Assembly (NCBI GenBank): GCA_002269645.1
Contig: NIVC01001046.1
Span: forward strand, 124,001-188,000
Source: Macrostomum lignano
Taxonomy: Eukaryota
Direction: 5' to 3'
Length of the DNA: 64,000 nucleotides
Part shown: one piece after another, positions 1 through 64,000 of the stretch
Position numbering within the stretch: the first letter of the stretch is position 1
How the letters are laid out: each line of letters starts with the position of its first letter
Notes under the pieces: model-generated
The model's database searches: none
What the model saw: only the letters and a program-made list of their open reading frames with translations
What the model was told of the DNA's origin: nothing
Translations under genes and position numbers: made by a program

Positions 1-13071: not shown

Positions 13072-16000
13072 GTAGAAATTAGTTAATCCGCAGATTAACT
13101 AACCCGCTGCCACCAGCCCGTGCGTCCTGGCTCACCAAACCGGGACTTTCGAAATCGGGCTTCCGACTAGAAGGGGCTTAGCACTTACCTGCCAACTAGT
13201 GTCTTTTTGCTGTCAATCTCGAAGTCATAGCCGATGATAAGGGGCACTGCTGGGACTCGATCGCATTGGCCATGCAGGTATAGAGGGGACTTATGCAGGG
13301 GATTCTTGCAGTGGCGAGACTATGGGGTAGCTACATGTACTATTACGCTCGTACATTGATAAATACGAGGAATTGTACTTTTGGCCTTCAACGCGCCAAC
13401 TAGCCTCTCGTAGCGCTGATGATTGGCTAACTCGAACATCGGAGACCGCATGATTCATCACCCGAGCCGCTTGGCTAACCTAGAGTGCACAGAGTACATC
13501 TCTAGCGCCGATTTTTGTACTATTGGCAATTTTGCTCACTGATTTGATATAGATTGATCGACTGAGAACCGCCTTGCCATTGGTCCACTGTGACCGGCGC
13601 CTACTAGCTTAGCTACTCATCTGAGCCATCGGCGAACAAAGAAATAAAAGGTCAGCCTTTTAAAAAACCGATAAAAATAACTGTCAGATTTAAACTTCTC
13701 ACTGATTCACTTCACACCTCAGATTGAATTGGAGTTTCAGACTACTAACAGTATTATTAAGTGATTTCTGCCTCAATAACAGCACTGTTGAACAAAATGA
13801 GCAAAAGTGTGCGCCTAATCCAGCTACTGAAATAGGGGACAGATAAGGGATCACCCCTAGGTAGCCTCTCACCCAACCAATCAGAAACTCAACAGCCGGA
13901 GACCAAGTAATCCACAGTGACCGAATCGGCTTAGTGCTTCGCAGCTGTAGACCCGGGATGATGCTGATGTCACAATCTTCGCAGCTAGCAGGTGATGATC
14001 TTTACTTTGATGTTCGCTGCTGACGACCGGGGGAATTCGTCCTTGATGATGACGGGGGGAGTCGCGATCCGGGGATCAAGAGACGACGGTCGAGCTCCGG
14101 GAACCAGAAGTGGAACCGGGTGGAGCGCAAGGGTCCAGAGATTGTCCCGAGAGGGCAACGGTTGGAGTCCAAGCGGGCCAAAAACACCGGTTTAAATAGC
14201 CGCCAACTGGACCGCAATTTGATATAATGGAACACCTTGCTTCTGATTGGCTGAGCCGATTTGTTATAACGCACGTCGAATTTTCTGATTGGCTGAGCTT
14301 GTTGCCACCCAAACTCACGTGACCAAGAGTCGAGATACTATCAGTTCCCTCGGGGCCATAAAAATACGACAGGTGCGGTCATAGATCACTGAAAATCGCT
14401 ACATAATGATTTATGACCTTTCGCGTAGGAATGACAAAAATTAATGAAAAATCTATACATTAGAAAGCTCTTATTAAGTAGAAAGTGAAGATAATGAAGC
14501 GAAATCGCTAATCGCTAATCCCAAGGTACGTTTTAGGGGTAAAACACAGCTGTCAAAGCTGTCACACGCCTGAGTGAACACGAACAATAGGCCCTGACCT
14601 CATAAATCTTGATGGCCTGTCAAAATCATGAGAAAAAAGCCACCACCCGCATCCTCTCAGACCATCTGGCTCCAGTGTCAGCACTGAGTGAGGCGCAGGT
14701 GGCTGTCAGACCAGCTCCAAAAGCGATGATTTATGACCCCAAAGCCGCGCCTATGTTATTATAACTACTAGTATGGCCAAATCATATAATTAGTATGAAT
14801 TCTATGAAAATTTACATAAAAAGGAGAAAAATGCCCATAGCCTGCTGTTAGTAGGCTAGCAAGTTTAGAGCCCATGTGCTAGCGTGGAATTTGGGAAAAA
14901 GTGCGTCCTCATCAATAGCTTTAATCCTATTGTCGTGACGGTTGTCCGCCAATAGAGTTTCCGGCTTTAGGCTCACACATGAAACCCTGCCTCCGGACGA
15001 AGGAGCAACATAGGAGCCGGAGTCGCATGTGAGAGCATCACGACCTGAAATATGATAATAAACAGCAAATATAAATGTGCAGTTCAACTTAACTTTTATA
15101 AATGGCGCACCTTTAGTGCAAAACTTAAAAATTCAAACTATGATAATCATTTCTTTATATTTGCTAGGAAGTGACATTGTTAATTAAGTTTGAAAAAATC
15201 TGGAAAATGTCCTTTTCGTAGAAAGTGATAAACTTCCATACCTATTAGTTCGATTAGCAGCTCCCTAGTAACAAGCTTGGTGGCTGCCGTAGCATCGAGC
15301 GCAGCAGCAATAGCATGAATGACGATGTCGAGTCGCCGTTTGTTCATTGTTACGGCCGGGAGCTCCTCAACCAGATTACATGTACACGCCGCCTCATCGC
15401 CGTCCTGTCCAGTCGCGATGTCATTTTGCTCCTCCATCAACCTGTCCTGTGGTTCAGCCTCAGGCGTGTTTTCTTGTGTAGCCTGTCCAACCGTCCTACC
15501 ACCGTGACCTCTGGGCGCTGCACAATTCGATCAACTTATCGAGCTTTTTGCACTGCTCCAGTCGCACGTTGCTGATTGTCGGTGCCCCTAAAAAGTTAGG
15601 GAAATTCATAAAACAAAACATAACACAAATACTGTACAGCTAATACCACATTTTCTAATCTATAGTTTGCAAGCTAGCCGCCTACTGTAACAAATAAGTG
15701 CCAGGCGCTGTCCAGCATATGATCATTCTCACCGTCTCTATTCCCATGTGGGAGGCAGTTCCTGATCAGCGCAAAGTTAAGCAAAGCAGGGCCCATCAGA
15801 GTCCCAGGTTGTAAACTGCTCGAGGAGCGTCCAGCTACAGCTACATGTACTTTCCTCCCGTAGCATAGACGTAGAGGAGCCTCTTCTTTGCTCGCTGCAG
15901 TAATGACGCACAAGTCCTGTTCATTGACGGCTTGCATCGCATTCTGAGCGAAGCGGACTACAAACCATTTTTTTAATTGGTGCTCCATGTGCAACCTGAA

Positions 16001-19000
16001 ATAACTGCAAGGACAGTGAAAGTAAAATTAGTCATATTTTTCGATGGTAATGCAGTTTTTGTGAAGCATATTTTTTATTAACTTTTGTGTTTCTTCTACC
16101 AACTTTGGCAGTTTTACAACTTTACAGTTAGTATTTTTTTACACTTTCTACTTATTCCAGACAAATATACCTATATTATTCAAGAAAATTATGCTCGCTT
16201 TTGTCGGCTTCTACATGCCCAACAGCTTATACATTGCTTTTTATCCGACGTGATAGAGCTAGAAGTCACTAATCACAATTAGAAATTTTTTTATGAAAAA
16301 AACAATGACAAAATACTACTGATGAGAACAATCAAATGATAGGAGCTCAAAGTGCAAATGCAAGTGCATGCAAACAGGTTATTTGTGTGATTTAATGATT
16401 TAAAGTTATTTATATAAAGTTGTACAGTTGTATTGATTTATAATGATTCAATACTGAATTCTAAATGCCTTAAAAGGAATTTTCATTGATAAAAGCAGGA
16501 TTTGGAGTGACTATAAAACTGTGATACATTTTAGTTTTTTATTTCAAATATGTGCAAAATATCACTTTAAAATGAAGCTACATAAAAGCTGAGATAGTTC
16601 CAAAAACTACACGTTTTGGCTGCTAAAATTGAGGATAGATGAACAAAAAGTATAATGCTTCTTTATAGAAATTTCTAACTAGTATTTTTTATTCGAACAA
16701 TGCTATTAGTATTTTGCTAAAAATAAATATTAGTATAACTATCAAACACAATTCGTGTTCAATGTGTCTTTTACTATGAAAGTTTCAAGACAGAATTTCA
16801 AAGATATAATATTATTTAAAAAGATCTACTCTTTATACATAGCAGCAAAACACACAAACCAATGACTAAACAGTAACTAGTAGTATAGTTGCACACCTAT
16901 CGCTTAATTTTTTATTATTTTGGTTATTCATACCCTTTAAAATAGTAGAAATGAACAATAGAAAGCTAATTTCGAGATTGAGGCAAAAACTGAGAATGCG
17001 CACTTCCATGTTGCTAGCCGCGTCTCAGCCGCGTCAAAATTTTAAACTCATGCCCCAGATGCGGCTGTAGTAAAATCTTATAGATTATGGTCTGAAAGTT
17101 ATGCTTCAAAAGATTGCATGCGATAATGCGATAGTTCATATACAAGTGAATGCGTGCGCTTGTGAAATAAAAAAATGTGTCTGAGTGCGCGATAACATTC
17201 AAATCTATTACTTTTCATGCTGTGTTTCATTTATGTGTGTAATGAAGCTCAACCTAATATTGTAAATACAACTTTATTTACAGTTAACTTAGTTTATCAG
17301 TCATTTTTTAAAACTTTTTTGACCATTTTTTGTTAAAGTGCAATGAATTCAAACGGACTAGATTAACTTGGACGCGATCTTAACTCTCATTCCTAGATAA
17401 ACCTTGAATATTCACAGTTTAACCAGCAATTGCATCAAGGCCATACGGTATCTGTTTCTTTTTTACTATTCCCTACTTAAAATATCGTCGTTATGTTGTT
17501 AGTCGTTAGTCTTTCGAAAAAACCGTTAAAAAAATAAATTCCAGACGATCTTTCAAATACCTTATTTATACAAATATCGTAACCCGTATGAATTCATCGA
17601 TCATGTAAAAATAATCGACCTTTTGAGAAAATATAAAATACATAGAATCATATTGGCAAAACAGGCTCTCCTTGTCTGAGCCAAATTACTACTACTACTA
17701 GGTCTACTACATTCCTTGAATATTCACATTTTAACTAGGAATTTAACTAGGAATCGGCTTCAATTTAAGCGGGAGGGCTGCTGCTGCTGACTTCTAGTCG
17801 CAATAATTGCTGCGAATTAAACTGAACACTATTTATCATGAAAAAAAATCACATGATCAATAATTATAATAATTTCAAGTAAATAAGTCTATAAGATTGT
17901 ATATGGCTTGTAGTTGTAGAAAGTTATAGGAAGGATTTTCAAGCCTATGCTATGCAGTTTACATTAAGGCAGATGTTAGGGCCTATTTGTCCAGGTGACC
18001 GGACGAATAGCATTTTTACTATTTGTCTGGTTAAATTGCTAACTGTTTAAATTGCTATTTGTTTTGTGATGAATATTCTAGATTTTTAAGACCTTTTCGT
18101 TGGCTTTTCACATACACTGATTAATATTTTATTGCAGTATGTATAAGAAAGCAAGTGTAATTATCGTAAAGCCATAGGCCTAGTAGTAAAGACACAGTAT
18201 TATTTGTTATAATAATATATGTTAATTTGCCTTCTTTATTTCTTGATATTCCTCATTTGTTTGCAAAAGATTAATTGCTATAGGCCTAGGAAATGTTACT
18301 GGGCAATTCCATGAGTGTGACGGTCGTAGCTTGATGACTTGAGTTTTTTGTCTCAAAAGAACAATTCTGTAATGCAGTCTAGGGAAAACAAACATTTCTG
18401 CACACAGAAATTTATTTTAAACAAATGGGACACGATTTAATAGGCATGACAGTCGTAGCCACAGAATTGAGCACAGGTGCAGTTGGAAAAAAAAATTTTA
18501 AATCCTAAGAATTACAACTGCTTAGGTATCTAAATTGGTCTGTTTCTAATAAAAAACACTAGCACCTTGAAAAAAAGAGACAAAGCTAGGCATAGTACTC
18601 TTTTTATTAATTTTTATGATTATTTTTTGTTGTGACGGTTGTAGCGTGACGGTCGTAGCCTTCAATTTACCCACTCTAACCAACTCGGAAAAATTGAAAA
18701 CTGCATGTAACACAAACAAAAAAAGATTACTAAAGGTCATAATTCAAATTGTACACCAATGTTACATATTTCAACAATAATTATAAGTGACTAAAATCAT
18801 TATTATGGGGGTCATCGTTGGAGCTTCCGATGGAAGGCTGCTGGACAATGACCCCAGTTGGCTATCCCATCAAGCAACCCTTGGCATCCATCTGGTAAAT
18901 GGCGCTAATCCAACATTAAAACATGTGTGCAATTTAATTATAAAATGAGTTAGAAAATGCATTTGAATTAGAAAATGGTAAATTGGCTACTAGGAAAGTA

Positions 19001-21644
19001 ACTGCTATGAGCAACTAGGGGAACAGCAAAATGCTGACAGCAAAATGAACAGTAGTTGGGGTGAACAATCATTAGCCCAGGTGAACAAAGTCAAGGGCAT
19101 TTAGTCACGCATAGTCAGAGGTAGATATATACCAATAGTGAACAGTTATTTAATCAGACAGCTGCAGACATATAGCTACCTAGTCGGGATACAAATTATA
19201 GTCAAACTCAAAATGGGATGGGGAACTCAAAGTGCCCACTTCAGGGGCTGAAGATGCTGCACGATGTCTAATAGTGCATAATAAATGCAGTCCTGCTTCT
19301 TTGGCTAGCAGTAAGTGTTTGGCCCGCACTCAGCTGCATGTCTTATGCGATAGTCCTTGCTACGCTGTGAGGAAGGCTTCATTGTGAATTGCTGCAAAAC
19401 TGAATATATGGTACATTGAAAGTTTAATAATACCTTTAACTTGATTTCAATTCGTAAAAGAAGATGATATGAAAGTATACCAGCTAGTATACTATAGAGT
19501 GTCATTAGATACAAAATTCCTGTGACGGTCGTAGCTAACTTTGCAGACTTTTTTCTACTAGCCCTTAAGACTTATGTGAACCAAATTTTACCAAATAAAA
19601 GTACATATGAAAGACTAATTTTTTGTGCATTTTTACAATAGTAGGTCTTACAGGAAAGCCAAGAAAAAACTTTTTTTTGAAGTCCAATATTCATTGTCCT
19701 ATGAACTTTACATTAAAAAGAAAGATTGAAATAAGCTGCAAAAGACACACTTAACGTATAGAAAAAAAAGTATGGCTCAATGAAATACCAAACAGCCAGG
19801 GAATGAAATTATATTTGTTATAAGAAAAGCATTATATTTAGGTCCGGGTGAAGGGTATACACATTGGGAGCAAAAAATCAAATGAAAAAAGGCAGCAGAT
19901 TAAAAAAAAATAAAAAGGACAAAAATATATATGTTTAACTATATTATAAACATAAAGTTGTCAATATTCAACAATTTTTTAATTTTTGTCCTAGTGGTGA
20001 CCCATTCGTGGAATTGCCCTACTATTGTCCCTAGTAGTCTTAAACTTATAGTAACTATGAGTATATCTATTTGTTCTATAATGACCACTAATATATTGCA
20101 AATAGATATAAGTAGGTACATTAAAGATATAGCAAATTTGATTTTTTGTTTTAATAATTCTTCTAGAAATAATCCTGTTAGTTGAAAGTTGATAAAGCTC
20201 ATAGTCATATACAAGAAAAGATATAAAGCTTAAAACTAAAAGATATGCCTTTCAATTACCATTGGAACATCTAATTTTAAGGCTAATAATAATAGTACAA
20301 ATTTGTATAATGATTGGTCAAAGATGAAGCCATGAACTTTAATACAATAAAAGCTAATTGGTATAAAAGTTGAAGCCAAGGAAGGTGGACCTAATATTAT
20401 AATTAAGAAATTGCTCTAAAAATAATTTTGTATTCTATACTATATATTGAGGTTTTCTTTAATGCTTTAATATATAAAATTCCCATTTTCAAGATTTAGG
20501 GATTCAATATTTAATATTATATAAACTTGTAGTAAAATATAAATAGGTTTTCAATGCCATTATTATATAGAATATCTAGCAAAAATTTCATGTCACAGCT
20601 ATAGATATTAAAGGTGATCATAAACAATAAAAGCTTTGCTCCAAAGGTGAGCTGACTTTAAGCCTGTTCAGGTATTGCTTTATTTCTTGATCCTGATAAT
20701 ATACAATTAGCTAATGCAAAGAATTTATCAAAGCTACATCTAGCATTGGCACCACTATTCCAAAATATCCATTTTATCACTTGATTACACTTTATTAGCC
20801 TGATTAATACTGTTAGCAGCAACATTATTTGGCCTGTTTTCTTAGCCATCTACCAAGGATAAAAGGCTATATTTGTCTTTTTCTCTTATTGACCTTATAT
20901 CTTTAAAATTATTAGAAAAAAACAACAATAATAAAATTTCTTATATATTAAATATATATTAGACTATTTCTTTTAGATACTAAACATCAGAGTTTAAAAG
21001 CAATTCATAAGTTAAATATGCAACTAAATCATTATATTAGGCCAAGCAAAAAATAAAAAGGAACCTAATGGTTCAAAATAAGCAAAAGCAATTTGAAAAG
21101 GCTTTATTTGGCTGGCCCATTGAAGCTAGCCAAGCTTTCCCATTGTGATATTATATATAACACAGAAGAAGCACTAATTATTGTACAAATTGTAGCTATG
21201 AAAAGGATATATAAATCAAGATTGAAATTTTAAAAGTAAAAATAAAAACTTTGTCTATGTCTATGTTTAAAATTGTTCACTATAGACTCCAAAACCAAAA
21301 ATGCCAAAATTTACAATGCACTTCACTAGGCTTAAAATTTCTTAAATTCAAAACTTATCTAAAACTGCAAAACCAAAAGGCATATTTTTCACTAAATCCT
21401 CCATAGTGTTGCTCTATATTTACCAATCCTCTTCAAATTTGACATAAAAAATATTTGGGCTGCTATAAGTCTGCTATATGTTATGCAATTAACTTTAAAC
21501 TTGATATAGTTCTTCCCATAGACTGGCTTTCTAAGCACTTGAGCTGTGCTAAAGGATCTGCCCAAACAATCAGCTTGATAGGTGGTATTACCCTGCTACA
21601 CTCTGGAGACTTTAGGCTTTAGCGCATGGCTGTAGGCCAGAGAA

Positions 21645-22125
21645 GAGAGAAAATGAAAGGGAATAATAGATGGGGAGAGAAGTGAGAAGAGAAAAAAGGA
21701 GATAAAAATGACATGAGAAAGAACATAAGAAGAGACAAGGAGAGACAGGTGAGAGTAGAGAACAGAAAAGAAAGAATAGAGGAAGGAGAAGAGATGAGAA
21801 AGCTAAAGGGTTAAGAGTAAAGAGGAGAGAGAAAAGGAGAGAATAGATAAAGAGTACAGATAAGATGAGAGAAAATAGATGAGAGTAAGAGAGTAGAAAA
21901 GAGATGAAAGGGTAAAAAAGAGAGAGTAGAGAGGAAAGAGTAGAGAGAAGATAGGAGAAATGAGAGGAGAGAGAAGAGACAATAGATAGGAGAGATAGAG
22001 AGGAAGAGTGAGGAGAAAGTAGAGATGAGAGAAGGGAGAGTAGAGAATAGTGAGTAAAGAGAATAGAGAGTAGATAAGAGAGGAGAGAAGGATAAAGATA
22101 GTAAAGTGAAGAAAGGAGAGAAGTT
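21645..22125. repeat. GA-rich polypurine low-complexity tract
   Basis: Almost exclusively A/G on the + strand. Confidence 0.9.
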
Positions 22126-22602
22126 GCAAATGCCTTAAATCTTAATTTAGCATGGTTACATGAATTTACTCCATTTTTCTTCACCTTTATCCTAACTACA
22201 TGCATTAATAAGTTTTTGTTTAAGTATGAATTTAGATTTAAAAAATGTATGCAAAAAGTTCTAGGGTTTAGAAATTAGAAGTTAGGGGATTCAAAATCTG
22301 CAGGTTTCAACAGTTTGTAATGTCATAATTTTTTTATTTAACAAAAACTTTTGTAAAGTTATTTTTACTGAATTAGACTTCTAAGATGATTTGCTAGTGG
22401 CTTCACAAAAATATTTTGTTTTCAATAATAAAAACTGCAACCCAAAAAGTAGGATCATGCTTTTATTTCCATAGATTTTCAAAGATGTAGGTATATTTTA
22501 AGATTAATATATATATATGTCTATATATAATATCAAACCATTGTGACATTTCTATTTTTGAAAAAAGTAAAATCTTTTTGAAAAAAAATGCATGAAAAAG
22601 AA

Positions 22603-24465
22603 ATGGGCAAAGCTGGAGTAGCTTTTTCTGCATTAATTGATATTGGTCGAATTGGCCTATCAGTCTATAGCCTATATGTGAAAAGTATGCTTGGTAGCTC
22701 TCCAGGCTATAAGGCTCATTGTGATATCTCAAGTTATATCACTTGCTCTAAGACCTTCAATTCTAGGTAAGTTCTTTCAGTGTATTAATGATTGAAAAGA
22801 TATTTTTTCACGAAAATAGTGCCTTCAAATAATAAAATATTGTTCTATTTTGCAGCTATGGCACCGGATTTGGCCTTATTGGCCCGCTTCTTGGTGAGGA
22901 TCATATCTTGAATCAAGACAATGGTGTCTATGGCATCATCTTCTTTCTTATGCACTTCTTACTAGGTAAGTTCAATTAAAACATTAAAGTGTTTCTCAAT
23001 TATCATCAATTGGAATAGATATAAAATAGACTACTTGATTATTTACTTGATATTAACTTTCCAGTTAGCCTTAATAACAGACTGCCCAACCTACCTGACT
23101 ACACTAGACTACCCCAACCTACCTGACTACACTAGACTACCCCAACCTACCTGACTACACTAGACTACCCCAACCTACCTGACTACACTAGACTACCCCA
23201 ACCTACCTGACTACACTAGACTACCCCAACCTACCTGACTACACTAGACTACCCCAACCTACCTGACTACACTAGACTACCCCAACCTACCTGACTACAC
23301 TAGACTACCCCAACCTACCTGACTACACTAGACTACCCCAACCTACCTGACTACACTAGACTACCCCAACCTACCTGACTACACTAGACTACCCCAACCT
23401 ACCTGACTACACTAGACTACCCCAACCTACCTGACTACACTAGACTACCCCAACCTACCTGACTACACTAGACTACCCCAACCTACCTGACTACACTAGA
23501 CTACCCCAACCTACCTGACTACACTAGACTACCCCAACCTACCTGACTACACTAGACTACCCCAACCTACCTGACTACACTAGACTACCCCAACCTACCT
23601 GACTACACTAGACTACCCCAACCTACCTGACTACACTAGACTACCCCAACCTACCTGACTACACTAGACTACCCCAACCTACCTGACTACACTAGACTAC
23701 CCCAACCTACCTGACTACACTAGACTACCCCAACCTACCTGACTACACTAGACTACCCCAACCTACCTGACTACACTAGACTACCCCAACCTACAAAAGG
23801 CTACCCCAACCTACAGCAGGCTACCCCAACCTACAACAGGCTACCCCAACCTACAACAGGCTACCCCAACCTACAACAGGCTACCCCAACATACAACAGG
23901 CTACCCCAACCTACAACAGGCTACCCCAACCTATAACAGTCTACCCCAACCTACAACAGGCTACCCCAACCTACAACAGGCTACCCCAACCTACAACAGT
24001 CTACCCCAACCTACAACAGGCTACCCCAACCTACAACAGGCTACCCCAACCTACAACAGGCTACCCCAACCTACAACAGGCTACCCCAACCTACAACAGG
24101 CTACCCCAACCTACCTGCCTACCTGCCTACAGCAGGCCCCCAACCTACCTGCCTACCTACAGCAGGCCCCCAACCTACCCGCCCTCTGATTGGCTAATCC
24201 AGTTCCCAATTCACAATCTGCAGTATGCTTCGCCGCCAGCAAGCTGGGCTTCTGTCTGCGCCTACTAAACTCTTTGGCCCTAGCGGCTGGCAGCCTCTGG
24301 CTGGCCTATATCCTGTTCTATGTGCTGAAACACGCCTGCATAGTGTGTATAGCTATCTATGGCCTGAATCTGCTGGCTCTGCTGCTCGATATTTGCCAGC
24401 TGCGATGCCATTCCGCTAAGCAGAAGCAGCGTGTAGCTAAAGCTGAAAAGAAAAAGAAAAAATAG
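22603..24465 (+). CDS. VKORC1: Vitamin K epoxide reductase (VKOR family), ~171 aa
   Basis: Exons 22603-22766, 22856-22965 and 24224-24465, all GT-AG and in frame. Motifs: AHCDISSYITCSKTFNS, YGTGFGL...ILNQ, active-site CIVC, C-terminal KKKKK. Confidence 0.93.
23085..24180. repeat. Compound intronic minisatellite: 28-bp (CCCCAACCTACCTGACTACACTAGACTA)n then 20-bp (CTACCCCAACCTACAACAGG)n
   Basis: Seen directly inside VKORC1 intron 2. Unit switch at ~23793. Confidence 0.97.
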
Positions 24466-25573
24466 ACAAAAGTATTAATATTACTTGTCTAGGAATATTT
24501 ACTATGGACAATAATAAACTGTTTCAATCTTCTCCCAGTCATTTTGTCTATTCCTACTGACCGCAATTCTACTTGCTAGTTGATAGATTGCTATTGGCGT
24601 CGGTTTTGTCTGCGTTATTTTTGGTGGTGTTTTGACAAATTTGAAATAACAAATCAAAAAAGATTGTCTCCTTTTGGTCTGTTTTCATTCTGCTTTTGCT
24701 GGTGGCCGGCAGTATGCGTCCTTTTGCAGTTAACGAAGTTTGGTATATTTTGAATTGGTCCTACACTACCTGTGCCCAGAGATATTAATCGTGCTTTGTT
24801 TTTCATCGAGGCTCCTTTATTGATTTTTGTTCGGCTGTTTTCAATTGCATGCTCTGTCAGTTATTTGCCAAATGCCAATCATGACGTCATGCCATAGCGT
24901 TTCTCTCTCTCTCTCGGTCTAAGTCCTTTGTTTAATAGCAATTTTTTCTGACAGTTTGATTAAATAAAAGCATAACAATTTCATTGTGCGAGTGAGCTTC
25001 TAGAGAATGAAATCAGTTTGTTTGAGTTGGTATTGGCTGGTATATTGAGCTTCGCAAGTTTCTTCTTCTGCAATTTATTTAAAAAAATTAAAGTAGGCAT
25101 TGAAACCTTCATTGCATTTTAGACAATGTAAAACTTTGTCGATTCCATATTTTCAAGATAAAGGCACTGTAAGTAGAAATTGCTAATACTATTAATACAA
25201 CACTGCAAGCACATTACATTTCGTAGCTTTAAGCTTCATATGGTATTCAAGTACCACGATTGTATAACAGGACGGAAGACTCAAATATCGTGTGATTTTT
25301 TGAAGGCCGATTTCCTGGGAAAAATACTGCAGAGATACTCAGGAAAAACGTTTTTTTTCATCACAAAATCAACGATTTCATTTGATCTGGAGCAGTGAAG
25401 CTTATCATTTTTTAATGTTGTATGCACATGTTACTGTGTTGCAATTTATATAGTTTTGCTGTGAAAGTTCCATTTCCTATTGATTTTGTCGTTATTTCAC
25501 AAGCCCAAGTTAAAGTTGCAAAAATTCAGAAATGATTTTTTGTTCTTTGGCATAATAATGATGCCTTTCTACA

Positions 25574-25865
25574 GGGGGGTTGTAGCCTAGCGGTTAGAGC
25601 GTCGGGCTCACGACTTGAAGGTCGGGGGTTCGATTGCCGATCCCATCGGATCAATTTGTATCCTTGAGAAGGACACTTAACTCTGCATTGCTTCAGTTCA
25701 CCCAGCTGTAAAATGGGTGCCAGCATTAGCTGGGGTAATTGAGGGTGTGTGTGGCGACCCCCCAGTCCTTGGACTGAACAGCCGTACGCAGCCTTCAGAT
25801 GCGCCGCGCAATAGCTGCGGCTGAGCTGTCGGTTGCACATCTGGCCCAATTGGGGCAGGTGTAAT
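25574..25865 (+). mobile_element. tRNA-derived SINE (family A, copy 1)
   Basis: Head GGTTGTAGCCTAGCGGTTAGAGCG (A box) ... GGTTCGATT (B box), then a non-tRNA body. A near-identical inverted copy is at 55.8-56.1 kb. Confidence 0.85.
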
Positions 25866-26292
25866 CAATTATTATCATATCGTTATATAAATACAATATG
25901 AAAAAATTATCCTAGTAAACATAGTTTACTTTTAATTATTTAGACAGGGCTTACGAATGGCTACTAATTTGTATGCATTAAAATGGAACTTTCACTACAC
26001 AACTATGTAAAATACAGCAGAGTAACATGCTGTGCAATGTGCATGCCAAATTAAAGAAATGGAAATATTCACTGCCCCAGATCAGATGCAATCGTTGGTT
26101 TTGTGATGAAAAAAGATTTTTTCCTATTTCTGCAGTGTATTTTTTACAGGAATTGGCCTCCAAAAAACTACACGATGTTTTAGTTTTCCATTCCGTCATG
26201 CTACAGTGGTCCTTGATGTTATTCATGGACTACTTTTCTTTGAAATGAGTTGAAGGCCTTAGAAGGAACCGAAGTCCCTAATTTTCTTTAAG

Positions 26293-27939
26293 TCTCAGAC
26301 CGTCGATCCTCATCACAATCAAGTTGACAACCACGGCTGTCGCGGCGGTTGCAGCAGCCCGATTTGCTGTCGCCTGCCGCACCGACTCCTGGTCCGAATC
26401 CTGGCCAGCCTGACGCTGCCCGATCGTCTGCTCACGGCGCCGTTCGTCTGTCCTCGCCTGGCAGCCGCCAGCCGCGAGCCCGCTGTCCAGGGCCGCCTGC
26501 TCGACCTCGCCTGTCTCGCGCCGCTGTCCCGACCGGCCATCTTGAAGCTTCTGAGGATGCTTCGCCGACGCTCGCCAAGAAGGCTTCGTCGTTTAGTGCT
26601 GGCGTCGGATTCTGCCGCTAGCATCGGTTTGATCTCCGCTGACGAGTTCCTGACATTGGCTGTCCGACTTTGTCCCGGCCTTGGCCATCTGCAGCTGCTG
26701 GACGCGGTCGGCAGCAACTTGCCGAGATTCCTCCGCACTGCCAGGTGTCGCCGGCTGGTGAGTCTTCGATTGGACCGAGTCTACCCGGAGCGCGGCACTT
26801 CTCAGCTATTTTTTGCTCACGTTGCTCGTCGATTCCCCCGACTGTCGCGGTTGTCGTTAAACGCCGCTACAGCCGGCGATGCGCCCGCCGCTTTGGCCTC
26901 TCTGGCGCCGCTTCGATTTCGACTTCGCCGGCTGCGCTTTGGCATCGGTGGCGACTGTCGCGGCGGTGCTGGCGGCAGTGAGAACTGTCGCCTGCAGGCC
27001 TTGCTGAGCGCCCTGCCTTCGCCGATGCTGGCGCACTTGCGATTGATCTCGCTGGACCTGTCCAACCTCCGGCTGCCGGCCGCTCCGGAAGACAGTCTCA
27101 GACCGTTGCAGGCCGCCGCCAACTTGACCTGCCTGCGTCTCGACGGCAACTTCTTTCCGCAACTGGCGCCGGCGTCCTTAGCCGAAGCGTTGCGTTCGCT
27201 GCGTCACCGGCTGCGCTGCCTCCGTCTGGCCGAAATGTCTCCATCGGCTACTCCGGATGCCTGCTGCTCGCCGGCTGTCATCGACGCTCTGTTCCGACGC
27301 CGGATGCCGGCGCTTCGCTCGCTCACCGTTGGACTCCGGAGATTTGTCGATAGGCACGCCGGCGCCGTAGCGCGCGCCGCCCCGAGGCTGCGTCGACTCG
27401 CCTTTCTAAACTGCGGCATCGGCGCCGACACTCTGCGTCGGCTGTTGCTGCCGATTGGCTCGCCGTTTCCAAGCGCTCGGCGTCCGCGTCGGCTCCGCCT
27501 GTTGGCCGTGGTTGCGGGCTTGTTTGGCTCGAAATTAGAACTGGATGGGGTTGAGAGTGGTCAAGATGTTACGGAGAAGCGCAGCATCGGGTATTGTGTA
27601 AGAGGATTGAGTATCGATCGCGAAGCTGACTGTCTGCGCTGCGTCAGCCTGAGCGCTCCGGCTTCGGTTCATGCTGGCCTGGAGTCGCTGCTGACTTTAG
27701 CCCTACCGCCGGAGCCGTATTTCGTTCGCTTGAGTTCCGCCGACTCAGCCGCGTCTGGAATGTCGATGATCGACAGCTGGATGACGGCGGGTTGGCTGAC
27801 GCCCCGGCTGGCTGCAGGCGGAAGGGCTGGTGGCGCGGAGCCCCTGGCTTTGATTGGTCACTTAGTGCATGATCGCTGGTGCGTCTGCGAGACCCGCGGG
27901 CCCGCCGAAGCTTTCTCGGCTGCCGTTCTGCGGGACTGA
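26293..27939 (+). CDS. F-box / leucine-rich-repeat protein (FBXL-like); 5' end not located
   Basis: The frame is open from 26263, upstream of the listed ORF. It reads ICCRLPHRLLVRILASLTLPDRLLTAPFVCPRL (F-box-like), then LxxLxL repeats (LRLISLDLSN, LTCLRLDGN, LRRLAFLNC). Confidence 0.75.
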   Translation, partial: SQTVDPHHNQVDNHGCRGGCSSPICCRLPHRLLVRILASLTLPDRLLTAPFVCPRLAAASREPAVQGRLLDLACLAPLSRPAILKLLRMLRRRSPRRLRRLVLASDSAASIGLISADEFLTLAVRLCPGLGHLQLLDAVGSNLPRFLRTARCRRLVSLRLDRVYPERGTSQLFFAHVARRFPRLSRLSLNAATAGDAPAALASLAPLRFRLRRLRFGIGGDCRGGAGGSENCRLQALLSALPSPMLAHLRLISLDLSNLRLPAAPEDSLRPLQAAANLTCLRLDGNFFPQLAPASLAEALRSLRHRLRCLRLAEMSPSATPDACCSPAVIDALFRRRMPALRSLTVGLRRFVDRHAGAVARAAPRLRRLAFLNCGIGADTLRRLLLPIGSPFPSARRPRRLRLLAVVAGLFGSKLELDGVESGQDVTEKRSIGYCVRGLSIDREADCLRCVSLSAPASVHAGLESLLTLALPPEPYFVRLSSADSAASGMSMIDSWMTAGWLTPRLAAGGRAGGAEPLALIGHLVHDRWCVCETRGPAEAFSAAVLRD

Positions 27940-27959
27940 CTTTGCTGCGCTGTGGGCCC

Positions 27960-28270
27960 GAAACTTCATGTTTCTCTAACTGCACTAAACTTCATGTTTC
28001 TCAAACTGCACTAAACCTCATGTTTCTCAAACTTTAATAAACTTCATGTTTCTCAAACTTCACTGAACTTCATGTTTCTCAAACTTCACTAAACTTCATG
28101 TTTTTCAAACTTCACTGAACTTCATGTTTCTCAAACTTCACTAAACTTCATGTTTCTCAAACTTCACTGAACTTCATGTTTCTCAAACTTCACTAAACTT
28201 CATGTTTCTCAAACTTCAATAAACTTCAATGTTCTCAAACTTCACTAAACTTTTATATTCCCTAAACTTC
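27960..28270. repeat. 26-bp minisatellite (AAACTTCATGTTTCTCAAACTTCACT)n
   Basis: Seen directly just after the F-box/LRR stop codon. Confidence 0.92.
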
Positions 28271-28638
28271 AATTCCCAACTGGCTTCCCTAACACACAAA
28301 AGTTGTGGAATATGAAGTTGCCATGGGCTTAGCTGTTGTTAAATATTTACTTTTTGTCTCTGTTGGCATTCCATGCAATAATCTTCTATGAGCTTTTCCT
28401 ACATTCCTTATATTTTTAATAAATTGGTGTGTTTAAAGTTGCAATCTTATGCGATAGATGGAGAGCAAAATTTATTCATATTTACTATACCACCGGAATA
28501 TGCAAAAAACCGAAACATCAGTTAACACTTCTTTATTATTTTTTACTGATTTTAGATTTGTATTGACGGTATGGTGTTTACAGTAGTACTGTATGCGAGT
28601 AAGTTCTGAGACAAGACACTAAAAATAACAATGCAATA

Positions 28639-29949
28639 CGAGGGGTGATCAAAAAGTTCTGCAAGTGACCTCACAACTCAGTGTTACAGCAGCCGAGGCG
28701 TCAAATCAGTGTCACATTCCCTCAAAGTACTTTCCACCACCATCTATGCACCATCGCAATGCCTATGCACCATGTCTGAAAGCAGTCGTGGTACTCCGAA
28801 GTTGGTATACCCTGTAGAGCTGAATTTACCGCTTGGGCAAGCTCTTGTATGTGTTAAAACGGCCTCGCAGAAATGACGGATTTGATCCTCGGGAACAGCC
28901 AAAAGTTGCATGGTGCTAGATCTGGATGGATGGGGCAGCAGCTGGACCCCCTGCTGCTCCAGGTACGCCATGGTTGAGGCCGCTCTGTGCGGTGCCGCAT
29001 TGTCATGGACTGGTGCAGCAGGAGTCGAGGTCCATGTCTGGTTCGCGCACGTTCCCGCCGCTCCTGCAGCACGCCTGGCAGAACAGTGTCTGTGTAGTAC
29101 CTGGCAGTCACTGTGGCACCCGCTGGAAGGATGTTCACCGATACAACACCCTGAGAGTTGAAAAAATGATGAATATCCGCTTCCGACTGCGGAATCCGGT
29201 CTTCAGCACCTTGGGCCTCGGGCTCATCTTCTGCTAGCCAGACCATGTTGGACTGCTTATCCTTCATGGTAAAAGAAGGAGATCCAACATTCGTCTCCTG
29301 TGATGACATCCGACAGTCGTCGTGGGCCGTGAGGGTCAAACATTTGCACCCACAAGCGACAGATCTCTGCTTGCTGCTCCGGAGTGAGAAGATGGGGTAC
29401 TCACCGAGCGCAGGTCTTTGTGCGGCCTAGTTGCTCATGCATGATGTAATGAGCACTTCCATAGCTGACACCAAGCTCATTGGCAAGGAATCTCAGCATA
29501 ATGCTCCAATCCTCACGAATTATTGCATCGGCATGGGCCACAACATCTTCGGTCACGGATGTCCGGGGTCGGCCAGAACTCGGTTCATCGTTAAAGCTGT
29601 CCCGGCCTTCCAAGAAATGGCGCAGCCAGCGGGCAACCGTGTCAAATGATGGAGCAGAGTCAGCTAAAACATTCACCAGATCGGTATGAATCTCAGTCAC
29701 TTTGCAACCAAGTTGCATGCACAAAGATATAGAAGCGAACACTGTCTTTATGATGTTTCCATCAGCTACTGAAAACACATGGAAAATATATGGCTGTGAA
29801 ATTTGACTGGAGCACATTTGGAAGCCAAAATTGCATATAGCTAAATATAGCAAACAGATATAGCCGCATATGTGTAAGTTTTTGGCTTTTGCCGATTCTA
29901 TAACTAAGAGCTATAACAAAAGGTTGCAAAACTTTTTGATCACCCCTCG
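28639..29949 (-). mobile_element. Mariner (Tc1/mariner) transposon, 1.31 kb, frameshifted transposase
   Basis: TIRs CGAGGGGTGATCAAAAAGTTYTGCAA (1 mismatch in 26) with TA on both sides. HTH region VARW...SGRP, then HDNA and DLAPCNFWLFP motifs in shifted frames. Confidence 0.95.
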
Positions 29950-30993
29950 TATAGAATTGGACCAGCGCAATCAGATTCAATAACAATAGACACAGTACGA
30001 ATGCTCGCGTTTGCGAAAGCACTGTTTAATAACAGCGGGAGTAAGAGCTCTAAAGTAGCTCACCATAAAACTGATGGATAAATATGATTAAATGAAGGCG
30101 GGATAAAAATCCTGCAATGTTGGCCCAATTTAAGGCACAGCACAAAAAATTAACGCGTCAGGAATCAGAACTTCGATCTGCCATCCTAGAAGACTCAAGG
30201 AGTAGCTAGTTCAGATTTCAATGGGATACTTTGGCCGTATGATTAAATAAAGTGAGAATTTGCTCAGCAGTTTTTGCTTAAACTCTAAGTGAGGGAAGTC
30301 TTCATATAACTGAGTCTATCGACCTGAAGCTCAATATTTTTGGTCGACTAGAGACTATAGTTTCTACTTGAGCATTGATTGAGAAAAGATGATTGTTTTT
30401 GGCAAAAGTTTGAGCGAATGCTCACTTATATTCATCCGGCCAAATGAGTACAGCATGCACCATTAACAAAAAAGGTCGAAGCACAAAATCAGGCACTTTT
30501 CTATTGAAAAGTTTGAGAGGCTGTTGCTAGTTTCTTTTTAAAATTTTAATACAGGTTGAAATCAGAAATTTAAGGCTCGGTCACACCGCTATCAAATGCA
30601 GTCACGCATTTGAACAAACTTCTAATAGAATTTCGAGTATAGCTAGTATCTGGCAAAAACATCTGACCCGTGGCACTTCCAGTACTTCATAAGACCGAAT
30701 TACACAGTGCACCGAACAGGCATAAAAACCTTAAAAGCAGAGTCCTTCATAAGATCTTTTGATGGGGCTTATAACCATGTACAAGCATGCTAAAGCATGA
30801 TGGAGTTTATTGCAAGAATTTCAATTACGTTTATATTTTGATCGCATGGATCGAGGATGCTGCGTTTTGATTCTGTTGTCGTGGTGAGATTCTGGTCTTA
30901 TGAAAAGTGTCAACGACGTTTGACAGCCTCAATTTGAATAGCTACCACTCTGGCAGCCAGCCATTTGACTGCCAAAAACGAGTATAACTTAAC

Positions 30994-31418
30994 CAGGGCC
31001 ACATGCGGCCCACGAAGCCTCTCTATCCGGCCCTCGGGTCCTTTGAAACTTCACAGTGGGAATCCGGCCCGCTCAAGATGTGACTCTTCGGCTCCTTTGT
31101 CAGTTCTCTCCTCTCCACTCTCCTCCTCTTTCTCATCTCTCTTCTTTTCTTTTCTCACATCTCATCTCCTCTCTCCTCTCATCTTTCTTCGCTTCTCTTA
31201 TCTTCTCTCTCATCTCCTCTCCTCTTATCTTCTCTCTCATCTCTCCAATTTTCTCTCTTCTTATCTTCTCTTATTGCATCTCTCATCTCGCCTCTCACTT
31301 TTCATCTCTTTCCTCTTCTCTCTTCTCTATTCCCATTTTTCCCTCTCTCATCCGGCCCGCGGCAATGATCTATAAATTCCTTATCTGACCCTGAGGTACA
31401 AAAGTTTTCTGATCCCTG
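30994..31418. mobile_element. Possible hAT/Charlie-like MITE remnant enclosing a CT-rich tract (31100-31350)
   Basis: GGGCCACATGCGGCCC, repeated CCGGCCC motifs and a ...CCCTG end. No matching 8-bp TSD found. Confidence 0.3.
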
Positions 31419-31582
31419 ACTCAAACCCCTAACCTAAATTGCTAGTGGGTAAAATTCTCTTTCGGCAGTCAAAAGTCTGGCTCCCCTTTGAAAGATTTTT
31501 GTTCCATCGGTCTTGCGACCGACCCAGTCTTAGAGGTCTTATAGAATCACTGCAGAATGCACAACTGCCGCCAGAACTTGAG

Positions 31583-32863
31583 CTAATAGAGCTTCCCATT
31601 GTTTTCACCATCATCAGTTTTGTCGGCACCGGGATCTGATCCATGTCCGACAGTGTTGGACAGACGACGGGACCTGCGAAACACGTCGTTTCGCAGTAGG
31701 ATGACAAAGAGGGCCGGATTAATGAGGTTCATGATGCACATTGCGCCGCCTAGCAGGCACAAGTAGGCGGTGTCTATGCGGCTACGCTCGGCCACCATGC
31801 CGTAGGTGATTCGAGCTAAGCAGTAGCCGCGGCACAGCAAAAATGTGGCCAGATTAATCAGCGCATTTAACCGATAGACTGGAGCCGTGAATGAGACGCG
31901 CAGCATTTGCATCAGTTTGCGCAGGTGAAGAAAAATTGAATTCACCTCGGTGAGCAAAGCCACAGCTGTGTAGCCAATGAACATCCGATTAGATAAGTTG
32001 TAGACAAATGTTGATATCACCTGTGAGTGTAGAAATGTGTTTATATTGATTTTTATCAATAGTAGCTTATGTCATACACCTATATCAATATAGATTTAGT
32101 CAATAATTAATTATTCTTTGTTAAAACAGTCAAACTGCTAAGTTTATTGTGCCTAATGGGGTAAAAATTTGCATTCTATAATGAGATTCCATTAAAAATG
32201 ATAACAGTCTAAGCTTGTACTTACAGCAATATGATGAAGACTTAGCTCCCATTCCTTAAGCAACTTTCCTTGAATTAGGAGGTCCATAAAGTCGTAGAAA
32301 AAGTATCCTAGAAATATATTTGTGAAGAAGAAATGCATATTTCTTAGATCAAAATGTTTAGTAATAGAAGTATAAATGAAAATATTCAAACCTGTTGATA
32401 TGGCAACCATGTAGTATGTAAATGGAGATATATGGTTTATCAAATCCTGCCACATCTCAGGATACAAGTAGAAACTACAATTAATAAAGAAATAGTGAGA
32501 GCAGACACTACTTAATAAAAAAACTTGTCATTTATGTTTTATGTTAATAAATCAGTATAATATTACATGTTATTTAAACACCCTCTTCAAAAGATCAATA
32601 AGAACCAATAATACTTACCAAGAAAGGTCCCATATGCCAATTATTAGAGCATGAATCCACGATAGAAGAAGATTTTTCCATTTCCATAACTCCTCTTGAT
32701 TTTTCGCTCGATGTACAATGATTCTTGGGGGACCAATCACGGTTAAAATTTGATTTAGTAATCCGAAAATTGCAATAGTAAATAAAGCGGCACAAAATCC
32801 TCCCTTCACAGAAACTACACCAGCTTCGTTAGGAAAAGCGTTTTTGTAGAGTTCATTTTTCAT
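31583..32863 (-). CDS. TLCD2: TLC (TRAM/LAG1/CLN8) domain membrane protein, TLCD1/2-like, ~282 aa
   Basis: Exons 32863-32619, 32474-32392, 32307-32225 and 32020-31583, GT-AG and in frame. Motifs: WKWKNLLLSWIH, GYFFYD, LHHIAV, EVNSIFLHLRKL. TLCD1 versus TLCD2 orthology cannot be resolved by eye. Confidence 0.85.
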
Positions 32864-34454
32864 CTGAACTACTCAAGAGAACACAAAGTCTATAAATAAC
32901 TAGCTAATGCTGGAGCCAAACCGTAAGGCGTTGGGTTGTTACGTGAGCGTGGCAACATTTGGTTTATCTTTGTAATTCTCCAAGTTAAAATTGTGAAGTT
33001 ATACATTTACAACGGAAATAACAAATTTTTCGTCAGAATTCAAGATACATTCATATAATGCAACAAGAGAAAATACTGCTTTTTACTTAATATAAATTTC
33101 TTATTTAGAATTTCCTAGTATTTTTATCGCAAAACACTTTGTAATTGTAACAAACCTACAGTGCAATAAGTCGTACAAACCAATGCAACATTGTCCGAGC
33201 CCGAGAGCTTGCTTATCAAGGACAACTGAAGTTACGTTACGCACTACTTAAGTTGTCCTTGTTGCTTATACGAGCTATTCATCTTAAGAACAACTTGAAA
33301 TTGTTCATAGTGGTCATTGATTCGTCTACGAAGTGAAAATATCAGGTAATACATATTCAAAATGCCTATATAATTCACAACAAAATTTAATATTACATGT
33401 ACGCTCGTATAAATTTAGAACCCAGGTGTACGTATTCTTTAAATCAAAACATGCATGGACAACTGAATTAGTATAGTAGCTATTAGACTTATAATTCAGC
33501 TGGTCCATGGATGAAACTACATGTGTACAAATGTATACACATAAGAACTGTAAACATGTACTGTAAATTCACGAGGTCTTTCGCGGGTACGAGATAATCT
33601 TCGCGGGCAGCATATGCAGCAGTTGAAGCCAGGTTCCGGATGAGCAATTAAGATTATACATGTACATGTAAAGCTATAAATTTTACTATAAAACCAACAT
33701 ATACTGATGTACATGTTAAGTATAGCTAGTAGTATACCTGATACCTTAAAGCACGAAAACTACTATGTATTTTCTGTTAATAGATTCTATATACTAATTA
33801 GTTAAGACCAAACTCCTTGCTTAAAAAATCAATTTAATAAGTAGTAAATTTATCAATAAGGTTTTATCTATCTTTCATAAGAGCCCGAGTTGTCAAGTTT
33901 AAAAGATCGGCACGTACGTTTCCGCTCTGACTTGCACTGACACGTGAGAGACAGGGCTGACCAACTTAAAAATATTACATTAACAAAAAGTGCAACTGCC
34001 TACAAAATACAGCTGTTTGACCTGGGCTGGGTGACTGGGATTGGTGCTGTTAATAGAGATTGATTCGCGTGTAAGACAATCACCTTATAGCTTTGTTTGC
34101 ACTGCCCACAACTATTAACCCTTGGATCGAGCTGGGGTTGCTCCATCAACACAATGCGTATTCGTTAGGGGTGCTTAATTGTATTAGATTATCTGCCGGG
34201 AGGAGTGCGATTCTCAAGTAGGGGTGAAGTGATCCTCAGTTTGGAGCAGTGCTAATTTGACATTTATTTGACTGCCACACAATGGAATGTAAGCTGGATC
34301 TGTAACTGGATCATTAATTTTTTGCCTAATTCTCATTGATTTCTACTTCAGAATATAAGAAAAAGTGTCTGGAGAGTTATATATGTTGAAAATGCCAGTG
34401 CTTTGGTTTTGATCAACCGACTATCGGAAACATATTTCCGATATACTATCGGAA

Positions 34455-34865
34455 ACACCAGCCGAGATCAGAAACACCGAGAAGTCAGAAACACCGGGAG
34501 GTCAGAAACGCAGGAGATCAGAAACACCGGGAGGTCAGAAACGCAGGAGATCAGAAACGCAGGAGATAAGAAACGCAGGAGATCAGAAACACCGGAGATA
34601 AGAAACGCAGGAGATCAGAAACACCGGAGATAAGAAACGCAGGAGATCAGAAACACCGGAGATAAGAAACGCAGGAGATCAGAAACACCGGAGATAAGAA
34701 ACGCAGGAGATCAGAACCACCGAGAAGTCAGAAACACCGGGAGGTCAGAAACGCAGGAGATCAGAAACACCGGAGATAAGAAACGCAGGTGATCAGAAAC
34801 ACCGGAGATAAGAAACGCTGGTGATCAGAAACACCGGAGATAAGAAACACCGGGAGATCAGAAAC
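34455..34865. repeat. 16-bp degenerate minisatellite (GAGATCAGAAACACCG / GAGATAAGAAACGCAG)
   Basis: Seen directly. Confidence 0.9.
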
Positions 34866-35303
34866 ATTGAAGATCGTTTTCAGTATTGCCTGTGTATATA
34901 TTTTATCTTCGGAAACTTGTTCACCAACCGCGGACTAAGCATTTCGACAAATTGCCGCTTCCATTTAAGTTTGCCAAATTCTTTGAATGCAACGTCTTTC
35001 TACGTTGATAGTTTCACATGCCAATCTCAAAACTCCAAACAAAAGATCAATTATTACATTAAAAGCATGATGTTGTTGATTCGATTTTCCATTAGTCTCT
35101 CATCTATAGCTACATGTACATGTAGCTTCAATGCTACAAAAGAATGTTGAGTCCGGAACGGTCATGCAGAGGTCGGCATGCCTTCATTTTGAATAAATAG
35201 GAGCTCCTTGTTAAGCTTAAGCGTGTATTTGTGCTGCGTATTCGGGCAGTTGGGCAGTCAGATCAGAGTCAAAGCCGGGGTTCTCCGAGCTCAGCTGCTC
35301 AGC

Positions 35304-35546
35304 TCAGAGCACCGCCTTGGCGACCTTGCCGGCGATGCGGATGGCCTTCCTCCAGCGGAAGCGCCTCCTCCTGCGCCACTTCTCGGCCGGCTGCAGGGCG
35401 CCGTCCTCGGACATGTCGGACTCCTCCAGGTTGGCCAGGGCCTCCAGCGCGTTCATCGCATCGGCGTCCTCGGCCTGCTCCGCGCTGGGAGCGGCGGCGG
35501 CCAGGGCCGTGCAGAGCAGAAGTCCGAGAGCGAGTTGCCACTTCAT
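35304..35546 (-). CDS. Secreted prepropeptide, candidate cationic antimicrobial peptide (copy 1)
   Basis: MKWQLALGLLLCTALAAA signal, D/E-rich propiece, C-terminal WRRRRRFRWRKAIRIAGKVAKAVL*. Intronless with GC-rich codons. Confidence 0.8.
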   Translation of the reverse strand: MKWQLALGLLLCTALAAAAPSAEQAEDADAMNALEALANLEESDMSEDGALQPAEKWRRRRRFRWRKAIRIAGKVAKAVL

Positions 35547-36309
35547 GGTTGAGTCTGTTGCTGTGCGAGCTGATGAAGCTGAGAGTCTGTGACTACTATT
35601 CCTGTTAATTGATCTCAGCCAGCTGCTTTAGGCGACGCATTTATGCAGCCGAAATCGGCACGTTTTTCCGCTCCGACTGCCTTCTGTTTGGACTGCCGGG
35701 CTGGCACGTGCGTGACAAGGGCTGACCTCTCCCAGTGATCGCACACTCTCTTTTCAATCATTTGATACAAAGTTTATGGTGGCAAATAGAACCGAATTCC
35801 TGTATAATTAATAAGGTTGTTGAACAAGCAACTTAATTCGGTAAATTTACACTAGAATTTTTTCGTTTAGTGTTACGTTTGTTTGAGCGGCTGTTGCACT
35901 CTGGGGGTCTTGCTACTGCAAACACGACCCTATTTGAATAGTCATCGAATTCACATTCTATTGAAATGCGCAATTTAATAGCTCTTGTATCTTATGAGCA
36001 GCAGGAACTCGCGATGAAGAGAGCTGAGCTTCACGATGGAGAATCCATGATGAACACATTGAAATGATCGATAAAGCATAGGCGTAACAACATCCGAGAC
36101 TCTGGGGTTCCGTTTCAATTATTGCTAATGATTGAATTCAGCATTTCTGATGTGAAATCCTTATACTTTTGTTTAATAAAAGATATGTATAGAGAAGCCG
36201 TGTCGGAATTTCAAGGTTATCCACAATATGTCTCTCTGGTGTTCCCATATTAAATATGACTGATAACTGAGAATCATTACCCCCAACAGATAATCATGTA
36301 TTGCTCTTC

Positions 36310-37010
36310 AACTGAGAATCACTGCTCACAACTGAGAATCACTGCTCACAACAGAGAATCACTGCTCACAACTGAGAATCACTGCTCACAACTGAGAATC
36401 ACTGCTCACAACAGAGAATCACTGCTCACAACTGAGAATCACTGCTCACAACTGAGAATCACTGCTCACAACTGAGAATCACTGCTCACAACTGAGAATC
36501 ACTGCTCACAACTGAGAATCACTGCTCACAACAGAGAATCACTGCTCACAACTGAGAATCACTGCTCACAACTGAGAATCACTGCTCACAACAGAGAATC
36601 ACTGCTCACACCTAAGAATCACTGCTCACAACTGAGAATCACTGCTCACAACTGAGAATCACTGCTCAAAACTGAGAATCACTGCTCACAACTGAGAATC
36701 ACTGCTCACAACTGAGAATCACTGCTCACAACTGAGCATCACTGCTCACAACTGAGAATCACTGCTCACAACTGAGAATCACTGCTCACAACTGAGAATC
36801 ACTGCTCACAACTGAGAATCACTGCTCACAACTGAGAATCACTGCTCACAACTGAGAATCACTGCTCACAACTGAGAATCACTGCTCACAACTGAGAATC
36901 ACTGCTCAAAACTGAGAATCACTGCTCACAACTGAGAATCACTGCTCACAACTGAGAATCACTGCTCACAACTGAGAATCACTGCTTACAACTGGGAATC
37001 ACTGCTCTTC
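36310..37010. repeat. 20-bp minisatellite (ACTGAGAATCACTGCTCACA)n, left block
   Basis: Seen directly. The same unit in the same orientation resumes at 39134. Confidence 0.97.
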
Positions 37011-37060
37011 ACAGCTTTGGTACTCGTTAATAAGTATTAAGCATTTACCCTACATGGGTC

Positions 37061-39070
37061 TTAACCCCCCAAACACTGATGGCACATGCCAGGCGTGCCA
37101 TGGGTCTCATTTAACCATATACTGAGAATACATGTCTATGGCCTAGATGGTTTAGCATAAATATGACTTTTCAACATTCCCATAAGTCACGGATGGCATG
37201 CTGTGCGTGCCATGTTATTTTTTCGCAATTTTTCAACTATATTTGACTGCAAGTACGGGATAGATAAAAAACTTTTAAAACTTTAAAAAAAGGACAACAA
37301 CAGAACAAAGAACAGTTAGGTAAACAATATTTAATGCATCGATGAGGCATTTAGGAGGAGCGTTTTGAATTTCGTATTCTGAACGTAATTAAGTTTTACA
37401 CCGTACCACCAGTGCAACTACTGTGCTGCTGCAGTGTGCCAATTCTGAAAGCACACGACAACACACAGCCCGGGCTCTCCTGGGCTTGTAAGTGCAATAA
37501 AAGTGCCATATGAATCGATATGAAAACTGGCTTAAATACTAAGTTGCAAAAATTGACACCATTGCTGTAGCAGACTCTGCATCGCTTTGTCGGCCTTGCA
37601 TTGGCATCTGTCGGCGGCAGCTTCGATGGCACGTGCTGTGAGACGGCCCTGCGCTTCGATGTATTCAGACGTTTGCCCCGGCCTGTTTGCTCCATGAGAG
37701 TGCTTTTGATATCGCTTCATTCTTGGCAGTTGCAGACCCAGGCACTGCGGACCAACTGCAGCAAAACGTGGAACCCGAGCTTCTGGTGCCATCTGTAGGT
37801 TCTTCTCCCCGCACTGTAAGGCTGCAGTGCTGCATCAAAGCGATCAACGCCTCCCATGTTCTTATTGTACTGCAGCACCGAATTCGGCTTTAAAACTGAC
37901 TCCTCCGCTCCGCCTCGGATCACTCGCCTCACTTCCGTGCTTTCAGCAACACCGTGCGTGACTGACGGGTTGCAGGGGCAGCATTTTCAGCTCATTCGGC
38001 ACACCTCGATTGGGCCTCACCGTCCCAGTCAGTAAAGTACTGCGTTCCAGCAGAAACTGCGCCAGACGGAGCGATGTGATGTGAACCAGCTCTAACAGAA
38101 GACCTTGTGCCCCAGGTCCAGCAAATTTTTACTCAATTCAACGACGATCTTCTCGCTCAACGACAAATTCCCGCAGTTTAATCCATCTCAAAACTTGTCG
38201 TCATCCTGCTTAGCAGCATGTACATGAAAGTTCCACAGAAAACCTGTCAAAGCTTCTGTCCAGCAGTACACCTTGAGGCCGAATCTGGCACGCTTGTTGG
38301 GCATGAACTGCCGGAAAATGAGCCTGCCCTTGTACATGACCAGTTCTTCATCGACAGACACCTCTTGACTTGGGCTGTAATTTGCTTGGCAAATATCGCG
38401 GGAAATGTTAAGAAACGGTCGCATCTTTTTCAAGGAGTCCTGGTGGTTGACGGTAGTGCAGTCGTAAAATCGAAGGAATGATAAAATCTGCACAAACCGA
38501 TCCCTTCCAAGGCAATGTTCTTTCTGGAAGTATTCACCGCCGTAGAAGTCTCCCGTGGACCAGTACATGTGCATTTCGGGCTTCTTCACAAGACCCATGT
38601 ACAGGACGATTGCTAGAGACTTCTTCACCTCATTGTCGGTACACGCTCTCCAAGTTGATAGCAAATTGGGAAGAGCTCCGTCCTGATCTTCAGCTGTCAA
38701 ATGTTGAAGCTTCATGTCAGCTCGGGAGTTGGTCCAGATGCGAATGGCAGACACCATGCAGATTAGCGGTGAGAAAGTGCTGCAGATAGAATTGCACCTG
38801 GGCCATTTTACCTTCAGGAGCTTGTGCTTGAATGTCTGGGTTCAGGGCCAGGCACAGCGAGGAATTCTCGTGGTTAAGCACAGCGAAACGTACAATTCCA
38901 CAATCCACTGGTTAAGCAGCTGTGTCAGCGGGAAAATAGTCGCACTGAAGAGGATCTCCAAGGCAACTGCTGCAAAATGCGGAGGATGGCATCGGAAAAT
39001 GATGCGCTACCTCCACCGGTGCATTACTGGCAACATATTCTCTAAGCTTGGAAAATTTTGGAACTGACTA
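37061..39070 (-). mobile_element. piggyBac-like transposon (PGBD-type transposase), decayed, one end missing
   Basis: VSVDEELVMYKGRLIFRQFMPNKRARFGLK, YNKNMGGVDRFD and a Cys-rich C-terminus RCRVC. TTAACCC terminus at 37061 with subterminal GATGGCA...GCGTGCCA repeats. No GGGTTAA found at the other end. Confidence 0.9.
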
Positions 39071-39133
39071 TTCAGCACGGTGGCTCCTTTGTTGCGTTGC
39101 GTTGCCTTGTTAGATGCTAGAAGATGCACGATG

Positions 39134-39285
39134 ACTGCTCACAACTGAAAATCACTGCTCACAACTAAGCATTGCTGCTCACACCTGAGAATCACTGCTC
39201 ACAGCTAAGCATCACTGCTCACACCTGAGAATCACTGCTCACAACTGAGCATCACAGCTTACACGTGAGAATCACTCCTCCCAGC
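39134..39285. repeat. 20-bp minisatellite, degenerate right block
   Basis: Same unit as 36310-37010. Confidence 0.85.
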
Positions 39286-39702
39286 AGATAATCTAGGAGT
39301 ACTACATGCAATTAAGCAGCACTAACGACTAGGCGTTCTGTTGATTATGGAGGTCAACACAGCTACAAGGGTTCATGCTTGAATGCAGTGCAAACAAAGG
39401 CTATTAAGGTGATTGTCTTACACGCCAACTCATCCTAACTGAGAGCAGCAATCCCAGTGACCCAGCCCAAGTCAAACAGTGTTTCGGAGGCAGTTGCAAT
39501 TTTTGTTGCTGTGATATTTTTAAGTAGGTGAGTCTGGCGCTCACGTGCCAGCCCGACAGTCCAAACAGAAGGCAGTCGGAGCGGAAAAACGTGCCGATTT
39601 CGGCTGCATAAATGCGTCGCCTAAAGCAGCTGGCTGAGATCAATTAACAGGAATAGTCACAGACTCTCAGCTTCATCAGTTCGCACAGCAACCGACTCAA
39701 TC

Positions 39703-39945
39703 ATGAAGTGGCAACTCGCTCTCGGACTTCTGCTCTGCACGGCCCTGGCTGCCGCCGCTCCCAGCGCGGAGCAGGCCGAGGACGCCGATGCGATGAACGC
39801 GCTGGAGGCCCTGGCCAACCTGGAGGAGTCCGACATGTCCGAGGACGGCGCCCTGCAGCCGGCCGAGAAGTGGCGCAGGAGGAGGCGCTTCCGCTGGAGG
39901 AAGGCCATCCGCGTGGCCGGCAAGGTCGCCAAGGCGGTGCTCTGA
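39703..39945 (+). CDS. Secreted prepropeptide, candidate cationic antimicrobial peptide (copy 2)
   Basis: Identical to copy 1 at protein level except I->V (AIRVAG). Confidence 0.8.
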   Translation: MKWQLALGLLLCTALAAAAPSAEQAEDADAMNALEALANLEESDMSEDGALQPAEKWRRRRRFRWRKAIRVAGKVAKAVL

Positions 39946-41020
39946 GCAGCTGAGCTCGGAGAACCCCGGCTTTGACTCTGATCTGACTGCCCAACTGCCC
40001 GAATACGCAGCACAAATACACGCTTAAGCTTAACAAGGAGCTCCTATTTATTCAAAATGAAGGCATGCCGACCTCTGCATGACCGCTCCGGACTCAACAT
40101 TATTTTGTAGCATTGAGGCTAGCTGGGAATGCAAAAGAGAAGCATCATGTTTAGGCTTGATTAGGTATGAATTTTTTTGGTGATGATTCACAAAGACTAA
40201 AAATAAAGTTTTTACTGGTGGTTTATCAGTGTACTATAAAGTTAGACAATTAAATCACAAAAGTTGTGCTCGCAGCTTACTACTGCACACAGCTCTGTTA
40301 GTAGACAGTTGGCAAAAGCTTGTGCACAATAATGGGAGAGGTGATATTAACAAATGAGTGTCGCACATTTCTAATTATTAATGATATAGGCACACCTAAT
40401 TGGCATTAAGGAAGCATGACGCATAAATTTATTAATAAATTCTAAAACCTAGCATTCAAGTAAATTTCTATCGTTCTTGCGACTGAAGCTTAAAATACAC
40501 GCAGGACACAACTGCAACACTTTATTAGATAGCAACAGACAAATTTTCGGTTACATTGTCCTGGAATAACACTGGCTGGAAACTGGAATAATATAAAAGT
40601 ACACACAATCAATCAGCTTAAACGTGCATCATTTAAACTAGCAGTAAGTGTTATTAAATGCTTCTATCCGATTTAAAATATGATTGAGCTCTTTCCCGAT
40701 GAAATCGGTACCTAGGCTAAGAAGCGTCCCAGTCACTTGCATCGTCCCAAGAGTTTTTGTCTGCGACTTTGAAACGATGCTGGGGCGACAGAGTCGCACT
40801 TTATAACAGCTACATTTAGTCTATTTGAGTTAGTGAAAAAGTTAAACGCTAACACTTTTAGACGACTTTTTGGCGACTTTTATTACGATGCTAAAACTCT
40901 ATAGTCGCTATAGTCACTAGCGACTTGTTTGCAATGACTCTTTAGCGATTCTCTATCAAAATTAACTACTACCTAGATACAAAAGTACACGATAAACTTT
41001 AATTTAACGGACATTCAGGA

Positions 41021-42626
41021 CTATCCGAGAGGTGCCTGAACAGCCCGCACAATGGACCGCTCGCAGCAGGGACAATGCGGCGGCGGGCCAGACTGTCTCC
41101 TAATAAAATTCGAGCAGATCTCGCACAGGCGGATAGCGTGAGTCTCCACTCGAGCAGCCGCCAATGCGCAGACCGTATCGTACTTGGCGGTACACACGGG
41201 CTGATTGATCCGGCAGAACTGGCACAGATCTAGCAGGCTGAATGCGGGCTCGCGGAAGCGGAGAAACAGGCAGCTGAACTGCGTTGATGCCCAGCTGATT
41301 GCGCGGACCATTCGGCGGAAGGCGTCGTCCGGGTTGGTCTCGCTTGGCACGATGCCAAACCGGCTAGCGAGAGGGCGCGGGGAGGGGCCAGGGAGTTTCT
41401 TAGAAAAAGTCACTCATGTTTGAGACAGCAGACTTTGGTATGAACCTAGTCTTTGAGAGAGAGTCATCTGCTGGGGTTCGTCTTTAGGGACGAAGTCATG
41501 GATGAGGTCATAGATGAGGTCACGGATAAGATCATAGATGATGCCACGGATAAGATCATAGATGAGGTCACGGATAAGATCATAGATGATGCCACGGATA
41601 AGATCATAGATGATGCCACGGATAAGATCATAGATGATGCCATGGATAAGATCATAGGTGAGGTCACGGATAAGATCATAGATGATGCCACGGATAAGAT
41701 CATAGATGATACCATGGATAAGATCATAGATGATGCCACGGATAAGATCATAGATGATGCCATGGATAAGATCATAGGTGAGGTCACGGATAAGATCATA
41801 GATGAGGTCACGGATAAGATCATAGATGATACCATGGATAAGATCATAGATGATGCCACGGATAAGATCATAGATGATGCCATGGATAAGATCATAGGTG
41901 AGGTCACGGATAAGATCATAGATGATGCCACGGATAAGATCATAGATGATGCCACGGATAAGATCATAGATGAGGTCACGGATAAGATCATAGATGATGT
42001 CACGGATAAGATCATAGATGAGGTCACGGATAAGATCATAGATGAGGTCACGGATAAGATCATAGATAATGTCATCACAGCCTAAGAAAGCAGTGTCGCC
42101 GCTCTCACCGGTACAGGAACAGCACATCGTCCACAGTGATGTTCTGCCTGCAGCGATGGTCGGAGTGTCGGCTGAAGTGCTCATTCAATCTGGCAGCGAA
42201 TCGCTGGGGCGTGTCGGCTAGCCAGTGCTCGGGGCCGCCAGTCAATCTCATCAGCCGATGCCAGCGCTCTAGCAGGCCAATCAAATCGTGACAGGTCAGG
42301 TCGCCGCCTCTGGCAGATTTGAAAAACTCGAACAGCAGATGAGAGTTGGGATTACTAGCGTTGCCAGGCGGTAACCAGGCTCGCCAGCCGTCTGGCCCGC
42401 GGCAAGTGGGATCGGGGAACAGCTGTCTAGTCGATTGACTGGCGCGCAAGTGGACGTAAAACTCGGCGCTAGTTGCGTCCGGCCGGCCGGACAAAAAGCT
42501 GGCCAGCTCGTCTACTAAGGTGACGCTGTCGGACACGGCGCGGGGTGAGGGCGGAACGGCTAGGGGACTAACAGGATTGCTGACGGATGAAGCTCTGCTG
42601 CTATCGCGCCCCGCCGCATATTGCAT
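41021..42626 (-). CDS. Orphan two-exon gene, ~286 aa, with a C-terminal RING-like Cys/His motif
   Basis: Exons 42626-42109 (donor CG|GTGAGA) and 41363-41021 (acceptor after a pyrimidine tract, CGCTAG|C), both phase 2. C-terminus CQFC...H..RLCEIC...CPCCERSI. Confidence 0.65.
41495..42075. repeat. 24-bp intronic minisatellite (GATGAGGTCACGGATAAGATCATA)n
   Basis: Seen directly. Confidence 0.95.
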
Positions 42627-42764
42627 AGACTAAAATCTATGGCGATGGGGTGGCGATGGGGCGCTGCTTATAATTAATGGCGCCTCCACCGTCAGCAACA
42701 TGCAATGAAACAGTGGCTAAGCATTTTAGGGGCTGCGGTCTGCGGCAGAAGCGGGATATCTAGA

Positions 42765-43205
42765 GGACTGGGAATAGGATACTAGAGGGTTGTGAGTGGG
42801 ATATCTAGATGGCTGAGAGTGGGATATCTAGAGGGTTGTGAGTGGGACATCTAGATGGCTGAGAGGGATATCTAGAGGGTTGGGAGTGGGATATCTAGAT
42901 GGCTGAGAGTGGGATATCTAGAGGGTTGTGAGTGGGATATCTAGATGGCTGAGAGTGGGATATCCAGGGGGCTGGGAGTGGGACATCTAAAGGGCTGGGA
43001 GTGGGACATCTAAAGGGCTGGGAGTGGGACATCTAGAAGGCTGGGATTGGGATATCTAGAGGGTTGGGAGTGGGATATCTAGAGGGTTGGGAGTGGGATA
43101 TCTAGAGGGTTGGGAGTGGGATATCTAGAGGGTTGGGAGTGGGATATCTAGAGGGTTGGGAGTGGGATATCTAGAGGGTTGGGAGTGGGATATCTAGAGG
43201 GCCGG
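42765..43205. repeat. 23-bp G-rich minisatellite (GGGATATCTAGAGGGTTGGGAGT)n
   Basis: Seen directly between COX19 and the RING-like gene. Confidence 0.93.
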
Positions 43206-43464
43206 GTTGTGACTTGAGCTTAAGAGGTGAAATAAAACTTGCATGAGCAGTTCGGAATCCCACAGCCACATCAATGGTGCGTACGGATAATGAAGTATGA
43301 GTTTGCAAATTCTCAAATGTAAAACTTTCGCGTCAATTTATTGCAGTGACTGCAAGGGCAAAGTACATTTGAAAACTAAGTTACTACACGAATCGATAAT
43401 AATTGCCAATGAATAGCAATTATGACATTACAAACGAGTTTAAAAATCCGAAATGCATCAAATA

Positions 43465-43734
43465 TCAATTAGATTGCTTCTGCGGCTGTTGATCAGCCTG
43501 GTGGAAGCCCAACTGTTCGAAGTCTTCCCGAAGCATTAGGCGCTTGTCCATTCTGCATTGAAAGTAGCGCTTAGACAGGTGCTTGCACTGCGCCTGGTCG
43601 CTGTTGTTCGCTTTCAGGCAGCGCATGTACTCCACCATCTCCGCCTTGCACTCGCCGTAGTGGTCGAGGGGGAACGAGCCCTTGTCTGGCGGCTTCACCT
43701 GCGACGGTTTCGGCAGATTTATAAAGGACGACAT
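43465..43734 (-). CDS. COX19: Cytochrome c oxidase assembly protein COX19 (twin CX9C)
   Basis: PPDKGSFPLDHYGEC-X9-C...C-X9-CRMDKRLM...LGF. Confidence 0.95.
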   Translation of the reverse strand: MSSFINLPKPSQVKPPDKGSFPLDHYGECKAEMVEYMRCLKANNSDQAQCKHLSKRYFQCRMDKRLMLREDFEQLGFHQADQQPQKQSN

Positions 43735-46633
43735 TGTTCCTGCAATGTGCCAATCATACAGGCTGAAATCATTATGTCAACAGATTGCATAATAAATATT
43801 AATACATTTTTAATGTTCCTAATGATATCATTTGTGAAACTGAATGACAAGGTGCCATTTTTCACATAAATGCGCAACACTTGGTCGAGCCAGCCGATTC
43901 AGCCAGCAAAAATGCCCACCCAAGATTCAAGAAATACAGTAGTAATAATTAGATGACGAGGCATTTAGACTTAATAATACTGTTATAGTTACTCCTGCCG
44001 TTTACCCAAATTTAACAAAATTTTCTTAGTTTTTTTCATAGGTAAGTCACATTTTTGGCCAAAAAGTAAGTTGCATGGCCGGTTGCGCATGTATGATTTT
44101 TCATGATGCTAGCTGGCCTCAGTCAGGATATTCGAAATCAAATAAGATTCTTCTCACATGCAAAAGTTGTAGAAGATATATATACAGATTATTCAAATTT
44201 GACAGAAGTCTTGAAATTTAAATAATTGCAAGAGTTAAATAAAATTATTGATAGCTCAAATTAAATGACAATTGAGAACAAAATTCTGAGTGTCAAATTT
44301 AAAGTTGATGACATATACAATGATATAAAACTAGACATGGAAAGCATTGGCATAGAAATTGGCCTATTTGACATATATAAAAACATTGAATAATACCTAT
44401 AAGGTATCCTCTCCTTTCCTTCTTTCTCATCAACTATTCTATCTTTGCTGTTTGTTTAAAATCATTCATGCAAAATGATTTTCCTAATATGGCCTTAGCT
44501 ACTAGTCATTTTGTATATTAACTGTTAGTAACTAGTAACTAATAGTAAACTACTAACTAATGACTAATAGCTTTTGTATATTAGCTACAAGTCAAAATTG
44601 TATACATGCATTAATTTTTTAGAATTTTAAATTTACAAGTTTTAAAAACATTGTGACTTTGATAATTATACTTTTAAAATTGTCTTTTTGGTTTATTTGG
44701 CTTACATTTAAATACAATATAGGTAAAATAATAAATTTGTTAAAATAGAAAAAAATTAATATAGTGACACAGTGAATACTTTTGCAAATGCAATAATATA
44801 TTTATATATGCTGTTTATATAAGTATTATATTATGTCATATATATACATTATAGGCTTGTATTAAGATGTTATTCTTATTACCAATAGGCCTATTACCAA
44901 ATATGTTATTGTTGAAATGACTAGTATTCTAAAGTGTCTGTGTCAATAATGTAAAATTCAAACTCAAGCACTTTTTAAACTTTCTTAGACATTCATTGAC
45001 CCCTACTATATATTTAACCAATCAAAGCAGGAAATTCTTCATTATTTAGCAGTGCTATTTAATGGTAAGAATCTTCTATAATGGTACAAAAAAGAAATTT
45101 GATAAAGAGAGCAATGGAAGAGTGGGTAGATTCTAAGGATGAAGACCTAAAAGAGATATAGGATAGTAAGTCTAGGCTATATGATAATAAAAATTCACTT
45201 GGCCTTAGCAATTCTTCTCTAGTCTCTAGACTGTTGCTATAATGTAGAAAGCAGCCTTCTTGTATTTTCTTAGTTGACATTGCAATTATTTAGGTTGACA
45301 TGACAACTTGACAATGATTTGATCCACTACATTTTGTCTGCTACCTTTTCATCTACTAATTTTAAAGTCATTTTGTCTATAAATTTGGTCATTTTAAAAG
45401 CCAAATGCCAAGGTGTACTTCATACACCAAGCGCGCAAAGAAAAAAATTTGAACAATAAAGGCGCGAAGAAATAGTGGAATTTTTTACCAGAAAAGTGCA
45501 CATAATGTCAGGTTTAAATTTAGCAATGTAAACACTAGCGCCAATACTAATTTACTAAAGCTCCCACTAAGCCAAAAATTTTTAAGGAAGTGTTGCATGC
45601 ACGCGCATTTTATTTTTTGCCTTCCGCGCAGAACTCGTTTTTTGTTTCTTTTGGGATGAATTTCCCCCGGGTGGTGGTTTCTGGCGTTTTCTATGAATAT
45701 TAACAGAAATTTGGGTCTCAGTTAAATGTCACTAGACACAACGCAAATAAAATGGTTTATCAATATACTATATAAAACTTCGAATTTATTATAGTCTTAA
45801 ACTAGCGTTATTAAGCTGACTGCAACCTAAATACCTTCAAAGCTATTTTTTAAATTCTTTTGACCGCGGCGGTTTGTTTTTCTGCTGGCAATTGTCGAGG
45901 TCCGGTACAACTCACGCAATCAAAAATGCTTATCTTAAATAAGCATTAAACTTAAAAATGTATAAATAGGTATAATAGAAGGGCTTGCACGTTGCCCATT
46001 AAATTGCCTCTGCTGAGCACACAGGGGCATAGTCTAGCTAGGGGTGGGTGGGGTCGCCTCAATCGGTTGGCAAAAGCATGTTGAACACCTTCGGGTCCAT
46101 GAAAATTGCCCGCAGACAAATTGCCCGAAGAGATTGCCTGCGAGCGAATTGCCCAAGGAGTTTTTTCCTGTCGAGGTTTGCCCGCAATGCCTTAGTAAGT
46201 CTCAATAAAGAGATTTACCCGATCAAAACGTTTTGATAGTAACTGCAGCATAGCATATCAAATTGCATATTTTCTTGTAGGTATTTTTATATATACACGC
46301 AGGGGGTTACATCGTTCGGTGAGCTATTAATCTCTTTTTTAGACATACTAAGCATTGGGGGGGCAATGCAGACAGAATCTGCCACGTGGCAAAATACGCT
46401 GCAGGAAAATACATGCATTAAAGCGAGGCAAGCCTCGGCTGAAAAATCTCGCAGTGAGCAATTTACTCGCACGGTAAATTGCACTCAAGGACCTGTATAT
46501 AGCTATATACAGTGGCTAGTGGTCCTTGCGTGCGCAAGTAACGCGGTCTTTTGTCCTACCGGGTCAGCGGCGCCCGAGTACTTGATCCGGACAGAGCCTA
46601 CTGTAGCTATGTATACATGTACATGTACATGTA

Positions 46634-46695
46634 CATAGCCTGCTGCCCTGAGCCGCTGCAGGATGTCCTGCTACTGACGCTGCAAGCACTGCGTA
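46634..46695 (+). mobile_element. ~60-bp fragment of an RTE-like element
   Basis: Reads CPEPLQDVLLLTLQ, matching the C-terminal motif of the elements at 1.7 kb and 47 kb. Confidence 0.55.
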
Positions 46696-46767
46696 TGTAT
46701 GGTAGTGTACAGGGAAGGGCGGCTTTTACTGTTACTGTACTTGGTTGACCGACTAAATGAAATGTAA

Positions 46768-49700
46768 TAATAATAATAATAATAATAATAGTTACGCCCC
46801 ACGCCAGCCACAGAAGTGGCCAAAAGGGGGGAGCGTCAAATCGCGCGTTTCAGAGCTAGGTCTCTAATGTGCTTCACACCGGCCGCCTGGCTGGGTGCTC
46901 GCGCATCTTCAAAAAGGCGGTCGACGTAGCGGGCTGATCGTCCCTGGCCACGCCTGCGCGGTCCCTGCGGGGTCCACAGCAGGACGTCCTGCAGCGGCTC
47001 TGGGCAGTAGGCTTCGGCCCGGATGACATGTCCGGCCAGCCGCAGGCGCCGCTGACTCAGCAGGGCAGAAGGCCGCGTCAGGCCTGTGCGCTTGTACAGG
47101 GACTCGGTTGTCTCGCTGCCAGGGCCGCGGCGGGCGCCGAAAGCGGCGCGGACTAGGGCCGCATGTGCCGCGTCGAGCTGCGCCTCAAGCGCCCCGGTCA
47201 GCGTCCAGGTCTCAGCATTGTACAGCAGGGCGGTCTCAACAACCGCCTGGAACAGCTGGGACCTGGCGCCGTCGGACAGGGCCTCGGAGAGCAGCACCGC
47301 CCGCACAGATCTTAAGGCAGCCCAGGCCTTGCCGCGCCGTCTCGCTAGGTCGTCGCCGAAGTCCGGCACCAGTCCGCCGAGGTAGACGAACTGAAGGCAC
47401 TTCGGGAGCGACGTCCCGGGGCCGTCGCCGTCTCGAAGTCGAATCTTGGCGGGTAGATCATGCGGGCACCGTCAGCACCTCGGTCTTCCTGGCGTTGATG
47501 ACGAGACCGACCCTCGCCGCCGCTGCAGTCAAGCCGTCCAGCAGCCGTTGGGCGCCTTCGGCCGTCGAAGACAGCAGGGCGAGGTCGTCCGCGTAGCCAA
47601 GGACAGACAGTTTCTTCTCCGGGTGCCGTCTACTGGTGCGCCTTTGCAGCAGAAAGCCGTCCTCTGATGTCGGCAGGCCGGTCCTGAGCACCCAGTCCAT
47701 CACCAGCACGAAGAGAAAGGGCGCCAGAGTGTCACCCTGTAGCACTCCGGACGTCGTGCTAAACAGGTCCGACGGTCCGTCTGGCGTCGCTACCGCGGCG
47801 GTGGTGTCCTGATACAGCGCCATGATGGCGGAGATCAGCTGCTGCGGCACGTTGTAGGCACGGAGAACGTGAGGCAGCGCGCCGCGCGCCACCGAGTCGA
47901 AGGCCTTGAGGAAGTCAACAAAGATGACGATAAGGCTTGACTGGTGGATGCGCGCCTCCTCGATGATGCGGCGGAGGGCCAGGATCTGTGTCACCGTACC
48001 GCGACGGGGGCGGAACCCGTTCTGCTCGTACCGCAGGAACGAGTCCAGCACGGGCTGTAACCGTGCTAATAGCAACGGTTGAACAGCTTCGCGGTACAGG
48101 ACATGAGCGAGATTCCACGATGCTCCTCCTTCCGTGTAGTGCCCGGCTTCTTCGGGATGCCGACGATGTTGGCCTGGGTCCACTCGTGGGGCGCGGGGCC
48201 TCCCGCCAGGACGCCGTTCATCACGCGGGCCACCTCAGTGGCAACCCTTGTGACTCGCAGCGCCTCGACGGGGACCTCGTCCGGGCCGGGGGCGCGGCCT
48301 CCCGGAGCCCTGCGGGCGAATTCCACGACGTCGGTGCTGGTCACAGGACGGGTGTCGAAGTCCTCCTGCCGCGGCAGCGCCACCTCGGGGGGCAGCGGCA
48401 TCTCGTTCGGCAGAGTCGGCGGCGGCGAAGAAGGTGCGCAGCTCGTTTCTGCGCTCTTCGGCCGTGTCGCCAGCCAGGTTGAGCGCCGTCTTCTTTTTGC
48501 GACCGGTTAGGGCGTTCACGACCGGCCAGACGACCCTATTCTGCCGTTCAGGCCCAACGGAGGCGACTGCCCTGATTGCGTCGTCAACAGCGGCTTGCTG
48601 TCGACTAGCGTAGGCGTCTGCCAGGGCTTTCTCGGCATCGGATGTCGGTCGCCTGGCTCGTCGCAGCTGCTCGACTGTGCGGCGGGCCTTTCGGACCTCC
48701 GGGTCGCTCGCCCAAACCGGAAGTTGCCGTGACGCGGGCTCCATAAGCGGCAGAGTTTTAGCAGCGGCAGTGGTGATGGCTGAGCTGATTGTGGAGTAGT
48801 CTGGCGCCTGCGCAGATCCCAGGGCAGTCGCGAAGGTGTACGCAAAGTTGCTGAGGGTACCAGGGTCTTGCAAGGCGCGGAAAAATAGTCTCCTAGGGCG
48901 TTTTGGTGGCCTGTACAGCGGGTCAGAGAGCCTCAGGTCGCAGTAGAGAAGGCGATGGTCGGACCGGACAGCCAGGGGTTCCACTGTGTCACAGTTCTGC
49001 AGCCGACTGCGTTCGCGGTGTCGAACCAGCACGTGGTCAAGCTGTGCCAGGCGGGTCGTGGCGAGTCGGCCTCGCGCATTCTGTTTCCTTCGCTTGCAGC
49101 CGGCGAATGTTGCCAGCCGGTTGGGTGGTTTGCGGAAGCGCGTGTTGGCCGACACCAGGTCGAGCCTCGCCATCAGGTCCGCTAGCGCGGCGGTGTTGGC
49201 GTTCTGGCGTGGCGACACAAACGGGCAGCGCTCGGACCGCGGTGCCACGGCGTTGAGGTCACCAAGCACCACCACAGTGTCGCGGTGCGCCACCAACTCG
49301 AGCTGCTCGGACAGGAGCTCGAAGAACTCCTGTGCCTCCTGCTGATGGGCAGCCGTGGGAGCGTACGCACAGAACAGCCGCGCATTGCAGTGGCGCAGCC
49401 TCACGTCCACGCGCAGCAGTCGGGCTGACAAGCTGACGCAGCAGACGCTCTCGCGTAGCCGTGGTCCGACGAGCGCGCCGACTCCTCCGTGGCCTCTGCT
49501 GTCCGCTGACGTGTAGTGCAGCGTCCAGCCGGCCCCCAGGTCTTCACGGTGAAGTCCAGACTCAGCAGTGATTGACAACTCCTGCAGCATGACGAGGTCT
49601 AGCCGCAGGTCAGATGCCAGCAGTGCGAGCATGCCCCTTCTCCAGGCGGACTTCAGTGTTCGGCAGTTAAAGGTGGCTAGTCTTAGAGCGCGGTTTGTAA

Positions 49701-50100
49701 AGGCTGGGGCCCGATGTTGGTGGGCCTCACGGTTCCCGGCGCCACCCGGCGGAACCGACTGGACGGGGGTCGGCGGGTCAGAGTTGCCAGCAGACTGGCG
49801 AAGGCGGCCTTTCGTTCGTCCTCGCCGGTTGCGTTCCCTTCGCCGTTCAATGCGACGTCGGGTGCTTCGCTGTCCACGCCGTCCTCCTGTCCTGCCGCAC
49901 TTAGCAGCCGCAGCACCAGGGCGCGGCTCTCCGTGTTGGCCGAGGCAAGCGCTGGGGGCTCCAGCGTCACCAGGAGGCAGCGGCATTTATTTGCACCAGG
50001 GTGCATTTCTTTAGAGGTATTTAAATTTCAAAAGTACCTTTTAAGTAAAGCATGCAATAAATTGAGTCTTCGCAGTAAGAGACCGTCTTTACGGCTTTAC
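46768..50100 (-). mobile_element. Near full-length RTE-type non-LTR retrotransposon (APE + RT in one ORF, about 3 frameshifts)
   Basis: APE motifs LATFNCRTL, LQE, VLGDLNA, LDHVL, SDH (48235-49986). RT motifs RGISL, QNGFR, VDFLKAFDSV, GVLQGDTLAP, YADD. 3' (TAT)n tail at 46766-46790. Candidate TSD GAAATGTAA at 46759-46767 and 50101-50109, so the 5' boundary is less certain. Confidence 0.92.
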
Positions 50101-50301
50101 GAAATGTAAATAAATTTTAATGCATGTCAGATTTGCTCACTTACATGTACGAGTATGTCTCGTAATGCAATTATGCTTAAAATAAAAATTCAACAGCCAA
50201 AAATTGTATTTTTCATTCAAACAATCAATAACTAATAAACGATAGTAATAGTAATATGATAGTACTGTACGTGCATGAGTGCATGTGTACTCAGTCAAGG
50301 C

Positions 50302-52017
50302 TTAAGCATAATCGTCGCTATACCGCGAAGCGTTGTCATCTTCGGACAAGTCCGACAAGCGGGTCGCATTGCCGCGCAGCTTGCGCAAATCCGTGGCGGT
50401 CTCGTTCAGGCAGACCCGCTGGATATTGGTGCCGCACTCTTCGTACTCGGTCAGTAGGGCGTGCAGCTTCGGCCCGAATCGGCGCTGAGCCTCCTGCAGC
50501 CAGCGTCGGTGAAGCAGCGGCAGGTGGCGCGGCTTCTCTTCGAGTAGCTCTTCAAGCTGGCGCTGGCCTCGAGTCTCTGTGGCCAGCATTGCTCGCTCGT
50601 TGTCCATGTGCAACTGCTGGATGTTGGCAAAGTACGGGACAGCTCGTACAGTTAAGGGAATTTCCGGTTAGGCAGTTAGGGGGTCTTTCCGGTGGGACAG
50701 TTGAGGGAGTTTCCCTTGAGACAAACGAGAGACATTTTGGATGAGACAGTTAAACTGAAAGAGTAGTTTCCAGTGAGATTGTCAGAGGAGTTTCCAGAGA
50801 CATTTCAGAGAATTTCCGGTGAGACATTTCAGAGAAGTTCCGGTGAGACATTTCAGAGAAGTTCCGGTGAGACATTTCAGAGAATTTGCGGTGAGACATT
50901 TCAGAGAAGTTCCGGTGAGACATTTCAGAGAAGTTCCGGTGAGACATTTCAGAGAAGTTCCGGTGAGACATTTCAGAGAAGTTCCGGTGAGACATTTCAG
51001 AGAAGTTCCGGTGAGACATTTCAGGGAATTTCTCGTGAGACATTTCGGAGGATTTCCAGTGAGACATTTCAGGGAATTTCCAGTGAGGCAGTTGGGGGAG
51101 TTTCGGGTGAGACATTTCAGGGAATTTCCAGTGAGGCAGTTGGGGGAGTTTCGGGTGAGACATTTCAGGGAATTTCCGGTGAGAAATTTCAAGGGATTTC
51201 CGGTGAGACATTTCAGGGAATTTCCGGTGAGACATTTCAGGGAATTTCCAGTGAGGCAGTTGGGGGAGTTTCGGGTGAGACATTTCAGGGAATTTCCGGT
51301 GAGAAATTTCAAGGGATTTCCGGTGAGACACTTCAGGGAATTTCCGGTGAGACATTTCAGGGAATTTCCGGTGAGACATTTCAGGGGATGTCTCGTGAGA
51401 CATTTCGGGGGATTTCCGGTGAGACATTTCAGGGAATTTCCGGTGAGACTTTTCAGGGGATTTCCGGTGAGACTTTTCAGGGGATTTCCGGTGAGACTTT
51501 TCAGGGGATTTCCGGTGAGACATTTCAGGGAATTGCTGGTGAGGCAGTTGGGGTTTTCGGTGAGCAATTTCAAGGAATTTCCGGTGAGAAGTTTGGGACT
51601 TTCAGAGAATTCGACTTCCATGCAGTAATAAAACTTCAAATCGCCGACATAAAAGCTGACATCTAGCAAGAGCAATATCTCGTGCCTATCAGGCGGGAAC
51701 TACAATCATGCGATAAGCAGCAAGCTGCGGCTCACATCCTGCTGTGTTCCTACGCCTTGCAGCACGCGGTCGGCCCTCTCAAACAGCCGGTCGTAGCTGT
51801 CCCATTCGTCGAACATAGTATAGGCGAAATACTCTGGATAAGACAGTATGAAAAGCGCCAGAACGAAGAAGGTGCCGTACAACGCAAAGAACAGCAGATA
51901 AGGACTGTGCCAGATCTTCAGGGTGACAGTTTCTTCAATGTAATTCTGCACAAATTCCGTACTTAATAGTATCTGCTGGGCTACAGATTCCATTTTGCAT
52001 TCGCGCTTGTAGCACAT
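50302..52017 (-). CDS. Orphan gene, putative single-pass membrane protein with a helical C-terminal region
   Basis: Simplest model: exon 51993 (or 52017)-51736 with TM segment YLLFFALYGTFFVLALFILSY and donor GAT|GTGAGC, spliced in phase 0 to 50616-50302 (QLHMDNERAMLATE...NETATDLRKLRGNAT...). The exon structure is tentative. Confidence 0.45.
50800..51600. repeat. 24-bp minisatellite (CCGGTGAGACATTTCAGGGAATTT and variants)
   Basis: Seen directly. Confidence 0.95.
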
Positions 52018-52599
52018 GCTTGAGTTGGCAGTACTCCAGCAGGAACAGGTAGCAGAGATGACAGCTCGATAACAGCCAGCAGACTTAGATTTGCTTTATT
52101 TTATACATAAAAGATTGAATTTTGGGTATAGCGAGTTATCAATTCGAGTCGGTAAGTTCAATTTCCAGATGCTGTTCGACATCTCTTCTGTTGTCTATGG
52201 CTAAAACCACTCGTATTTCGCCGGCTTTTTTCACCGCCAATTTCTCTGCTCAAGTTGAACGATAAACAAAACAGTTTCTCTTGAAGTTGAGTAAGGCCAC
52301 AGATACTAAAATAACTACGGTAGATGGGTTACTCAGGTATATGTACATATGTAACAGCTTTCTACTTTCAGTTCAGTAGCAATGAAGAATACATAAGCTA
52401 TTTTATAAAAAAAGGCAGTTGAAACTACTGTGATAGGTTTAGAAGCCCAAGCTTGCATGCGTAAACAACTTGCTAATTGGTTCAGCAGTAATGTACATTA
52501 GCCAGTCCACTGTACACAGTGTCGAAAGGCTCAGTTGGAGCGTTTGGGCTGGGGGTTATTTTTTTATTAGAGGCAGGGGGTTGTGTGCACATTGGCGCA

Positions 52600-52912
52600 C
52601 TTTAAGCGACATAGGCACACAACCGGCGAGAGGCATTACTGCCCATTCCCCCCGACTCCCCTGAGCAGGCATACAAGCGCGCCGATACGTACGCAGTCAC
52701 ACACACAGGAGTGTACAGCGGCCCTAACTTTATATTATCGTTAGGCATGTACACTTCACTGCGCCTTGGGGGGTTGGCTCTCAAGGCCGTTAATTGCACG
52801 AGCAGAGCCAAGCCGAGATTCCAATTCAGCCCCAAATTAATGTGACTGCACTTGGATTCGAGCCTGGGTCGCTGGCACACCAGAGCCTGCGCTACCGCTG
52901 GGCTTACGGCTG
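52600..52912 (-). mobile_element. tRNA-headed SINE (family B)
   Basis: The minus strand starts CCAGCCGTAAGCCCAGCGGTAGCGC...GGCTCGAATCC (A/B-box-like) followed by a non-tRNA body. 3' boundary approximate. Confidence 0.55.
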
Positions 52913-53712
52913 GAGGTTAGGAGCCAATAAATAAGCCTTGGCTTTAAAAATACATTAAAATGCTTCTGTTCAACTTACTACTAAGCTGAAAGTAGTTTAC
53001 ATGCAAATGTGCTGAGTGGCCCATCTAGTTATTGTAGTATATGTGAGTAAGACTAACCTTACAGGGCCTGTACATACATAATTCTAACAGGCGAACCTGC
53101 CTCTGTAACATGTACATGGAATCCTTTGCTTATTCTGTAATGGGAACTTCTGACATCTTATAGACTTTGTTTTTATTCCCACAGCATGGTGAGAAATTAG
53201 TGACAGACAAGCAAACGCGGGAATAGATCAGAAATTTGATTCACATGGAGCGAAGGCTCGCACAAGAACAGCCGCACAGTTTGAAGCATGCTGTTTGTAT
53301 TAGAAAAGATTTTGTAACTAACGATACTCATAGCGGATAAGGAAATGCATTCAGCAAACCCTACTTGAAATTACCTTAATAATTGAACAAACTAATTGAG
53401 TTAAAATAACACCGGAACATAGATTAGGCTAACCAACGTTACTACTAGCAGCGAGGGACAGCAGTAGCTAATGATGCATTCGAGTTTTTGCAATGGCTGG
53501 ACTTGCACAATTTTGGAAACTTAAAAAACCAACTGCCATACCGAACAGAGCGACGCAAAAGTTTGTTAAGGAAAGCTACACTAATATGTATATACGAGTA
53601 TATAGTAGAGTAAAACTTACTTCTATCGTACAGAGTAGTTAGTCCAAGCTTACTGCTGCCAACACAATTGAGGCTTAGTAGGGGATAGAGACAGACACGA
53701 AGATAGGCAATA

Positions 53713-53769
<57 letters not shown>

Positions 53770-53895
53770 GGCAGGCAGACAGACAGACAGACAGAAGACA
53801 GACAGACAGACAGGCAGGCAGACAGACAGACAGGCAGGCAGGCAGAAGACAGGCAGACAGGCAGACAGACAGGCAGACAGACAGGCAGGTAGACA
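53713..53895. repeat. (GACA)n microsatellite at the start of the PRPF19 3' UTR
   Basis: Seen directly. Confidence 0.95.
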
Positions 53896-53900
53896 GAGGC

Positions 53901-56900
53901 TCAGTCAGAGCCGCAGCCGAACACTTTGAGGCTGCGGTCAAGCGAGCAGCTGACAATGGACCGGGCGTTGGTGCCGAAGCGCAGTCCAGTGACGGCGGCG
54001 GTGTGGTTGTCCAGCATGCAGAGCTCGTTGAACTGCTTGGTGTGGTACAGCCGGATGTCGCCGCCGCCAGCGGCCAGGTAAGTGCCGGAGTGATCGAAGG
54101 CCAGGGCCCTGGCGTGAGAGCTGGCCGGGCCGGAAGGCTGGCCGGATTCGGAGCCGCCCAGCTGCAGCACCTTGAAGTTCTTGAGCTTGCGCAGATCCCA
54201 CAGCCGGACTGTGGAGTCCTCGGCGGCCGTGGCCAGGTAATAGCCGTTCTCAGAGAAGGCAAGCGCCGTCAACGGGGCGGTGTGCTGCTCAAAGTTCGTT
54301 AAGAACTTTTGCTCGCGAAGGTCCCACATTTTAACCTTGAAATTGGAATTCGTATAAGATAATTGTATTATTCATAACCGTGGGGTCTGATCAAGCCGAG
54401 TGGAGACAGATTAGAGATGGGAGGGGAATGCAGACACAGATTAGAGATGGGAGGGGAATGCAGAATCAGATTAGAGATGGGAGGGGAATGCAGACACAGA
54501 TTAGAGATGGGAGGGGAATGCAGACTCAGATTAGAGATTGGAGGGGAATGCAGACACAGATTAGAGATGGAGGGGAATGCAGAATCAGATTAGAGATGGG
54601 AGGGGAATGCAGACACAGATTAGAGATGGGAGGGGAATGCAGAATCAGATTAGAGATGGGAGGGGAATGCAGAATCAGATTAGAGATGGGAGGGGAATGC
54701 AGACACAGATTAGAGATGGGAGGAGAATGCAGACTCAGATTAGAGATTGGAGGGGAATGCAGACACAGATTAGAGATGGGAGGGGAATGCAGAATCAGAT
54801 TAGAGATGGGAGGGGAATGCAGACACAGATTAGAGATGGGAGGGGAATGCAGACACAGATTAGAGATGGGAGGGGAATGCAGACACAGATTAGAGATAGA
54901 AGGGGAATGCAGACACAGATTAGAGATTGGAGGGGAATGCAGACACAGATTAGAGATTGGAGGGGAATGCAGACACAGATTAGAGATGGGAGGGGAATGC
55001 AGACACAGATTAGAGATGGGAGGGGAATGCAGACACAGATTAGAGATAGAAGGGGAATGCAGACACAGATTAGAGATTGGAGGGGAATGCAGACACAGAT
55101 TAGAGATGGGAGGGGAATGCAGACACAGATTAGAAATTGGAGGGGAATGCAGACACAGAGCGGAGGGGAGGGGAATGCAGACACAGAGCGGAGGGGAGGG
55201 GAATGCAGACACAGATTAGAGATTGGAGGGGAATGCAGACACACAGAGCGGAGGGGAGGGGAACGCAGACACACAGAGCGGAGGGGAGGGGAATGCAGAC
55301 ACATGGAGCGGAGGGGAGGGGAATGCAGACACACAGAGCGGAGGGGAGGGGAATGCAGACACACAGAGCGGAGGGGATGGGAACGCAGACACACAGAGCG
55401 GAGGGGAGGGGATTGCAGGCCAACAACACTAGCGGATTAGTGCCTGCAACGCCCCTAATGGAATGGAACAATCAGATCCAATAAGACGCACCTGCGCATC
55501 CTGGGTGCCGGTGGCGGCAATCATGCCGTCCGGATGCAGCTGGGCGCAGGTGTGCGGCTGCTGTCCGGCCGGATCGGCCACTCGGACCAGCAGGCGGCCG
55601 GCGCGGATGTCGGCAAATGCCCAGGTGCCGTCGCGCGAGCCGGACAGCAGGAAGTCGCCAGTCGGATGAACGGAGAGGGCGGTGACGGCGTCCTCGTGGG
55701 CGCGCAGCTGGAATTAAGCGGGGAAATTGAAGGTAAAAAATGCACACGCGAGACAAGTGATTAATGCATGTGGATTTGGCATAGAGGCAATGATGATTGG
55801 GAGAAAATAGCAGCTGACAGCTCAGCCGCAGCTATTGCGCGGCGCATCTGAAGGCTTCATACGGCTGTTCAGTCCAAGGACTGGGGAGGGGGGGTCGCCA
55901 CGCACACCTTCAATTACCTCAGCTAATGCTGGCACCCATTTTACAGCTGGGTGAACCGAAGCAATGCAGAGTTAAAATGTCTCGCTCAAGGACACAAATT
56001 GTTCCAGTGAGATCAGGAATCGAACCCCCGACCTTCAAGTCGTGAGCCCGACGCTCTAACCGCTAGGCTACAACCCCTCCCAAACCAAAAACCAAAAAGA
56101 AATCATCATACAAACCTGGGTGCGCACCGCCGCAGTGCGCGGATCCCACACTAGCACTAGAGAGTCCTGACCGCCGGTGAACACTAGATCCTCCTCGTAG
56201 GGGTGATAGGCCACCGAGGTGACCTTCTTAGTGTGTCCGTGCAGCACGCAGACCAGCTGTTGCGCATCTGTGTTGAACACCGCGGCAGTTTTATCGTTGC
56301 CGCCGGTGACAACCCGGGCTGGATTGGCCAGGAAGGCGTCCAGACAGAGGATCCCCGGATTAGAGGCCGAGTGCAGGCCGATGTGGCTGGCCAGCTGCCT
56401 GTAGGCCGACACCAACTCCACTGAGCACAGGCCTTCGGGCGCCGATTTGCCTCGCTGCTTGCGCTGCGCAGTGAGCTCCTTGGCCTTCTGCTCCAGTCGG
56501 CCCGTGACAGCGTCTGACATGCCGGATGGTTCCTCTAGTGCGGCCGCTGCGGCAACCGCGGCCGTGGCCTGCTGGGCATCGCCGGCAGCGTGCTCCGGCG
56601 TCGGCGGCGGGTGCTGCGGTGTGGCTGCGGCCGAGCCCATCGGCTGTTGGGTCGTCTGCGGCTTCAACGTGGCGAGCGCCTCGCGAGCGGCCGTGACCTC
56701 CTTGGTGAGGCGGGCGATAACGCGACAGGCGGCGTCGTGCTGAGTTGTGCGAGCGCGTGTGGGAGAGGGGTGTGAGATAGTGAGGAATAAAGTGGACTGT
56801 ATGCTCGTATATCCGAAATATCCCTAAATCCAAATTTTAGAGTTAATATGTTTCATTTTTATTTCAAATCTAATTCTGCATTCCAGAATTTATGATCGTC

Positions 56901-58012
56901 TTGTTAATAATCCAGATTTCAGGCGCCAGATCCCAGATCCCAGATCTCAGATCCCAGATCCCAGATCTCAGATCCCAGATTTCAGATTTCAGATCTCAGA
57001 TCCCAGATCCTCAGATCCCAGATCCCAGATCTCAGATCCCAGATCTCAGATCCCAGATCCCAGATCTCAGATCCCAGATCTCAGATCCCAGATCTCAGAT
57101 CCCAGATCTCAGATCCCAGATCTCAGATCCCAGATCCCAGATCTCAGATCCCAGATCTCAGATCCCAGATCTCAGATCCCAGATCTCAGATCCCAGATCT
57201 CAGATCCCAGATCTCAGATCCCAGATCTCAGATCCCAGATCTCAGATCCCAGATCTCAGATCCCAGATCTCAGATCCCAGATCTCAGATCCCAGATCTCA
57301 GATCCCAGATCTCAGATCCCAGATCTCAGATCCCAGATCTCAGATCCCAGATCTCAGATCCCAGATCTCAGATCCCAGATCTCAGATCCCAGATCTCAGA
57401 TCCCAGATCTCAGATCCCAGATCTCAGATCCCAGATCTCAGATCCCAGATCTCAGATCCCAGATCTCAGATCCCAGATCTCAGATCCCAGATCTCAGATC
57501 CCAGATCTCAGATCCCAGATCTCAGATCCCAGATCTCAGATCCCAGATCTCAGATCCCAGATCTCAGATCCCAGATCTCAGATCCCAGATCTCAGATCCC
57601 AGATCTCAGATCCCAGATCTCAGATCCCAGATCTCAGATCCCAGACCCCAGCTCTCAGTTCCTAAATAAAGATTTATGAAATCACCTGGTACATAGTCTG
57701 GGACAGCTCCTGTCTGGCTGTCTGCAGTTGCTGCCGCAGAGTGAAGGAATGCAGCATAACGGCATCCCACTCGTCCTGCAGGGCTTTGAGAATAGCCGGA
57801 ATGCTGGTGGCGCTGGGCGGTCGCGGCTTGGCAGACGGCGGAACTTTAATGTCAACTAGCTGTTCAACAGTTAGCGGCTCGCCATTCATGGGGTCGGTGC
57901 CGTTCTCTTGAATGTACTTTTCAATTAGGCGGCGTTCGAACACATGGCCGGACACCTGAGAGACGCAGGGGCTTTCGGGCACCTCCTGGCATATGCTGCA
58001 GGTTAGGGACAT
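53901..58012 (-). CDS. PRPF19: Pre-mRNA processing factor 19 (U-box, coiled coil, WD40), ~533 aa
   Basis: Exons 58012-57686, 56739-56116, 55707-55492 and 54335-53901, all phase 0 GT-AG. U-box [34 protein letters not shown] and WD repeats. Confidence 0.97.
54400..55410. repeat. 30-bp intronic minisatellite (GATTAGAGATGGGAGGGGAATGCAGACACA)n grading into a related unit
   Basis: Seen directly in PRPF19 intron 3. Confidence 0.96.
55814..56077 (-). mobile_element. tRNA-derived SINE (family A, copy 2) in PRPF19 intron 2
   Basis: Reverse complement of 25574-25850. Confidence 0.85.
56925..57645. repeat. 14-bp intronic minisatellite (CAGATCTCAGATCC)n
   Basis: Seen directly in PRPF19 intron 1. Confidence 0.97.
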
Positions 58013-58084
58013 TTGCTGTCAGTGGCATGCAAGAGGAAGAAGTTTTTATCTTAGGCATAAAATATTGTGTACCCATGATATGCC

Positions 58085-58355
58085 TGAGCATCTGAGGTGG
58101 CCCAGCCTGAGCATCTGAGGTGGCCCAGCCTGAGCATCTGAGGTGATGACCCAAATGGAGGATGTGAGAGAGTGGCCCAGGCTGAGGATCTGAGAGGATG
58201 ACCCAACTGGAGGATGTGAGAGGGTGGCCCAGCCTGAGCATCTGAGGTGGCGCTGTCTGAGCATGAGGTGATGACCCAAATGGAGGATGTGAGAGAGTGG
58301 CCCAGGCTAGGATCTGAGAGGATGACCCAACTGGAGGATGTGAGAGGGTGGCCCA
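58085..58355. repeat. Degenerate tandem repeat (GGCCCAGCCTGAGCATCTGAGG) between PRPF19 and NEK9
   Basis: Seen directly. Confidence 0.8.
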
Positions 58356-59200
58356 ACCAAACCAATCGATGCAAGGGCAGCTCTGCTTGAAACTTCATTT
58401 CACCGAGACTATAATCCAGGCCTTTTCAGAATCAATAAAATGCTGTGAAGCGAGTCTGACTGACTGACTGGGCTACCTGAACCAGATGCAAGAGCGTCAG
58501 AGTAGAAAGCTGAGGAACATGAGAACACGATACAGTGAATTGGAAAGAGTGGGTGGCTGATGCCGGCCAAAAAATAAGGGGATAGAAAGTCTGACAGGGA
58601 ATAGGCTCTCAAACAAGCGCTTTGGGTAGGACGAAATAGAAGGGAGGAGAATAGATGTAGGCAACAGAATGGAAGCTTGACGTGGGAGCGATCGTAGCGG
58701 ACAGAGGCACACCAGGTGTACAGAGGAGGGTGGGTGAAAATCTTTAGATCTAGCATGTAGGCGCTGTTGGGGTGGTAGTGAGCATAGAAAAAATGGAGAG
58801 AGGGCGGGTGGAGGGCGAGAAGGAACGCAGCACTGGGTGTGCACTAAAGCTTGCTGGTCGCTGAACACCCACCCTGGGCTGGACCCCCGCTAATGGAACG
58901 CGCTCTCAAATTTGCACACCTATAGAAAAGACTGCTAATACAATCTCGTGTTGGCTCTGCGGTTTTTTCTCGCACACTCTCCTCTATCTTATTATTTTAC
59001 AACAATCTCTGGGTAGCCTGCAGACTAGCCAGACATTTAATTATCTTTTTAAAAAAACTTTGCAGCCATATGCTTGCATACCAATGCCTTAAAGATTGAG
59101 CTGTGCTCGAGTAAAACAAGCGCTAAGTAGCCGGCTCGTTGCGTCTCGTAAAAAGTAGATACAAATAGCGGTTTAAACCGGCTAAACTCGACTGGTAGAA

Positions 59201-62095
59201 ATGGAAGACAGCAGCGCCATGGACTTGTCGTTGCCAAGCGGAAGCGATTCGATGCAAAACGTCAGCAGCAATCAGGAGTCATCCTACATACCAATTAACT
59301 GTTTAGGCAAAGGCGCTTTTGGCGAGGCATGGCTCTATAGGTAATTTTTTACTCCCTTTGAATGTGTAAAAGCTTTATATAGCTATGGATTTAAGCACCA
59401 TAACCAAACCAAGACTTTCACCAACACAGAAAAACGGAAGAGAACGAAGAGCAGCTAGTGGTTTGGAAGATGATCAACCTGACCGGACTAGACGAGAGGC
59501 GAAGACGAGAAGCGCAAAATGAAATCGACGTATTGCACATGCTCGACCATCCGAACATAGTAGCTTATTACAATCATTTCTTTGACGGCAACATACTACT
59601 AATAGAGATGGAATACGCCAATGGAGGATCGCTTTATCAGTTTATTGGCCAGTGCAACTCGCTGCTCAAAGAGGAAACTATAATTTGGTACTTCTTCCAG
59701 ATGACAATGGCAATTCGGCACATTCACGAAGCCAGTATACTGCACAGGGATATTAAAACATTAAATATCTTCCTGACCAAGGCGGGCTTGATCAAACTGG
59801 GCGATTTCGGCATTGCCAAGGTACTGGGCAGCGATGAGATGGCAGAGACGTGCCAGGGCACGCCGTACTACATGTCGCCTGAACTAGTACAAGGCAAGCG
59901 GTACAACTACAAAAGCGATATTTGGGCGCTCGGCTGTGTGCTATTTGAACTTCTGACTCTAAAGCGCGCATTCGATGCCACTAATCAACTGAAGTTAGCG
60001 CAGAACATTGTGCACACTGAGATTAGCCTATCCCTGGTGGATGAAAGCTATTCGGTCCAGCTGAAGGCGCTGCTCGGTGCTACACTGAGCAAAGAGCCGG
60101 AGGCGCGACCGTCGGCTAGCGAGATTCTAATAAATAAACTTTTTTCGGACGGCGAACGGATGCAGTCGCGTGTGCGCGAACTTCAACAGCAGAGCCGGCT
60201 GGCGAGGCCATCCAGCGCTGGTACCGACACAACGCCAGTAGTTACGTCCAAGACAACTGAAGTATTCTATTGGGGCGGCGGTAAGCAGACTCCAATAAAG
60301 ATCGAACAGTTTGAGCGACAGAACAGCGCACTCCAGGTGGCTACGGGTAGTCACCACATGGCGGTAGTCACAATAGAGCGCGAGGTGTTCACTTGGTGTA
60401 ACGTGCAGGGCTGCGCTAAACTTTGTGGCCAACTAGGCCATGGTGATCTGGCCTCCTATCGGACACCAAAAAAAGTGGAAAAGCTAAACGGAGTGCCAAT
60501 CGAAGAGGCTCGCTGCGGTGACGAATTCACAGTGCTGCGCACCGTTGAAGGCCAACTGTACGCATGCGGATCCAACTATCACGGCTGTCTCGGCGTGCCG
60601 CGCGAACAGCTAGAAGAGGAGACGGGCGACTCAGATCAGGCCCTAGAGCCTGTGCCCGTCCCTTTCTTTCTCAACCTGGAGGTGAAACGAGTAGCCTGCG
60701 GCGATGCCCATGTGCTGGCGGTGACGCGCCAATCGGAGGTGTTCGCCTGGGGCTGCGGCGAGTTCGGCCGGCTGGGGCTGAACGGCGAGGACAACTACGA
60801 CACGCCGCAGCCGGTCAGCCTGCCAGTGAAACGGCAGCTTATAGTCGGCGCTTGCTGCGGCTCGGACGGCAGCTTTTTACTAACTGATGGAGGCCGAGTG
60901 CTCGCCTGCGGCAGCAATGAGCACAACAAACTCGGCTTTAATAGCGTCGCCAAGGGACTAACAGCAGCTAATTCTACCTGCAGTTTTGACACTCCATGCG
61001 TTCACACGTTCAAGGTGGTGAAACCGCTGACAAAATATCGCGTGCGCCAGTTAAGCTGCGGTCGATCGCACACAGCGGCTATCGACGATTGCAACCAGTT
61101 GCTCATGTTCGGCTCCAATCGGATGGGCGAACTTGGCCTAGGAGAGATGCGGCACAGAAACGGCGTATTTAATATTGGCCGAGCTTGCGGTGGTAAGCGC
61201 TTCCTACGAGTGGCCTGCGGTGACGGGTTCACTGTTGCCTGCACAACGGACAATCACATCTATAGCTGGGGCAGGGCAGACAACGGCCGACTAGGCATTG
61301 AACTACAGGCAGCGAGCCTGCTCAATATGAACAAAGCCTCGGCCTCAGCGTGCGTCTCAACGCCGAGACCAATGTTCGGCTCGCTGCACCTGGTGGCCGA
61401 TATCTCCAGCCGGCACTGGCACAGCCTCATGATTGCAGAGCGGGTGAGTTTGACGAGTTTGACGTTGGACAATAAGATTTACAAGTCTGTGAGAGTGCAG
61501 GCTGAGGGATCAGTACCTGAAAACCCATAGCCCACTCCCTGCAAACAAACAAGCTAACCGATCCCCACACAACTCAAATCAGGTTCTGGAGCAGCGCACA
61601 GTCAGACGAGGCGGCGGTCGAACACAAGCCGGCGTGTCGGCATCATCGGCGGCGAGAAGCGCCGGCTCGACCCTGGATGACTTGTCCTCGCTGCCAGCCG
61701 ATGACGAGCAGCAGCAAGTATCGTCGGCAAGCCTAGGCGTCACAGATAGCGTCGACGGTGGGAACAGTGGCGCCAGCAGCGCTAACAGAGGCGCCGGCCT
61801 GGATGGAACAGACACCTGCCCTAGCTGGCTGGCAGCCGAGCTGCAGCAGGCGGAGTTCATACCAATGGATAACGAAGGTGGAGGAGGATTAGGAGTAGCA
61901 GCGGCGGCAGCATCAGACGGTGGCCTTGACGAACAAACACCAGAGCTAACTCCGCGCTGCAATTGCAACTGCCACTGTCACAGCCTAATTGGCCTAAAGG
62001 ATCAGGAGATTGCCAGACTACAAGCGGAAGTAGCAAGACTGATGGCGCAGCTTAGCAAAGGAGACGAAAAAGACAATGGTGGATCAATGGATTGA
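59201..62095 (+). CDS. NEK9: NIMA-related kinase with RCC1 repeats and a coiled-coil tail, ~888 aa
   Basis: Exons 59201-59340, 59430-61443 and 61583-62095. Motifs: [37 protein letters not shown]1 repeats (GQLGHG, GRLG) and the NEK9-type [17 protein letters not shown]. Confidence 0.95.
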
Positions 62096-63163
62096 GACAA
62101 TTCTTCTGACACAGTAAAAACACATCACAAATTGATTAGCCTCTAAAACTAGTCTTGAATGTTAAATTACTGTTTTAGGGCCTTTCCTCACTAAACTACA
62201 AAGAACTGAAAGTGTTAACATATACTAGCTTTAAAAATGTCTTGGCTTATGTATAAATAAAGCATATGTACCTTATATAACAAAAACCTGTCTGGGATTG
62301 TTTGTTTATAGAAAAATTTTCACTTGATTAACCTAAAAACACATTAAATTTCATTGATAGATTATAGAAATTTGCAAGTTAATAACCATTTAATCATAAG
62401 CTTTTGTAGTTCTTAAGAAAAAGTTAAAACCAAAGGTCAAAACATTTGTGTATAAAAATGTATATTTTTTATATTGAATAACATTTTAAAAATCAAATAT
62501 TAATCATTTAGTCCAATGCACCAATATTTTAACTGATTAATTCATAATGCATATGAGCAACTCCACAAGAAGTGGACACCTTCAAAGAAATGGAAATCTC
62601 CAGATTACATCTAAACTAATAAAGATATTTAAAAATGGCTATTTTATACTATTTTATAAGAAATATCTATACATAAAAAGCCGATTTATGATTCTAGATT
62701 GATTGATTGCTAATTGCCAAATAAGGGTCTTATAGCATTATATGTACATTAGTTAAAATTAGCACAAAATTAAGGCAAAAATTTTATGACTTTGACAAAC
62801 TATTATTATTCATTATTTCTAGCCTTTGTCTTTAAATGTTAGCAAAAGAACAATGAAGATCTCTCCTATTGAATTGAATGCATTGGAGATAAAGCTAAAA
62901 TATAACTGAATTTTAAAAAAATTCAATTGGTTGAAAATTGAGGAACAAATCCAGTATGACCAGGATGCTACAACCAAGATATCAGAAAAATAATATCATA
63001 GTAATCAAAGACTTAAAAATGATTATCTGCCTTTCTAAAACAATTTAATCGATTGTTTACTATAAATCTTTAAGATTTTTTATCAATAAACTTGATATAT
63101 TTATTAACATAAAAGAAAAACTATTTAACAGTAGGAATACCAAGCCATTTTTTGACCATCAAA

Positions 63164-64000
63164 CTACCAAGAGGAAGGAAACCCCCTGACAATTTTTGCT
63201 ACACTAGAATAGAGCACTGCAGGCACACGAAACTCAAGAACATGGGTTAACTTTTTTGTTGCACACCTTCTCAAACAAGAATCAAGTTGCCAGCCCTCCG
63301 GACCATCAAGATTTTGACAATACTGCCAGAAGTTTGGACTTTTCTTATAAGCATTCAGTATACCCATGTGTGCCAATCAGCACTGCGCCTCAGTGCAGCC
63401 TTGCCAGACCTCCAAATTTCATTAGCACATCAAACACATGTGTCTACATCAGCTCTAACTTTGCTCCTAACTGTAACTGAAGGTAACTGGCCTTCACCCA
63501 GGTGGAGTTTCTGGACCTTCAACAGATAATACCAGGTCACTATGGGCATGCTGATACAAATTTCTCAAGTTTTGCTGATCAAGCCTCCAACAGTAGACAA
63601 GCCTTAACTGCTGGACATTTTCAGCTAGTCTCTCAAGCATTAAGTCATCACCCCAATGCTGTTGCCAACATCACCTTCAACAGATTATACTTGGTGACTA
63701 TAAACACCCTGATGCGATGCGAATTTCTCTAGTTTCACTGATGAAGCCTTGACAGTAGGCAAAAATCAACTGCTAGACATCCTTAGGCCTTAGCTAGTCT
63801 CTTGAGTATTCAGTCATCATCCCAATGCTATCAGCACCTTCAATAGATAATACCAGGTGACTATGGACCTCCTATTACATGTATACTGTAACTATGTTAG
63901 GTTTTTCTTATCAAGCTTCAATAATAGGCAAAACTCAACTGCCGGATATCCTCAGCTAGTCTCTCAAGCATTCTGTCATCACCCTGACACCATCAGTACC
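63164..64000 (-). pseudogene. Decayed repeat-protein coding sequence; three diverged ~157-163-bp tandem units at 63517-64000
   Basis: The units translate on the minus strand as GDDRMLERLAEDIRQL / DDD*ILKRLA..DV*QL / GDDLMLERLAENVQQL. Confidence 0.4.

Follow-up and report, generated by a model that had tools for sequence, protein, structure and literature searches.

A head-to-head gene pair in Macrostomum lignano belongs to an undescribed multigene family of prepropeptides with putative host-defence-type products

The window, that is, the whole 64,000-nucleotide stretch of DNA that was analyzed, comes from the flatworm Macrostomum lignano and contains two uninterrupted 80-aa reading frames, copy 1 at 35304-35546 on the minus strand and copy 2 at 39703-39945 on the plus strand (stop codons included). 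A preliminary description made from the sequence had recognized both the flatworm host and the near identity of the two products, correctly in each case: both start with ATG and differ only at residue 70, Ile in copy 1 and Val in copy 2 (ATC versus GTG), and the coding sequences are distinguished by three substitutions and, at the stop codon, a 5-bp indel (CTGAG). The exact copy 1 protein is found on contig NIVC01001046.1 of assembly GCA_002269645.1, and the copy 2 protein is also encoded on NIVC01001363.1 and NIVC01001888.1. The genes lie head-to-head, one in each arm of an inverted duplication of about 595 bp, and the arms (35123-35717, minus strand, and 39535-40121, plus strand), which were also compared base by base, are inverted repeats that are 97-98% complementary. 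Arm 1 is a complete small gene unit, with 171 nt 5' of the ATG, the coding sequence, and about 180 nt 3' of the stop codon, and arm 2 carries the second unit. The head-to-head pair also occurs on two other M. lignano contigs, and the frame is intact in five of the five copies read across the three contigs, a sixth copy being inferred from its upstream motif.

The spacer of about 3.8 kb between the arms holds decayed piggyBac-type transposase remnants (37717-38757, minus strand; Pfam DDE_Tnp_1_7, E = 1e-32 and 1e-4), which lie outside the genes and are found between the copies on all three contigs. It also contains 35 copies of a 20-bp satellite at 36309-37007 and a shorter patch of the same unit at 39134-39280.

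The encoded protein consists of a signal peptide, an acidic propiece, and a cationic C-terminus. This layout, already proposed in the preliminary description, is far better supported than could be known at that stage because about 25 paralogue clusters repeat it, with the prepro cassette conserved and the cationic end hypervariable. AlphaFold2 returns three helices that match the three parts, at low confidence (pLDDT 60.8). The signal peptide, residues 1-19 (MKWQLALGLLLCTALAAAA), is encoded at 35490-35546 (minus strand) in copy 1 and at 39703-39759 (plus strand) in copy 2; it is the most conserved part of the family, with a modeled helix at residues 3-17. With MKWQLALGLLLCTALAAAAP, it follows the family pattern M[KR][WY]Q[LIF][AV]LGLLLC..LA and then Pro20, and the -3/-1 rule predicts cleavage, probably after Ala18 (A-x-A) or Ala16. 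The propiece, residues 20-56 (35379-35489 in copy 1; 39760-39870 in copy 2), ends in Glu-Lys and has a modeled helix at residues 27-41. A direct count gives the 11 Asp/Glu residues reported earlier, together with one Lys and no cysteines, for a net charge of -10, and the sequence conforms to the family propiece pattern of a helical core A.A...LE.L and an invariant terminal Lys.

The C-terminal peptide, residues 57-80 (WRRRRRFRWRKAIRIAGKVAKAVL), is encoded at 35307-35378 in copy 1 and at 39871-39942 in copy 2, has a net charge of +11, and falls within a modeled helix of residues 53-79 (pLDDT about 69). Counting again confirms that this 24-mer has 11 Arg/Lys and no acidic residue; an alternative product would be the 18-mer freed after the Arg run. 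The helical-wheel positions given earlier are right, and the amphipathicity claimed for the C-terminus stands for part of it when compared with shuffled sequences: the last 14 residues (KAIRIAGKVAKAVL) are amphipathic (muH 0.68, p = 0.011), the 18-mer is borderline (muH 0.55, p = 0.08), and the whole 24-mer is not significant (p = 0.26).

The pair had been regarded as an orphan with no homolog, and this view did not survive the profile searches that had been suggested for sizing the family. HMMER and profile searches show that the pair forms a single subgroup within a large multigene family of M. lignano; they found about 25 paralogue clusters in this species and, in addition, one contig from a public sequencing run. 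Of the family, seven members are among the 50%-identity representatives in the exhaustive HMMER search, and the profile search gives 22-25 clusters. The genomic clusters contain from 5 to at least 7 copies each, pseudogenes included. This family, defined here as the 'MKWQ' prepropeptide family, is previously undescribed and comprises at least 25 related M. lignano genes. A literature search by gene identifier found no paper naming these genes, and the papers searched that deal with M. lignano and antimicrobial peptides describe no such family.

What the paralogues have in common is a signal peptide that hardly varies (MKWQLALGLLLC...), a helical propiece of acidic character, an invariant Lys at the cleavage site, and a variable C-terminal peptide. 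Alignment A3 shows no variation at Ala18, Pro20, E26, L34, E35, L37, or K56, and conservation of at least 90% at M1, Q4, and L7-L11. The C-terminal peptides, 6-37 aa long, are hypervariable and almost always cationic and hydrophobic, and they include helical, alternating-strand (FVRVRVRL), Pro/Arg-rich, and His-rich types. A terminal Gly or Gly-Lys/Arg, which constitutes an amidation signal, is present in 23 of 26. The window subgroup is an atypical member, since both of its copies end in ...KAVL without this signal; it is also the exception at the cleavage site, with Glu-Lys where all other members have Lys-Lys.

The gene unit also extends upstream. A family-conserved motif, CGGAAAAACGTGCCGAT, lies at 35654-35670 (minus strand) before copy 1 and at 39582-39598 (plus strand) before copy 2, two matches in the window against 0.02 expected; it is conserved in alignment A2 and, at loci L001-L003, L006, and L007, precedes each of the family genes. 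A TATA-like box, CATAAAT, follows at 35639-35645 (minus strand; 93-99 nt 5' of the ATG) and at 39607-39613 (plus strand), and the form GCATAAAT is conserved in all subgroups of the same alignment. The window genes carry the combination of CGGAAAMACGTGCCRAT and GCATAAAT that is found upstream of the paralogues. The upstream motif may be either a cis-regulatory element or a conserved 5' leader; transcript-derived paralogue models read through both it and the TATA-like box.

Conservation declines along the precursor. Mean pairwise amino acid identity in the family is 79% for the signal peptide, 50% for the propiece, and 21% for the peptide, and within subgroups the nucleotide identities are 0.93-0.96, 0.88-0.92, and 0.58-0.63, respectively, with 0.57-0.58 for the 3'UTR. 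Purifying selection acts on the codons for the signal peptide (pooled pN/pS 0.38). The idea that the peptide region is a focus of hypervariability or of positive selection was considered and rejected, as this region diverges no more than the 3'UTR and has a pN/pS of about 0.87; because the 3'UTR is equally diverged, relaxed constraint is inseparable there from diversifying selection. Propiece and peptide charges are strongly anticorrelated (r = -0.89, Spearman -0.85, n = 26, uncorrected for shared ancestry), and their sum lies within +/-3 in 23 of 26 cases, with product net charges of up to +18. This family-wide charge compensation fits the neutralizing role that had been proposed for the acidic propiece.

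These data bear on whether the frames are genes at all. They could be chance frames in GC-rich repeats, for example the terminal inverted repeats of a piggyBac-like element, or recently dead pseudogenes: the arms flank piggyBac remnants and satellites, six of six reading frames are open over the GC-rich segment, pseudogenes do exist in the family, and the two copies are too alike to reveal selection between them. The terminal-inverted-repeat idea was rejected because paralogues elsewhere lack such an element and yet conserve the gene unit of upstream motif, ATG, and prepro cassette. The frames are more than chance reading frames, as indicated by their GC content by codon position (0.68/0.51/0.91, against 0.46 for the whole window), by the maintenance of the frame across about 25 paralogue clusters, and by the purifying selection on the signal codons. 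With intact frames in all five copies read and RNA-seq-derived models at the loci, a non-functional origin is highly improbable.

The exhaustive HMMER search of 1.84 billion representatives gave Macrostomum-type proteins and spurious repeat matches, and neither it nor the profile searches found a homologue outside Macrostomum. A Pfam scan of the window protein and 17 members returned sub-threshold noise only; a match of PF22991 ('Lock_Gag1-like') to a 17-residue acidic stretch in subgroup C was judged spurious because the cut-off was reached only in an internally duplicated model. In the PDB, neither the family profile nor two mature peptides matched any sequence, and a JGI metagenome scan with the family alignment gave no relative.

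The closest parallels are ones of design. Like the frog skin preprodermaseptins (FSAP, PF03032), the family is multigenic and joins one secretory cassette, a conserved signal and an acidic propiece leading to a basic site, to very different, hypervariable, cationic, and often amidated C-termini. PF03032 itself is not hit by the window protein at E <= 1 or by the 17 members at E <= 0.1, and the systems differ in the site (Lys-Lys or Glu-Lys in Macrostomum, Lys-Arg in frogs), in the host, which is a flatworm and not anuran skin glands, and in the 3'UTR, which in Macrostomum is as diverged as the peptide region. Cathelicidins likewise combine a conserved proregion with helical, Pro/Arg-rich, Trp-rich, or strand peptides, and the Macrostomum range is comparable: one member, L004, is rich in Pro and Arg, and there are amidation ends of the GKR type. 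However, the Macrostomum proregion is a cysteine-free acidic helix of about 37 aa, whereas that of cathelicidins is a cystatin-like cathelin domain of about 100 aa with four conserved cysteines, and PF00666 is not matched in the Pfam scans of the window protein and 17 members. Defensin propeptides offer an analogy of principle only: there too an anionic propiece balances a cationic peptide, as the correlation given above indicates for Macrostomum, but the family has neither a cysteine framework nor homology to defensins.

Two invertebrate systems are also relevant. The Hydra arminins are taxon-restricted and multi-copy and, like the Macrostomum family, have a signal peptide, an anionic N-terminal part, and a cationic C-terminal peptide; another Hydra peptide, periculin, exemplifies association with the germline or embryo. 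The exhaustive HMMER search returned neither an arminin nor any other protein from a cnidarian. Trematode helminth defence molecules (HDMs, e.g., FhHDM-1) are likewise small proteins secreted by flatworms; they combine a signal peptide with an amphipathic helix at the C-terminus and have been likened to cathelicidin-type peptides. Unlike the Macrostomum family, they are not known to have either the charge pair of acidic propiece and basic peptide or a hypervariable payload, and no trematode protein, HDMs included, was found in the HMMER or profile searches.

A signal, a spacer, a dibasic site, and a peptide ending in Gly also describe neuropeptide precursors, and the family might consist of neuropeptide- or hormone-like messengers, some with -RFamide, -RLamide, or -RIamide ends. 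Of 26 paralogues, 23 combine Lys-Lys with a Gly or Gly-Lys/Arg end, and short products such as FVRVHVRF-NH2 and IFRVRVRI-NH2 have the size of neuropeptides; both observations favor this explanation. Nevertheless, the window gene lacks both the dibasic site and the Gly, and the conservation is opposite to that of neuropeptide precursors, in which the peptide changes less than the spacer: in this family it is the prepro part that is conserved, and the peptide, hypervariable in both its length and its sequence, shows the lowest conservation of the whole precursor. The roughly 25 divergent paralogue clusters, the high product charges, and the in situ label of a paralogue, which reads 'gonads' and not nervous system, also argue against messengers, and this alternative is improbable.

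That label comes from a 501-nt paralogue transcript that served as the probe for in situ hybridization (PMC7336406 Table S11). This probe, RNA815_1838.3, has its exact match in the family member at L005:9977-10340, and the table lists its expression as 'gonads', citing Ramm et al. 2019 on socially sensitive genes. Together with a rapid divergence typical of reproductive proteins, this would fit fast-evolving, germline- or gonad-secreted peptides of gamete or egg biology or sexual conflict, whose membrane activity would be secondary, e.g., for egg protection. Positional RNA-seq of the same paralogue is low and region-independent (93, 94, 49, and 176 reads; class 0,0,0), with as many reads in head-only as in gonad-containing fragments. 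The in situ and read-count evidence thus conflicts, and neither points to the epidermis, mucus, or gut as a defence tissue expressing the paralogue. The probe's subgroup, moreover, has only about 40% propiece identity to the window gene, and a primarily reproductive role, although it has somewhat more in its favor than messengers, is unlikely. Such a role is compatible with an antimicrobial mode of action. For the window gene, Mlig026085, no expression entry was found in the literature by identifier or in the supplements of the papers searched.

The explanation we favor, and regard as reasonably probable, is that the pair are functional single-exon prepropeptide genes of a Macrostomum-specific family encoding putative secreted cationic host-defence-type peptides. 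The N-terminal 18-19 or so residues would send the precursor into the secretory pathway, and the acidic helical propiece of about 37 residues would neutralize and chaperone the +11 peptide during synthesis and storage. A cut of the prohormone-convertase type would then free the peptide, after the invariant Lys56 (Lys-Lys) in the paralogues and more probably after the RRRRR run in the window subgroup, because its site is Glu-Lys. The product, an Arg/Trp-rich head with an amphipathic helical tail, may act on anionic membranes as an antimicrobial or cytolytic agent. The family would thus pair one conserved secretory cassette with a quickly diversifying payload, like frog preprodermaseptins and cathelicidins. 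Against a defence role count some paralogues whose 6-7-residue peptides are uncharged at neutral pH (FIHIHF, GFHVHFH) and would make poor antimicrobials, the non-significant amphipathicity of the whole 24-mer, and the expression results for the paralogue, in which no barrier tissue stands out.

To our knowledge, hardly anything has been described of the immune effectors that free-living flatworms use. More tentatively, and with a somewhat less than even chance, the family may represent the first superfamily of gene-encoded host-defence peptides from a free-living flatworm, with an origin separate from every known family, in which about 25 loci share one charge-neutralizing secretory cassette and an upstream element. 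Its four classes (helical Arg/Trp, natural ultrashort (Val-Arg)n-amide strand, Pro/Arg-rich, and His-switch) could be co-regulated effectors that shape the microbiome or protect eggs. Should the peptides prove antimicrobial, the design of dermaseptins and cathelicidins, 'conserved cassette plus hypervariable payload', would have arisen independently in this family, which would also provide a library, made by nature, of very short cationic peptides with amidated ends and a clean case of charge co-evolution between propiece and peptide. Both transgenesis (PMC5730564) and RNAi (PMC11075559) are established in M. lignano, and the family is therefore immediately testable.

If the function is instead reproductive or signaling, the family would still be a large, fast-evolving, lineage-specific component of the secretome, wrongly labeled in current annotation. 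RNA-seq transcript assemblies are the source of the GenBank models at these loci (PMC5730564); the models for the window locus are chimeras, and two UniProt relatives bear the misleading names 'Sushi domain-containing' and 'SERPIN domain-containing'.

The two open reading frames of the window are very probably real, transcribed prepropeptide genes that belong to a large, lineage-specific family, the MKWQ family of M. lignano. Copy 1 (35304-35546, minus strand) and copy 2 (39703-39945, plus strand) each have an ATG start and 80 codons, and the ORF list agrees with the preliminary description in that the two products differ only at residue 70 (Ile70 vs Val70). The composition stated there was reproduced by direct counting, namely 11 Asp/Glu and one Lys in the propiece (residues 20-56), followed by a C-terminal stretch of 24 residues that has 8 Arg and 3 Lys and lacks acidic residues. 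The window contains only these two family copies, which are oriented away from one another, one per arm of an inverted duplication (35123-35717 and 39535-40121; 97-98% identical). In each arm the CDS is preceded by 171 nt and followed by about 180 nt. The coding sequences differ by one synonymous change, the ATC/GTG codon and a 5-bp CTGAG indel at the stop, while the flanks are about 2% different; thus, the pair is a recent duplication and by itself gives no signal of selection.

The spacer between the arms (about 3.8 kb) contains a 20-bp satellite and decayed fragments of a piggyBac-type transposase (37717-38757, minus strand; Pfam DDE_Tnp_1_7; at least two ORF fragments). The 20-bp unit is found at both sides of the spacer in identical orientation, and short-unit satellites (16/32, 20, 24 and 23 bp) occur around the locus at 34464-34865, 36309-37007, 39134-39280, 41500-42071 and 42753-43206. 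An extra 130-bp inverted repeat, 83% identical (33957-34087 and 39405-39532), is asymmetric to the gene arms and probably derives, as a fragment, from a dispersed repeat.

The proteins of the pair are encoded in the M. lignano assembly GCA_002269645.1, where the window belongs to contig NIVC01001046.1. Contig NIVC01001363.1 has the same head-to-head pair with the same transposase remnant, and NIVC01001888.1 would also have this pair, as suggested by the upstream motif at the border of the retrieved stretch. Since all three contigs have this remnant between their gene copies, the arrangement is older than the divergence of the contigs; the repeated pair fits the assembly redundancy reported for M. 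lignano (PMC5730564). GenBank has two proteins for this locus, PAA73003.1 (129 aa) and PAA68913.1 (127 aa), and both are chimeric. One model joins 35341-35432 (+) to 39651-39945 (+), and its mirror image lies on the opposite strand; an ORF that runs antisense through one copy is connected by a GT-AG "intron" (donor CAG/GTTGG; acceptor ttaacag/G, 52 nt upstream of the ATG of the partner copy) to the partner's 5' leader and CDS. These models could come from mis-mapping across the inverted repeat or from real antisense, spliced transcription. Since the annotation was made from RNA-seq-based transcript assemblies (PMC5730564), the models show that the locus is transcribed and misstate its product.

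The pair had been presented as an orphan gene without a recognized homolog, for which HMM searches should size the family. A word-indexed search returned only the window gene itself. When 1.84 billion representatives were searched exhaustively with HMMER, the gene's own cluster came up together with six more related representatives and a fusion model, and two profile searches raised the total up to about 25 clusters, counted at 90% identity, so that the label of orphan has to be dropped. All clusters are "hypothetical proteins" of M. lignano except one from a 929-bp contig of run SRR31628392, whose gene (541-813) encodes a Pro/Arg-rich peptide with PRVR(L/M) repeats and may indicate that the family is present outside the reference strain or species. 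Two UniProt names are misleading: the "Sushi domain-containing" protein A0A1I8JEL3 (P0012) is a gene-model fusion of which the final ~69 residues are a family precursor, and the "SERPIN domain-containing" A0A1I8G6Q8 (P0024), a family precursor of 73 residues whose C-terminus is aberrant, is too short to hold a serpin domain.

The CDSs of six fetched loci are uninterrupted (62-95 codons). Family genes occur clustered on both strands: NIVC01000619.1 carries 5 copies within 20 kb, and NIVC01001664.1 (locus L005, 9905-37330, both strands) at least seven copies or fragments within 27 kb. In the latter cluster one copy is interrupted by an in-frame stop (about 17007), another is frameshifted (about 26355) and two are 5' fragments (33432 and 35075), and a GenBank model of 139 aa there spans 27 kb and fuses two copies. 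It is highly improbable that the window ORFs are non-functional.

All members share the N-terminus M[KR][WY]Q[LIF][AV]LGLLLC..LA...P, followed after the signal by an acidic segment with the conserved core A.A...LE.L, which ends in Lys-Lys, or in Glu-Lys in the window subgroup alone; Lys56 is invariant across the family. On the 3' side of the cleavage site, the members share almost only composition. The peptide of the window pair is WRRRRRFRWRKAIR[IV]AGKVAKAVL, and elsewhere in the family there are Arg/Tyr/Trp-rich peptides of 30-37 residues, a Pro/Arg-rich peptide (FLRVRLPRVRMPRVRLPRVRLPRLRVRFRWSKK), alternating peptides of 8-10 residues (e.g., FVRVRVRL and WLRVRARVRI) and His-rich ones (e.g., FIHIHF, GFHVHFH and FHLHLP); further examples are FRIRIRWGRVARNVLRLL and WRIKSACKIFRRLLHLARKCYAKK. 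A C-terminal Gly or Gly-Lys/Arg, the usual amidation signal, closes 23 of the 26 distinct precursors; only the two variants of the window and the gene on the SRR31628392 contig lack it.

Mean pairwise amino acid identity falls from 79% in the signal peptide to 50% in the propiece and 21% in the peptide. Nucleotide identity within subgroups is 0.68-0.73 in the upstream 108 nt, 0.77-0.84 in the 5' leader, 0.93-0.96 in the signal, 0.88-0.92 in the propiece, 0.58-0.63 in the peptide and 0.57-0.58 in the 3'UTR. Thus, the prepro cassette is an island of conservation, and the region 3' of the cleavage site has diverged like non-coding DNA. Pooled pN/pS values are 0.38 (signal), 0.89 (propiece) and 0.87 (peptide); because the rate of divergence past the cleavage site equals that of non-coding DNA, positive selection on the peptide is not claimed. 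In this part the frame has stayed open, the composition has stayed basic and hydrophobic, and the terminal Gly has been retained.

This gradient matches the design of preprodermaseptins and cathelicidins, in which a conserved prepro region is combined with a variable peptide. The pattern is opposite to that of neuropeptide precursors, and a signalling role of the family peptides is unlikely. Propiece and peptide also balance each other in charge. Over 26 distinct pairs, whose members are phylogenetically non-independent, net charge ranges from -2 to -11 in the propiece and from 0 to +18 in the peptide (Pearson r = -0.89, Spearman -0.85); the sum stays within +/-3 in 23 of them, the window gene has -10 and +11, and the trend persists across subgroups. 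Such a trend is what a neutralizing propiece would predict, and the balance resembles that of defensin propeptides, for which a neutralizing propiece has been described.

The family has no match in Pfam, PF03032 (frog skin peptide precursors) and PF00666 (cathelicidins) included, or among PDB sequences; the protein searches found no relative outside Macrostomum and the metagenome search found none. The organization is therefore of the dermaseptin or cathelicidin type but outside the known families, and by these comparisons the MKWQ family appears to be new. The best-supported reading, and a probable one, is that its products are secreted, cationic, membrane-active defence peptides, the mechanism included.

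Searches of the literature and of paper supplements by gene identifier found no expression record for Mlig026085, the window gene. The primers of a paralogue probe, RNA815_1838.3, match exactly L005:9977-10340, which is a complete family gene, and its expression is given as "gonads", citing Ramm et al. 2019 (PMC7336406 Table S11). Positional RNA-seq of the 501-nt transcript gave 93 reads in the head, 94 in head plus testis, 49 in head with testis and ovary, and 176 in the whole worm (class 0,0,0; PMC4490696), so that the transcript is present in heads without regional enrichment, in disagreement with the in situ label. A reproductive role of the peptides is rather unlikely.

Regarding the window peptide, the amphipathic C-terminus proposed earlier was only partly recovered when its hydrophobic moments (100 degrees) were tested against those of shuffled sequences: it stands for the C-terminal 14-mer KAIRIAGKVAKAVL (0.68, p = 0.011), is marginal for the 18-mer FRWRKAIRIAGKVAKAVL (0.55, p = 0.08) and fails for the whole 24-mer (0.39, p = 0.26). 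An Arg/Trp-rich head that leads into a short amphipathic helix is the description that suits the peptide best. The short paralogue peptides have strand periodicity instead (180 degrees, p = 0.004-0.056). AlphaFold2, run on a 17-sequence alignment, predicted helices at residues 3-17, 27-41 and 53-79, with a mean pLDDT of only 60.8. Since Glu-Lys-Trp is a poor convertase site and KWRRRRR/F a good one, a cut behind the Arg run, which frees the 18-mer, would be at least as likely as release of the 24-mer.

About 90-125 nt 5' of the ATG, all subgroups have in common the block CGGAAA[A/C]ACGTGCC[G/A]AT, followed after 9-10 nt by GCATAAAT; it holds GGAAA and ACGTG cores. The motif CGGAAAMACGTGCCRAT matches the window only at the two genes (35654-35670, minus strand, and 39582-39598, plus strand), with a chance expectation of 0.02, and it precedes every family gene in five fetched loci (L001-L003, L006 and L007). 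A diverged block lies ahead of the gene on the SRR31628392 contig (402-437), which is therefore genomic DNA. The block looks like a candidate shared core promoter, or else it could be part of the 5' leader, as the transcript-derived models of two paralogues (P0022 and P0027) run through it.
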